A stretch of 64,000 nt of DNA, taken from IMG/VR virus record IMGVR_UViG_3300031998_000005. One strand, written 5' to 3'. Both the position numbers and the translations under genes were made by a program. Positions 1 to 64,000 of the stretch are shown here, piece by piece. The number at the start of each line of letters is the position of its first letter. Position 1 is the first letter of the stretch. Source of the stretch: a virus (Duplodnaviria > Caudoviricetes). Under the pieces are notes generated by a model. It was not told the origin of the DNA. It saw only the letters and a list, made by a program, of their open reading frames with translations, and did not search any database.

Positions 1-318
1 CCATACAACGTAGCAACGGCTTCGCTTGTCTTGGATTCCGTATGGAGCAGATACGGGAGATTGCCTCCCCGTATGCTTGCAGAACCTTACAATCGTGGAT
101 TGTTTGATGACTGCATAAACGCATTTATGGAATGGGTCGGGGAAACATCGGACGTTATGCGTAGCAAGTATCTGCGACAGATGGCTACGGATTGCACCCA
201 TTATTTCCTGGGGTCGTTCGCCAATCGTAGCCCCGACCACGACCGCTTGTTGAACAGCACCAAAGAGCAAGTAAGAAAGGAACTCAACAAGATTATGGAG
301 CGTGAAGCCTACGGATAA
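1..318 (+). CDS. hypothetical protein, 5' partial
   Basis: Frame open from base 1 to TAA 316-318. Confidence 0.7.
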   Translation, partial: PYNVATASLVLDSVWSRYGRLPPRMLAEPYNRGLFDDCINAFMEWVGETSDVMRSKYLRQMATDCTHYFLGSFANRSPDHDRLLNSTKEQVRKELNKIMEREAYG

Positions 319-337
319 AAAAAATTTAGCGAACCCC

Positions 338-366
338 TTGACAATCGGATTTCAGTAATCTATATT
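338..366 (+). promoter_or_regulatory. sigma70-type promoter of tRNA operon
   Basis: TTGACA 338-343, 17-nt spacer, TATATT 361-366. Confidence 0.85.
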
Positions 367-389
367 ATGGACCGTATAGGAAAATCACT

Positions 390-473
390 ATGAGAAAGAA
401 CTACGCAAATAATTTCTTCTTTGAAGCCGAGGCTAGTGCCGAAGCCTATTTTGCGTATGCCTTGCAGTGGTGA
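390..473 (+). CDS. leader (attenuator) peptide of tRNA operon, MRKNYANNFFFEAEASAEAYFAYALQW
   Basis: AGGA at 378-381, ATG 390, TGA 471-473; codons 4-24 are all N/Y/A/F/E/S(AGT), matching the six downstream tRNAs. Confidence 0.85.
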   Translation: MRKNYANNFFFEAEASAEAYFAYALQW

Positions 474-516
474 TTTTCCAAGTGCTTTTAATGGGTTAAA
501 CAGGAAACTCCACTGC
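464..516 (+). promoter_or_regulatory. antiterminator helix (2:3)
   Basis: GCAGTGG 464-470 pairs CCACTGC 510-516; TTTCC 475-479 pairs GGAAA 503-507; excludes the terminator. Confidence 0.75.
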
Positions 517-539
517 GTATGCGGTGGAGTTTTTCTTTT
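503..539 (+). terminator. attenuator intrinsic terminator (3:4) upstream of first tRNA
   Basis: AAACTCCACTGC-GTAT-GCGGTGGAGTTT stem followed by TTCTTTT. Confidence 0.85.
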
Positions 540-547
540 ATCCTTAT

Positions 548-622
548 GTGGCGGTAGCGTCAGCCTGGTAGAGCAGGGGACTGAAAATCCTCGTGTCGGT
601 GGTTCAAATCCACCCCGTCGCA
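548..622 (+). tRNA. trnF: tRNA-Phe(GAA)
   Basis: Cloverleaf; anticodon arm GGGGA-CTGAAAA-TCCTC; no encoded CCA. Confidence 0.93.
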
Positions 623-633
623 CGAACAAATTT

Positions 634-706
634 GGTTTCATCGTCTAGTGGTCAAGGACATTAGGTTTTCAACCTAAAGACTAGGGTTCAAGCCCCTATG
701 AAACTA
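634..706 (+). tRNA. trnE: tRNA-Glu(TTC)
   Basis: GGTTTCA/TGAAACT acceptor; TTAGG-TTTTCAA-CCTAA anticodon arm. Confidence 0.92.
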
Positions 707-710
707 CTAT

Positions 711-783
711 GGGACGTTAGTTCAGTTGGTAGAACGCCTGCCTTGCAAGCAGGAGGTCATCGGTTCAAGTCCGATACGCTCCA
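711..783 (+). tRNA. trnA: tRNA-Ala(TGC)
   Basis: CCTGC-CTTGCAA-GCAGG arm; G3:U70 Ala identity pair. Confidence 0.93.
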
Positions 784-792
784 CTACATTTT

Positions 793-865
793 TCTGCCCT
801 AGTTTAATGGTAAAACACCCGCCTGTTAAGCGGAGAGAGTCCACGTCCGAATCGTGGGAGTAGAG
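793..865 (+). tRNA. trnN: tRNA-Asn(GTT)
   Basis: CCGC-CTGTTAA-GCGG arm; G73; T-loop TCCGAAT. Confidence 0.88.
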
Positions 866-872
866 CGAATTT

Positions 873-955
873 GGATAGGTATGCAAGTGGCTAAAGCAGG
901 CGGTCTGTAAAACCGCCCCCTTCGGGGTTCGTAGGTCCGAAACCTACCCTATCCA
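873..955 (+). tRNA. trnY: tRNA-Tyr(GTA)
   Basis: GCGGT-CTGTAAA-ACCGC arm; long variable arm; A73. Confidence 0.93.
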
Positions 956-960
956 CGAAT

Positions 961-1043
961 GGAGAATTACGCTAATTGGTAAGCGACCTCGGTGCTAACG
1001 AGGCGGGTGCAAGCCCTTACAGGTTCAAGTCCTGTATTCTCCG
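961..1043 (+). tRNA. trnS: tRNA-Ser(GCT)
   Basis: CCTCG-GTGCTAA-CGAGG arm; long variable arm; G73. Confidence 0.9.
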
Positions 1044-1146
1044 TTAGGTTTTTGACAGTATTTTGTGAATATCCTGTTTGCTTTTTGTAGTAAATAGTTA
1101 TATATTAAGTATAAATTCTACAAAATCCCCCGACAAGGAAATCACA

Positions 1147-1464
1147 ATGGCTGAAAATTTCTACAAACTCTTACATCAGCGGATAGCCGAACACGCTGAA
1201 AAAGACCTGGCTAGGTATGGAATATGCCTAAACCGCACACCCGCCAAGCCCATCACACGGCAACGCAAATGGCTTGACAAGTTCAAGGCTCTCCACGGGA
1301 TGTCTTACAGCACGTGGCTTTACAGGCAGAAACATAGCCACCCCGCAGAAACAACAGAAAAGCCCGTAGAACCGCAGGCAGAAAGCCCAATAGAGCAGAC
1401 AACCACACCGATAGAAACCCCGCTGATGTTGCCACAGGAAACGCCTATTCCTGCCCTCGCCTAG
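1147..1464 (+). CDS. hypothetical protein, P/E/T-rich tail
   Basis: AAGGA RBS; TTGCTT-17-TATATT promoter 1078-1106. Confidence 0.7.
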   Translation: MAENFYKLLHQRIAEHAEKDLARYGICLNRTPAKPITRQRKWLDKFKALHGMSYSTWLYRQKHSHPAETTEKPVEPQAESPIEQTTTPIETPLMLPQETPIPALA

Positions 1465-1513
1465 CCTGCTCCCGCACCCTAGAAATTTTTTCATAAAAAT
1501 CTAACAAGTCCTA

Positions 1514-1542
1514 TTGACAGGAACTTGGTATTTTGTTATATT
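1514..1542 (+). promoter_or_regulatory. conserved phage early promoter
   Basis: TTGACA-17-TATATT with GGTATTTTGT spacer box. Confidence 0.85.
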
Positions 1543-1578
1543 TAGGGATAAGATAACCACATTAACCGAGAACCCCCG

Positions 1579-2019
1579 ATGATTAAAATAAGAACCGAGT
1601 TATTCACGAATGCTCCTAACGATTGTAAAATTACTTGTGATGACAAGTATCTAATCCTATGCTTGCACGAGATTGTCAAGACTTTGGAGATTGAGAAAGT
1701 CACGGACATTCAAGATAACGCTTTTTCGTTTTCAGTAAAGCACAAGGACGAAATCCTGTCCGTTATAGGACAAATGGAAACCAAGGTTCTCCCGTTCTGT
1801 GCCGAGGCACATCGTCGTAGATGGTGGCGAAAGAAACAAAAGTTTTGGCTTGCTTGGGCTGCGGGGTGGGGAATCCTTGACTTTACCTTTGAAATCATAG
1901 ATTGGCTCAACGGCAAGTGGCAGAACGCCTTGGTCATCGGGCTATGCGGACTATGGGTAGTTCTGTGGTCACTCCGCAACTATTGGGAAGCAAAGAACTT
2001 TGAAAATGGGGAGTCTTGA
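1579..2019 (+). CDS. hypothetical membrane protein
   Basis: Two C-terminal hydrophobic segments. Confidence 0.7.
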   Translation: MIKIRTELFTNAPNDCKITCDDKYLILCLHEIVKTLEIEKVTDIQDNAFSFSVKHKDEILSVIGQMETKVLPFCAEAHRRRWWRKKQKFWLAWAAGWGILDFTFEIIDWLNGKWQNALVIGLCGLWVVLWSLRNYWEAKNFENGES

Positions 2020-2022
2020 CCT

Positions 2023-2420
2023 ATGGCAAATAAAAAAATTGATAAAGTATGGGAAGCCCTGGGAAAGATTGTAGAAAAGCGAAACATCACAATCTATACA
2101 GCGACCCAACCGCCTAGACCCGATTGTGGACATTCTCATTATAATCCACCTACGGGAAATGAAATAGTTGTTGTAGATTACGTGGGGCATATACTCCCAA
2201 AGGATTCCGTATGAAAACTTGGTTTGATAAAAAATTCAGCACTACCGAATGGTGGGAAACCCGATTGAAGAACGTAGCCAAATCTCTTGGCTTGGAAATC
2301 TCGTGGGCTAGTTGCTATTTCGCACACTTGACAGCGGGGCGACACCTTAATTGGCGTTGCGTTGGCGGGTGGCTCAAGCACTTGGACTATGCCACGAACC
2401 ACCCAGGTTTTGACTTTTAA
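2023..2420 (+). CDS. two small hypothetical proteins (2023-2214, 2211-2420)
   Basis: ATGA-coupled ORFs. Confidence 0.6.
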
Positions 2421-2441
2421 TAAAAAATTTCAAAAATACTA

Positions 2442-2470
2442 TTGACAAGTGCTTGGTATTTTGTTATATT
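2442..2470 (+). promoter_or_regulatory. conserved phage early promoter
   Basis: TTGACA-17-TATATT; ACAACCAC..AACCGAGG leader. Confidence 0.85.
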
Positions 2471-2505
2471 TGGGTTAAAGACAACCACCAACCGAGGATA
2501 ACTCA

Positions 2506-2886
2506 ATGCAGAAAATGATTACGAACCCGATTCTTTCGGCTCTCAAAAAGACCCCGTATGCTTCTACCGATGGCGTGGAAAGGGATGATAAGAAAGTCAT
2601 CGCCCGCTATTTCCTGCCTGGAACGGGATGCACGTGGTATGTGCTTGAAGACGATGGGTTCTTCACGGACGATGAACACAAGGACGCAGACCACATTGAC
2701 CCGAATATGATTGTGTTCGGGGCTGCGACCATCGGCTACGGCTTGGAACTTGGCTCTATCTCTTTGAAGGAAGTGTTTGAAACACGTGGAGCATTCGGAC
2801 TCCGTGCCGAACGGGATATTTCTGTGAAGCCCCTTGAAGAAACTCTTGGCACTCTCCGCAAGCGTTATGGCGAGGATTGGCAGTAA
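2506..2886 (+). CDS. DUF2958-like protein
   Basis: ARYFLP..CTWYVLE..FG..ELGSISLKE..ERD pattern. Confidence 0.65.
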   Translation: MQKMITNPILSALKKTPYASTDGVERDDKKVIARYFLPGTGCTWYVLEDDGFFTDDEHKDADHIDPNMIVFGAATIGYGLELGSISLKEVFETRGAFGLRAERDISVKPLEETLGTLRKRYGEDWQ

Positions 2887-2887
2887 T

Positions 2888-4011
2888 ATGACCCTTACGG
2901 AACTCATTGAAGCAAGCAAGAACGGTCCTGTGTATATCCGTCAAAAGCACCCCCGCCACGTAGATGGGGGGCTTTGTCGGGAGGCATATTCTACGACCTA
3001 TCTGCTTGTGAACTCCCTGTCCAAAGTTCCCTGTGGTTATAACTACGGGGTTCTCTTACAGGATTTCGCCTTGGAAGTTCGGATGTCCGTGGAATATGTA
3101 GAGTATTACGAACCTTGGACGGGAAAGCAGTTTTCCCCGACTTGTGTTATTGAATTTGACTGCGACAAGTTTCAGCACGTCACCGAAGAATGGCTCTCCC
3201 AATGGGAGTTCGTGGAAGACAACCGCCTGCCCGATAACATCGCAAATTTTGTAGAAGACAAACTTTACACCGAAATGGACAATGCCGAAACCCGTTGGAT
3301 TGCGTGGCAAGGCATACAGGAGAAGATTGATGAACGCCTTTAATATCGTTGTAGATGACTCCGAGCAGTCCTTTATGATTATCGCTATGAACCGCACCCT
3401 GCTTACCTGGATGCACGATTTTCTTAAAGATAATGATGCACTGCAAAAGTATGGACCGTTCCTTAATGGAATCAGCCGTAGCGTATCTCGTATGTGTGTG
3501 GACAGGTTTATTGTCGGCACAAACGATACAAAGGTATGCTACGACCTCGCTGATGCCGTGCAGAAAGCCGTTGTGGACGCTATTCAGCATAAGTTGATAC
3601 CTACCCCTAGCGAACAATTTAGTAGCCTGGAAGACGCTATTAAACTGCTCTCCGACAAGTGAGGATTTTATGAACGCACAAGTGGAACTATTTACCATTG
3701 AAATTCAGTCCCTTTCGGATTACGAATACCTCGCCCAAAAGGTCAAGGACTACCACGATGATGTGGTGTCTGCCCTGTTGAGCCTTTCCCATCGTAATCC
3801 CAAGAAATATAACCTGTCGGCTTTCCGTATCTGCCACGATGCCGATTTCGTATGGACAGCGGGAACTGATACGATTACCGCTACCACGCAGGACATTCTT
3901 GCTCTCTATCTTGGTGGAAATCAAGCGTGGGCACAGATGAAACAAGCCGAGCATAAGGCTGAAATAAACGCTTTCAAACGTAAAATCAAAAAGGAAGGTT
4001 TGTGGATATGA
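2888..4011 (+). CDS. three hypothetical proteins (2888-3343, 3330-3662, 3670-4011)
   Basis: Tightly packed co-oriented ORFs. Confidence 0.7.
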
Positions 4012-4481
4012 CAAACATCGTAATTGTAGATATTGACGGCACGATTACCGATGCTTCGGAACGTGCTAAAAAGTATCTTTCCAAAGAACCGAAAGATTGG
4101 GATAAGTTCTACGATGCCTGTGGTAGCGACAAGCCTATCCAGGAAATCGTGGACCTTGTTTGTGCCTTGTCGGATTCCTACGGGATTGTGTTCTGCACAG
4201 GCAGACGCAGAAGCACGAACGATGCCACCCGTCAGTGGCTTCGTGATAACTTAAAGACGTTCCGATACAGCCGTAACGGTGTGATGGGCTTGCCTATCCT
4301 GTATCGCAACGATGGCGACACCCGACACGACACCCTCGTGAAACCCGAACTGCTTGACGAATATCTGCGACAGCACCCCGATTACAGGGTTTCGTTCATT
4401 CTTGAAGACCGAAACTCTATGGTCAAGAAATGGCGGGAACTTGGTTTCAAGTGCCTGCAAGTAGCCGATGGAGATTTCTAG
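4008..4481 (+). CDS. HAD-family polynucleotide 3'-phosphatase (T4 PseT phosphatase-domain-like)
   Basis: DIDGT motif, TGR, EDR..MV..WR.LG..C.QVADGDF C-terminus. Confidence 0.85.
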   Translation: MTNIVIVDIDGTITDASERAKKYLSKEPKDWDKFYDACGSDKPIQEIVDLVCALSDSYGIVFCTGRRRSTNDATRQWLRDNLKTFRYSRNGVMGLPILYRNDGDTRHDTLVKPELLDEYLRQHPDYRVSFILEDRNSMVKKWRELGFKCLQVADGDF

Positions 4482-4482
4482 T

Positions 4483-4911
4483 ATGACGAAAGACATCCAT
4501 ACAATCGCTAGTTTTGGCGAACTTGAAGTCTATGAACCCGATGACGCTGCGAAAGAACCCTTCGCCAAGTTTTTCCGTATGTCCGATGTTCTTTCCTTTG
4601 CAGAACAGACAGCGAAAAAAGAAGAAGAACTTATAGGAACGCTGTTCCGTCAGTTCGCAGAACTTTCCCGCTACGAGTTCTTTAAGAAGAAACTTTGGAA
4701 GAAAGTAAAGGGTTTCAAGGACACGGACGAAGCCGAGGTCATCATCGCCTTTGCGACTATCCGTCTGCGAAACCTGGGTATCTACACCCGCCCGTGTGGG
4801 TGTGCTTGGTGTTCGTTCGCTAATTGGTCGCACGAAGATGTGAACGAATACTTGAAAGAATATGTGCCTGTGTTTGAAGCCTACAGCAAGTGGTGTATGG
4901 CACAGCGATAA
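4483..4911 (+). CDS. hypothetical protein
   Basis: ORF in operon. Confidence 0.65.
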   Translation: MTKDIHTIASFGELEVYEPDDAAKEPFAKFFRMSDVLSFAEQTAKKEEELIGTLFRQFAELSRYEFFKKKLWKKVKGFKDTDEAEVIIAFATIRLRNLGIYTRPCGCAWCSFANWSHEDVNEYLKEYVPVFEAYSKWCMAQR

Positions 4912-4935
4912 AACCATTTAACCGAGGAAACTAAA

Positions 4936-5046
4936 ATGAGCAATCACAATAACTACTCTGCCCCTATGCTTGTTCCCGACCCGAAGAACCCCCGCTCTCT
5001 CTGTGTCCGTAAGAACGCCCCCAAGGAATCCAAGTCCAAGGGGTAG
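4936..5046 (+). CDS. 36-aa hypothetical peptide
   Basis: AACCGAGG leader, ATG 4936, TAG 5044-5046. Confidence 0.55.
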   Translation: MSNHNNYSAPMLVPDPKNPRSLCVRKNAPKESKSKG

Positions 5047-5050
5047 CCCT

Positions 5051-5224
5051 ATGAACGAATGCGAATACTGCAAAGTCGGAGTGGACAAGAAACCCGCCAA
5101 GGGAAAGACACGCTCCAAATACTTTTACAAGGTCTTTGCTAACGGACTTGCGTTCGGGCAAGACAACCACGATATAGCCCTACTCCCCGCCAAATTCTGT
5201 CCGATGTGCGGAAAGGAACTTTAA
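5051..5224 (+). CDS. Zn-ribbon mini-protein (CxxC..CPxCG family)
   Basis: CEYC...KFCPMCGKEL. Confidence 0.7.
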   Translation: MNECEYCKVGVDKKPAKGKTRSKYFYKVFANGLAFGQDNHDIALLPAKFCPMCGKEL

Positions 5225-5225
5225 T

Positions 5226-6539
5226 ATGAAATATCTCATTATCCAAACCGATTGGGATGATTACTACGTGGAATGCCCGACCGAGAAATTCTACGAGCGT
5301 CTGTGTTCCTGTGTTCCGCACACATCGGAATTTCGTGGATGGCACGGCAGTGATGAAAAGGAAGGTCGTGAACTTGGACACAAGGGGTCTGTTGAAATCT
5401 TCGGCAGGGATATTATCGCTATTGCCGAGGGCACCGAGAAAGCCCCGTGGAATCCCGAACGACTTAAAGAACAACTGAAACAGACGATTGGCGAAGAATA
5501 TATTTACAGCGGTTCGGCAAACGTGGTCGTCACTACGAACAAGTCCTTGCAGCCGTTTGAACTGACCCCCGAAAATTCTATCATCCTGGGGATGACCAAC
5601 CTTATGTTCTTTGCGAACGGCTACAAGCATCCTATCCCGTGGCTCCGTGCGACGGATAACGATGTATTCAAGGTAATACGCTCCGCAAAGGAATGGTTAG
5701 AGACACATCGCCCGTGGAATATAGAGGGCTACTACAAGCATCTGCTTGTCATCTTCCAAGAAGACCCACGCATTATCCGAGATACTACGGAAACTACCGA
5801 CCCCCTCTACTTGAAAGAAATCCACGACAGGATTGTTTTGGACGTTCCCGACCATCCGATTGTGGCTGACACTAATCGTGTCCAAACAGGTATCAATACT
5901 TTCGTGTCTTGGGGTGGAGCGACTAACGAACTGATTGACAAGGCAACCAACTACGTTCAATCCTTGCTCGTTCCATCGGCTGAAACCCTTAACCTTGAGA
6001 AAACTATGCCCGAACAGAAAGACGATATTCCTACTTATCCGCTTGTCCTGCCCCGTAGCGATGTTCCGACTTATAAGGAACTTGCGACGTGGTTGGCAGA
6101 AGGCAGGGGCGAACTGCTTGACCTTAACAATTTTAATACTGTGAAACACACCCTTGATTATCCTTTGGACAAGGAAAACGAATGCCTGCACCCGTTGGAT
6201 GTATGCTACTACCGAGTGCGTGTCAAAGATGACATTACTTGGCGAAAGCCCGACATCAAATCTATGGGCATTCAGCGATGGGACATCGCCAAGTTTAGCG
6301 TGTATATCGCAACCAAGTATGAAAATGTCGTAAAGGTATCTATGGGTCTATTGGGACCTGACCTGTGCTTGGGTAATCTGCGACTTGCCAACTTTGCCAC
6401 AGGAGCAGTCACCGAAATCGGAGAATCCTTGGGAGAACTCAAGGCATCTACCACGGTGCCGTGGGATAAATTAACCGATAAGGATGTGATGCTCCTTGAA
6501 AAAGACATCCAAAGACTCATTAACGAACACAAGGTATAA
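5226..6539 (+). CDS. hypothetical multidomain protein
   Basis: 437-aa ORF; TYxxLxxWLAxGxG motif shared with 41749-42498. Confidence 0.8.
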   Translation: MKYLIIQTDWDDYYVECPTEKFYERLCSCVPHTSEFRGWHGSDEKEGRELGHKGSVEIFGRDIIAIAEGTEKAPWNPERLKEQLKQTIGEEYIYSGSANVVVTTNKSLQPFELTPENSIILGMTNLMFFANGYKHPIPWLRATDNDVFKVIRSAKEWLETHRPWNIEGYYKHLLVIFQEDPRIIRDTTETTDPLYLKEIHDRIVLDVPDHPIVADTNRVQTGINTFVSWGGATNELIDKATNYVQSLLVPSAETLNLEKTMPEQKDDIPTYPLVLPRSDVPTYKELATWLAEGRGELLDLNNFNTVKHTLDYPLDKENECLHPLDVCYYRVRVKDDITWRKPDIKSMGIQRWDIAKFSVYIATKYENVVKVSMGLLGPDLCLGNLRLANFATGAVTEIGESLGELKASTTVPWDKLTDKDVMLLEKDIQRLINEHKV

Positions 6540-6541
6540 CT

Positions 6542-7102
6542 ATGAAAACATTAGCACTTTACGCAGGGAGTTTCAACCCTATCCACGCAGGGCATATCCA
6601 GGTCATTGAAACCGCACAGCAGATTTTCGGAGAAGACCACGTAGGCATCCTGCTTGCAGACAATCCGCAGAAGACCTATGGGGTGTCCAAGGATAAACGC
6701 TCCGATTGGTTGTGGCAAACCGTCGGCAAGCGTCCGTATTATGTGGATGGGTTCGTGTGTGATTTCTGCGATGAAAAAAGTAGGGAAATCTCATACGGGG
6801 AACAGGTGTGGGATAACATTGTGCTTATCCGTGGTGTCCGTTCGGGAGCAGACCTTGATACCGAAATCCCGATGGCGGGCTACAACTACAACATTTCGCA
6901 CGGCAAATACCCGACTATCCTAATCCCGACCCCTGCGAACCTTCGTGACCTGTCATCTTCGGCAGTCCGTGTTCTCGCCAAGCGGGATTTCAACGAGTTC
7001 TTTGACATCCTGTATAAGCCCTACGCTCCGCAGAAAATATCCTACTCCAAATGGGTAGATGTTGCCGAAGACGTTTGGAAAACCTACCACGAGTCAAAAT
7101 GA
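6542..7102 (+). CDS. coaD: phosphopantetheine adenylyltransferase-like (HxGH nucleotidyltransferase)
   Basis: YAGSFNPIHAGH, IRGVRSGADLDTE, LSSSAVR motifs. Confidence 0.75.
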   Translation: MKTLALYAGSFNPIHAGHIQVIETAQQIFGEDHVGILLADNPQKTYGVSKDKRSDWLWQTVGKRPYYVDGFVCDFCDEKSREISYGEQVWDNIVLIRGVRSGADLDTEIPMAGYNYNISHGKYPTILIPTPANLRDLSSSAVRVLAKRDFNEFFDILYKPYAPQKISYSKWVDVAEDVWKTYHESK

Positions 7103-7353
7103 AACACCCCGACCTAGACAAAGCCCTGTTGCATTTCCAATATGAGTGCGGGGAGATTGAACGGAAACTCCAACCCCGAATAGCCTTCGGGGAGGTTTCC
7201 GTTGGTTACTATCCCGCAGATGGTATGTGTGCTGTCGTGACCGTAAAGGAAACTGATGACTTTCGCCCCTTGGACGATTATGTTGTGAAACTAGCGGACA
7301 TCCCCGAAAAGGGAGAAATCACCCAGGAATGGTGGTGTTCACACTCTATCTAA
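7099..7353 (+). CDS. hypothetical protein
   Basis: ATGA overlap with coaD. Confidence 0.6.
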   Translation: MKHPDLDKALLHFQYECGEIERKLQPRIAFGEVSVGYYPADGMCAVVTVKETDDFRPLDDYVVKLADIPEKGEITQEWWCSHSI

Positions 7354-7403
7354 AAAAGATAGAACCCTGCTATATATGTAATAGGACACAAAAGGAACTA
7401 TGT

Positions 7404-8102
7404 ATGTGCAAGTATTGTGAGCAAAACGAACGGAAATTGTTTAAGCCTATGGCGGTAAACGATGTGGGTTTCAAAATCCCGCTCGTAGGGATTGCGTTTA
7501 GGGAAGATACCGATGACAAGGTATTACAGGTCAATTTTGACGAATCCGAACCCCTGCAAATCGCCATCAACTATTGCCCCATCTGCGGGGCAAGACTTTC
7601 GCCCCCTGCTCCAATGCTCTTTGAGGATATGTCCGAAAACCCTACGGGTGTCGGCTGTTATAGAGTTCCCATCGGCAAGGACGCTATGGGCAACGACAAG
7701 ATTGTTGCCATCCCGAACCCGCAGGACAACTATGCCCTGTTTTGTTCCCAAATCAAGAAAATCGCTACGGGCGAGTTTTACGATTTAAGTATGCCTTGGT
7801 GCATTCAGCGTCTGTGGGTTCTGCTGAAAAAGCAAATCCCCAAGATGGAATTTGACTACGATATGCAGACGGACAGGCTGACGATTAAGATTAAGGGATG
7901 TCACCACTACATCGCTACCGAAAAATATCTGTATCGCCCGTTTGTCGGGGCTGACGGGGTAGTGTTCTTTAACACCCCGACTTCCTGGAAATATGTGACC
8001 GATGACAATTACGAGTTTATGAAATTTGTGCTTACCAAGATTGCCGAGGGCGATTTGAAACTCCCGACCCCGCATAACGTCACTACTAACCCATCCACTT
8101 AA
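7404..8102 (+). CDS. Zn-ribbon family domain fused to unknown C-terminal domain
   Basis: MCKYC...INYCPICGARL. Confidence 0.7.
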   Translation: MCKYCEQNERKLFKPMAVNDVGFKIPLVGIAFREDTDDKVLQVNFDESEPLQIAINYCPICGARLSPPAPMLFEDMSENPTGVGCYRVPIGKDAMGNDKIVAIPNPQDNYALFCSQIKKIATGEFYDLSMPWCIQRLWVLLKKQIPKMEFDYDMQTDRLTIKIKGCHHYIATEKYLYRPFVGADGVVFFNTPTSWKYVTDDNYEFMKFVLTKIAEGDLKLPTPHNVTTNPST

Positions 8103-8114
8103 AAGGACTGCAAA

Positions 8115-9531
8115 ATGAACGCAAGCGAAAAGAAACAGATTGAAGAACTGCTCAAGGGACTTACTTATAATACCAAGACCCGTAAATTGGCATTCAAACG
8201 TAGCGATGGGGCTACCTACTTTACGGGGGCGTGTGTTACTCGCTTCAAGAATGACTTGAAGAAACTGCTTGATTCGTTCAAGATAGAGAAATCCAAGTTG
8301 AGCCTTGAAGAACAGGAAGAACGGGAATACAAGGCACCCGAACACAAGTATCTTGTCACGCTGACCAAAGACCCGAAAGCACCCGTGATGTGGGAATGCA
8401 AGTCCGTGCAGGACGTGTTTATGCAGACCCGCACCCATACGCAGTCTAATGACGCAAATCCGTTTACCGTCGTGGACGTGGCTACCACTTACAGGGTAAT
8501 GGAACGCACCGAATGGGACACGCCCGAAATGGATAAGAAATGGAAAGACTACTTGGCTCTTAAAAAGGACTTCGGGTAAAATGTCAAGGTGGGTGGACAC
8601 TAACAAGAAAAGTATTACGGAATCTCTTATAGAGATTTCCAAAAAAATAGAAGCAGAAACCCATAGGGGCAAAATAACAAATGGGATTATTTCTACTACG
8701 AATTATCCCGAAACTAGAAAATTGTTAGAATCTTGGGGCTACAAAGAAGTGTCCCCGAATTATTGGGAGCGTAAGAAATAATGGAAGGTTGGAACTTGGA
8801 CGAACAGAAACTCAAAGCAGAATTTAACAGGAAGCATCCCGATTGGAACAAACAACGGGTGTGCCTGTGTTGCGGTGAAAAGTTTTGGAGCGGTAAGCCC
8901 CGTAACATCTGCCTACAATGTGCTATGCAACAGGGATTACTTAAACCCGTAAATCCGACCGCTACCGACAAGCAACCCTGGTGGGAAAAATTGCTTACTA
9001 CCAGGGCTATCCGCTTGATGGCAGTTCCGTTTATTCTAGGTGCAGGATATGTGACGGATGCATTGCCACTTGCCATAGGTGTCAGCGTGTTCATCACTAT
9101 CCTTGCACTTACCTGTAAGGAGTAATATGGCTGAAACAATCGTCTATGACAAACTCCCCGAAAACTATGACCTTGCCGATTTGGTTAAAAAGACCGATAC
9201 GGCTCTTTATTATTTCACAGGTAAAATCAAATACTACTTGTCGCAGGCAATAACAGGGTGCTGTATTATGCCCCCTCCGACCGTGACGTGGCGACCCGAC
9301 CACTCGTTTGAAGTTATCGGGCGTGTAGATATTGACGATAGGGTTTATTACACCTATACTGCCCTAGTAAACGGAAACTCTCCCGACTATATGAAAGTGA
9401 CTTTGTTCAAGGACAATATATTAAGGGCTGTTCGCTTGGCAAAGTTAGATGAACAATCTATCTGCTCCATTATGGATGACTTGCATACGATGTCCAGGCT
9501 TGAATATGCAGAACCCGCTTTCAAGGATTAG
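8115..9531 (+). CDS. four hypothetical proteins (8115-8579, 8581-8781, 8781-9125 Cys-rich membrane, 9127-9531)
   Basis: Co-oriented ORFs with RBSs. Confidence 0.7.
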
Positions 9532-9534
9532 GCT

Positions 9535-9768
9535 ATGGCAAAGAAATGGACACCCCCGAAGATAACCTATATCCACTGCGACTATTGCGAGCAGCAAAAG
9601 CCTATTCCATCACAGGATAGGGAAATGGATGCTATCCTTGATGAAGATGGCTATTTCAATGTCCTTGATAATACCGAGGAAGGGAATATGCCTGCGACCG
9701 CAGCCGTATTCAAGTTCCTGTTCTGCCCGATTTGTGGCAGGCGATTACCCGCACCCAAGGAGGAATAG
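9535..9768 (+). CDS. Zn-ribbon mini-protein
   Basis: CDYC...FCPICGRRL. Confidence 0.7.
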   Translation: MAKKWTPPKITYIHCDYCEQQKPIPSQDREMDAILDEDGYFNVLDNTEEGNMPATAAVFKFLFCPICGRRLPAPKEE

Positions 9769-9770
9769 AT

Positions 9771-10678
9771 ATGTATGGAGTAGTAATCACCTCAAGACCT
9801 AATCTCCAAGTCGCTGAAACGATAGAACACGTTGACGGATTACCGACAAGAAGGGCTGCGGATGACTTTGCACACAAATGGTGTAAAGAAGCACCGAACA
9901 ACCGAACCGCATTTGTCTATGAAATGGAACAGCCCGCACAGAAGGAACCGCCCCTGTTTACCTACTCTACGGGTCCTGCGGGAGCGACAATTAGCCTTAC
10001 ACAAGAACAACTCTTGGACAAAGTGGATATGCTCTGCACCAAGTTAAATAATTTGAAAATGTTTATCTGCGATGACGCAACATCTACGTCTGTGCTTGTG
10101 GAAGAAGTCACACTTGCCCACCATCTTGCACACGAATTGTGGGATGCCCTGCCCGATGAAGAATCCAATGATGGTGCAGTAGGCGAGGTTATCAAGAGAG
10201 CATATGGCGGTGAAACAAAAAACGGGTGATGTAGTCCTTACGCTCCCAGGTGGCAGGACTATAAAGATGTTTGTAAGCAAGGGTAGCCACCGCTCGTTTA
10301 GGAATAAGGGTCGCTATGAAATCCCCGATGAAATCTATGGCGACCCCGAAATTGCATATTTACTGATGAAGGTTAAAAATGACAAAAAGCGAACAGAAGA
10401 AAATCCTTGACTTACTCAAACGTCTGCAATACAGCCCTTACAAGGATTTATGCGACCGCCCTACGGGAGTGTTGTCCTTTAAGTCAAAAGACGGGCGTGT
10501 AGTATCTACGACCCTGTGCAACGCTGACAAGATTATACCCGCATTCAAGAAAGAACTCAAAAAGTTGCTTAAAGACTTGACCGAGCAAAATGAAGATACG
10601 GGTGGAGAATGGCTGACTAACGGGAATGTTCCCGATGAACCGCTGGACGCACAGCAAAATTGGGGAATTTTCGGATAG
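9771..10678 (+). CDS. three hypothetical proteins (9771-10229, 10204-10410, 10379-10678)
   Basis: Co-oriented; last is a paralog of the 8115-8579 N-terminus. Confidence 0.65.
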
Positions 10679-10685
10679 CACCCTA

Positions 10686-10714
10686 TTGACTTTGATTAGG
10701 TATTTTGTTATATT
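10686..10714 (+). promoter_or_regulatory. conserved phage early promoter
   Basis: TTGACT-17-TATATT, GGTATTTTGT box. Confidence 0.8.
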
Positions 10715-10750
10715 ACAGGAACAACCCGTTTAACCACGAACCGAGAAACT

Positions 10751-12059
10751 ATGAGTATTATTGAAATCCTGCGTAGCCTTCCGAATATCCCGCCCTACAG
10801 GACGGGAACTATCTACGAAGTGACAAACTACGATGGAACAAAGGAAACATCGTCTAGCAAGTGGTGTCTTAATCACTATGCTTGTTTCTGCGAAACTTTC
10901 AAGTTCATCACGGAGAAAATCAGTGAAGATGGCTACACCGTCGTTTATTGGCTGTCACACCCTGTCTTTGCGATGAAACTTGATGGCGAATATCCGCAGT
11001 TCAAAATCTTTATGGGCAAGGACGGAATCCGCAACGACAAGCATAAAAACGAACTTGGGGAAAACAGACCCCCACGGGATTGTGAGTGGGCACCGTTCGT
11101 CAAGGGTCAAAGCATTGGTGTGCAATATGCCAAGAACACAGGAAACTACGCCCTGCATTTTGAAATCGTAGTGCATCACGCAGCCTACTACATAGGCTAC
11201 CTAAAATGTCTTGAAGAAAGGGGCTTACTATGAAACTCTACTATCTTGAAAATTCCGTTGCTACCGAAGATTACAAGTATTACCGAAATGGTAGCGACTG
11301 CGGTGGCGAGTCCTACGATGGCACAGGTGACTTAAAGTATGCCCGTTTCTTTCTTGACAAGGAAACGGCAAAGGCTTACATCAAGGACGCTAATAGTTGG
11401 TGGACAAAGTTTGATTTTCACGTCAAGTCTATTGAGTTTAACGAACTGATGGACTTAATCCAACAGGAGAACCCCCAACTGAAAACATTTATCCTGGACA
11501 GGTGGGAATGATGAAGAAACCCGTATGTGCGTGTGCCAAGTTTGCCGTGAAGATGAAGAACCCCTGCGATGGGTATGTTCTAGCCTATGGCAAGGACGAA
11601 GTGGACGAGTATGTTGAAAATCTCCAAGCCACCCACTACGCAGAAAGTGTGGACTTGGGAATGGCTAACAAAAAACTTCAAGACGAAGTTGCTAAACTAA
11701 AAGCACAAATGCCAAGATACAGGCAATTTGTTGAAGAAGAAGAATTTAGAAAGAAACTTGTTGATGAATATGATGGCTATGTATATGAATGGAAGGGTAA
11801 ACACTATGTAGCCACCCCATATCTTAACATTTTCGTAAAAAACACGTTATATGCCTTATGGATGTCTAGGGCTACTACCGCCAAAAACCTGGTCATCGCC
11901 TACGAGAACTATGACTACCTTGATTGCGACCGAATGACAATTAAGCAAGAAACCGCTAGAACGTGGATGACCTGTAAACTCCGCACTGCCGAAGAATGGG
12001 TTAAAGTTTGGAAAAAGGTTCAAGCATTGTGTGAAAACTACGCAAAGAAATTTGAATAA
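10751..12059 (+). CDS. three hypothetical proteins (10751-11233, 11230-11511, 11508-12059)
   Basis: Translationally coupled ORFs. Confidence 0.7.
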
Positions 12060-12071
12060 AGGAAATATATT

Positions 12072-12443
12072 ATGGAACAGACCATCCTTGTGTATCGTGT
12101 AGAAAATCCCAAAAAAGGCGAGGGTCTTTGGCGAGATTTTGATGGCAACCTTAACCCCGTGTTTGACAAGTTGTCCGAAGGCTTGAGTCGCAGCCTTCCG
12201 ATGCCGGATAATCAAGAAAGGTATCACGCAGATGGCAAGAATTGGTTTGCGTCCGCACCTTCCAGGGAAACCTTGAAGCATTGGTTTAGCCGTAAGGACG
12301 TAGAAGAACTTGTCGCCTTGGGCTATGGTGTATTTGAATTTGAAGTCAAGAACACTAGGTTCGTCAGCGACTTTGAAACCATCTTCACGAGGGATAACAT
12401 CGTCAAGGTGAACGAACTCCAAATCTCGGACATTTGGGAATAG
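12072..12443 (+). CDS. hypothetical protein, paralog of 50761-51129
   Basis: YRxE..GLW..LPM..RYHxDGKNWF shared. Confidence 0.75.
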   Translation: MEQTILVYRVENPKKGEGLWRDFDGNLNPVFDKLSEGLSRSLPMPDNQERYHADGKNWFASAPSRETLKHWFSRKDVEELVALGYGVFEFEVKNTRFVSDFETIFTRDNIVKVNELQISDIWE

Positions 12444-12559
12444 GATGAAAGACCTTGACTTTTACGAACCCGATTGGCTCTATGTGATGGTTTATTTCTT
12501 CGGGTGCAAATGCCCCGAAGAATACAAATGTTTTTGGAAACACTATAAAGGACTTTACG

Positions 12560-12868
12560 ATGGATTATGAGAAACTTGAAAATGAGGTTCACGAAGCCTT
12601 AAAGGACAACATTGAAAACAGGTTCTTTCTTTGTGAAAGGTTTACGAACACCCGAACAATCTCTTGGGAAAAATCCCTGCGGGCAATATCTCGCTCCGAC
12701 TTGTCCTGTGCCGACAACTACCTTATGCAGAAAGTGGCTATCGCTTTTACTGAATTTGAGCGGGGCAATTATTCGGGTAGCAAGAGAGCCTTTGCCGAAT
12801 GCGGGGCGATTATCTTGCGGTGTATGAACTATGTGGATGAACACGAGTTTGTGAAGAAAGATGGTTAA
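12560..12868 (+). CDS. hypothetical protein
   Basis: AAGGA RBS. Confidence 0.65.
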   Translation: MDYEKLENEVHEALKDNIENRFFLCERFTNTRTISWEKSLRAISRSDLSCADNYLMQKVAIAFTEFERGNYSGSKRAFAECGAIILRCMNYVDEHEFVKKDG

Positions 12869-13301
12869 ATACACAAGGACATACGAAGAACTGCCCCGTG
12901 GGTTAAGCAAGATGTTCAAGAAGATTGAACCATCTATCGCCACGAGCGTAAAGAAACACCCAAGGGGCAGGCGAACCCGCTACATCGTGGCATACAACGG
13001 CAAGGACGAACCCCGTGGAATCCTGGAATGGAGTCATCGTTGTGCTAGACATTTCGGGCGACACAATATGCCGTTCCTAGCAAATATGGACACGAGCGTT
13101 CACCATCGGGGCTACGGGGAACTGCTGTTCAATCAGTTCCTGTCCGAAATCAAGTATAGGTTTTTCCTGTTCTGTATGGACGAGAATGCCGAGCAGTTCT
13201 GGCGACACATTGGCGAGAAGAACGGACTGACCATTACAACCCCGTTCAAATCCCCGTGGGGAACACCCGCCCTGCTGATGAAGAAAAGGAAACCACTATG
13301 A
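12861..13301 (+). CDS. putative GNAT acetyltransferase
   Basis: HHRGYGELL acetyl-CoA loop-like motif and NAEQFW.HIG. Confidence 0.55.
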   Translation: MVKYTRTYEELPRGLSKMFKKIEPSIATSVKKHPRGRRTRYIVAYNGKDEPRGILEWSHRCARHFGRHNMPFLANMDTSVHHRGYGELLFNQFLSEIKYRFFLFCMDENAEQFWRHIGEKNGLTITTPFKSPWGTPALLMKKRKPL

Positions 13302-13558
13302 AGAAACTACGCTACATTTGGGGATTGGCTGTATCTACACTAGCCCTGCCGTTCGTTCTGCTCTACGGGGTGCTAGTTCTTGTCCAAATCCTAATCCTCG
13401 CTACAATACTAATCCCGTATTGTCTTGGGTGCGTATTGAAGAAATTTATCCTAGTTATGCACGGAGCAATCGGACCGACCGCCCGTGAAAACGAGAACCT
13501 ACAAAGCCCCTTGACCAAGTTCAATAAACTCATTCTATCACAGGAGATTGACCTATAA
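13298..13558 (+). CDS. hypothetical membrane protein
   Basis: Long hydrophobic segment. Confidence 0.65.
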   Translation: MKKLRYIWGLAVSTLALPFVLLYGVLVLVQILILATILIPYCLGCVLKKFILVMHGAIGPTARENENLQSPLTKFNKLILSQEIDL

Positions 13559-13758
13559 TGTGCAAGATTTGTGAATCCAAAAAGAAAAAGGTTGATATTA
13601 CCGCAGAAGAAGCCTTCTACGCCATCTATTTCAACAAGCCCAATAAACGGGATGATTGCGAAGATTTCAAGCACCACCACACGATTTCTGCGGACGATGG
13701 CGATGCCTATGCCGTTATTCAGTTCTGCCCGTTCTGCGGTCGTAAATTGGAGGACTAG
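13558..13758 (+). CDS. Zn-ribbon mini-protein, array copy 1
   Basis: MCKIC...IQFCPFCGRKL. Confidence 0.8.
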   Translation: MCKICESKKKKVDITAEEAFYAIYFNKPNKRDDCEDFKHHHTISADDGDAYAVIQFCPFCGRKLED

Positions 13759-13761
13759 CCT

Positions 13762-13965
13762 ATGTGTCAATACTGCGAAAAACACCCCATTGGTTGCGAG
13801 GAATTGACCACCCCGTTCATCTGTAATGCTGATGCGGTTCTCCGCATAGAAAAAGATGAACCCTATGTGGGCGATTATGGATTCACCCTGTATATTGATG
13901 GTGAAAACGTGTTCTATGGGAGCGAACCCATCAACTATTGTCCGATGTGCGGACGTAAATTATAA
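13762..13965 (+). CDS. Zn-ribbon mini-protein, array copy 2
   Basis: MCQYC...INYCPMCGRKL. Confidence 0.8.
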   Translation: MCQYCEKHPIGCEELTTPFICNADAVLRIEKDEPYVGDYGFTLYIDGENVFYGSEPINYCPMCGRKL

Positions 13966-13974
13966 GGAAAGCCT

Positions 13975-14163
13975 ATGTGTAAGTATTGCAAAACGACCCA
14001 TAAAGACGGCTTACAGGCGGGAGCAGATTTCGGGGATGGCAACGACCGTTTTCGGCTGATGAACTCTGGCAGACTTGCTGCCCGTATGGATATTTGGGAT
14101 TTCGCCCTGCACTCCGTCAAAATCAAGTTTTGTCCGATGTGTGGACGAAAGTTGGAGTTTTAG
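13975..14163 (+). CDS. Zn-ribbon mini-protein, array copy 3
   Basis: MCKYC...IKFCPMCGRKL. Confidence 0.8.
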   Translation: MCKYCKTTHKDGLQAGADFGDGNDRFRLMNSGRLAARMDIWDFALHSVKIKFCPMCGRKLEF

Positions 14164-14166
14164 CCT

Positions 14167-14340
14167 ATGTGTGAATACTGCGAACCTTATCACGAAGAAC
14201 AGATTGACGGAGAGAACGGGGATGCCTATGTCACTAAATATGGCGAACTTGTTGTTTTTCCCGATACCGACTTTGAGGTGAAAGCCGTCCATCTAAAAAT
14301 CAAGTTCTGCCCGATGTGCGGTGGCAGAATCGGAGTCTAG
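14167..14340 (+). CDS. Zn-ribbon mini-protein, array copy 4 (57 aa, absent from ORF track)
   Basis: MCEYCEPYHEE...IKFCPMCGGRIGV. Confidence 0.8.
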   Translation: MCEYCEPYHEEQIDGENGDAYVTKYGELVVFPDTDFEVKAVHLKIKFCPMCGGRIGV

Positions 14341-14343
14341 CCT

Positions 14344-14601
14344 ATGTGTGAATACTGCGACCACGAAACAAACGAAGAAGCCAAGCGATTCCCCCTGTTT
14401 AATGAAAATGCCAAGCGGGAAGAAGCCTTCATTGATGAAGACAACTACCTATCGGTCTATACCGAAAGCGGGGAATGGGTCGGTGTGGGTATCAAGTTCT
14501 GCCCGATGTGCGGGGAACGGCTCAAAGGGTGCGGGCATTTTGACGAGGATGACCCACCTACGACCTTTGAACGGACAACCCAGGCACCGTTCCCCTACTA
14601 A
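14344..14601 (+). CDS. Zn-ribbon mini-protein, array copy 5
   Basis: MCEYC...IKFCPMCGERL. Confidence 0.8.
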   Translation: MCEYCDHETNEEAKRFPLFNENAKREEAFIDEDNYLSVYTESGEWVGVGIKFCPMCGERLKGCGHFDEDDPPTTFERTTQAPFPY

Positions 14602-14632
14602 AAAAAAATCAAAAAAAAATTACTAATACCTA

Positions 14633-14661
14633 TTGACAGGCATTGGATATTTTGTTATATT
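14633..14661 (+). promoter_or_regulatory. conserved phage early promoter
   Basis: TTGACA-17-TATATT; ACAACCACCAACCGAGG leader. Confidence 0.85.
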
Positions 14662-14698
14662 TAAGGTATCAAGAACAACCACCAACCGAGGTAGCAAA

Positions 14699-15346
14699 AT
14701 GTCCATCTTCTACAAAGAACGCTATAATCGTGAAACCAAGCAGTATGAATATAACGTAGAGCGTTATATAGGCTGTGTTCTTTTTCTCCGTGAACACAAT
14801 GGTTTTGAAGACTCCGATTTCTATGCCTTGGTCTATAACAAGGACACAGACAAGTTTGAAGAAATTGAATATGGTTCTACCCGTTATGCAGGCGGGGGTA
14901 TTGCCCACGTAGATGCTACCCCCGAAATTATTGCACTTTACAGGACACGTGCGGAGCAGGCAGAATTTCGTTGCAAGGTGCAGGCTACTTGGAAATTCCA
15001 TCAGTATAGGGTGGATTTCTGCAAGGCTACGAATGTGTCTTTCAAGGAAGCGAACAAGTTGTTCAATGCGTATGGGGCAATTTCCGCAGATTTAGTTCGT
15101 GTGGGTAAACTGCTCCACACTAGGAATTTCCGTTCGGATTTCCGTAAGAAAATGGCAGAACAGGTTAGAACTTGGCTCAAGGACGAAAACCCCAAGTATA
15201 AGACCCCGCTTTCCCCCAAGCAGATGGGTTTCTGCACCGACTCTTATCGGGGTGACGATGTGCGAGATGCCCCGTGGAATGACGGCACGTATGCACACCA
15301 TCTTGACTATCGTGCCCGCTTCGGGACAGGCTATATTCAGTTATAA
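14699..15346 (+). CDS. hypothetical protein
   Basis: First gene after promoter. Confidence 0.8.
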   Translation: MSIFYKERYNRETKQYEYNVERYIGCVLFLREHNGFEDSDFYALVYNKDTDKFEEIEYGSTRYAGGGIAHVDATPEIIALYRTRAEQAEFRCKVQATWKFHQYRVDFCKATNVSFKEANKLFNAYGAISADLVRVGKLLHTRNFRSDFRKKMAEQVRTWLKDENPKYKTPLSPKQMGFCTDSYRGDDVRDAPWNDGTYAHHLDYRARFGTGYIQL

Positions 15347-15529
15347 GGAAACTACCCTATGGCTAGAGGTTTCAAGTATCAGTCCCCAGGTGGGACAATG
15401 TATGGCTACGGAGCGGTCTGCCGTATGTATGCCAAGAAATTCAACGAGTTAAACAAAGACCAAGTAGCCTTTGAAAAATGGCTGTTCACCGAGAAAGGCT
15501 TTCGCCTGTTCTACCTGTAAGGAGTTCCT

Positions 15530-18500
15530 ATGGCTATCAAAATGCCCAAAGACCCGAACAAGGTCAAGACACTCTGCTACAAGTATCAAAAGCAGTTGAA
15601 AGAACTTACGCAGAAATACGAAAAAGAACGCCTAAATTGGGGTATGGAAGAATACTACCTTACCCAAAAGATTTGGGATTTTGAAGCCCTTTGCAAAAAG
15701 AACAACGTGGACTTCACCATCGTAAACGAACGGGACGCACACCGTCGCCAACATTAAAGGAGAACCCTTATGCTTATTCGCCCTGCTTGTTCGGGTATGA
15801 CCCTTGACGAATCTATGGAAAAAGCCAAAGAAGTGCTTACACAGGAATCGCTTATGGAATGTATCAAGGAAGATTTCTGTGGCGACCTGTTCAACTTGGA
15901 CACGCTCCAATGTAAGGAATACTGCTTTGACGAGCGTATCGGTTGGATGACCTACCTACTTACCGCTGACTTTGCTGACGGCTCTTACAAGCAACAGGCG
16001 GTGGCTTTTACCAATGGTCGCATTGAAGACCTACCTAGCGGTCCGAGAACGCCTGCAAAGGACTAGCGATGAACGTCATTGAGCCAAAAAATTTTGATGC
16101 GTTCCACTATGCAAAGATGGCAAAAACCATTGACCACGTATGGTGGACTTATGGTCCTGTCCAATGCGTAGGACAGAACTTCCTGGCTACGGCTATGACT
16201 TGTGCGGGATGGGTGTTTCACCACATCAAACCATTATTTGACTCTGCAAAATCCATAGTAGCCAATCCCGACCCCGTGCCGTTAAAGCACGGCAACCGCA
16301 AATGGAAGCGGGTTATTGTCGTGGATGGACTAACCATCTATATGGGAGTGCTTCTATTCAATATGTTATGCAGCGAATATCATCTTGACCCGCAAAAAGA
16401 AATCATCACGGAAAGACAGTTCGTGGACATCTTCAAGAAGGTCTATCCAGATGTTCGGCTCTATGGTCTTGATGACGAAGAAGGCAACGATATATGGGCT
16501 AGTGCTATCGGCTATTGGGATGCCAACCGAATCCTGTTTAGCCGTGCCGATGAAGAAGTCCGTATGTGGCGAAACTACGGCAGATGGGATTATCGTTTCA
16601 AATCCGCAAAGGAATTTGAAGATTGGCTCACAAACGCACGTTCCCACGAGCATTACTTTGACACTATATCTACGGAGAATAATAAATGAGTCACAACTTG
16701 GAAGAATACAAAGCCGATGAAAACTTCGGCAACGGCTTGGTCTATTGCATCCCCGAAGTGGAAAAAGTCCTTGCCGAACAGGACGAAGAAATCCGCAGGC
16801 TTCGCAAAGCCCTGTATCAAGCCTGCACTAATTGGGCTTTCGCTATGGACGCTCACTTGACCGACAAAATCCTTGCGAGCAACAACCCCGACAAACTCCG
16901 CTTTATTCGTGACCGATGGTGGCGAATGGGGCATAAGTGCTGGGATAAATCAAAGAAATTTTCCATCGTAAAAACTGACAAGGAATAACCTATGAAGAAA
17001 ATCAAACTCTTTTTCAAAAATCTGTTCCGTAAAGGAAAGCCCTGTATCTACTGCGGATTGAAGACTACCGATGTCCGCAGGATTCCTGGACAAGCCTATC
17101 CCTACCGCATTTGCGAAAAGTGCTACAAGAAAGAAATGTTCACTCACTATTTTTCGTAAGGAGAACTTATGTGGGTTTTAGTATTGTTTACCCTCTTGGG
17201 AGCCGAAGGCAAGATTACCCCGAACTCCCCTGTGACCTCAACCGTCATCCACTACTTCAAGACCGAAAAGGCTTGCATTGATGCGGGTCATTCGTTTGTT
17301 GCCCAAAACCGTGTCAAGGATTTTAGAGCGGAAGGCAACATTTGGCAAGTAGATTTGGCACACCGATTCCACTGCGTAGAAATCGGCAAGTAATTCCTAA
17401 CTATAAGGAACACCCTTATGAACCGCTACAACCATCCCCTCAACAATCCCCATATCTTCTTTTTTGAGTTGCAGAACAACAAGACCTATGACGTAGCCTA
17501 CACCCTGCCATATAGCATTGACGATGAACCTACCGAACAGGATGTGGATGACATCGCCAAGCACTTGGTAGAAGTCATCAAGACTAAACGGCAATCGCTT
17601 GGGTGGAATCATTCCGACCTGTTCTACCGCATTGGCTACCACAGCCTCCTGCAATCGGGAATGGGCTTGGATTTAGCCTTTGCCATTGACTATAAGGTAA
17701 GCAAGATTTTGGACGGAAAGGAATAGACTATGCAAACACGTAAAGACCTTATCCACGTGACACTGACCGAAGATGAAGCCCAGGAAATACTCAAGTCCCT
17801 GCCCGAACAAACTTGGGCGGGCTTGAGCATAAAGGCTAAACTGAAAACTCTATTAGAGAAGAAAGCCCACAGGGATTCGCACCCGCATAAACTTGCCGAT
17901 GATTACGAAACTATGAAATCCTGTCCGTATCGTGACGATTGGCATTATTGCTGTCGGTGTAAATTTGAGTTGATTTGCACGGGTTCCGACCACTACGACA
18001 AGAATATGGTAAAGAAATATATTGAAGAAAATTGGGGAAAGTAATATGGATAAACAAATGAGCCGAGAAGAATTTTGCGAAATCTGCAAGAGCGAAGGAC
18101 TTGAAGTCGTTTGTGATGACACGGGCTACGGTCCTAACAGCATCCACGCAACCGCCTACATCATATCACCTGTCCTATCCAAAGAACAGGATTCCTTTGC
18201 TGATTGGGATTACGATAGGGAATACGATAGTCTTCCTTGGATAAGTTCTTATGATGCCCTGCTGAAAGAGAGAAGCGGTCTGTATCACGTAAGCACATCG
18301 GACTTTTCCGACTGCCCAATAGTAATTGATACCCGTGAAGAACTGCGAGCCGTGTGCCACAATGTAATGGCAGAAATCCGTCACATTGAAGAAGACCCTA
18401 CTTACCGACCCGAACATCCTGCAATATCCAAAAAGTAAAAGCAATCCTATCATAAAGACATTCAATATGAACAACTGCTCCGTAGAACCCATAGTAAAAA

Positions 18501-18700
18501 ATCTTGTCAAGACTATCGGCATCTTGAGGAACACCGCCCGTGTGAGCGAAGTCCGCTATTTATTCCCATCGCCTAACAAGGTAGTGGTGGAACAGATAGC
18601 CGAAGAACTTACAAATCTGGGCTACAAGCCCACCATCCTTTACGGGGGTAAAGGTGTAGATGTGGATGTGCCCTTTGAACTGCGAATCCCCCTTGATTAA
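15530..18700 (+). CDS. run of small hypothetical proteins (15530-15757, 15770-16066, 16069-16689, 16686-16988, 17169-17393, 17418-17726, 17730-18044, 18046-18438, ~18465-18700)
   Basis: Dense co-oriented ORFs with AAGGA RBSs. Confidence 0.65.
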
Positions 18701-18713
18701 AAGGAACTAGACT

Positions 18714-18998
18714 ATGATTATCCAAAAACTGAACTTTGTAGAAACTTGCGGAGCCTGCCCCGAACAATATGATGTGTTCAAAGGTGGCAGACAAGTTGGT
18801 TATGTCCGTCTGCGTTGGGGCACGGTCACTTGCGACTTCCCCGATTGCAGGGGCGACACAATTTATTCCCATTCCTTTGAAAACGATGGATGGAAGGGCT
18901 GCTTTGACAATTCCGAAGAACGGGAAACGTATCTCAACCGAATCGCCACCGCCATCCACGCTGCACTTGCACAAGAAAAACAGGAGCGTAAACAATGA
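18714..18998 (+). CDS. conserved-looking phage protein (CGACPEQYD..GYVRLRWG)
   Basis: Motif I recall from phage hypotheticals; no function. Confidence 0.7.
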   Translation: MIIQKLNFVETCGACPEQYDVFKGGRQVGYVRLRWGTVTCDFPDCRGDTIYSHSFENDGWKGCFDNSEERETYLNRIATAIHAALAQEKQERKQ

Positions 18999-19225
18999 AC
19001 GGACTTCTAAATCCCGCAAACCCCGCATCACCGCTCAACCCGATTAACCCTATCAGCCCGCTCAATCCTACCCGTAACCACCATACGGACACATCAGCGG
19101 TTGTAGCCGTCCAGGATTCCGTAGTGGCATACTTTGACGGAATAGACCTAGCCGTAGCCTGTGGTGGAAGTTTCATTATTGGGATTCTCGCCTGCGTTAT
19201 TTTCTACCTATTCAAAAAAGGATAA
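18995..19225 (+). CDS. small membrane protein with NP repeats
   Basis: NPANPASPLNPINPISPLNP plus C-terminal TM. Confidence 0.7.
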   Translation: MNGLLNPANPASPLNPINPISPLNPTRNHHTDTSAVVAVQDSVVAYFDGIDLAVACGGSFIIGILACVIFYLFKKG

Positions 19226-19229
19226 TCCT

Positions 19230-20808
19230 ATGATTGACTCCGATGAAGAATACTACTCGTTAAAGAAACTCTGCAACAATGCAGTCTATCAGTCCACGCA
19301 ACCCGCCCCCTACGATAAGACCAAAATCGTAGGATGCCCCCATTGGGTATTCAGCGAAGAATACGCTCTTACCCACAAGGATTTCAAACTCTATTGGCAC
19401 ACCCCTGGTGTGATGGACGGGGGTATCTACTGCGAAGCCAAATTCAGCCCTACCTATGATGACCATACGCTGTTTGTCAAAATACATCAAGACGGATTCA
19501 TAGATATGGGAGTGCTAAAAGATGCCGAAATCCCGCTTGAACGCTTCCGCAACCGAATGATTTGCATAGACATTGATGAAGAAACAGACGAAATCAACAT
19601 TTCGTGGTTTGATGACCCCGAATATGTCCTGTGGACCGTGCAGTATGCCGATATGGACGGCAGGGAGCATTTTGTAACTGTCCGTGCCCGAACCAAGAAC
19701 GAAGCCAAAGTCATCGCTTGGGCGGATTCCTGCTATTGTGAAGAAACCATCAACCCCGAAAAATTCAGTGTCTATCCCTACAATCCGCACGTCCTCACGA
19801 TGGCGAACTCCAAAGCCTACTATGCCGTGCTGACAAGCCAAATCCATATCTGCGACAAGTATGACGAAGAAGACGCAGCCACCAGACCCGACTAGGAGAA
19901 AACCGATGACCCTTGAAGAAGCAATTATCCACTGCAAAGAACGGGCGAAACTCTGTGATGAATGCGGAGCGGAACACGAGCAACTTGCACGATGGCTGAC
20001 GGAACTCAAAACACTCCGTCAGCATACATCACTCACAAAAATACGAGAAGAGGCGATGAATCGGGAAAATCTGCGATTCAGCCATTTCGTGTTCACTATG
20101 CTCAAATCCATTTGGGCAAGCAACAACGCACTTAATGAAGAAATCCGTTTCCCGAAACTCTCCGAGAAATGGAAAGCCCGTGCAGAAAGTTATCGCAAGG
20201 AAGCCGAAATTCTCAAACAGCCCGAAGAAGAAACCATAGACACGTCTTGGCTTACCCATCTGCTCATTTGCGAGTATGACGATGGGCTTAAAGAAGAGGT
20301 AGAGAACGCCATACAGGAAACAAAAGAATACATCAAGAACCACCCCGAAGAATAAGGAACACACTTATGGAATACTTACTGCTTACATCCGATATAGAAG
20401 CCTGCCAATATGTCGCAAAGCACTGCCGAGTGATAGATGACCTTCACGACGGTGGCGTTATCTTTTCCTGCGACACGGACACAGATGACCTGTATGAAGA
20501 AATCCGCAGGGCTGTTCCGAAAAGCGATTTTTCCCTGTTCAAGTTGCAATACACCCGCACGACCAAAATTGTGCAGGGCAGGGTTCACCAAACGCTAGAT
20601 GCTCGTTCTACGCAGTGGGGGTAGCCGTATGCAGATAATCAACGAAACCCCCGAACTGCGTGATGACGTGACCATATCCATATCCGTCAGCGGGTCATAT
20701 CAAGACAGGCTAGAGGTCAAAGTGGAAACCAAGCAGGGCGACCACACGACCAACGACTACCACTGCCTAGAAATCCCCTGCAACCTGGAACAACTGCAAA
20801 AAGATTAA
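19230..20808 (+). CDS. four hypothetical proteins (19230-19895, 19906-20355, 20367-20624, 20629-20808)
   Basis: Co-oriented ORFs with RBSs. Confidence 0.65.
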
Positions 20809-20817
20809 AAAAGACTA

Positions 20818-20846
20818 TTGACAGGTAGTAGGTATTTTGTTATATT
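20818..20846 (+). promoter_or_regulatory. conserved phage early promoter
   Basis: TTGACA-17-TATATT. Confidence 0.85.
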
Positions 20847-20960
20847 TGTAGTGTGAGGTTGGGAAATTCGGTAAACCCCGCAAAATGCACCTACCGAATT
20901 TCCCTACCTACCGATTTTTATACTAGATTTACAACGTATAATCAAAAGGAAACCACTACT

Positions 20961-21911
20961 ATGGCAAACACAAAAATCCCTTCCTACACGGAAATCAACA
21001 ATGCAATCAAGAAGATTGCGGATATTCCGAGCCGAGTTGATGACGAAGGCTACATCATAGCCGATGGCGTTTCTCTTACAAAGAACGTCTATGACCCGAA
21101 GAATGGCGATTACGAACTGCACGTTCGTGACAAGAAGAACAACAAGTGGCAGTCGTTTGACACCGAAAATGGTGCTGACTGCGTTGAAAGGGCTGCGAAG
21201 TGCTTTGTGGACTTCTACAATGCCAAGCACAAGTCCGAAAGCCGTAAGTTCTCCTGCTCTATGCAGAAAAAGAAGGAATCGCTCTCCAAGAAGTCCGAAG
21301 GTCTTGAAGACGCTGTTATGGATGTGCGAGATATGATTAAGGAACTTGCCGAAGAAACAGGCAACAACCCCGATACCGCCTCCTTTGAAACTGCCACGTA
21401 TGGTAATGGTGTCTGCGTGACCTTTGACAACAACCAGGAATACTACTGCTACAAGACCTACGAGGATGCCGAAGAAGCGTCTAACGAATACAACAAGGAC
21501 TTGCTTGATGACATCGGCATTAGTGGTATTCGCTTTGAAAATATCGGGGGCATTGAAGAATACGTGGACACTGATTGGTTTGAAGATGCCGCCCGTGAAG
21601 ACGCTGAATACTATGTTTCCGACCTTAAAGAAAGCGACCCCGAACAATACAAGGAAGAATTTGGTGACCTTGACGAAGAAGACGCTGCGGAAAAACTCTT
21701 TGTCAATATGGGCGATGACTACGTGGAATGGTTCAAGGAAAACTTTGGCGAAAAGGAACTTGAACAGGTTATCAAACAGAACAACCTTGTGGACTACGAC
21801 AAGTTAGCCGAAGCGATTACCGAGGCTGACGGTCCTGCCCACGGACTCGCAGGCTACGATGGCAAGGAAATTGAATTGCCGTGTGGCTACTACTGCTATC
21901 GTTGGAACTAA
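20961..21911 (+). CDS. two-domain protein with internal CSMQKKKESL tag and very acidic C-terminal domain
   Basis: AAGGA RBS, ATG 20961; D/E-rich second half. Confidence 0.8.
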   Translation: MANTKIPSYTEINNAIKKIADIPSRVDDEGYIIADGVSLTKNVYDPKNGDYELHVRDKKNNKWQSFDTENGADCVERAAKCFVDFYNAKHKSESRKFSCSMQKKKESLSKKSEGLEDAVMDVRDMIKELAEETGNNPDTASFETATYGNGVCVTFDNNQEYYCYKTYEDAEEASNEYNKDLLDDIGISGIRFENIGGIEEYVDTDWFEDAAREDAEYYVSDLKESDPEQYKEEFGDLDEEDAAEKLFVNMGDDYVEWFKENFGEKELEQVIKQNNLVDYDKLAEAITEADGPAHGLAGYDGKEIELPCGYYCYRWN

Positions 21912-21936
21912 CCCAATCAAACAGCGTATAACAAAC

Positions 21937-21960
21937 AAGCCCCGACCAGGGGCTTTTCTT
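21937..21960 (+). terminator. intrinsic terminator
   Basis: AAGCCCC-GACCA-GGGGCTT-TTCTT. Confidence 0.75.
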
Positions 21961-22039
21961 GTTATATCTGCTACGAACAAAAAAAATTTCAGCCACGCCC
22001 TACGCCCCGAACTTTCTTGATATTTTGTTAGATTTCCTA

Positions 22040-22068
22040 TTGACATCTGCTCGGTATTTAGTTATATT
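22040..22068 (+). promoter_or_regulatory. conserved phage early promoter
   Basis: TTGACA-17-TATATT. Confidence 0.8.
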
Positions 22069-22109
22069 TGATATTGTGTTATATTCACAGACAACCACGA
22101 GGATATACT

Positions 22110-22775
22110 ATGACCTTTGACATCAAACAGAAACTGACGGGTGCCCAACTTGCGGGTGGCAATCCGTCCGCAGGCTACCGCACCGAAAACGATTTCTACG
22201 CCACCGACCCACAGGCGGTAAATGACCTGTTCAACGCCCTGTCCAAATACGACCCCGACTTTGACAACTTTTCGCCCCGCACGTTCCTTGAACCCTGCGT
22301 AGGCAACGGGAACATCGCCAAGGCTACCACAGATTATTTCCTGTTCTCCCTTAAACGCAACGAGAACTCCCAATGCACCTTCATAGACCTCGTAGACAGG
22401 GGCTACCCGAATACGAAAGTCCAGGATTTCCTGCTGTTTGAGCCTATGCAACCGCAGACCAAGTTTGACCTTATCATTTCCAACCCCCCGTATTCTCTCG
22501 CCTTGGAGTTCGTGAAGAAATCCTTACAGCACCTGTCCGACCACGGCTACCTTGCGTTCTTCCTAAAAATCCAATTTTGGGAAGGCGAAAAACGCAAGCA
22601 GTTCCTGTTGGACAACCCGCCTGCGTTCTGTTTCCCGTTCGCCAAGCGTATGCCCACTTGGAACAACGGACAGCCCACGGACGAACACGGCAAGCGATGG
22701 GCGACTACGATGTGCCACGCTTGGTTCGTATGGAAACAGGGAAATCACGACCTGTGCAGGACAGCCCCCATTTAG
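22110..22775 (+). CDS. DNA amino-methyltransferase (N6-adenine/N4-cytosine type)
   Basis: DFYATDP, LEPCVGNG SAM-binding motif, ISNPPY catalytic motif. Confidence 0.85.
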   Translation: MTFDIKQKLTGAQLAGGNPSAGYRTENDFYATDPQAVNDLFNALSKYDPDFDNFSPRTFLEPCVGNGNIAKATTDYFLFSLKRNENSQCTFIDLVDRGYPNTKVQDFLLFEPMQPQTKFDLIISNPPYSLALEFVKKSLQHLSDHGYLAFFLKIQFWEGEKRKQFLLDNPPAFCFPFAKRMPTWNNGQPTDEHGKRWATTMCHAWFVWKQGNHDLCRTAPI

Positions 22776-25700
22776 ATAATTAGTTATATTCGCTTTCAAA
22801 GGACCGTTATGCTATCGTTTAAGCAATTTGAACGCTATCAGTTATCCCGCCATCTAAAAGAATGGCGTGAATCCGAATGGGATAAGACAGCCCGTTTCCT
22901 ACTCACTGCCCGTCTGTGGCAGGAAGCCGTCAAGAATATAGGGGAGTATTGGTTCGGAATACCTACGACCCCCAAGTTCAACGTGATTTGGGAGTTCTCC
23001 GAACCCATCGCCCGTATCGTGGGTATGCCCGCCTATATGCTCTCCCGTGTTTCTTGCGATAACGCCCTGTGCCTTAAATCCATCCCCAAGATGGCAGACG
23101 AAGACATCTACCCCCAATCTATCACGGACGCCTGGGTTCAACGCCACGTCCACGAACAAGGATAAACCCCTATGAGTATGGTATCGCACCTTAACGCAGA
23201 ATATATGGAAGCCCAATGCCCGTGTTGCGGTAAGACTTGCACAGTTTGGGAGAGCGACCTTTACGGAACGCTTATGGACGGCAAGGACAACAAGACAAAG
23301 GAATACTCCGTCCGCTGTCCTAGATGCGACCAATCTTTCTATGCGTCCACCGCATACTAGATAATTTGTTATATTCACTTTCCAAGGAATTATATTATGA
23401 GCGAACTCCACAAAATGCTTATGCGTCCGCTAGATTCGGACACCGACGTGTATTCGGTCTATGAGAGCCACGAGGTTGATGACTACATCAAGAAACTGCA
23501 ATCGCAAATTCCCCATTGGGTGCGATTGTCCGACAGGCTACCGACCACAGCCGGTCCGCACCTCGTCATCTTCAAAAGTGGCAGGGGCGGGTGTCTGCCG
23601 TTCAACTTGGAAGCCAAGAGTTTCCAAGTCGCAGGGACTGTCCTGTGGTGGGCAGACGGCAAGGACATTTTCCCACAGGAGAGCGTAGAATGCGGGTGAA
23701 TATCGGATGCGACTATTGCAGATGCACGGACAAGCGGACATACTATATGATTACGCTTACGAGCATCACGGACAGTTCCAATTCCTGCACGAAGGTCATC
23801 TGCGACAAGTGTGCCGAACGGCTCGGAATGACATTAGACGGGATATTGACCAAGCGGGATGTAGACGATGTGCTGAAGGAAATTGAAACCGACATCCTGG
23901 GGGAAGAATGAAAGAAAAGATACCCCGCTACCGAGCCTACACCCTTGACGGGCACCTATGCCGTAGTCTTGACAGCGACACTCTTGAAGAACTGAACCAT
24001 AAGGTTGAACACCACCCGATTGAATGCCAATACCAACCCTTCTTCGTAAGGGATAACAAAAAGGAAAAATGGCTATGAGCGAACTGAAAGCAATCAGCGG
24101 TCACGAAATTCGTGAGGACATAGATTACAACACTAGGGGAATTGACCCCGAAGATAAAGAATGGAACAATTACGGAAAGGAACTCTGTGATACTTTGTAT
24201 TATCGTAAGTCCGAAGCCGACAAGTTTCTTGCTGACTTGGAGGAATCGCACAAGATGGAAGTTGAACAACTCTTGATGGAGATTGTGGGACTGAAAAAAC
24301 AGGTTGCTTTGTTGCAAACAAAATTATCCCAGAACCCGGAGAATAATAATGGATGAAGTAGCAGAGGCTATTGAAAAATACCACGGACTTGTGCCGTTGG
24401 TCTACGACATTGAAACAATGGGTCTTACCGAGGCTCGTCCCCAAGATATGTATTATGCAGTCTACTTGAAACGGGAAGCCGACAAGGTGATTGCCCACAA
24501 TAAGTTCAAACGATGTCTTGACAAGGCGAGTATGTGTGAAAGCGAAGAAAAACGGCTTGAAGCAATAGCACCCCTTTTTGATACCGACAAAGAATGTTGG
24601 GAATACGGCTCGGACTATTGGAAAAAGTGGCACAAGCGGTGGCTCCAACTTGCCGAACAGATTAAAACACAGATGGAGGCGAAATAATGAACGAACAGAC
24701 CGAACTTGAAATCAAGGAAAAACTCGCACGGGAAGAATTTAGGCTACGCTCCCTAGCCGAAGCCGAAGAAAAGAGCAAGGAGATAGCCGAAGAAATCAAG
24801 GCAGTCCTGCGTAAGCACGGGGCTTCCCTTGCCGAGTGGAATCACAACCTGTATATCGTTCCCCCAGGCTTCCGAGTCTATTCCGTATGGAACTTTCCGA
24901 GAGGTGTCCACCTTGACCCCTTGAACGTAGGACTGACGTGCCAACGCTACGACTGCGACTACCGAATCATCAAGCCGTTCCCCGAAGAACTCAAACCTAG
25001 ATAACCTGTTATATTCAACCAAAGGACTACATATATGGGCGATACTATTGACCTCTACACATTCTTCCACAAGATACAGGCAGAATACCCGCACCACGTC
25101 ATCCTAGCCACCGATGAAACCGACGGGACTTGCGTCCGACTCGTAGTGAGCGAAGAAGACTCCCCCGACCACCAAAACATCGGATGCACCATCGCTGACG
25201 ATGTGTGCCTTACCCTTGGGCTTGGTGTCTATGTGGCTTGGAAATACGCCACCGAAGAACACGTCCGACAGGCTATCCGCTACGCCTTTACTTGGCTCAA
25301 CCGATACATCCCCGCCAACAAAATCGTGGACGGCTGTCTGCGTGAGCAGAAACTTGACTACTCCAAGATGGTGCTTGGCGACTTTCCCCACGAAGCCTTC
25401 GCCAACGCCAAGTGTATGGCTGATGCCCTTGACACCAACAAGAACTACCTACTGACCCATTTCGGGGAAATGGAACTCTCGCAGGGCATAGCGTTCCTGC
25501 TCAAACTGCACAGGCTTTCCAAATGACAGAACAGCATTTCAAGGACATACTCTCCAAATACTACCCAGGCATAAAGTTCTTCAAGTCCGAAGACGGCACT
25601 GAAACTTGGGTCTATCCGTGGAACACCCCCGAAGAAAAATGGGGGCTTGAAAAGGTGTCGTTCTTCAACTACCCCCGCAACAAGTATGTCCTGTTGAGCA

Positions 25701-26838
25701 AGACCGACAAAGACCCCTACGACATCTTTAACACTCGCCTTTCCAACTTACCACGACAGCACCCCTACCGATTCCCCAACAACTCCGTTGCCTTTGAATT
25801 TTGGGTTGCGGAACAGGCTGAAAACCGTCGCCCGTTCTACTGCGGGGGATTCCCGCAACTTGACGAAGCCCCCTGCTGCGTTAGATAACCTGTTATATTC
25901 ACTTTCAACCCCCGTATCACTATGCTAGACTACTGCTTTGGAACTAACTTAATCAAGCCCGAAAATTACCGAGAAGTTTGGACTTGCCGATACTTTTCCA
26001 GGGAAGACATAGACCATTACCTGTATGAAGTCGTAGAAAAGAAAGACTCCACCGAACTTGCCGTCCGAGCATATAACTGCAAGGGCGAGTTCGTAAAGGA
26101 AATCCCCGCTGACCTGTGGAAGACAGCCTACGGCTCGTTGTTCTTCATCAACGCTCTCACTTACAAGATAGGATGGTGCGTATGACCCTTATGGATTACA
26201 CGCTCTTGACCAAGGGAATAGCCATCGGCATTTCGGCTACGCTCCCGTTCCTTGTCATCGCCCTTGTAAAATGGCACATTTGGAAATCCGACTGCAAGTT
26301 CTGGAAGATGATGCACTCCGACCTAGCCAAGCAGAACGAACGCCTGTTCCGTGCCGTCAAGGATGCCGAAGACAAAGCCAAGTATGCCGAAGCCGAACTC
26401 AAACACGCCATCAACCAATACAAGCCAATCTAGCCGAGGAACACACCCCTATGTTCATACCCCCATTCCCATACGACGCACCCCCATACGCCCAACTGCT
26501 CAAGATACTCGGTCGCCAGGACCCCGCCACGCAGAAATCCATCGCAGAACTTTCCGAGCAGACCGCACAGCGATACTGCGACCGATACGCAGACCAATCC
26601 GACCGATTCCGCTCATACGCCTACCTATACGACTTGAGCAAGCGGGTGCGGTGGGTCGTGTATCGCAACATTATGTTTGACTACGAACCCGTGGAAGACT
26701 TTGCCGAAATCCAGCAAATCAAGGAACTATACACCAAGCAATTCGGGGAACTCCTGGACAATCCCCCGTGGCAGTGTGTCAACGGCGACGTGGTAAAGCC
26801 CACCCCCGAAACCCTTACCTAGATAACCTGTTATATTC
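22773..26838 (+). repeat. dispersed 19-bp intergenic element TAGATAAYYWGTTATATTC (22773, 23358, 24998, 25882, 26820)
   Basis: Five copies at gene junctions; each contains the upstream stop codon and a -10 hexamer. Confidence 0.8.
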
Positions 26839-27463
26839 AACCAAAGGACTGCACATATATGAAGAAACCCCTGGTAGTCATCCGTGATTGGCGTGTCTGC
26901 ACCGACAGCCCCATCATCTACTATTCACTCGTCATCCTGTCTTCCCTAGCCGTAGGTTTCTTTGTAGCCTACGTGTGGATTCCGCTAGTCCAATGGCTAC
27001 ACGCATACCTATGACGGGCGGGAACACAGGAACATTGGATATTGTGTTATATTCTGCCCGACACCCGTGCTGTTTGCGGAACTTGTCGCTTGGAAAACTA
27101 GGTATCTTGTTAGATGATATTCTGCTGAACCTGCACATCCCCATACTTATATAGGAGGTATAAACCGTGCACGAACACGTATTTATCGTTCTTGTAAACA
27201 AAAAAGATGAAAAAACCTTCGTCTTTTCCGTCCTGTTTGAACAGGACACCACCACAGCCTACGCCTTGGATAAATTTATCACCGAATACCGCAACCAACC
27301 TACATACTCCCCAGGAGATTCCATCATTGCCTATACGTGGGCACCCCCACCAATTATCACTTCTAGCGAGGAAAACTCTATGACTATTTCGGGTGGGGGA
27401 CATAGCCCCCTCTATAGGGGCTTTGATACACAAGACTTACTTAAATCCCCGATACCGCTATAA
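22809..27463 (+). CDS. run of small hypothetical proteins (22809-23165, 23172-23360, 23397-23699, 23690-23911, 24069-24356, 24349-24687, 24687-25004, 25035-25526, 25523-25888, 25922-26185, 26182-26433, 26451-26822, 27167-27463)
   Basis: Co-oriented ORFs with RBSs. Confidence 0.65.
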
Positions 27464-27680
27464 CAGCATACCCCCACACACTATACGGAATAGGTATCTT
27501 GTTAGATGATATTTTGTTATATTCGTATAGGGAAACCCAACCCCCCGCCCCGCCCCTGCGACACCCCTGCCGAAAACTCTACCTACCGATTTTGACACTT
27601 TTTGACACCCCCTTTACATACAACTTAAATATAACACTTTACCTGTAATTTTACACATAAAATATAAGGAAATACCTACT

Positions 27681-27833
27681 ATGGATAATGAGAATACTGC
27701 CGATACCGCAGAACTGCCTTGGTATGAAACGTGCGACCTGTATGATTTCGTGGGTTCGTGCGAGGCTACGATGACCGAAGCCGAGAAACAGGAATACCGC
27801 AACTACTTGCGTGACTTGGATGCGGGGGCTTGA
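27681..27833 (+). CDS. 50-aa acidic hypothetical protein
   Basis: AAGGA RBS, MDNENTAD...DAGA. Confidence 0.6.
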   Translation: MDNENTADTAELPWYETCDLYDFVGSCEATMTEAEKQEYRNYLRDLDAGA

Positions 27834-27947
27834 TATGGCGAAAAAGCGTATATGCAAAAAGGATAAAAAGCCCGCACCTGTTTCGGATGCGGATTTGGAA
27901 ATAATGCTACATTGGCTCGTAGCGATACACAAGTGGGGTAAATCAGT

Positions 27948-28172
27948 ATGACGATAGTATTTGGAATCGTATGTGTAGGGGTAGCGATGTTCTTTCTCGG
28001 ACTCCTGTTCGGGAGTATGCTCCGTGACGGGGAACTGCGGGAACTAGAAAAGCAGTTAGCCGAGCGTGTGGGCGAGAACAGGCGACTGCGGGAACACTGC
28101 GAGCAGTTGCAGGCACGTATGACGGAAAGCCCCGTAACCCCCACGGGTAGCCGAATGCCTCCCATCTTCTAG
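27948..28172 (+). CDS. small TM plus coiled-coil protein
   Basis: N-terminal hydrophobic helix. Confidence 0.55.
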   Translation: MTIVFGIVCVGVAMFFLGLLFGSMLRDGELRELEKQLAERVGENRRLREHCEQLQARMTESPVTPTGSRMPPIF

Positions 28173-28288
28173 GACCGTGTATGCGTAGGGGCGAGTTGGA
28201 TTTCCTGCTAGGGCTGTTCGTGGGGCTGATGTTCGGCTTGCTGTTCGGTGCTAGGTGGATAATGGGCGTGTTGGGTCTGTGGGAGTGA

Positions 28289-28317
28289 TTGACAGGGAAC
28301 AGATAATTTGTTATAAT
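28289..28317 (+). promoter_or_regulatory. consensus sigma70 promoter
   Basis: TTGACA-17-TATAAT. Confidence 0.8.
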
Positions 28318-28322
28318 ATGGG

Positions 28323-28512
28323 GCTAGATGTCCTGGACGCAGGAATCGTAAACCAAGCAGGCAGAACCTACGTGACGGAGTGTATCACACACGCAGGGTG
28401 CCCAAATCGCTTGTCGGACCGTAAGCCGAGGCACGGGGAAGTTCCCCGTGAGCAAGGAAAGCCACCACAGGGGAATTGGGGCAATGCTTCTCCTGTCGGT
28501 GGCTTTCTTATT
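28323..28512 (+). ncRNA. candidate structured ncRNA (~190 nt)
   Basis: Between promoter and terminator-like hairpin 28457-28513; internal hairpins; no RBS-led ORF. Confidence 0.5.
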
Positions 28513-28595
28513 TGCAGGGCGTGTTTGGCACGGCTCTCGTGGAGAAATAGAATACTCCAAAACCCACACACCGAACGGGAGTCGTGCCTTTTCTC

Positions 28596-28624
28596 TTGAC
28601 AGGGAACGGGGGCTAGATTATATT
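28596..28624 (+). promoter_or_regulatory. sigma70 promoter
   Basis: TTGACA-17-TATATT. Confidence 0.75.
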
Positions 28625-28629
28625 TAAGG

Positions 28630-28717
28630 ACAGCACGAGAGTGCTAGACGCATACTCCTTATGTGTTGAAGGTTAAGTTGGGACAGCCCCTGCGGATTTC
28701 CGTGGGGGCTGTCTTTT
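28630..28717 (+). ncRNA. candidate sRNA with anti-SD CUCCU loop
   Basis: GNRA hairpin 28632-28645, hairpin 28647-28667 with loop CTCCT, terminator 28682-28717. Confidence 0.6.
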
Positions 28718-28758
28718 ATGTTAATGAAAATTAACATAAAAGACCCCTTGCCAAGAGC

Positions 28759-28805
28759 GGGAGAAATACTTATCTTTTACATAGTAAAAGATAAGTATTT
28801 CTCCC
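28759..28805. repeat. perfect 22-bp inverted repeat, copy 1
   Basis: GGGAGAAATACTTATCTTTTAC-ATA-GTAAAAGATAAGTATTTCTCCC. Confidence 0.95.
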
Positions 28806-28923
28806 CTGCCTCGGACAGCCTCCCGCTGCCCGTTTTCTTTTGCCCTGGCTACGGGGGCGACACAGCCACCCGTTCCCGTGCAGACGTAAGTAAAAAGTAA
28901 CGAGCGACACCCTTGACAGGGAG

Positions 28924-28970
28924 GGGAGAAATAGTTATCTTTTACTTCGTAAAAGATAACTATTTCTCCC
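28924..28970. repeat. perfect 22-bp inverted repeat, copy 2
   Basis: GGGAGAAATAGTTATCTTTTAC-TTC-GTAAAAGATAACTATTTCTCCC. Confidence 0.95.
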
Positions 28971-28974
28971 TGTG

Positions 28975-29010
28975 AGTGGAAAGGACAGCCGATAGGCTGT
29001 CCTTTCCACT
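28975..29010. repeat. perfect 16-bp inverted repeat
   Basis: AGTGGAAAGGACAGCC-GATA-GGCTGTCCTTTCCACT. Confidence 0.9.
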
Positions 29011-29108
29011 TCCCCCATACTATCTCCCACACGCAAAGAAGGACACCCGTGCGGATGTCCTTCAGCCTTGCCGTAGCAAGGCGGTCCACGCAGGAAAGCG
29101 TGGCGGGA

Positions 29109-29808
29109 TTAACTGCGGTCTAGCATAGCCTGGAACTCCCTGTCGCTCACGACATCGTGGCGGGCGTGGAAATCCTTGTAGGCTTGCATATTCACTTTGC
29201 CGATGGGTCTATTACGCAGATAGACAGGGGGCAGATATTTCCCGTGAACTATCCCGCTATACGGCTTTACGGGTTTCCCCCAATCGTTCGTGTCAAACAG
29301 CAACCCGCCCACTAGCAACATCAGCACCACAAAGGCAAGCGTGACTAATCCACCAATCATAAACGGTCCTCCATTATCTTTTGCATTTTCTCGGTTCTCA
29401 AATCCTGCGGGAGCAGTTTCAGCATACGGGCGACAGGAACAAAAATCCTACGCCTGCTCCCGTCAGCCATCAGCACGGTCCTATACCTGTTCGCTCTCAT
29501 TCCGTCCACTCCACTTGCTCGGCACTTTCTAGCACATCGTTAGGCAGGGAGTCCAACACCCTTCCGAACCCTTCCGTGTCCGTGGTCAGCATCGCACAAT
29601 CCTCGTCTATCTCCACGAAACTCGCCCGCACTTCTTCAAGGTATCTGCTACTCCACTGCAACACCCACCCGCAACCTGTTCGCCTTTCCAACACGGGGAG
29701 CAGTCGCATCCCGTATAGGCGTATGGACTCCAAGGTCAGCGTGTGCAATCCGCTCCGCACGAATGCGAGTGCCATCAGTATTTCAGCACTCAAAAAGCGT
29801 GTCATCAT
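29109..29808 (-). CDS. two hypothetical proteins (29109-29360 membrane, 29497-29808)
   Basis: AGGA RBSs on - strand. Confidence 0.6.
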
Positions 29809-30360
29809 TTGTCAGTTCCTTTTGTATGCGTTAAGAGTAAACGAGTCTTATGCCACACATTAACTTGTATGGACTCACCCGAACAGGGGTGCGATTCGTG
29901 TGCCGTGCCGTCCGCAGGGAGCGGGGGCGGGGGGATTTTCGTTCTATATAACACATTACCTTGTCACCTTTAATATAACAAATAAACCTCGCCTGCGTTA
30001 TACTAATTGATAGAATTGACATAGCGACTATATGAATTGATAGAATTGGCACACCCGTTCCTGGGCAGACCCCGCCACGTGGTCGGGCGTGTATGCCTGC
30101 ACACTTGGACACTAGGATAGTAGGGACGCTCGGACAGCCCGTGCGTGGGCGTATAGTGTGATAGAGCGTGTCCCGCCCGTGCGTAAGGGTAGGATATGGG
30201 GAAAGCACCCGTGTATGTGTGGGTGCTAGTGTAGGGTATATGTGCGTATGGGTGTGCGTAGTTGTGATACCGATAGTGGTGTGTGGTGTGGGAGATAGTA
30301 TGGGGGAAATAGTTGGGGATTGGGGGTTGATGGGTTTTGTTTTGGGCGGTCGGATTGTTC

Positions 30361-31352
30361 TCAAAAATTGTCTGCGGATTTGGGATTATTGCCTGTCCAA
30401 GTTTCGTAAGGTTCGGGGTTCTGCTCGTGCCTGTCCTTGCAAAAGTCGTGGTATTCGGCAAGCAGGGCGTTGTATGCGTTGGGGGCGTGTGTAGTGAGCC
30501 AGAACAGGAAATGGTCTTGCGGGTTGGATTTGCGGGCGATGTAGTTGGTGGGGTGTGCGTGGGTCAGCAGGGAGATTAGACGTTTGCGACGGGAGCGGTT
30601 GGAGTGGGAGACCTGTTTGAAGTTATTAACTAGGTCAAGAAAGTCCTTCGTGGGAACGGCTATGGCTACGGGGAGTCGGGGGCAGTTGTTTCGGACTTTG
30701 TATCGCTTGATGTATTCAAGCCAATCGTGTGCGGTTTTTAGGACCGTGTTGTGTTCGGGGTAGAGTAGTTCGGTAAGTTTGCTAGGCATAGGGGTGTGTT
30801 TCCTTTTGGTTTACTAGGGTTCGCCTAGAAAGGCGTATGCGGTAATCTTCCAGGGCGGGATAGGGCTGTCGGGGTCTTTGAGCAGACGGAAGGCTGTCTC
30901 GGAGTGGTCGTATCGGGCTTCGTGTATAGAGCCGTTGAGCAGGACGAGGTATCGCCCGCTACAACGGACGCTGAAATAGTCTATGGGTATAAGGGTAATG
31001 ACCTGGGTTCGGAAAGTAGCAGGGAGCGGGGATTGTATCATTTTGTTTACTTGGTAGGTGTGTGGTGGTTGCCTGCGATGGATTTCAGTGCTAGTTCGTG
31101 GAACTCAACTTCCGTGATGTAGGAGCATTTCCACCCCCTAGACGCTTTCAAGTTTCGGACGAGTTCGCAGGCGGTCGGCAGGGTAAAGATGCAGGGTTTG
31201 TGTCCGTGTGCGATTTCGGACAGACCCCCGTCCGTGGGTTGGACGAAAGTGGCGGGGCGTGGGGAGTCGCCCGCTAGGGGGACTACGACATACTTGAGGG
31301 CACTGGCGGTTTTGAGTGCCTGTTCGTGCAGGGTGTAGGGGTCTTGGGTCAT
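30361..31352 (-). CDS. three hypothetical proteins (30361-30789, 30814-31041, 31047-31352)
   Basis: Co-oriented ORFs. Confidence 0.65.
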
Positions 31353-31380
31353 AGGGTATATCCTCGGTTGATGGGGGTGG

Positions 31381-31944
31381 TTAAGGACAATCCTTTACGA
31401 GTCGGACAGGCAGATAAAGTGTCTTTGGAAGCCACATATCGTGGACCGTGCATACGTCGGCAGGCTTTCCGAATCCCCGACAGTAGGCATTGGGCGATGG
31501 AATATCCCCATTGTAGGGCTGACTATCCGTAGCAGACCAATAGGCTGTATTCCATCCGACCTCGCTCAACTTTTTGTCTTCGTCATAAAGACCAATCGGA
31601 TAGATTCCGAGAACCTTTTGGAGGTCGCACCCCGAATACAGCCGTAGCCCAGGGTCATTAAAATCCTGTGGCTGTCCTAGAAAGCGATTATGATACATAC
31701 TCTTGAACCCTACGGCTTCGCAAGCATCGTTCCATTCTTGAACAGATGGTAAATGCCATCCGTCCATCTTGGACACTACCCGCTGAACCGCATCCCAAGT
31801 ATAATAGGTTGTCCCGTTATTTAGAATGCCATCGCCACAGTCATCAAAGTCAAAGTCGTGCGAGAGCCAAAGGCTATCACCGATTTTTATTGTGGGCAGG
31901 CAACGTCCGAAAGTTTTAATTGTATCTTCGCTAACTGACTGCAT
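31381..31944 (-). CDS. Fibrobacter succinogenes major paralogous domain (FISUMP) protein
   Basis: TIKIG..WL..., YYTWDA, GWHLPS..EW, YWSAT, PVRLVKD signature. Confidence 0.75.
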   Translation of the reverse strand: MQSVSEDTIKTFGRCLPTIKIGDSLWLSHDFDFDDCGDGILNNGTTYYTWDAVQRVVSKMDGWHLPSVQEWNDACEAVGFKSMYHNRFLGQPQDFNDPGLRLYSGCDLQKVLGIYPIGLYDEDKKLSEVGWNTAYWSATDSQPYNGDIPSPNAYCRGFGKPADVCTVHDMWLPKTLYLPVRLVKDCP

Positions 31945-31987
31945 TTGTAAATTACCTCGGTTTAAGTTCGTGGTTGTCCTTGCTGTA

Positions 31988-32016
31988 AATATAACAGAAT
32001 ATCAAGTAATTGTCAA
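31988..32016 (-). promoter_or_regulatory. conserved phage early promoter
   Basis: TTGACA-17-TATATT on - strand. Confidence 0.85.
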
Positions 32017-32228
32017 TAGGTGTTTTTAAGATTTCTTGGGGCAGGGTGCGTGGTGGCTTGCCCTAGTCCTGGAATGTGTGTCCGCACTTGGGGCAAGTGT
32101 GTGTCGTGTGCGGGCTGTCGGGTTCGCCACCGCCTTTAAGGAATTTCCGCATATCCTTGAAGTCATCGGGAGTGAGTTCGTAGAACAACTGTCTGCGGGC
32201 ATAGGCGGTTTCCTGTTATGGAGGTGTG

Positions 32229-35200
32229 CTACTCTATCTGTTGGATGGAGAATTGCGGGGGTCTTATGGAGTTTCCGAAGTGGGTGCGAGTGGGTGCGTT
32301 TGCGGTAAGGTAGGCGACAATTTCATCCGCACGGGCTTTCGTGTAGGTTTCTGCACAGGAAGGGCTAGTTTTCCAAATGGTGATGCCGTTATAGAAGTCG
32401 TGCAGGTATTCGTGACCGTCTCGGCAGATTATGTATTTTTCGGGCATAGGTAATTTGTTTCCTTTGGGGAGGGGGTGTTTACTTTCGTTTGGTCGGGTAG
32501 GTCTTCCAATACTTTCTCTTGAAATCTTCGGGGAGTAGCCACGCAGCGTTCGTGATTAGCGGGGGCTGTTTCGGTATAAGGTCTTCAAAGTCCAACTTCC
32601 TGTGGTGCGGGAGCAGGATGGCTGTTCGGATTTCTCGGACAGGACGGAACAGGGCAAGGAAGCGTTCGCACCAATCTATGAGGGGGCGGTCGTTCTTGAA
32701 CTGTGCCAGGTCCATCGTGCGACGGAGCGTGTAGTAGTCCCGCTCGGCTTGCTTTGATATGAACAGGGGCATAGGTTTATTCCTCGGACATATAGGCGAT
32801 TAAGATGTCCGAAATGGTGGCAGGGGCTAGGGAGGCTTTGCCATCCATTGCAATTTCAACGATATGGAAATCATACAGGTCATCGGAGAACTTGGCGGGA
32901 GTCCCGCTCAATTCGCTAAATATCTCCAACCCCTCAATGGGGTGGCTGTGGACGGCTGCGACGTTGGCGAGGTTGATAACTCCGATGTCGGTATGGTCGG
33001 ATTTTTTAGTGATTTTGATTTTCATAGGTGTGTGTGTGTTTCCTTCTGCTAGGGTGCAGTTATATGTTCTTTTATGTTTTCGGGTAGAAAGTCGTTATAG
33101 AAATGTCGGACTTTGTATTCCCACAAGCGGGCGGTTTCCTTGGCACGTTCCAAGTCATATTTCATTCTGCGGATGACTTCGTTCTGTTCGTGGATGGTTT
33201 TGTCCTTACTTGCGATAAATCCGTTGGCTTCACGGGCAAGGATAAACGCTCCGAGGAACATACCCGCCAGGAAACAGAATGCGACATCGGCTGAAATGAC
33301 CCCAAGGACTGCAAGGATGGCGATGGGGAGCATATAGAGGATAAGTTTACTCGTCATAGGGGTGGTTTCCTTTTGGTTATTATTAACCATTTACAAGGTC
33401 TATGAGTTTCTTCCCGATGTCAGCCTGTGTAGGCTTGACAGGGACGAACCCTTTTCCGTTATAGACCGAATAAGTAGGTCCGAGCATACTACGGGTAATT
33501 TTCGTGTATCTGTTCCAATCGGTATTTTTGTCTTTCATAAGGGTGTATTTCCTTTATTGTTAGGGTTGCAGGAAATTGAGCGGGGTCGCTTCGGCTAATC
33601 GCAGGCAGTCGGTCACATAGTAGAAGACATCCTTGGCTTGCTTGGTTTCGGTCAAGTGGGCAGGGTCAGTGCCAATGCGGACGATGTGCTTGGCGTTGAT
33701 GTCTAGGCTGCCAAGAATGTCGGAACGGAGGGAGAGAGTGCAGACCTGGAATCGGGAGTCTTCGGGGACGGTTATCTTTATGTGGACATAAGAGCCAACG
33801 ACGGTTGAGCCATCGGCTAGGTCGGCAATAAATCGGAGATTGTTAAGCATAGGGGTGTGTTCCTTTTACTGACGGGTAATCTTGTATTCGGGGTGGACAA
33901 AGCCATCTGCGTCCACGTGGTAGAGCGTTAGGGTCTGTCCATCTTCTAGGGTCTTCATCGCCTCGTAGAGTTTAGCCATAGCCCGTTCACGGGAGTCTGC
34001 GAGTTCCCTGCTCTTGAAATAGGGCGGGGTGTCGGTAGTGATTTGCCAATAGGGTTCTGCCATAGGTTGTTTCCTTTTGATTATTCAATTTCCCTGTTTT
34101 CGGTTTTAATGTAATCCTTGATTTTCTTATCCAGGACAATACGCCTATTCCCCTTTACATTTCTTTGCCTGTCGTGTTTGGGGTTGCATTTTCCGTGATT
34201 GGAATATCCTCGGTATCTGCGATACTTTTGGAACTCCACATAATCCGTTGGATAGGCAATGCCCTCTATCTCCATAATGGCGGTCTGTTTAGCCGAAGTG
34301 TTTTCAGTATGTAGAACTTTTCGGATAAGGCGACGTGCCCTGCCGTATGCGTGTTCCCTGCGGTCTTTGCGAGTATTCTTCATAGTAGTCAGCCCCTTTG
34401 GTTCTCTATACTAAATCCCTTTGGTTCAAACTTATACCCGAAAGCCTTGCCATCGTTAGGACATCCGCATTCACCCCCCATATAGGCAAGGCGTTCCTTT
34501 ATCGTAGAAGGAAGGTCTTTCGCTACGAGGTCCGTAAGTTCTTTTTCGGAAAGACCGAAACTGCTGTATGCACGGATGTCCAAGGTGATGACCAACTTTT
34601 TCTTAAAGTCAATTTCATTTTTCATTTTAACTCCTTGGTTATTATTAACCATTGTGGTGGGGGGTTAAAGAACCTCGCCTGGGATGTCATCATACAGGTG
34701 TTCCCGCTTTCGCATCGCCCACCAATCCGAAATCTTGCGTTTGTCTGCAAGGGTCTTGTGGACTGCGTGGATAACAGCCTTTGCACATCGGGGGCAAAGG
34801 TCTTGGGTGTTTACCCCGCCTGTGGGGGATTCCATCGTATAGACGTAGGTGGTTTCTTCGTCAATTTCTTTCTTGCAGTTTTCGCAAATGGGCATAGGGT
34901 GTGTCCTTTATGGTTATTATGAACCATCAGTGGTGGGTTTAACGGGTTCGGGTAATGCAGTGCAATTTCTTATCCCTTCCGATAAAGTAGGCGTGGTTAT
35001 TACGCCAAATAAGCGAAGATGCTTTCTGCGTTATGATTTTGGATATGCCAAGCAGTTCCCCATTTTCCTTGCAGAACTCATACACAAAACGCATACGACC
35101 CTTCTTGTCGGGAGTGTCGTCCAAGTATATCCGCTGAATCACACAGCCTTGGGCTTTTGCTTCTTTGAGCGTGGAGATTTTTTGAAATCTGCGTATCATC

Positions 35201-36443
35201 GGAGTTCTCCTAGTAGAAAGTAAGAATGTTCCCATAGACAGGAACGGGGTGTTCGGGGCCATTACATCTGCGGATGACACCCCTGTATTTTTCCTTATGG
35301 GCAGGGTTGTCCTTGTTCGGCATAATGTCAATGATATATCGGTTGCCGTTGTAGAACAGCGTGTGCGGGTGGCAGATGGTCTTGATGTCCGTGAAGACAG
35401 GAACATCAAACGGAATCTTGGTGCCATTCTTCAGCACCACTTCGGCAGTGACTTTCTCGTAGCGTTCTTCGTAGTCAAACAGGTAGCAGGACACAGAAAT
35501 TATCGCAAAGGAGGCGACCTTATCCCTAGTGAGAATGTCGGCTTCGGGCAGGATTCTGCCATCGGACCGCACAGACTTGATTTCATCGGCATACGCCCAT
35601 TCGTCATATTTATTGCACTTCATAAGTGCCTGTGGAACGTCCTCTGCGTGAATAATGTCCTTGGGTGCAAAGAAAGTATTAGCCCCGTAAAGTTTGACCA
35701 CAATATCCTTGTTGGGGCAGGGCTTTTCGTCCGCAAAGATATGCCACGGAATAGAAAGGGTTTCGGTGTATCGCATAAGAGGATTTCCCTAATCAGTTAA
35801 GTATCATCTGCGTTATCCATAAAGACCTGTAATAATTAGCCCAAAAATCGGGGCTGTCTTTTGGAGAGTCCGACACGGGCTGTTCCACTGCGGGAGCATC
35901 CGTAGAAATGCCGTCTTTTCGGCATTCATCGGATTTGATTATGACCATCGTAAGCAAGATTCCAAGTCCAAATGCAAACACTAGCACGATAACGAGTGCG
36001 AGCGTCCGTATCTGTGAATGGTCATCAAGCCCGTAGCGTTTCAGTGTGTTGTCACTTTCTTGGGCTAGAATAATTCCATAGTTCATAATAACCTCTGCCG
36101 TTAATGGTTAAAAGTTGCGGAAATACAGATAGAACTTTTCGTCCTTGCCGTCAAAGGTCAAGACGAACTCCTTGTCTTCGTCCCGCAGGAGCATAAGACG
36201 GATGGAGTAGAACAGGTCTGCCACCTTTTCCCAAGTGTCGCAGACAAGGATTTCGTGGGGGTTGGCGTAGTAGCCGTCAATGCAGACCTTGGTCGGTTCA
36301 AGGCTACGGATGGCGGCACGGAGTTCCGAAAGCACGATGTCCTTCCAGGATTTCGTGGGGTCGGCTACGAACTGAAATTGGAGCGGGCTACGGGTGTCGG
36401 TGTTTGCCCAAACGCCTGTAATCATCTTGACTTGAACGTGCAT
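32229..36443 (-). CDS. run of small hypothetical proteins (32229-32447, 32479-32772, 32777-33025, 33049-33357, 33560-33850, 33866-34063, 34081-34383, 34389-34625, 34665-34895, 34939-35199, 35210-35776, 35793-36086, 36108-36443)
   Basis: Co-oriented ORFs with RBSs. Confidence 0.65.
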
Positions 36444-36484
36444 AGTATTATCCTCGGTTAAGGGTTGTGGTTGTCTTTACCCTA

Positions 36485-36513
36485 AATATAATAAAATATC
36501 AAGTATCTGTCAA
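36485..36513 (-). promoter_or_regulatory. conserved phage early promoter
   Basis: TTGACA-17-TATATT. Confidence 0.85.
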
Positions 36514-36532
36514 TAGGAATTTTTAACAATTT

Positions 36533-37361
36533 CTATCCAGGTATAGCCAATTCATCGTAGAGGTCTGCGGGAGATACACGGAATATCCAACGGCACGATG
36601 CCAACATCCACGAACGCTGACAATCGTTCGTGCAGGCTTCATAGGCTGCTACCGCTCTATCCAATGCCTGTTCTTCAAACGGATAGTCCCGCACGGCATC
36701 CAAATACACTAATAGTGCCTGCCTTTCGTCCTCGTTTGTAAAAATGGTAGAAAGGTCATTTTTCGGAGTAGACGTAGGCTGCGGTTTGTCTTTGTGATAG
36801 TGGAACACCAATCCCGATGTCCACACGGAAAGGGTATGGGTATTAACCCACTTGATAATAAAGTCGCTCCATTTGGAATTTCTGCGAGAGTCCTCGGAGT
36901 AGTAAACCCTGTATGCGTGGACATACTTGAAATAGTTTAGGTAAGAGTCCCGTCGGAGTTCGTCCGCACGGAAGAAACCCTTGACTGACTGCTTGAATGC
37001 GTCCTTGTAAAGCATCCAAAAGAAGCGTTCGTAAGTCTTTACATCGTAAGTTAGCATAGTCGCTCTCCCGTTTGATTTATTCCGTGATTGTAATACGCTG
37101 TATCGTTTCGTAGCCTTCAATGACACAGGTTTCAAACTTGACCACGAACCCGATGCTATTCAGCAGTGCAACACGATTATCCATCAGTTTACGGATTTCA
37201 CCACGACGATGGTTGTGCAGTTCCACTTCTGCCTGCGAGTGGGCATTCTTGCAGAACTGCTCACACGCCAATTCGCTCATATAGTCGTGACGGAATTTTT
37301 CAAGTTCATTCACGACATTAAGAATTTCAAGGACGTTCTTGCGGGTAAATGTGCGTTCCAT
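36533..37361 (-). CDS. two hypothetical proteins (36533-37057, 37077-37361)
   Basis: Downstream of promoter 37403-37431. Confidence 0.7.
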
Positions 37362-37402
37362 AACGGTGCCCCCGGTTAAGGATTGTGGTTGTCTTTACCC
37401 TA

Positions 37403-37431
37403 AATATAACAAAATACCTTGCAGTTGTCAA
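37403..37431 (-). promoter_or_regulatory. conserved phage early promoter
   Basis: TTGACA-17-TATATT. Confidence 0.85.
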
Positions 37432-37455
37432 TAGGTATTTTTAATTTTCTACGGG

Positions 37456-37494
37456 AAAATAAAAAGCCCCTGCCGTGTGTTAAGCGACAGGGGC
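37456..37494 (-). terminator. intrinsic terminator
   Basis: GCCCCTG..CAGGGGC stem plus U-tract on - strand. Confidence 0.7.
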
Positions 37495-37655
37495 GAGGTG
37501 ACATAGGTAATGGGTCATACGGAATGCTCTACCAGGACTAGGACACACAGGCTAGGGCGGGTAAAACATAACCGCAGAACCAAATCTATGACTAAATATA
37601 ACAAAAATTGTTGGGAAGCGGTATATAACCAGTGAAAAAGTTTATCGGGTATAAC

Positions 37656-37680
37656 AAAAGCCCCGACGGTGCGGGGGCTT
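37656..37680 (-). terminator. intrinsic terminator
   Basis: AAGCCCC..GGGGCTT plus TTTTGTT on - strand. Confidence 0.75.
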
Positions 37681-37737
37681 ATGATACAGGGTTTATAAAC
37701 TAACTACAATCCCAAGTCTGCCTTGGCGGTATTTTGT

Positions 37738-38787
37738 TTAATACATATCGTTTTCGGAGAACTCGTTTACATCGGCTTCCATAGTATTGTAATTTACATC
37801 TATGTCCACCCAACTGCGGTCGCAATACTCACGGAATTTCTCGTAGGACACTTCCCTACGAGTAGCACCCTTATATGCGAAACCATAACGATAATAGTAT
37901 TTCATACCTGTGCCCTCAGTGCCTTCTACCACTTTGAGCATATCTTCTTTGTCCTTGACATTCTTGTTGTTCTTGGAACTATAGAACGAATAGGAATATA
38001 TCTTGGACTCAAAGTCTTTAATTTTTGCATAAGCCTTTGTAATGTCGGCAATATGCTCGTCCACATACGAGTAGTAAGACTTGTCAGCGGGCCAATCCCA
38101 TCTTATGTGACCATTTTCACTTTGGGTATTCGGAGCATCGGGATTATTTAACGTGACAAATGCAAAGTCACCATCTTTAGATATAGCCAACAGATAATAC
38201 TTTCGCTTTAACGGCTTAACGTATGCCCATTGCCAATCGCTTCCAGATTCCCAAGAAACATTACCAAGGTCAGTTTTATCTACTGCGGAATACAGATAGT
38301 TCAAGGCATCTACACAGACTTCGTAATTTTTCTTGGAAGATGATATAATGTCCTTTATAATTTTAGGAACACGGGAATCAAGTTCCGGGGGTGGCGGTAG
38401 CAGTTTCTCGCCATCGGGGGTCAATGTAAACACATTAGACCTTCCCTGTTTCTCTACGAGCATATAGCCATTTGCTACAAGTTCTTTCAATATCTTTCCC
38501 GTAATTTTAATAGGTGTCCCGATACTATCACTGATTTCTCTTGTATCGGGCTTGCTCCAACTTTTGCCTATACTCAACTTATGACAGGCGGTTATAGCAT
38601 CCATATACTTTTTATCGGAAACATTTAATTTCGGTTCATCTTTAAGCAACTCGTCAGCCTTGTCTGCCTGTTTCTGTGGAGAACCCGCAGCAACAATTTC
38701 ATCCAATTCTGCGTCAAGTGCGTCCATATAAGCGTCAGCCTCGTCCAAACGAGATTCGTGAACTTTGATTTTGAGATTGTTAGACAT
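37738..38787 (-). CDS. MSNNLKIKVHE-tagged protein with winged-HTH-like segment
   Basis: TREISDSIG..ILKELVANGYMLVEKQGRSNVFTLTPDG. Confidence 0.75.
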   Translation of the reverse strand: MSNNLKIKVHESRLDEADAYMDALDAELDEIVAAGSPQKQADKADELLKDEPKLNVSDKKYMDAITACHKLSIGKSWSKPDTREISDSIGTPIKITGKILKELVANGYMLVEKQGRSNVFTLTPDGEKLLPPPPELDSRVPKIIKDIISSSKKNYEVCVDALNYLYSAVDKTDLGNVSWESGSDWQWAYVKPLKRKYYLLAISKDGDFAFVTLNNPDAPNTQSENGHIRWDWPADKSYYSYVDEHIADITKAYAKIKDFESKIYSYSFYSSKNNKNVKDKEDMLKVVEGTEGTGMKYYYRYGFAYKGATRREVSYEKFREYCDRSWVDIDVNYNTMEADVNEFSENDMY

Positions 38788-38807
38788 AGTTTAATCGTTC
38801 CTTTGGT

Positions 38808-39482
38808 TTAGGTGTAAGCCGTAATAACATCTTCGCCTTCCGCAGATTTCACACGTTCAACGGAACGAGTAGAACGGAGAGCGTCCAAGCACATCAGCAA
38901 AAAATCTTCACGAGAGCCTATCATCGTTTCAGCGTCTTCGGCAGTCAAGGGAATTTCATCGGGAGTAGCCCTGTATGTCGGGTTCTTGGGAAAGAATGTG
39001 TCCTTGAACTTTAACTTGGGAAACTCACGTGCAAAGGCATTAAGTTGGGCGTTATTGATGGTGTGACCCTGCAAGAACTTGCGGTCATCCGCATCTAGGA
39101 GGTAGGACTTTTCGTTCTTCTTGGAGCGAGATTCCTGCTTGTCGGATGCAGCAGGCGTGAGATTAAGCGTCTTCATAATCTTGGAGGCAATCACTTTAGG
39201 ATTCCATCCCTTTGACCGCAGGCTATATACGTTGTCCAAGCCGAACTCTAGCATCCGCTGGAAACATTCTTCCACGTCATCGGAAAGATTGCAGTCATAT
39301 GAAAGAGCGAACAGCATTTCACGTATTACGCCATTAGCGATAGCGGGTATAGTCTTCCCTGCAAACACGGGGTTGGTCCGTTCTAGTTTCTGCAAAGCCT
39401 GTTTGCCTACGGATGTGACCCCGATGAACGCCCTACCGCTCTCGGCATCTTCGTGGAGTTTGATTTTGAGATTGTTAGACAT
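38808..39482 (-). CDS. MSNNLKIKLHE-tagged hypothetical protein
   Basis: Shared N-terminal tag. Confidence 0.75.
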   Translation of the reverse strand: MSNNLKIKLHEDAESGRAFIGVTSVGKQALQKLERTNPVFAGKTIPAIANGVIREMLFALSYDCNLSDDVEECFQRMLEFGLDNVYSLRSKGWNPKVIASKIMKTLNLTPAASDKQESRSKKNEKSYLLDADDRKFLQGHTINNAQLNAFAREFPKLKFKDTFFPKNPTYRATPDEIPLTAEDAETMIGSREDFLLMCLDALRSTRSVERVKSAEGEDVITAYT

Positions 39483-39509
39483 AGGTCGGTTGTTCTTTTG
39501 GTTCAAGTT

Positions 39510-39869
39510 TTACATCGGGAACGGAGTGCTTGCCAAGTCAATATAGAACTCGTAATTTCTGTATCGCATATCTTTGGCTCGTTGCAGACCTAGTTCCAAT
39601 GCTTCGGGATAAGTCAAGTTAATCGGGCGGGAATACTTGTCATCCAGGACATTATAGTAGCGGAACGATACACGTTCATCTTTCCTATCCCCGAACGAAA
39701 GGTCATATTCCGATGCAGGGAAAATGTCCTTGGACACGTAAATGGGCAGCGTTGCATTATAAATATCAACGTAGCCCTTCGGAGCAGGACGGGTTTTATG
39801 ATTAAGCGGGTCTTCGGATGGATGTGGTGTTCGTCTTTCGTGAACACGTATTTTGAGATTGTTCGCCAT
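39510..39869 (-). CDS. MANNLKIRVHE-tagged hypothetical protein
   Basis: Shared N-terminal tag. Confidence 0.75.
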   Translation of the reverse strand: MANNLKIRVHERRTPHPSEDPLNHKTRPAPKGYVDIYNATLPIYVSKDIFPASEYDLSFGDRKDERVSFRYYNVLDDKYSRPINLTYPEALELGLQRAKDMRYRNYEFYIDLASTPFPM

Positions 39870-39883
39870 AGCCTTACCTGTTA

Positions 39884-40297
39884 TTAAAGAGTCGGGTTGT
39901 TGAGTATTCTACGGGTGGCATAATAGAGCGACTTACCTACATCAGCGGTATCATCAAATATATCCGTTTGGAAGAAATGGTTGATGTCGCCATACATAAA
40001 GTCCTGGTCGGGAGCATAACGGATGTCATAGCAACCTTCAATATCCCCATCGTAAACAACGACAACCAAGATTGTGTCCTCGTTCTCGTCACAGACATAG
40101 AACCCATACACTTGCTTGCCACCCATAAACTTGCTGAAATCTTCAAGACTGAAACCACGCTTGGTAGCGATAGGTTCAAATTCTTTCATCAGTCTATCAC
40201 GGAACTCCCGCTTGTTGCGGTTCATTTCAATCCGTCTATCTTCGGCAACCTTGGCAAGACTTTCCTTTTTCTTCTGCATAGAGCAAACGAAACTCAT
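39884..40297 (-). CDS. CSMQKKKESL-tagged hypothetical protein
   Basis: Shared N-terminal tag. Confidence 0.75.
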   Translation of the reverse strand: MSFVCSMQKKKESLAKVAEDRRIEMNRNKREFRDRLMKEFEPIATKRGFSLEDFSKFMGGKQVYGFYVCDENEDTILVVVVYDGDIEGCYDIRYAPDQDFMYGDINHFFQTDIFDDTADVGKSLYYATRRILNNPTL

Positions 40298-40340
40298 AAT
40301 TAAAATTCCTTGGATTATTCTATTGGAAATATAAATAATT

Positions 40341-40559
40341 TTAGACGGCTACGTTGAGTTCTTCATCGGTCATCTTGACCCATTCCTTGTAAGGTCCAAG
40401 GATAGAACACTTCTGCACGGACTTTTCCACCTTGACGAGCGAACTACCAAGGCTCTTGATGGTCTTGAACAGATGTTCCTTGTCGGAGGCATAGCGGTAG
40501 CCCTTGCCCATAACGTAGTCGGTATCGGTGGTAGTGATACGGAAATTTCTTGTTGCCAT
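40341..40559 (-). CDS. hypothetical protein
   Basis: AACCGAGG leader. Confidence 0.65.
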   Translation of the reverse strand: MATRNFRITTTDTDYVMGKGYRYASDKEHLFKTIKSLGSSLVKVEKSVQKCSILGPYKEWVKMTDEELNVAV

Positions 40560-40595
40560 AGCGGTAATCCTCGGTTTGTGGTTATCTATAACCAT

Positions 40596-40624
40596 AATAT
40601 AGTAAAATGCTACCCGCCTGTCAA
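40596..40624 (-). promoter_or_regulatory. phage early promoter
   Basis: TTGACA-17-TATATT. Confidence 0.75.
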
Positions 40625-40643
40625 TAGGTATTCTTAATAAAAA

Positions 40644-40874
40644 TCACTTTTTCTGCTTGATGGACAGATTGTTGGCGGGTATGTCCAAAATCCCGTATTG
40701 AAGATACACACGGATGAACCTTGCCCCCGTATAGTCGGTCTTCCACTCCCACGATTTAGCATCGGGCGTAGTTATTAGGAAACAGGACTCGTTGGCGTTG
40801 CAGGCTTCAAAGACGAACGGCTTGGCTAGGGCTATGACAGGGAGCAACAGGACAAACAGAAATTTCATAAGCAA
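40644..40874 (-). CDS. small secreted protein
   Basis: Signal peptide MKFLFVLLLPVIALA. Confidence 0.6.
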   Translation of the reverse strand: MLMKFLFVLLLPVIALAKPFVFEACNANESCFLITTPDAKSWEWKTDYTGARFIRVYLQYGILDIPANNLSIKQKK

Positions 40875-40905
40875 TCCCCCTTGGGTTGTTTACTGACAAT
40901 ATAGG

Positions 40906-40932
40906 AAAAGCACCCGTGGCATTCGGGTGCTT
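40906..40932 (-). terminator. intrinsic terminator
   Basis: AAGCACCCG..CGGGTGCTT plus U-tract. Confidence 0.7.
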
Positions 40933-40943
40933 GGAGATAAGGA

Positions 40944-42498
40944 CTACTTGGACTTTCCTTTCTTGGTGGGCTTTACCGTCGTTTCAGTAATCGTTTGAAG
41001 CCGTGCGGGGGAAGGCGGGCGGGCGATAGCCCTGCGGGTCATCTTGACGTTTTCCTGCGGGGTCTTCTTCACATCGGCTTCCCACTGCTCTGCCGTGGCT
41101 CTCGGCAAAATGATGGCTTCCTGTCCACCAGGACAGATGATTACAAGACGGCTATCGGTGCTGTCATCCATAAGGTGTGCTCGGTAGCCACAGCCCATCC
41201 ACATAGTCGTGGGGGTAATAGTTTCTTTCTTCTTTGCCATAAGGTTATCCTCTCTGTTTATGGTTTAATTTAGAAAAGCGTAGCGGATATGTCGGGCGGT
41301 TCATACTCTACCGGTCCTTCCTTACGTTGTATTTCCACGCAGTCGGCACACAGGTGCAAGTAGTCGGTGTATTGGAGTTTATCCCCGAACGTGCATTTAT
41401 AGAACAGGCAGGGCTTGTTCTCCCCGCAGATGTCGCAGGAAAAGTCCATAGGTCATTTCCCCACGGAGTCGGTGCGGATAAACCGCTGTTGTGAATACTC
41501 AAACCACTGCTTCCCGTCATACATAAAGCACCCTTTGAAAAGCCCGTAGTCGCACTCGTAGCCAAGTTGTTTAGCCTTTTGGCTACACGAATACAAACTT
41601 GAATAGTAATAAGGCACTAGGGCTACGGAAACAGGTCCCAAGACAGCCAAAGCCATTAGGCTGATAAAAAACAGGTTTTCAATCGTATGGATGTAGGCGA
41701 TTATCGTAAGAACTGCAGCCAAGATTGTCAAGACGATTAGTATTACCATTAGTCCTCCAAGTTGCTGTTGTAATGTGTAACATCGTGATACACGGGCTTG
41801 TTGCCCTTGTTGCCCCGAACAAGGTATTTCTCGTGGTCGTAGGTAAACTGCTTTGCGTCATCTATACGGCAGAACGCCACCTCGTTATATTTCCCGACCA
41901 AATCGTAGTTGTTGAAATCACGAGCCGTAGAAGTTGCCTGTTGGAACAAGGTAAGGTTCACCGATTTCCAAAACAGGAATCGCCTGTATTGAACGATGTA
42001 GCGGGTTTCTCCAAGTTCCTTATCAAAGTATTCCTTAATTCTCCATTGCATTTTTGGTTTCTCCGTAGATTTTATAGATACGTTTAGAGGGCTTTCATCA
42101 CAGGTAGATGACTTTCTACAATCCTGCTCAAACATTTCAAACGTCGGGATTTTCCAATTACAGAAGCCATCTGTGAACTTGCTAACCACAAGTTCGTGTT
42201 CACTATAGGGGATTTGGTCATCGGATTTACCAGGATAACTTCTATCGTTAATCCGAACAGGCACTAAAGAGAACATCGGAGCAGACGTATATCCGATAGC
42301 CTGCTGACAAATAAACCCGTGCCCCTTGGCGAGCCATTCAAGCAGTTGCATATAGGTCATACGCTTCGGGTGGCACTTCCAACAGAAGTCCTTACCGCCT
42401 GCACTATCCGCGGGATTAAATTCGTCCGTGGTCTTATACGCTTTCCCACAGCCATCGCATATATAGGTCATAGACCCATCTGTAAGTTTCATTCTCAT
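40944..42498 (-). CDS. three hypothetical proteins (40944-41240, 41453-41749 membrane, 41749-42498 Zn-finger N-terminus)
   Basis: Co-oriented ORFs. Confidence 0.65.
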
Positions 42499-42968
42499 AC
42501 TTTCTCCTTTGTCTTACGGACACGTCGTTCCAGGAAAGTAAACGATGCCATCCACCCCTTGTGGTTAGCCATATAGTATGCGGACGGACAGCCATCCTTA
42601 AAGTCGCCCTTGGTCTTGTATTTAAGGGCTTCTGCCCTGCAAGTTTCTTCTGTCCAAAAGTGCTTTTCGCCCATACCCCTTATAAGCCCGAAACTCTTGA
42701 GCCATCCCTTTTGATTGGCTATCACGTATGCGGACGGGGATTGTGTCCTAAACTCTGGGAGAGTGCGATACTTGGACGCTTCGGCTAGACAGGCTTCGTA
42801 TGTCCAAAAGTTGCGTGGCACTCGTTCACGGACGAGCCACGTGTAATCGTCATACCACCCCATCTTCGCAGCCTTCATCGCCACGGAGCGGTGTTTGTTC
42901 CAAAAGTCCTTGGTGGTCTTGCAGGACATCGCCACGGATTTGCAATAGTCTTCGGTCAGTTTAGCCAT
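42495..42968 (-). CDS. three-repeat basic protein (WTxExC..A.KY.T..F....SAY..A..KGW)
   Basis: Three ~48-aa internal repeats. Confidence 0.75.
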   Translation of the reverse strand: MAKLTEDYCKSVAMSCKTTKDFWNKHRSVAMKAAKMGWYDDYTWLVRERVPRNFWTYEACLAEASKYRTLPEFRTQSPSAYVIANQKGWLKSFGLIRGMGEKHFWTEETCRAEALKYKTKGDFKDGCPSAYYMANHKGWMASFTFLERRVRKTKEKV

Positions 42969-42983
42969 AAGAAATTCTCCCTG

Positions 42984-45364
42984 TTAGATACTGCAAATCG
43001 CATAAATAAAGAACAACGCCCAAAAGAGAGCAAGGTAGGGGCAGATGATGGTGGTCAGCATCATAAAGCACATAAACAGCCAAAAGGCAACCGTATCTCC
43101 GTGGGGAATGTAGATACTACTCAAAATAGCGATAACACCCAGGACAGCCATTGCCACAGGATGCGGGAACACTCCCCACACAATCCGTCCCACGAGCCTA
43201 CGGACACCACTGCTCTTGCTGACGATGGCACTCCCGATATATTTATGAATAGTCCGCTTGAACCTACGGGAGTCCTTCTCGGATGACAGGTCGCTAAATT
43301 CTTCAATGTCCTGGTGTCTAGTATTGGTATAGAACCGCATACCATCTTCGGAAATAATCCCGAAGACATAATCCCCGAACGCTACACTAAATTCGGGAAC
43401 GTCCTGTATGCCCGTAGATACTATGAGGCATCCGTAGGATTCCAAATAATCACAGGCTTCCTTATACGTCATACACAAGCCTCCTGTCCTTTAGCGATAC
43501 TTGCAATAAAGGATTCCACGATAGTTTTGAACTTGCAGTCATCCAAGAGTGTGGGGCTAAACTTAAAGAACTCCATCGTGGGCGTAGGTTTCAGCAGATA
43601 CAGGTAAACACCTTCCATAGACATACGCCCGAACCTAGTCCCCTTGTAATACACACTGATGTATGTTCCATTCACCCCTGCGTGTTTATCCATAGCGACG
43701 GTGCAACCAAGGCTGTCAAGATACTCACACACCTTTGTAGCGGGTTCTTCACGATGGCTGTAAAGGAACATATCGTTGGCAAGCCGTTCCAGGTTGGCAC
43801 AGGTCAGCGGAGTATAAGTCATATCCTTGGTGGCTTCGTGAAGAAGAATCCCTGCGGATTCCCTTTCAAGTTGCCCGAAATCACGGCAGGCGTGTCCTTC
43901 GCAATCTTCAAGGATTTCCTGCAAGGTCAATCTGCCAAACGCTTGGTAGTCCTTGTAGGTTTGGATATTCAAGTGCCCGATGTTGTGGAAATTTCCCTGC
44001 ACGAACTTGTCCAAGATAGCCTCTTGGTTCTCTGTCATAAAATCCATTTCTTCCTGCGTTTCACAAACGAAACTGAAATGGCAGCCATCACGGGCAATAT
44101 CTTTCGGTTCAACTTTAATCATCGCTATCTATTCTCCAAAAATGCGGTTTTCCCATTCTTCCTTGGTTTCGCCTTCCCGCTGTTCCAATTCGCTCGGATA
44201 AGATGTGTCGGGAGTTACCAATCGTCTATTGTTCTGCTCGCACCATTCCCTGTTGGTTACATCTAGCAGGGTCACTTGGATGTCAAGGGCATCGGGGTCA
44301 TCGGCACAGAAATAGATAGTGCCACTACGGTCCTTGATGTAGATGACATCTTCAAGAGTAAAGATGGTGCTTTTGAACAGGCGAGTTTTCCAAGCATCGT
44401 CAAGCAAAAGGGTCTTGTCGGTTTCCTGGACTACCTTATGAAATCCGTGCCACTCGCCTTTCCATTTCGCTCCACGGGTCGCCACCTGTTTCCAACCCAA
44501 GGTCGGATAGTCCGTGCGGGGCTTGAACACAGGTTTCTTCTTCTCATAGTAATCGTGTAGGTTGCCCTTTTCGTTCAATCTACGGACACAGGAATGGTGG
44601 CAATCCCACCGATTCCTGTAAGTGTGAACACAGCCCATAGCCTTGCACTCGTCAAAGGTGTGCTTTGGCACGAGTTCATAGGCTTCGTCTTCAAGTTCCC
44701 TAATCTGGCATTTGAGTTCCGTAATACGGGAACTGATAGCCCGCAACTTGGCATAGGTTTCTTCGGAGATAATCTCCATCGTCATCGGCTTGGGTTTATC
44801 CATCGGACTATCCCCTACTTACACAGCCTTGTCATAGGCTTCACGCTTCTTGTCATAGATACGATTGGACAGGTCAAGAACCTTGTCGCACCACACAGCC
44901 TGCGGGTCGTAGCGGTTGCCGTTCTTGTCGGTCGCCAACGGTCCGTTGAGCGGACAGGTGCAAACCTTGTTGTAATCCCCGTGTCCATAAATCGGGGAAC
45001 AGAAATACAGATGGGTATGCCCAAAGTGGGCAATCTTGGTGTAGGCGGTCAGCGGTTCGGTGTAGAGCCTGCGGAGCATTTTGAGAGCCTGTTCACGATA
45101 GTAGTGAATGTCATACTGACGATAAGCACCACGATTGTTCCAAGCAATAGCCATTTTGGTCCTAATGCTGTCCTTACGCAGCGATTCGTATGCCATTCTT
45201 TGACCCTTGGCACGGTCTCGTTGGCAATCTGCCATTCTGTAAATCAAGTCCTGGACTTCTTCACGGACGGGCTGTCTGCGGTAATAGAGCGTAGCCAAAT
45301 ACCAAACCTGGGTTTGGTCGTTGTGTTTAAGAGCGGAGCGGAAAGCGGTCTTTGTGAATTTCAT
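42984..45364 (-). CDS. four hypothetical proteins (42984-43478 membrane, 43469-44122, 44129-44803, 44819-45364)
   Basis: Operon downstream of promoter 45401-45429. Confidence 0.7.
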
Positions 45365-45400
45365 CGGATTTGTCCTCGGCTGTGATGGTTGTCTAGGATA

Positions 45401-45429
45401 AATATAACTAATTACCTAGCCGTTGTCAA
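45401..45429 (-). promoter_or_regulatory. conserved phage early promoter
   Basis: TTGACA-17-TATATT. Confidence 0.85.
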
Positions 45430-45468
45430 TAGGTTTTTGTAAAATAAGTCAATTTTTTTTTGAATAAT

Positions 45469-45495
45469 AAAAACCCCGACTTGCGGTCGGGGTTT
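45469..45495 (-). terminator. intrinsic terminator
   Basis: AAACCCCGAC-TTGCG-GTCGGGGTTT. Confidence 0.8.
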
Positions 45496-45523
45496 ACAAC
45501 AGGAGTTATGATTCAAGTTCGGG

Positions 45524-45790
45524 CTAGTAAAGCACGTCAATAGTCTTGTTGATGACATCACGAGCAATATAGGCATTTGCCGTTCCACCAACGGGAACAG
45601 ATGCCACAACATTCCCCTTGTAAACTATATCTACAATTTCTCCCGATGGAGATTCACGTAGAACATAGTTGATATTACTGCCCCCACGGAAACATTGGGC
45701 AAGTTCACGCAGTTTCAAAATAGTTTCTTCTGCGTTATCATCCAAGGACTCGGAGCGGTGTTCCATTACTTTGATTTTCAACTTGGACAT
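45524..45790 (-). CDS. MSKLKIKVME-tagged hypothetical protein
   Basis: Shared N-terminal tag. Confidence 0.7.
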   Translation of the reverse strand: MSKLKIKVMEHRSESLDDNAEETILKLRELAQCFRGGSNINYVLRESPSGEIVDIVYKGNVVASVPVGGTANAYIARDVINKTIDVLY

Positions 45791-45795
45791 ACAGA

Positions 45796-46038
45796 TTACC
45801 CTTTTTTGCGTTCGGCAGGCTTGTCGTTCGGTTCGCTAGTCACATACATCTTCTTGAACACGTAGTCAAGATACCAGGAAGACCAGCAATTCTCGCAGAA
45901 ATACTCCACGTAGATATGTTCGCCATCCCAATTTTCTTCGGGTTCGGGTGCTTTCGCTCCGCAGTGCGGGCAGAACTCATAACGAGCCATAGACATCCTT
46001 GCGTCTTCTTTCACTTTGATTTTAAGTTTGTTTGCCAT
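45796..46038 (-). CDS. MANKLKIKVKE-tagged Zn-ribbon protein
   Basis: Tag plus CPHC/CENC. Confidence 0.7.
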   Translation of the reverse strand: MANKLKIKVKEDARMSMARYEFCPHCGAKAPEPEENWDGEHIYVEYFCENCWSSWYLDYVFKKMYVTSEPNDKPAERKKG

Positions 46039-46056
46039 AGTAATGGTCCTCACGGA

Positions 46057-46836
46057 TTAGAAATTGTTGCGGGAAACGCCACCGAACATATTGACCATAG
46101 TATCGCACATACGGTCGTAGATGACATCTTTCAAGTCTTCCTTGGTCTTTTCAGTATCTTCCAAGCCCTGTTCGGAAATAATATCTTCAGCCATACTCTC
46201 GGCAAGACGCATCATATCGTCCACGATTTCACAGAAGATACCCGATTCGTCAGCGTATTCTTCATCAACCTTTTCATCTGCCCACGTGTAATAATCATCG
46301 GGGTAGTCATCCTTTTCGTTCTTCTTACGCAGGCTTTCCTTTTTCTTCTGCATAGAAGATTTCTTCATCTTGCTCTCTCCCGTTTTGGACTCGCCCTTGT
46401 AGTCCGACAGATATGAAATAAAGTTGTAGAAATCATCAGCCGTATGCTTATCGGACGTGAACTCTTTGTGCGTGGAAGAATGGGGGCGTTCGGGATTGAA
46501 CCCATACAGGTCAAGCGTAGCGGTATGACTATGCGGGTTAAGCCAAACATCAACTGCCCTTTCACCATCAACTTCTTCATAGCACAGGTGCAGGCAGTCG
46601 CCTATCATATCCACGTTGTTTGCCTTGGTCAGTTTGAAACCCTGCTGTGTCAAACCATTCCCAGGAGTGCCGTTGGCGATATGGGCACAATCCAACATAA
46701 AGTTTATCGCCTTTTCGGAATAATTAGGCTTTTGACCCGTATAACAACGCTTGACGAAATCACGATATGCCTCGCCAAAATTAGCGTAGTCCTGTGCTTC
46801 CGTAACAGAACGGCTCTTGATTGTAAGTTTAGACAT
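46057..46836 (-). CDS. MSKLTIK-tagged protein with internal SMQKKKESL and acidic C-terminus
   Basis: Both tags present. Confidence 0.75.
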   Translation of the reverse strand: MSKLTIKSRSVTEAQDYANFGEAYRDFVKRCYTGQKPNYSEKAINFMLDCAHIANGTPGNGLTQQGFKLTKANNVDMIGDCLHLCYEEVDGERAVDVWLNPHSHTATLDLYGFNPERPHSSTHKEFTSDKHTADDFYNFISYLSDYKGESKTGESKMKKSSMQKKKESLRKKNEKDDYPDDYYTWADEKVDEEYADESGIFCEIVDDMMRLAESMAEDIISEQGLEDTEKTKEDLKDVIYDRMCDTMVNMFGGVSRNNF

Positions 46837-46859
46837 CTAGCAACTCCAAGGCTTACAGG

Positions 46860-47273
46860 TTATTCTTCGTCTTCATCGGATTCAACATCGTTTTCGGACA
46901 CGTTGCCTTCACGAATGCACCACTCCACGAAATCGTCCTTGCTACTAATTGCAGATTTAAGATATTCGTCCACATCGCCTTCATCCACGGAAACCATATT
47001 GGCATAGCCGTTAAGGAAGAAATAATCCCTGTTCGGGTTAAAGGCTTCCTTATTGTCGGAGTTATACGGGTTGTAATCATACCCAAAGAAAGCACGTTGA
47101 AGAATGTTGATAGCATCATCGCCACAAGCCATTTTGACGTTTTCTTCGTCAAGTTCCATCAAGGCATCATCGGGCTGTTCTTCATACAGGTATTCCCTGC
47201 CGTATTCGCTGACGAGCGATTCATACACGTCATCGTCATCCAAGACCTTGGCTTTGAGTTCTTCATCGGTCAT
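46860..47273 (-). CDS. highly acidic protein (FNPNRDYF..NGYAN)
   Basis: AGGAG RBS; very D/E-rich. Confidence 0.75.
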   Translation of the reverse strand: MTDEELKAKVLDDDDVYESLVSEYGREYLYEEQPDDALMELDEENVKMACGDDAINILQRAFFGYDYNPYNSDNKEAFNPNRDYFFLNGYANMVSVDEGDVDEYLKSAISSKDDFVEWCIREGNVSENDVESDEDEE

Positions 47274-47396
47274 AATCTTACTCCTGTCCACTATGGATGG
47301 TTAAAATTGTTTTCAACCTAAATATACATTATTTCTACGAAAGTATATTGACAAACCACAAATTTACCCATAAACCCTGCCACCCTAGCGTATAAC

Positions 47397-47426
47397 AAAA
47401 CCCCCGTCCTAGTCGGCAGGGGGCAT
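47397..47426 (-). terminator. intrinsic terminator
   Basis: CCCCC..GGGGG stem plus TTTTGTT on - strand. Confidence 0.6.
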
Positions 47427-47431
47427 TTAGT

Positions 47432-50400
47432 TTAGTCCTTTACACCCAAAATTTGCTTGATTTCCTGTTCGGGGACATCTTCAATGTTCTGCACCCGAAC
47501 CTCAATGGAGTAATATCCGTGGTATAGTTGAGCCTTGCCTTTCTTCCACGCCTTCAAGCGGTCGGGCGACGGTTCACGCTTGTTGTAGTCCACAAGGACA
47601 TCGGTAGTCATCAAGAACCGCCCATCTTCAATGTTGGACACAGCCCAGTGGTCTATGGACAGATACTTGTCGTTCGGGGATATGAACGCAAGCAGGCGGT
47701 CAAGCGAATCATACTTGCCAGGATATACCATTTCTTGACCCCCACGACATTCCCGTTTCGGCATCCACCCATCTTTCGGGTCATCGGGATATGCTTCAAA
47801 CAGGGTCAGCGTAGCCGTGCGGACATAGAACAATCTTTTCATACAGATACTTTCTCCTAATCTTCATCTTCAAGATACATACAATTTGCCCAACTATCTA
47901 TAAAAGATTCCTTGCAAGTAATGATAGGAGCAAAGCCCCCACCAAATTCCTCACGGATAGGATGACCCGACCGCAGGGAATCCCAATCACATTCTTCTTG
48001 GGCAGGACACACCGAGCAGGGGTCTTTCGCCATCAAGAGTTCATACAACTTTTCGGGCGTAAGTTCCTGTTTGAACTTTTCAAAGTTCGTCATTCCTTCA
48101 ACTCCCGATTGAGAAACCAAGCGTGGATGTGAGCCTGGATAGGTGCGTCAATCTTGCCCCCGTGTCGCTCGCCCTTTTCGTCAAAGGTATAGAGTTCGGC
48201 AATATCATCGCAGGACACTTCCACGAACGGAAACACGATGTATTGAACCCGCTCGGAAATATGCCTAGCGGAAAAGGCAGGGTCTTTCTCAACTTCGTTT
48301 TGAGCCGACACAGACAGAACCAACTTGGAACGGAAACCGATAGGAACACCACATTCCTCCGTTCCGTCCTTACGGACAATACAGACCATCGGCATATCCA
48401 AGCCTATTCGTTTCTCTTTCATTTTGCCTTCTCCTGTTTGAATGTAGCGGTCACATCGCCCACCTTGAAATAGACCGAAGCGTTTGCAATCTTCTCCATA
48501 AACTCGTTGAACGGACACGATAACTCAACCGTCGTATTTTTCCAACAAGCGGAAGTCTTGGAGAGATAGTTGATGAATTTTTCAAACGGGATAGTCTTCT
48601 GCTTTCGGGCTTCGTATTCTGCGTCCAGAAACTGCTTGACATTAGCGATAGCCTTACGAACCTTGGATTCGGTAATCCCACGGGGGCTATCCGTCTCTAG
48701 CACGTAAAAGTCAAAGTCCGACAAAGCCAAATTGAGTTTGTTTCTCGGAGCAGTGATGCGGACATACGTGCTATCGTCATCGGTAAAGTCTTCGTAGGCT
48801 GCAACCTCAATCGGCTTATCCGAAAGCGGGTGCGTGATTGTGAAATAACTACCCTCGTCAAGATATTCCTTATTCTTTTCCACATCGGGAGTCAGCCCGC
48901 AGTCAAGGCAAATGCGGTTGAAATCTTCCATAGAGAGCCGATAGGGTTCATTCGTGGGAACATCATCCGACCAAGCAGACGAACCTTTAATACACATATA
49001 AGTTTTTCCTTATTGATGATAGGATAATTCGGAAATAGATTTGATAGATGCTTTCTCGGCATCGGTCAGTGGACCGTGTGTAGCGGTAAACTTGCGGAGC
49101 ATACCCGAAAGTTCCGTCTTCATCTGCTTAATGCTAGTTTCACGTTCGTTCGGGATTTCAATTTCCTGCCAATACAGCATATCTTTCACGACAAAGTTGC
49201 ACCCACACGCCACGTCGGGAAATTCCAATTTATTATCGGGGTGGACAATAACCACTAGGGTAATTCTGCGATTATCCCCCGCATCAAAAACCGCAAGCAA
49301 CTTGCGATTAGTCGGACACTGCTTTCTTTGGTCATTCCAAGAATCTTTTGTAATCATCGGATAGTTCCTTACTTGTAAAAGAGTTCTTCAATTTCGTCAT
49401 ACACTTCCTGCTTGGAATGCTCGGCAATCCAATTAGGGGTGTTGTCTATCAAATCACGAACCAAGCAAGACCGCTCGTAAACGTGGTCATCTATTTCAAG
49501 AGTGCCATCTTTGCAATTAAGCGTCATCGTAATTTCCTCCAAAGTAATCGGCAAGTTCCTGCCATCGGGCAAGCCACTTGTTCCACAAGTCCATCTTATC
49601 GGCAATCATCTTATCGGCTTCTTCTACACGCCTAACAAGAGCCTTACTAGACTGCTCCCAATATGCCAACTTCTTCTTGCAATACTTCACCAAAGAAAGG
49701 CAACGCCTGTAATTGCTGTGGAGCAGGCGGTTTTCGTAAGCCATAGATTTCTTCAAGAAATAATCATACCGCTCCATATAATACTTGCGGTCGGTGTCAA
49801 AGCACAGGCGATGGGCATCCAACTCGCAGATGGCTTCATCCACTTTCTGTCGGGGATAGTATTCATCGTTAGGGTCTAATCCCCCAACGATATTGGAAGC
49901 AAACACGGGCTTCAAGTCTTCAAACTTGTAGTGCCATTCCTCATTGACAGCGGGAGCCTTGTCGTTATACTTGTCCATAAGCCCGTGGATGACATCGGAC
50001 ATCTTGCCCCAGGTGGTATAGTCATCGTTAGGAATGACTACCCAATAATCTCCGCACTCCCGCACATCGCTGTCGCCTTCAGCCATAATAGCCTCTGCGA
50101 TTTCACAGCGTTGGTCGTGGCTGTGATGGGTGACTTTGAGCAGGAACGAGTAGTTCTCTCGGTCTTCTTTGATAATGCTAATCATCGGGATTACTCGGTT
50201 TTCGTAGTTTAGTCAATTTGCAGATTTACTTGAAGGTATGCCACCTTATAGTCATCCACATACACCTTATGATTTCTATTAGGACCCTTCGGGGACTCCT
50301 GCACATACAACCCCGTAATAGGGACTACTTCCGTAGTATGGTCATATTGAGAAAATGCCCCGTCTGTTCTGCTAGTCGTATAATTGACCTGGCACTGAAT

Positions 50401-50466
50401 AATGTCAGTATCGGACAAGGGTTCAAGCACTTTAAGCAAGTCTGCTTTAGTCATAATGGGTTTCAT
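47432..50466 (-). CDS. run of hypothetical proteins (47432-47842, 47857-48093, 48090-48422, 48419-48997, 49010-49357, 49517-50185, 50209-50466)
   Basis: Co-oriented coupled ORFs. Confidence 0.65.
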
Positions 50467-50500
50467 TCAATTATCCTCGGTTTTAAGTGGTTCTGCATTA

Positions 50501-50529
50501 AATATAACAAAATACCTAGCCGTTGTCAA
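50501..50529 (-). promoter_or_regulatory. conserved phage early promoter
   Basis: TTGACA-17-TATATT. Confidence 0.85.
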
Positions 50530-50760
50530 TAGGTATTTTAATTTTAACCTTCTCCCGATGCTCCCGATAGACACGGGCTGCGTAGCCCGCACGGAAACCA
50601 AGAGCGAAAAACAGGCAAAACATAATACACCAGGCGAAATTAGGGAGTTCCATCTATATCCGTAAAAATGGGGGGTTTAAGTGGCAAATATGCAGTTTTT
50701 CTGCATATCTTGGGGTTATTTTGGCAAAAATCGGGTGTTTAGCACAAAAATAGGTGGCTT

Positions 50761-51129
50761 TTAACCCGCATTGTCAAACAGCGACAGAAAGTCAATGACC
50801 ACACGCTGTTCGGCTGTTTCTTTAAGAAAGACAGTTTCAAGTTCAAACTCGTGGTAATCCCTTGCAAGGTATTTCGTAAACACAAAGCCGTTCTCCAAGA
50901 GATACACAGCGTCTTCCTTGCTATACCAATGGAGCAAGTCATCTACCTTGGAGCAGGACGAAAACCAATTCTTGCCGTCAATGTGATAGCGGGAGTCATA
51001 TCCCATCGGCAAGTTCTTCGCCTCACCCTTGCACCCGCTACACCCCCAAACATATTCGTTCTTGGTGTTATACCACAAGCCGTTATTCTCGTCCACGGCT
51101 TCAAGACGATATAGCCATTTCGGTTCCAT
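50761..51129 (-). CDS. hypothetical protein, paralog of 12072-12443
   Basis: Shared motifs. Confidence 0.75.
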   Translation of the reverse strand: MEPKWLYRLEAVDENNGLWYNTKNEYVWGCSGCKGEAKNLPMGYDSRYHIDGKNWFSSCSKVDDLLHWYSKEDAVYLLENGFVFTKYLARDYHEFELETVFLKETAEQRVVIDFLSLFDNAG

Positions 51130-51295
51130 AAGGTATTCTCCTATTTGTTATTTCCAAAAAGAACTCGGTATAAATGTTTCTCGGTTTCCGTAAAGGGTCT
51201 GCCATACTTTGACGGGAACGGGTCGCCCCCATCCACGGGAACAGGTTTTCCCGTAGCCTGCATAGCAAAGACCCTCTTTTCCATTTCGCTGAAAC

Positions 51296-54072
51296 TCACG
51301 ACAGGGACTCCTGGAACTTGCGGATGTCTTCAATCGGTTGCGTGGAGTATTCGGCAAGCACCTTGGCGAACCACTCCGTCTTGCGACCTGTGCCATTAGA
51401 CAGGTAGTCATTCAGCAGGGCAGTGACCTGTTCCCCACGAATATCCCACAGGGCTTCGGGGGCAGTGAAACTAGCGTCCACCATAACCTTGTTCAACGAT
51501 TCCTTCAAGTCCTTGTCTTCGGCAAGGTCAATAAGGTTTTTCAGCACCGTCGGAAATGCTCTCATTTTTAATTCTCCTTTTCAAAAGATAACGGGGTTTT
51601 ATTCATAGCCTTACACCATACGTTCGCACGGGCGTAATCATCAATAGCCTGCTTCTTAAAATTCGCAGTGATTAAATCCACAAGGTCATCCGATGGCTTG
51701 CAGAACTCCAAGATGTCCATAAACTTGAAGATGTTATACTTGACATTGAAACGGACACGGGTGTTCACAACCTCTGCCTTGGTCGCCTTTTCGGGAGTGA
51801 ACTCGGTCACTTCAATCACAACATCGCTAGTAGCGTCCACGAAATCCCAATCTTCATAGCCATTGGAGTGAACACCCTTTTCCACGGAAAGCACCCGCAG
51901 ATAGACGGAACGGACATACTTACCTTCCACGATGTTCCCGTCTGTTTCTTGATACCGAACGAATTTCTTTCCATCGTTCAAGGCATCTTTAAGCATTTCA
52001 AATTTCATAGGTCAATGCTCCATTAAAACTTGTTAAGCATTTCAATTTCTTTCAAGGATTCATCATCATACCCAAAGATTTCGGGATTGTGGGCATCCTT
52101 GTAAAACTGCTCCCACACCTTACGGGTCACATCAAGAACACCATCGTCAAGCATAGTGCCGAACCCAAACCACTCCCAATACTTTGTGCGGGCATAATAG
52201 AGCGGTTCTTCGTTAGGAACTAACTCATTGGTTTCTTCGTCAAAGAGTTCGCAGCAGGCGACATAATCCGTTTCGGGATTGAACACCCAATCTATCTCTT
52301 TCACTGCCTCCTGCCAACTATCAAAGATTTCCTTGTAGTTCGGGTCAGTAGAGAGTTTCTTGAACGGGATTACTTCCTTGCACTTGACCAAGAAGTGACG
52401 CATAAGCGTAATCTTGCCATCGTCAAACACGTGGTAGATTGTTCCCACCACAGGGATATTCTTGGCTTCCATACCTTCGGTTTCTTTTTCAATATCAGTC
52501 ATAAAGTCCTCTACTTTGTTCTGTCATAAATAAAATAAGCAATCACGATACACACAACAAGACGCATCGTCCACACTATGCCACGTAAAAGCAAATCCCC
52601 CAATGTATAGTTTTCCTTATCGGTTCTTACAATATAACGAGGATTTCGGGACTTACTTAATTTATCGGAACTAGCCGTCTTAAAAATCTTGCAGTTCCTA
52701 CCCTGCTCACAATCTTTCTGGCGAGGGCAAATCCTACAAGAACCATAGAATCCATATCCATTAGGGAATGCCATAATCTATTTCCTTTTAATCGTCACAG
52801 CGAACTTGTAAAGCGGTTCATCAATCGGGGCAATTTCAACCTTTGCCCAAGAATAGGCTTCCAATGCGGACTTGGCATACGCCATCGCAAAGTCAAGCGA
52901 AGCCATCTTCTTGGTAATCGGGCGGGTAGCCTTTTCGCCATCCACCTTAATCGTGGTGTTCTCTTTAACCCGAAACCATAACGGTCCAACCTTATCCAAC
53001 GGCACATCCTTGAACTTATGAAATCCTGCGGAACTCATACGGCACTCTCCTTAATGGGCATACCCAAGTTCAAGGGTCGTATCTTCCACGACCTCGTATT
53101 CAGCGACTTCTGCCTGTTCAAGTTTTTCCTTGGCAGTCTTCGGTTCTTCTTCCTGCGGTTCGTCATCGTCAAAGATAGACCACCAATTTCTAAAAGACGG
53201 GGGGTCTTCCTTGAAGTATTCAAAGTGCATATCATCGCCCCAACGGGATTTCCAATCGTATGTTCTTTCGGTTTCTTCCATAATCTTAATCTCCAAACAC
53301 TTCGCCCCACTCGGCTTTTTCCATTTTAGCCTGGACAGACTTGCCGAGAGCCTTATCTTCTACATAGTTAATATGCTTGCACTTGGAATAAAACTCCAAC
53401 TTTTCCATAACTCGGTTCTTGAGCCAACGGAACTCGTCAAGGTTCAATTCAAGAGTAATAATCCTATCAGCCATTAGACACCCTCTTACCTTCCATTAAA
53501 GGGACAATAATCTTGTTAAGGACATCCATATTGTTCTGGAAAGACTGCATCTGTAAATCCTGCACCTTGGCAATAAACTTATCCCACAGGGCATCCATAT
53601 CCGATTCGTGGGCTGCTTTTAATTTCGCAAGGAACTTACGAACATCGGATGCCATAAACCAACAATCTTCTTCAAGGGAGTATTCATCGGGAAGTTCTTT
53701 CAGTGCCTGTTCAAAGTTGCTATCCTTTTGATATTTCTTCATCGTAGGACTCTCTGTAAATATCAAATCATTTCCATCCATATAAAAGCCCGTAATTTCA
53801 CGGAGCGTAGTCTTTCCGTGTTTGTTGTAGGTCATAATCATTACGGAATACGAGCCACACTGCGGGTCATCCCATTCGTCAAGTTCCAACATAGAACACA
53901 AGTGATGTCGGAGCATTGGGGTTTCATCTTCACGATTTTCGTCAAAACGAAATATGCCATCCCTGCTACAAGCACTACCAAAATTATGGAACTTGCCATT
54001 AGCATCAAGGAACTTGACGTTCCCAGGAATATAGCCCGTCCACGCTACATTACACATTGTTTTTCGGTTCAT
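51296..54072 (-). CDS. run of hypothetical proteins (51296-51565, 51568-52008, 52023-52502, 52511-52774, 52778-53038, 53051-53296, 53286-53474, 53467-54072)
   Basis: Co-oriented ORFs. Confidence 0.65.
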
Positions 54073-54103
54073 ATCTGTCCTCGGTTAAATGGTTGTCCAC
54101 TAA

Positions 54104-54132
54104 AATATAACTAAATACCAAGTCAGTGTCAA
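54104..54132 (-). promoter_or_regulatory. conserved phage early promoter
   Basis: TTGACA-17-TATATT. Confidence 0.85.
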
Positions 54133-54171
54133 TAGGTAAAATGAAAATAATTGAACTTTTTTTCGTTATAC

Positions 54172-54201
54172 AAAAAGTCCTGTGGCTTGCACCACAGGAC
54201 T
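54172..54201 (-). terminator. intrinsic terminator
   Basis: AGTCCTGTGG..CCACAGGACT plus U-tract. Confidence 0.75.
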
Positions 54202-54226
54202 ACTCTTGAGGTATCAAATGAAAATC

Positions 54227-55054
54227 CTAGCCAAGCGACTTTTCCAAGTCGGCAAGCACCTTCGCAGCCTTGCCCATATCTATGTAGTCATCGCCAACAA
54301 CAGCCGAACGTTTCTGCACAAGTTTATTAACGATGTTTGAAATAGAAGCGGATGTCTTGCTCGTAGAGTCGTGGTCAATCATAACGCTAAATGCGTCACC
54401 ATTATACATACGAGGACGGAACTCCACCTTTGCAGACATCTTCACGGCATTACGGATGACATCTTCAAGTTCATCTATAAATACTCCAAGGTCATCGTCA
54501 AACTTATGCTGTTTCGGAGAAACCGACCTTTCCCTATCTACGGACTTCTTCAAATTATCCACAGGCTCACGGATGTCATCGCTAATGTAATCGTTAAAGT
54601 CCTTCTGCCATTCGGGACACTTCTCAAATGCCTGTTTAATAAGATACAGAACTCGTCCGCAGAACGGCTCAACCTCACCAACCGAACGACCCAACTTTAC
54701 CTGGTCGGGGTTAATATCGGCATACTTACAAAGAACATCTACGAACTCCTGTGCCTTCTTCTTATCCTTGAACCAAAACTTGTATTGTTCCTTTCCTGTG
54801 CCATCGGACCATTCCACACCATACTTACCAACAATATAAGGCACGATAAATTTCTTGAACTTCCAAGAGTGGTCGTTATTCTTGTTGTAGTTCAAGATGT
54901 CCTGTGCCTTGCCATAACGACCTCTATTGTCATTATACGGGTCACGGGCTGCGACAGCATTGTAGTTCACAACATCGTCAATACCTTCGGCACGGCTACC
55001 ACGCCTGCAAAGACTTTCAATCTTCTTCTGCATTGAACAACGAAACTTGGTCAT
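54227..55054 (-). CDS. CSMQKKIESL-tagged hypothetical protein
   Basis: Shared N-terminal tag; monocistronic unit. Confidence 0.8.
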   Translation of the reverse strand: MTKFRCSMQKKIESLCRRGSRAEGIDDVVNYNAVAARDPYNDNRGRYGKAQDILNYNKNNDHSWKFKKFIVPYIVGKYGVEWSDGTGKEQYKFWFKDKKKAQEFVDVLCKYADINPDQVKLGRSVGEVEPFCGRVLYLIKQAFEKCPEWQKDFNDYISDDIREPVDNLKKSVDRERSVSPKQHKFDDDLGVFIDELEDVIRNAVKMSAKVEFRPRMYNGDAFSVMIDHDSTSKTSASISNIVNKLVQKRSAVVGDDYIDMGKAAKVLADLEKSLG

Positions 55055-55116
55055 AACGATTTCCTTTCTAAAAAGTTTGGAACAGGATTTGAACTAAATA
55101 TACTAAAATGTCGGAA

Positions 55117-57114
55117 CTACCAACCTTTCGCCTTCTCGGTAATAGTCGCATAATCCCACTTACGCCACCAAGACGGCTCTCCGCACTTACAAATGGGCTT
55201 ACCATCACACCACCCATAGACATCAATAGTCACCATAAAGGCTCGGTAGGTAGCCTTTGCCCGTTCGTTCGGGGTCATCTGCGACATAACGTCCTTGCAG
55301 GCTCTCATAGGTGTGCCATCCCTAAAAGGATTGACAGCCGTGTATTTCTTCGTAAAGAACAGGAACTTACGCACCGTCGCCTGTATGCCGTAAAAGCGGT
55401 TCGTTCCCGATTCAAGTTCCATTTCGTCTGTGATAATCTTCGGATTCATAATATCTCCTTTCGGTTTAGTGGTTGAAAATCTTTTCCAATTCGTCACGGG
55501 TCACACGGATATAGCGTTCCGTGCGGGAATCCCTGTGCGGATAGTAGCCGACCGACAGGGTGTTCCGGGTCGGGTCGTAGTCGTTCACTTCGGGGATAAT
55601 CTGCGAGATAACAGGGCAATCCACGGACATAGAGTCGTGGTCGTAGATGACCTTCTGCAACATCATACAGACTTGATTGTAGCGTTCCACGACAGCGATA
55701 GCGTCATCAGCGGGTGTATTCTTTGCCATCGGCTTCCCCCTGCTTTCTCAAATTTTCAAGCATACTGCGAACATCGTCTTCCTTGAACATAAAGCCAAGA
55801 GAGCCGTCAATCAGTTCGTGCATAAAGTTCAATCGGTTTTCTTCGCTTACCTTATTCAAGTAGCGTTGGACATCCCCACGGGGGTCAGCCATCACGATTA
55901 AACGGTCCAACATCGCACGGGCGTTTTCCGCAACTTGCAGAAACGCACCGCTCCGCTTGATACGTTCGTGAATTTCTCGGTCAGCCTGCATAGCAAGGGC
56001 TGTCTTCATTTTCTCAACTACGTGTGCATTGGCTTTACGCAGTTCCGCAATTTCCTGTTCGTGGGCTTCTTTCAGCGATGCCACGAGAGCGTCCACGTCC
56101 GATACCTTGTTCCATTTCTCACGGGAGAAATTGTAGGCAGTCGGGCGATTGTTCAATGCCTGTTCAAAAGTCATATCAGTTCCTCGGTTCGGGATGTTCA
56201 ACAAGTTTAAGGTATTCAGCAATCTTGGCTTCGTCCACGGGGTCAAGGCTAAACCCTTCCACAAAGCATCCCCCGCAGTTGATGTAAAAGGACCGGCACA
56301 TAGAGTAGCGGGCGTTCTCCACCACGGGTGTCTTGTCAGCGGACACATACAGGGTCTGCGAAGACAACGCCACCACGCTATCCCCGCTACCCTTCTCAAA
56401 CGAGATAACGAAATGGTAAATTTCCTTACTGCTGTAAGGGGCAATCTCCCGCATCCACTTGCGGGTAAAATTCGCAGACAGGTATTCCAAAAGGTTGTCC
56501 TTGAAAGTATCAAGGATAGCGACCTTTTCGTTGGTCGCATCCTCAATCTGTTTCTCGGATTCCTTGATGATAAGGGTCTGCTTGTCGTAGCACTCTTTAA
56601 GGTGCGTCAAGGTTTCGTTAATCATATTGTTTCTCCATTAGTGGTTAGCCCACTTGTCAAGGAAAGCGTCAATGTCATCTTCGGTTTCAATCTTATCGGC
56701 AATCACACGCCAAATGCACACGCCATCCCACCCGTTCTGCACTCCATATTCCAGGGTGCGGATATGGGCGAGTCCTTCTGCGGAATAAATGTCGGGAGCA
56801 ACTACCACGTCAATGTGGTCTTCTTCCACCCTTTTCCAATCGGGGGTAGAGATTTCCTTCTGCAACTGCGGGTCCCAATAGGAATTACCCCTAGAAAGAA
56901 TGATAGCGGTCTTGAATACATAGGTGTTCCAATTCATTTGACTATCCCCCGATTAGGCTTCCTTAATGACTTCAGCGATGGTGTCGGGAACAGCATTCCA
57001 CTTGTCAGCGTGGGCTTGTGCCTTACGCATAGACGGGAATGTTCTAGGAATGGTGGTGCTTTTGTTCGTGCTTTTGCAACGAATCTTGACGAAGTATTTT
57101 GTAGCCATTGTCAT
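55117..57114 (-). CDS. run of hypothetical proteins (55117-55449, 55466-55729, 55707-56174, 56176-56625, 56638-56937, 56953-57114)
   Basis: Co-oriented ORFs. Confidence 0.65.
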
Positions 57115-57149
57115 ATCCTCGGTTATGGTGGTTGGTTGTCTATACCACA

Positions 57150-57178
57150 AATATAACAAAATACCAACCTGTTGTCAA
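57150..57178 (-). promoter_or_regulatory. conserved phage early promoter
   Basis: TTGACA-17-TATATT. Confidence 0.85.
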
Positions 57179-57216
57179 TAGGTGTTGTTAAAATTTTTAA
57201 CTTTTTTTTGAAGCAC

Positions 57217-58248
57217 CTAGACGATGTAATCCACGGGGGTTGTTCCGTTCACTGCACCCTTACGCCTGTAAGCATAGTGAGCCTTGACTAGAACCGCCTT
57301 GCCGTGCATACGAGCATAATGGGCACGGACGAACCAACTAGCCACGTTAAAGTTCTTCTGCTCACGGACGCACTGCGAGGCACTCTCGTATTTCTTCCAA
57401 TTCTCGTCAGTGATGTGGATATAGCGGTAGGCTACCGAATGCTTTAAGGGTTTCTTTCCCGCCAGGATTACGGGCTTGTCGGATGCGTGGCGGGCGTAGT
57501 CGGGTTCGGAACAAATCTCGCAAGTGTGGAGCGTTTCAGCAATCCACAAGTTCGCCAACAAAGCCTCCACATCAAATAGGTTTCCAGTTTCCCAATTATC
57601 GTAATTCTCGTCATACTCCACAGTAGCCCCTTTCAGTTCCCTATCACGCAGATTGGGATGGATAGGGATATTAAAGTATTCGTTCTCCCCAATCTTGGGC
57701 TTACGCCTGTGCAGGATAAGGCACATTTCCGTGGACGCAATCAAGTAGATATATTCCGTATGTCCGTTGATGGGGAGTTCAAGCAGTTCTTCATAAAAGT
57801 TCCCCGCTATGTCATCCAGGATTATTTCTTCGGGGCTATTCAATGCGGACTGATACAGATGTTCCCTGTAATCCATACGGATGTCCTTGGTCGGCTGTCC
57901 AAGCGAAAGCAGGAAACGGGTCGCCCGTTCGGACAACTTGCGGATTTTACAGGTCGGGCTAGGATAGATGTAGGAATTACACAGATGTTCGTTGATATTC
58001 GTTCCGTAAGGACCGTATAGCGAAACAGGAGGATGACCCAACTTTTCGTGGGCTGCGATAGTCAAGGGCAGGACTTTAAGCCTACGCTTGCGATTAAGGT
58101 CAGCCTTGTCCATACACTGCTCACGCAGGGCGTTCGTCACGCTCTCGGTGCAACACAGGTCAAGCAGTTCCTTTGCCATTTCGTTGCACCCGAAGATGAT
58201 GGGGTTCACGGCATCTTCAACTTTCTTCGGCTTGTTCTTCTTGGACAT
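57217..58248 (-). CDS. hypothetical protein with basic C-terminal WFVRAHYAR..VKAHY motif
   Basis: 343-aa ORF, CCGAGG RBS. Confidence 0.75.
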   Translation of the reverse strand: MSKKNKPKKVEDAVNPIIFGCNEMAKELLDLCCTESVTNALREQCMDKADLNRKRRLKVLPLTIAAHEKLGHPPVSLYGPYGTNINEHLCNSYIYPSPTCKIRKLSERATRFLLSLGQPTKDIRMDYREHLYQSALNSPEEIILDDIAGNFYEELLELPINGHTEYIYLIASTEMCLILHRRKPKIGENEYFNIPIHPNLRDRELKGATVEYDENYDNWETGNLFDVEALLANLWIAETLHTCEICSEPDYARHASDKPVILAGKKPLKHSVAYRYIHITDENWKKYESASQCVREQKNFNVASWFVRAHYARMHGKAVLVKAHYAYRRKGAVNGTTPVDYIV

Positions 58249-58259
58249 ACGACCCTCGG

Positions 58260-58709
58260 CTAGAAATACAGACGAACAGAACAAGAGGTCTTGGTGGTTT
58301 TCAGTTCCGTCCGAACATTACCCACGGATTCGGCAAAAGCCTTGAAAGCATTACTGCCAACAATCTGCTTATACTTGCAGTCGGCTTCGTTATGCTTGTC
58401 GCCATAAGTTCCCTTACGGGCGATAAGGACATTTACTGCGTGTTCAAGTTTCTTGTATTTCCGTTCAGCAATATCCCTGCGGACAAATTCCTTGTCCCTA
58501 GCAACGATAAGACCCGTCATAACTTGGTCAAGGTTCTTAATCTCACAATCGTAGGGATAATCGGGCAGGCTCACAAGTTTAATCGTGATGGCTCTCTTGG
58601 AGAGTTGGCGAGTAGCAATCGGGAAATTCCTTGTAGATACAAGCCCTTTCTTCACGATGGCTTTCTTGAATTGGACGAGCAGGGGTTTGATTTCGGTCAG
58701 TTCTACCAT
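58260..58709 (-). CDS. hypothetical protein
   Basis: First gene after promoter. Confidence 0.7.
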   Translation of the reverse strand: MVELTEIKPLLVQFKKAIVKKGLVSTRNFPIATRQLSKRAITIKLVSLPDYPYDCEIKNLDQVMTGLIVARDKEFVRRDIAERKYKKLEHAVNVLIARKGTYGDKHNEADCKYKQIVGSNAFKAFAESVGNVRTELKTTKTSCSVRLYF

Positions 58710-58747
58710 TGGGTTATCCTCGGTTGAAAGTGGTTATCCTTAACCCA

Positions 58748-58776
58748 AATATAACAAAATACCGAACACCTGTCAA
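58748..58776 (-). promoter_or_regulatory. conserved phage early promoter
   Basis: TTGACA-17-TATATT. Confidence 0.85.
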
Positions 58777-58807
58777 TACATATTTTTAATTTTTTTTTGA
58801 AAAAGTT

Positions 58808-61800
58808 TTAGACCCCGCAAATATGTTGCAAGGTAGTCAGCACCGATGACACCCGTTTAGGGTCATCCCGCCTATACAGCACCCCGTCATCGGGGAGCAG
58901 GGAAGGGCTAAATATCGCCTCTATATCCGCTACGTCCACCTTGGTAGTGCCGACAATCAAGGTATGCTTGAACGGGCTACCTGGGGGGTTCATACCATAC
59001 TTGTTAGAGTGGTATTCGCTTTTCAGTTCCACGAACTCGCCCGTAACATCCACGTTATAGCCGTCATCGCTCACAAAGGTAATCACACGCAGTATCATTC
59101 CAATATCCCCTGTTTCGTATCTCGCAGATAGTTGGACGCAGCCTGCACAAGTTCGCAGATTTGCAGATAGCACCAATCCACCGCCTTGCAATCCGTGACC
59201 GTCAGCCACAGGTCTTCGTGTTCAATCCCCCACCCCTTTTCGTCATTCATATCTATAACGGCATCACCCCAAGACTCAATCGTATCTCGGTCGGAACACA
59301 GGTTCTCCAAATCTTCTGCGGTCACTCCGTAATCAGCATAATCTTCAAGCAGGGTCTTTTTCAGCAAGTCTTCGTCCACGCTCCTATCCCAATAGTGGCG
59401 AGGAGCGGACTCCAACTTTTCTGCCCAATATCCTGGATTGGTATGGTTGCCACAGAAAAAGCGGTAGGGGTTCACGATGTTCCCCTTGAACACCCAACAG
59501 CCGTAATCCCCGATAACGGACACGTCCTTGTCGGTAAAACGGATATGGATAGGATAGCCCCCTCGGTTAGAGAAATTAACTTCTATATACTGCTTGCTAG
59601 GGTTGCACTCCATCGTAGATTTGATGTCAAAGTCGCTCATTGTAATTTCCTCGCTCTATCGGGTGGAAGCATAAAGGGTTCGCCTGGAACTGACACAAAC
59701 TCGTTCAAGGCTCTGTCGCCCCGAATATCCCGCAGATTTTGATAGGCTAGTTCCGAACGCAGAAAGTTCGCCACAGCCCCCAACTTTGCCCCGTGTTCAA
59801 AGTGCTTATAGATTCCCGCATACTTGTAGAGTTCCATCAGCGGTTCAATGTCCGTTTGGAATATAATCGTGTCCTTGCCTTTGCAGGGATTAAGGTTGTA
59901 GTAAGGGTCGGTATTGATAAACAGGAAGCCGTGGTCGCCCGAAAACTGCCAACCATCTTCACTGCTGTAATCCTTACACCCATAAGGAGCATACGCAATA
60001 AGATGCTCGTCGTGGTTGAACCATCTTGAATAAGGCACGGCAAGAATAAACAGGTGGTCTTTGTTCTTCAAGCCAAAGTTCGGGATATACGGTCCAAACT
60101 CCCTCGCAAACCCACTGCACCATCCCAGGATTTCCCCAAGAATTACGGGTTGCAAGGCATAAAACCCTAGATACTTCAAGGCAGCGTCCAACCTAATCGG
60201 GAAATCCCCCCGTTCCATAGAAGTAATGTAGCCCGCCTTCTTCGGCTCGGCATAGGCACTAGGGTCTAAATTACCCGCAATCCTAATAAGACAGGCTGCG
60301 GTCTGTTCGGACATCCCCAAACCTTTAAGGATTTCAAAGTCGTGTTTCTGTTGCTTGTTCATCATCACTCCACAATTTCACATTCAACGGGTTCGGCTTT
60401 CGCAAGTTTATCCTTGCGGTCAAGACACCCGTGGTCATCGGATTTCCAAAAGTTATACATCGGGCAGTCCTTAACCAAATCCCCGATAATGCGTATAGTT
60501 GTAACACCGCTAGGGGGCTGATACCATTTTGTCGGTTCGTCTTTTGTCATAGTTCAATATCTCCTATACGATTTCAGCCATATTCCAATTTAGTCGGGAG
60601 TTCCTACGGATAAGGGCATACTGCTTCTTGCCAACCAGGGCAAGCAGTGATTCGGCAGAATGAACAGGCTGTGTCCATATCCCCTTTTTCTTGGAACAGA
60701 ACACCAACAAGGGGTAAACAGGTATATTACCGAAATCCCTATGGTCATCGTAGAACATAAGGGCGAACAGCAGATTGTTTATGCCCAAGCCACCCACGGC
60801 AATCACGCTCATACTCTTGGCTCTCATATTAGTTATCGGGCGACCGAAAGCATAGGGCATTCCCTTGATAAACGGAATCCACTGATGGTATGCCCCTTCG
60901 TCATCCCAATAGGCAAGCGTGTCGCCAATGACCTTGACATCCTTACGCCAATAGGTCTTACAGGTCGCCAAGTTCTCCCTGTGTTCAATCTTGTCGGCAA
61001 GCCACTTACGGATTTTTCTTAACATCTTTCTTCTCCATCAACGGTCCTAACGAGTCTATCATAAAGACCGAAGCCATAGCGTCATCGCAGTCCTTGGAAG
61101 GTTCGTGAACCAAATCCCCCAAGGCTTTGTTATATTCTTCCAATGTCTTTACATCACAAGTCCGTATATCCATATTTAGAAACAGCCTGCGGATTTCTTC
61201 AAGTTCTTCGGGTGTCGGTCCAATCTTGGCATAGAAAGCCAAGTTGGTCTTATGGCGAAGGTCAAGAACATCCGCAAGGGGTAATCCTACAACATCTTCA
61301 TCAGCCATACTACACCCTCTGCTTTCTAGGAAGTTTCAGCAGTTCCACCGCTTCATCGTTAGGCAACCATCTGCGAGAGCCGTCAGCCATACGCACGAGT
61401 TTGTTGGCATTGTTCTGCTTGATGTGCCACTGATAGGTCTTGATGACTGCATCATACATCGCAATAAGTTTGCTAGAATCACGGGTCTTTGCCGAGTAGG
61501 GGTTCTCGGCATCTTCACGCAGGACACGTTCCTTTTCAGCCTGCAAGAGTTCCAGGATTTCCTTGCGAGAGATACCGACCCGCTTGGCTCGTTTCCTTAC
61601 AGGTTTCTCCACGGGAGTTTCCGCAGGAGTTTCTTCGTGAGCCTGTGGTTTCTTCGGAAAGCACTCGGACATAGAGAACTGCTCAATCCGCTTCATAATG
61701 AGATTTTCGGACATATACTTGTCAAAGACAATCTGCACACCCGCAAATTTCATCAAGGATTCCAACATACGGGTCGTATCTTCTTTCAAATACATCGCCT

Positions 61801-62140
61801 CAAAGATTTGGCGACCCCGATTAGTCTTGCCCGTATATGCACCATCGCCATAGATGGCAATAAATGACATCGGCATAATGGAGTCATACGGAAAACTAAT
61901 TTCGTAATTGTCAATCGGTTGGAGTTTATCCTTGAGCGTTTCATTGGTCTCATATTTCTTGAACACCCTATTCGCAGCGAAACCGACAATATACAGGGGA
62001 GCGTCATCATCGGGAGCAATCCCTTTGAAGAACTTGCAATCCTTGATAACCTGGTTGTCTATCAGCACCTTGGGGCTGACGGGCTTGAACACGTAGCCCC
62101 CGAACTTATGGAGCGAAATAATCAAATGGTCGGGAATCAT
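58808..62140 (-). CDS. run of hypothetical proteins (58808-59098, 59095-59640, 59637-60368, 60365-60550, 60564-61025, 61006-61308, 61310-62140)
   Basis: Translationally coupled ORFs. Confidence 0.7.
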
Positions 62141-62170
62141 AATATCCTCGGTTTGGTTGTCCTGCCCTAG

Positions 62171-62199
62171 AATATAACAAAATACCTAGTCGGTGTCAA
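62171..62199 (-). promoter_or_regulatory. conserved phage early promoter
   Basis: TTGACA-17-TATATT. Confidence 0.85.
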
Positions 62200-62202
62200 T
62201 AC

Positions 62203-63033
62203 TTAATGCAAATTATCCCAAAAATTATCTGCGGTTTCCCTGTCCTGTTTACGCTTTCGCCAAAACTTTCCGTAGAGCCATTCATTAGGCATTACCACAA
62301 AGATGACGATAGCCGTGATAATAATGATGGCGAAGATGACCCAAAAGATTGGAACGCCCCACTTGTGAACCAATTTATCCACGGCAGTGTCCAAACCTAC
62401 GCCATCAAGGAACTTGGCATCGTTGAACTGATGGTTGTCAATGTTCGCATACACGGTGCCCGTGTAGGACAGGCTACGCCCGTAATAGACATACCTCTGC
62501 TTGTTAGAAAAGAAACTACTAGAACGCACGGGAACTGTTCCGACATAGTTTTCCCACGGCAGTTCGGGGAACGCAGAATAGTAAAAGTTCCTACCCAGGA
62601 AATTGACTTGACTTACGGAGAACACATCCCTGTCAATCGCATCCCACGTCCAATACGTTTCCGTATGGCAGTGGCGGTTCTTACCCTCACCCGTGCAAAC
62701 GGTCCTATGGTGCTTTCGGTATTCTTCAAGAACACGGGTAAGCGTCATATAGTTCCCAATACCTTCATCGGTCACGAAACCGATAGCACTCACAGTTCCG
62801 TAAGCAAGCGTGTGTCCTGCGTTCGTCTTGAACGCATAGTTGAATTGGGTGCTGTCCGCAATCTTGACCGCCTGGTAATACTTTACATTAGCGTCATCTT
62901 CGCAACTGCGGATAGAGCCTGCAATACACAAACCCCCGACAAAGGCAAGCAGGAAGAACAAAACGGAAACGAACATTTCACGCTTGGTCACTTCCACTTC
63001 GGGTTCGTTGTTATAAGAGTAAGGGTAAGACAT
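62203..63033 (-). CDS. two-TM membrane protein, LemA-adjacent
   Basis: N- and C-terminal TM helices flanking a soluble domain. Confidence 0.75.
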   Translation of the reverse strand: MSYPYSYNNEPEVEVTKREMFVSVLFFLLAFVGGLCIAGSIRSCEDDANVKYYQAVKIADSTQFNYAFKTNAGHTLAYGTVSAIGFVTDEGIGNYMTLTRVLEEYRKHHRTVCTGEGKNRHCHTETYWTWDAIDRDVFSVSQVNFLGRNFYYSAFPELPWENYVGTVPVRSSSFFSNKQRYVYYGRSLSYTGTVYANIDNHQFNDAKFLDGVGLDTAVDKLVHKWGVPIFWVIFAIIIITAIVIFVVMPNEWLYGKFWRKRKQDRETADNFWDNLH

Positions 63034-63036
63034 AGA

Positions 63037-63591
63037 TTAGTCCTTCAACAAGCCCGTAGGAGCGTCCACGGGAGCATTTTCAAATTTCAAGTAGCCATAG
63101 TCCTTTTCTTCATAACCGAGCCACGACAGGAAGATACGGGTCGGGAAACTCTTGACATATCGCTTGTAATCCTTAACCGTCGCATTGTAGTAAGTGCGGT
63201 GGCTATCAATGCGATTCTCGGTCATCGCAAGTTCGCTCATATATCTGTCATAGTTTTCAATGCTACGCAACTGCGGGTATCTCTCCACGACACCCTTCAA
63301 GTAAAGGGAAGCATTTACGTTGCCATCGCCTTCCTTTGGGGTTCGGGCTGCGGACAACTGCACAAGCACCTCGGCTTCGTGCTTGTCATAGGACTTTACC
63401 GCTTCGGCAAGGTTCACGAGAAGACCCGCCCTGCGGTTGTATTCGGAGTTAAGGTCGCTCTCGGCACTCTCCACAAGTTGTTCCTTTGCGATAGCGGAGT
63501 TCTGCGAACTCTGCACACCGAACACACAGGCGAGAGCCATCACGCCACAGGCGATAAGAATGGCGACTACGATAAACAGTGCTTTTTTCAT
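63037..63591 (-). CDS. lemA: LemA family protein
   Basis: N-terminal TM; RR..L..NL...VK.Y..HE, VERYPQL, ENRI...R..YN..V..Y....FP. Confidence 0.85.
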   Translation of the reverse strand: MKKALFIVVAILIACGVMALACVFGVQSSQNSAIAKEQLVESAESDLNSEYNRRAGLLVNLAEAVKSYDKHEAEVLVQLSAARTPKEGDGNVNASLYLKGVVERYPQLRSIENYDRYMSELAMTENRIDSHRTYYNATVKDYKRYVKSFPTRIFLSWLGYEEKDYGYLKFENAPVDAPTGLLKD

Positions 63592-63616
63592 TGTTTGTTT
63601 TCCTTTTGGTTAGTGG

Positions 63617-64000
63617 TTATTTGATTTTTTGTTTAGGTTCTTTGCAGGGAATCGGGCAATACAGGCATCCCTTATTCTTGCGGTAAAAACAACACAAGGT
63701 CGGGAACATCACGGACGGAGGGGCACCCTTAAAGCAAGTATGGAATAGGTCAATGTGTTCATCAAGCGTGAGCCTAATCTTGTCATTGAGCATATCCCGA
63801 ACAGCCACATCCAAGTTATCCACCGAACCCTCGTTAGTAATGATGATGTCCTTGTCAGTAATCGGGCTGTCATATTGCAGGGCATCCCTTTCCTTGATTT
63901 GTTCTTCGGTCAGCCCGCTACGCTTCTTGACACGGGCGATACGCACATCTTCATCGCACTGCACGACAATCTTTCCCACGTAGTCATCCAACTGCGAGAA
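63617..64000 (-). CDS. coaE: dephospho-CoA kinase-like, 5' partial
   Basis: IVVQCDEDVRIARVKKRSGLTEEQIKERDALQ..DIIITNEGS matches the CoaE C-half; frame open to window edge, P-loop not visible. Confidence 0.6.
   Translation of the reverse strand, partial: FSQLDDYVGKIVVQCDEDVRIARVKKRSGLTEEQIKERDALQYDSPITDKDIIITNEGSVDNLDVAVRDMLNDKIRLTLDEHIDLFHTCFKGAPPSVMFPTLCCFYRKNKGCLYCPIPCKEPKQKIK

Follow-up and report, generated by a model that had tools for sequence, protein, structure and literature searches.

What regulates the tRNA genes of a large gut phage? To our knowledge, tRNA genes are regulated at their promoters, and those of phages are usually treated as constitutive cargo. The locus analysed here raises the question whether transcription of a phage tRNA operon might be set by the translation of a leader. 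The window, a stretch of 64 kb from the virus record IMGVR_UViG_3300031998_000005, carries a promoter, a mini-ORF and an intrinsic terminator in front of six tRNA genes, and a long run of codons in the mini-ORF is read by these same six tRNAs. The first-pass annotation of this DNA had interpreted the arrangement as an attenuator. Conservation with compensatory changes, switching of the fold with ribosome position and codon replacements that remain within the set support this reading, and we consider it likely that a ribosome-mediated (leader-peptide) transcription attenuator of the trp/ilv style controls the tRNA operon. This conclusion is based on in silico analyses without RNA or experimental data: translation of the ORF, function of the terminator, regulated read-through and the physiological trigger are inferred and have not been observed.

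Re-examination of the sequence placed the promoter, the leader ORF, the terminator and the six tRNAs where they had been annotated, and folding recovered all three helices that had been proposed, namely the protector together with its inner helix, the antiterminator and the terminator. The coordinates are listed in the table.

Table. Positions of the leader elements, alternative helices and tRNA genes in the window.
Feature	Position	Strand	Remarks
Sigma-70-type promoter, TTGACA / 17 nt / TATATT	338-366	+	11/12 consensus matches
Shine-Dalgarno AGGA(AAA) and ATG start	378-392	+	AGGA 378-381, ATG 390
Leader ORF, 27 codons	390-473	+	TGA stop 471-473, inside segment 2
Control-codon run, codons 4-24	399-461	+	the tRNAs of the array read 21/21 codons
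AGT, sole Ser codon of the run	435-437	+	box read by anticodon GCU
Protector helix 1:2	379-391:467-479	+	predicted by folding
Inner hairpin within the ORF (402-457)	402-409:450-457	+	predicted by folding; 95.8% of cells paired in relatives
Segment 2	464-479	+	contains the stop codon; pairs with segment 1 (protector) or segment 3 (antiterminator)
Segment 3	503-516	+	terminator 5' arm; antiterminator 3' strand
Segment 4	521-539	+	terminator 3' arm 521-534 and T-run 530-539
Antiterminator 2:3	464-479:503-516	+	predicted by folding
Terminator helix 3:4	503-516:521-534	+	predicted by folding
Intrinsic terminator	503-539	+	14-bp stem 503-534 and T-run 530-539
Six-gene tRNA array	548-1044	+	large gut phage
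tRNA-Phe(GAA)	548-623		
tRNA-Glu(UUC)	634-707		
tRNA-Ala(UGC)	711-784		
tRNA-Asn(GUU)	793-866		
tRNA-Tyr(GUA)	873-956		
tRNA-Ser(GCU)	960-1044		

Transcription from the promoter is predicted to start at approximately position 373; the same promoter type is seen again at 1514 and 2442. The terminator, which is predicted to be strong, follows the leader ORF and lies 9 nt before tRNA-Phe, the first of the controlled genes. No promoter-like site was found on this strand in the gap between terminator and array or within the array. Thus, tRNA expression from the 338-366 promoter must pass the terminator. Four of the features that define a leader-peptide attenuator are predicted here: a short RBS-bearing ORF immediately 3' of the promoter, a cluster of regulatory codons related to the controlled genes, an intrinsic terminator preceding the first of these genes, and an antiterminator that excludes the terminator and whose 5' strand is masked once a ribosome has arrived at the stop. 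The scope of the classical systems, which control genes for amino-acid biosynthesis, transport or synthetases, is not matched; the controlled genes are six tRNAs.

A recount of the leader codons confirmed a run of 21 that is drawn from only 14 codons, those of the six boxes, and in which AGT is the only Ser codon. The run consists of seven Ala, four Phe, three Asn, three Tyr and three Glu codons and the single Ser-AGT. No run of this type in any of the window's six frames is longer, and the second-longest has 7 codons. The 14-codon set has a share of 0.223 of the codons over all frames and of 0.292 in the likely genes of the window, and the probability of the run, corrected for all start positions, is approximately 3e-9 to 8e-7. 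Scored binomially against its array, the ORF reaches 4e-10. In a control with 58 tRNA arrays or singletons from four cultured large phages, one match scored 8e-7 and the other 57 scored 2e-3 or worse. Four of the seven Ala codons are GCC, which the UGC anticodon may read poorly.

According to the proposed mechanism, host RNA polymerase would initiate at the 338-366 promoter, and a ribosome would load on the leader ORF and decode 19-21 consecutive Phe, Glu, Ala, Asn, Tyr and Ser(AGY) codons. With fast decoding, the ribosome would reach the TGA and cover segment 2 (464-479), so that segment 3 would pair with segment 4 and transcription would end at the T-run, at about 535-539, ahead of tRNA-Phe. 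A ribosome stalled in codons 2-21 for want of a charged cognate tRNA would leave segment 2 free; it could then pair with the emerging segment 3, the terminator would not form and the six tRNAs would be transcribed. The tRNAs are thereby probably made only when ribosomes slow on the matched codons. Since the operon products would relieve the stall, the circuit would use negative feedback to control the decoding capacity of six codon families.

Folding of the region 372-545 gave an energy of -62.1 kcal/mol (z = -5.5 compared to shuffled sequences). Segment 1 of the protector helix (379-391) coincides with the Shine-Dalgarno/ATG region (378-392). Nine distinct sequences were folded with ribosome footprints, which revealed that the full antiterminator is available with the A-site at codons 2-21, erodes at codons 22-24 and is gone with the ribosome at the stop. 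The leader thus behaves in these calculations as the first-pass annotation had predicted: the antiterminator is free when the ribosome stalls at codons 2-21, and it is masked when the ribosome is at the stop or has advanced at least to codon 24. The accompanying caveat, that stalls at the last control codons may still mask segment 2, proved justified, because the functional range does not include codons 23-24, which are not conserved. The limit up to which footprints leave the antiterminator free matches the end of in-set codon conservation. One argument against the model is that, in the window itself, the protector 1:2 (-18.1 kcal/mol) is as stable as the 2:3 duplex (-16.9 kcal/mol). A purely thermodynamic fold retains the protector when the ribosome is stalled at codons 11-19, unless ribosome-spanning pairs are forbidden.

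Altogether, seven leader variants (A to G) were obtained from 12 related loci on ruminant-gut phage contigs. All seven have kept the Shine-Dalgarno sequence, the ATG, an open frame of 27-28 codons, the terminator and an antiterminator of 13-15 bp. The AGGAAA 5' of the ATG is invariant, and variants A, B, C, F and G have also conserved the promoter. In the relatives, pairing amounts to 97.6% for the terminator helix, which shows three compensatory pairs, and to 94.7% for the antiterminator, in which a compensatory change from A-U to G-C occurs at 466:514. Energies of the 2:3 duplex range from -14 to -19 kcal/mol across the variants, compared to -8 to -10 kcal/mol with a shuffled segment 3, and for each variant the native duplex was better than 295-300 of the 300 shuffled controls. 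DNA identity of the leader ORF among variants is 81-100%. Individual tRNA genes have been exchanged for versions that are 54-70% identical, with anticodon and order unchanged. Because all variants belong to a single phage lineage, covariation counts are low. One contig was binned in a Clostridia genome, which is the sole hint of a host. Firmicute polymerases tend to outrun ribosomes; in such a host the attenuator scheme would therefore need a pause.

A leader-peptide attenuator might also report amino-acid starvation or general translation stress instead of tRNA supply; any slowing of translation would then turn the operon on, and the codon set would simply mirror the codons that the phage uses most. 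We regard this as unlikely, but the mechanism itself is blind to the difference between low and uncharged tRNA. The set does represent 29% of the codons in the window's genes, yet the run is limited to exactly the six families of the array and does not follow the commonest residues of the phage: Leu, Lys, Asp and Val are commoner in these genes than several of the six residues and are absent from the run. The comparison of leader and array content across the variants bears on both readings. Related leaders had been expected to track the tRNA content, which is the case for serine and not for alanine, asparagine and phenylalanine. The core uses only the AGT box of serine, and TCN serine codons are confined to the non-functional tail of the leader. 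Variants A, B, C, F and G, all of which have tRNA-Ser(GCU), contain AGT; in variants D and E, which lack this tRNA, it is replaced by TAT and AAT, respectively. Codon and tRNA thus agree in 7/7 variants. This joint disappearance argues against a sensor of starvation only; variants D and E have flanks in common, however, so that it is probably a single event in evolution. The starvation reading is favoured by the codons retained for tRNAs that are gone from the array. In variants B and C, an HNH-gene insert has taken the place of tRNA-Ala and tRNA-Asn, but the leaders still have 6-7 Ala and 2-3 Asn codons; no Ala or Asn tRNA is encoded elsewhere in the complete 215-kb relative. Variant E has no tRNA-Phe and still has three Phe codons in its leader. 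In variant E, FFF has changed to FYY; a response to the loss of tRNA-Phe was considered as the reason and rejected, since variant G has tRNA-Phe and an equal Phe codon count.

Could the product of the ORF itself be what is selected? It would then be a functional micropeptide, aromatic and acidic, with an ordinary terminator; the tRNAs would be made by leak-through or from elsewhere and the codon match would be incidental. The peptide is fairly well conserved among the variants, phages commonly have short genes that are equipped with a promoter and a terminator, and most tRNA arrays of the four cultured phages have no such leader. The changes that did occur fit this explanation poorly. Codons 5-22 show seven replacement events (Y/F, F/Y twice, E/A, S/Y/N, counted as two, and A/E) and one inserted codon (TTT, in frame in variant F), all inside the six-residue set, compared to only 15% of random non-synonymous neighbours that would stay in the set. 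The E/A, S/Y, S/N and A/E replacements are non-conservative for a peptide, yet all are in the set; several synonymous changes are also present. As far as can be judged from aligned sequences, the leader core may be under selection for codon class rather than for the peptide. A micropeptide would also leave unexplained the 21/21 match to the downstream tRNA set, give no role to the conserved antiterminator over the stop codon, and lack the promoter-like site 3' of the terminator from which the tRNAs could be made. Its sequence has no protein-family match and no tblastn match in GenBank phages. We conclude that the micropeptide explanation has little chance of being correct.

The leader might instead be an RNA switch that functions without translation, such as a T-box-like tRNA-binding element, a protein-binding leader or an element for processing or stability of the tRNA precursor, and the ORF would be a by-product. 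The strong structure of the leader (see the z-score above), DNA parts that are invariant and the conserved inner hairpin would be compatible with this. A search of positions 1-3000 at E <= 1 detected only tRNAs and one chance match, and no match was found to the T-box covariance model, to the curated Rfam leader families (trp, his, thr, leu and similar) or to any other Rfam family. A switch of this type is not expected to keep frame, Shine-Dalgarno sequence and ATG in all variants, including one with a clean 3-nt insertion, nor to show constraint at the codon level, as indicated by the synonymous and in-set changes, and its switch point would not have to map to a ribosome position. We consider it very improbable. 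That the ORF arose by chance in a structured promoter-terminator region can practically be dismissed: short ORFs are frequent and nothing else is in its favour, and against it stand the corrected run probability, conservation in seven variants and the 58-array control.

For the leader-peptide attenuator, the most likely trigger is rising demand or falling host tRNA supply during infection; tRNA cleavage by defence nucleases is possible and is pure inference. A gene for a PNKP-type phosphatase is located 3 kb downstream. Rnl1 and Rnl2 RNA ligase families were not detected in three complete or near-complete relatives, a search in which the Rnl1 control itself matched nowhere. This genomic context gives no support for a link to repair or defence. 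A more far-reaching version of the hypothesis states that the leader is a multi-input sensor of tRNA supply, which keeps the array silent while host tRNAs suffice and switches it on within seconds when any of the six is depleted by host shut-off or tRNA-cleaving defence nucleases, and that it belongs to a class of codon-matched attenuators, widespread but undescribed, that govern the tRNA genes of large phages. We can present this version only as a doubtful possibility. In a scan for generality, 58 arrays in XacN1, Phosso, Vibrio D479 and Stenotrophomonas CM1 yielded one candidate only. The 215-kb relative has three further tRNAs, two for Met and one Leu-CAA; none is preceded by a leader, and they directly follow a promoter or gene. 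No cultured relatives were identified, as blastn of positions 1-3000 against GenBank phages returned only generic tRNA matches. A scan of IMG/VR with a degenerate peptide pattern found, besides two known contigs (L002 and L015), 12 chance matches in unrelated frames away from tRNAs, and searches with flanking proteins gave no additional loci. A literature search found no published case of leader-peptide attenuation of tRNA genes.

If the attenuator model is true, the phage measures decoding speed per codon family and replenishes precisely the tRNAs concerned when they are needed; the product would act on its own sensor and so close a direct feedback loop. A textbook mechanism would reach a new gene class and viruses. 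The leader would spell out the codons that matter and thereby give a handle on why phages keep particular tRNA sets, and it would be a natural reporter of tRNA availability. The natural variants, in which the leader was kept while tRNA genes were lost, swapped or interrupted by homing endonucleases, are ready-made test material.

Multivalent leaders are known from enterobacteria, for instance those of ilvGMEDA with Ile, Leu and Val codons and of thr with Thr and Ile codons, in addition to trpL, hisL and pheL. The phage element resembles these attenuators in its promoter-proximal ORF with a Shine-Dalgarno sequence, the block of regulatory codons, the 1:2, 2:3 and 3:4 helices, the terminator before the first gene and the position of the stop codon, at which a ribosome that terminates would mask segment 2. 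Like them, it would also sense more than one amino acid. In contrast to them it is viral, comprises six codon families and would control tRNAs instead of biosynthetic enzymes; the operon product would act directly on the sensor, as the tRNAs decode the leader. Leader control of an aminoacyl-tRNA synthetase gene is exemplified by the pheST attenuator with its pheM leader. This is likewise leader-peptide attenuation of a decoding component for the same amino acid, but synthetase leaders are cellular, sense a single amino acid and control charging. General background on leader-peptide attenuators is available (PMC2965389, PMC3082878), including the hisS leader in bacilli (PMC2965389).

Phage tRNAs, including tRNA-Tyr, have been reported to sustain translation when host tRNAs are cleaved (PMC10264068, PMC11555353, PMC11464382); as far as we can tell, their subject is the tRNAs themselves and not a sensor regulating them. 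The T-box riboswitches of Firmicutes are similar in that tRNA status decides between terminator and antiterminator before translation-related genes. They bind the uncharged tRNA directly, via specifier codon and T-box sequence and without a ribosome, whereas the phage sensor would be a translated ORF. Bacterial tRNA and rRNA operons are subject to stringent and growth-rate control at the promoter, and there, too, tRNA transcription is regulated by translational status (context in PMC5179076). That control operates at initiation and lowers tRNA on starvation; the phage device would operate after initiation and would raise tRNA when decoding slows.

The promoter, ribosome-binding site, 27-codon reading frame, terminator and six tRNA genes claimed by the first-pass annotation were all located at positions 338-1044 of the window (see table). 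The T-run ends nine bases upstream of the first tRNA gene. Promoter-like sites were found neither between the hairpin and the array nor within the array on the same strand; thus, transcripts starting at the listed promoter must cross the terminator to yield tRNA. Within 2.2 kb, this strong promoter (TTGACA, 17 nt, TATATT) is present in three copies (338-366, 1514-1542 and 2442-2470), each with small ORFs downstream, and this stretch looks like an early-gene region transcribed by the host polymerase. Located 3 kb downstream of the array is a gene for a stand-alone PNKP-type polynucleotide 3′-phosphatase domain (4002-4478, + strand; PF25109, E = 2e-30), and 6542-7099 (+ strand) codes for a cytidylyltransferase-like protein (PF01467, E = 1e-9). 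Three phage records from relatives, complete or nearly so, showed no RNA ligase of the Rnl1 or Rnl2 family.

Features of the cassette in the window and leader variants in related loci (L numbers denote contigs or loci)
Feature	Position	Strand	Remarks
Near-consensus promoter	338-366		TTGACA, 17 nt, TATATT
Putative SD of leader ORF	378-381		AGGA
Leader ORF	390-473	+	27 codons; ATG at 390, TGA at 471-473
Control-codon run	399-461		codons 4-24
Terminator hairpin	503-534		14 bp, G+C-rich; runs into T-run 530-539
tRNA array	548-1044		Phe(GAA), Glu(UUC), Ala(UGC), Asn(GUU), Tyr(GUA), Ser(GCU)
Protector (segments 1:2)	379-391:467-479		with inner hairpin 402-409:450-457; recovered by folding
Antiterminator (segments 2:3)	464-479:503-516		recovered by folding
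Terminator helix (segments 3:4)	503-516:521-534		recovered by folding
Variant A	window:390-473; L004:1089-1172	+	Phe Glu Ala Asn Tyr Ser
Variant B	L007:519-602 (also L001, L008)	+	Phe Glu, 833-nt insert, Tyr Ser
Variant C	L002:7068-7151 (also L003)	-	Phe Glu, 833-nt insert, Tyr Ser
Variant D	L005:801-884 (also L006, L009)	-	Phe Glu Ala Asn Tyr
Variant E	L030:610-693	+	Glu Ala Asn Tyr
Variant F	L029:1841-1927 (213-kb contig)	-	Phe Glu Ala, 213 nt, Asn Tyr Ser
Variant G	L046:7590-7673	-	Phe Glu Ala, 841-nt ORF insert, Asn Tyr Ser

All 21 codons of the control run are drawn from the 14 that make up the six tRNA boxes (Phe, Glu, Ala, Asn, Tyr and Ser-AGY, here called in set); as a caveat, four of the seven Ala codons are GCC, for which the UGC anticodon may be a poor reader. 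Across the window (64 kb, six frames) no in-set run is longer, and the runner-up has seven codons. In-set codons have a frequency of 0.223 when all frames are counted and 0.292 when only likely genes are, and the expected number of 21-codon runs in the window is about 3e-9 to 8e-7. As a control, the best-matching mini-ORF within 280 nt upstream of each tRNA array was scored against the codon set of that array, using 58 arrays or singletons from four cultured large phages (XacN1, Phosso, Vibrio D479 and Stenotrophomonas CM1). Scores were 2e-3 or worse for 57 of them and 8e-7 for one, compared with 4e-10 for the window leader. The six-family run noted in the first-pass annotation is thus real and beyond chance. 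The region 372-545 folds with −62.1 kcal/mol (z = −5.5).

No relative was found among GenBank phages. Scanning IMG/VR, JGI metagenomes and GTDB genomes for exact words and patterns recovered 12 loci carrying seven leader variants, all supplied by a single lineage. Variant C is found on a 215-kb contig rated complete, variant E on a 135-kb contig with terminal repeats, and variant G on a contig assigned to a Clostridia genome bin from the cecum of water buffalo. Variants D and E sit between genes that bear no relation to the flanking genes in the window; therefore, the cassette moves as one unit. In variant C the leader frame stays open for 63 more codons upstream (L002:7152-7340, - strand), across the promoter, and on transcripts begun further upstream, ribosomes from an upstream gene could run on into the leader.

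Several arrays are interrupted. The A+T-rich insert of variants B and C (L007:839-1670 and L002:5999-6830), found between tRNA-Glu and tRNA-Tyr in place of the Ala and Asn genes, is about 88% identical in its two copies. Its ORF (265 aa) has a weak HNH-endonuclease match just below the Pfam cut-off (E = 4e-4), pointing to a homing-endonuclease gene as the cause of the loss of both tRNA genes. The Ala/Asn junction is an insertion hot spot (L046:6430-7270, L029:1314-1526): the variant G insert (34% G+C) carries a 265-aa ORF with zinc-finger-like motifs, and no tRNA was called in the variant F insert. The phages of the window and L004 are near-identical (flank proteins 92-95%), and their Phe, Glu and Asn tRNA genes are only 65-68% identical with the same anticodons and order (window 548-866, L004:1248-1569). 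The tRNA genes appear to be exchanged one by one, with identity and order maintained. Paired changes in the D arm of tRNA-Ala (TAGTTCA...GAAC at window 711-784, TAGCTCA...GAGC in variant D at L005:497-570) eliminate in the window an AGCT present in variant D. A 135-kb relative (IMGVR_UViG_3300028886_000004) contains a tRNA-like gene (L042:1501-1617, 35.7 bits) with normal acceptor, D and T arms and 61 nt instead of the anticodon arm; ARAGORN made no call for it.

The SD, the ATG and a frame of 27-28 codons are kept in all variants, with in-set runs of 19-21 codons. Codons 5-22 show seven replacement events (Y/F at 5, F/Y at 10 and 11, E/A at 14, S/Y/N at 16 (two) and A/E at 19) and one codon insertion (TTT), and every replacement and the inserted codon are in set, compared with only 15% of random non-synonymous neighbours. 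Several changes are synonymous, and out-of-set changes are confined to codon 4 (variants B and G) and codon 23 onward. Leader ORFs are 81-100% identical to that of the window at the DNA level; single tRNA genes of the same anticodon and order drop to 54-70%, and L004 combines a leader identical to that of the window with markedly divergent tRNA genes for Phe, Glu and Asn. From sequence comparison, selection is inferred to target the codon class rather than the peptide.

The idea that the leader follows the content of the array was borne out only in part. AGT stands at codon 16 in five variants, all with tRNA-Ser(GCU), and is replaced in the variants without this tRNA by TAT (D) and AAT (E); serine TCN codons occur only in the leader tail. 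The Ser change probably happened only once, given that variants D and E have their flanks in common. What does not fit is that variants B and C retain Ala and Asn codons although both tRNA genes were lost to the insert, the extra tRNAs of the 215-kb relative being only two Met and one Leu(CAA). Likewise, variant E keeps three Phe codons without a tRNA-Phe in its complete 135-kb genome, as many as variant G, which has one. It is plausible, as an inference, that losing a tRNA gene exerts little pressure on the leader, whereas gaining one does exert pressure.

The three alternative helices proposed earlier were all recovered on folding. In the relatives, the terminator helix is 97.6% paired with three compensatory pairs and the antiterminator 94.7% paired. 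Pair 466:514 of the antiterminator changes from A-U to G-C, matched in the terminator by a change from wobble to C-G, and in variants E, F and G both antiterminator strands differ from those of the window with pairing retained. The 2:3 duplex has −14 to −19 kcal/mol versus −8 to −10 (sd 2.5) with shuffled segment 3, and at most 5 of 300 shuffled segments match the real energy. Footprint folding used nascent RNA ending before the terminator 3′ arm, with the ribosome covering −15 to +12 around the A-site codon. When pairs spanning the ribosome were forbidden, the full antiterminator (13-15 bp) formed at codons 2-21, was lost stepwise at codons 22-24 and was absent at the stop in 9/9 sequences. 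Without this steric rule the same switching was seen in 6/9; mid-ORF stalls retain the protector in the window (codons 11-19), variant G (12-17) and variant E (13-17). The 1:2 (−18.1) and 2:3 (−16.9) helices of the window are nearly equal in energy. An earlier reservation, that stalls at the last control codons may still mask segment 2, is supported, because the functional limit, at about codon 21-22, falls where in-set conservation stops.

The cassette is quite probably a ribosome-mediated attenuator of the trp/ilv type, as first proposed, a reading that agrees with the observed anatomy, statistics, conservation and in-silico switching; without RNA data, leader translation, termination and the trigger are inferred. 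Rapid decoding would bring the ribosome to the stop codon and mask segment 2, so that the terminator forms. A stall at any control codon would leave segment 2 free to capture segment 3, and the polymerase would enter the tRNA genes. The newly made tRNAs would relieve the stall, which would therefore constitute negative feedback on decoding capacity. If the host is a Firmicute, a pause would be needed for ribosome-polymerase coupling. Published roles of phage tRNAs allow an anti-defence trigger (PMC10264068, PMC11555353, PMC11464382), which is possible and has no support from the present data.

The cassette matches no leader model and no T-box model in Rfam. The first-pass annotation knew of no attenuator controlling a tRNA array, and a full-text search of the published literature found no account of one controlling tRNA genes. 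The control scan gave one further candidate, in Xanthomonas phage XacN1 (AP018399.1): a 13-codon ORF (L047:11656-11697) 93 nt upstream of tRNA-Lys, tRNA-Lys and tRNA-Tyr, with Lys or Tyr at 7 of 12 post-start codons (p = 8e-7). Folding of this region shows structure (z = −2.4), with neither a hairpin plus T-run nor a clear terminator seen, and the ORF may represent a second case, independent of the first and from a cultured phage. The phage cassette shares its design with the multivalent leader-peptide attenuators of ilv and thr and with leader-controlled synthetase genes, and departs from the scope of these classical attenuators in one respect: the genes that it controls encode tRNAs.
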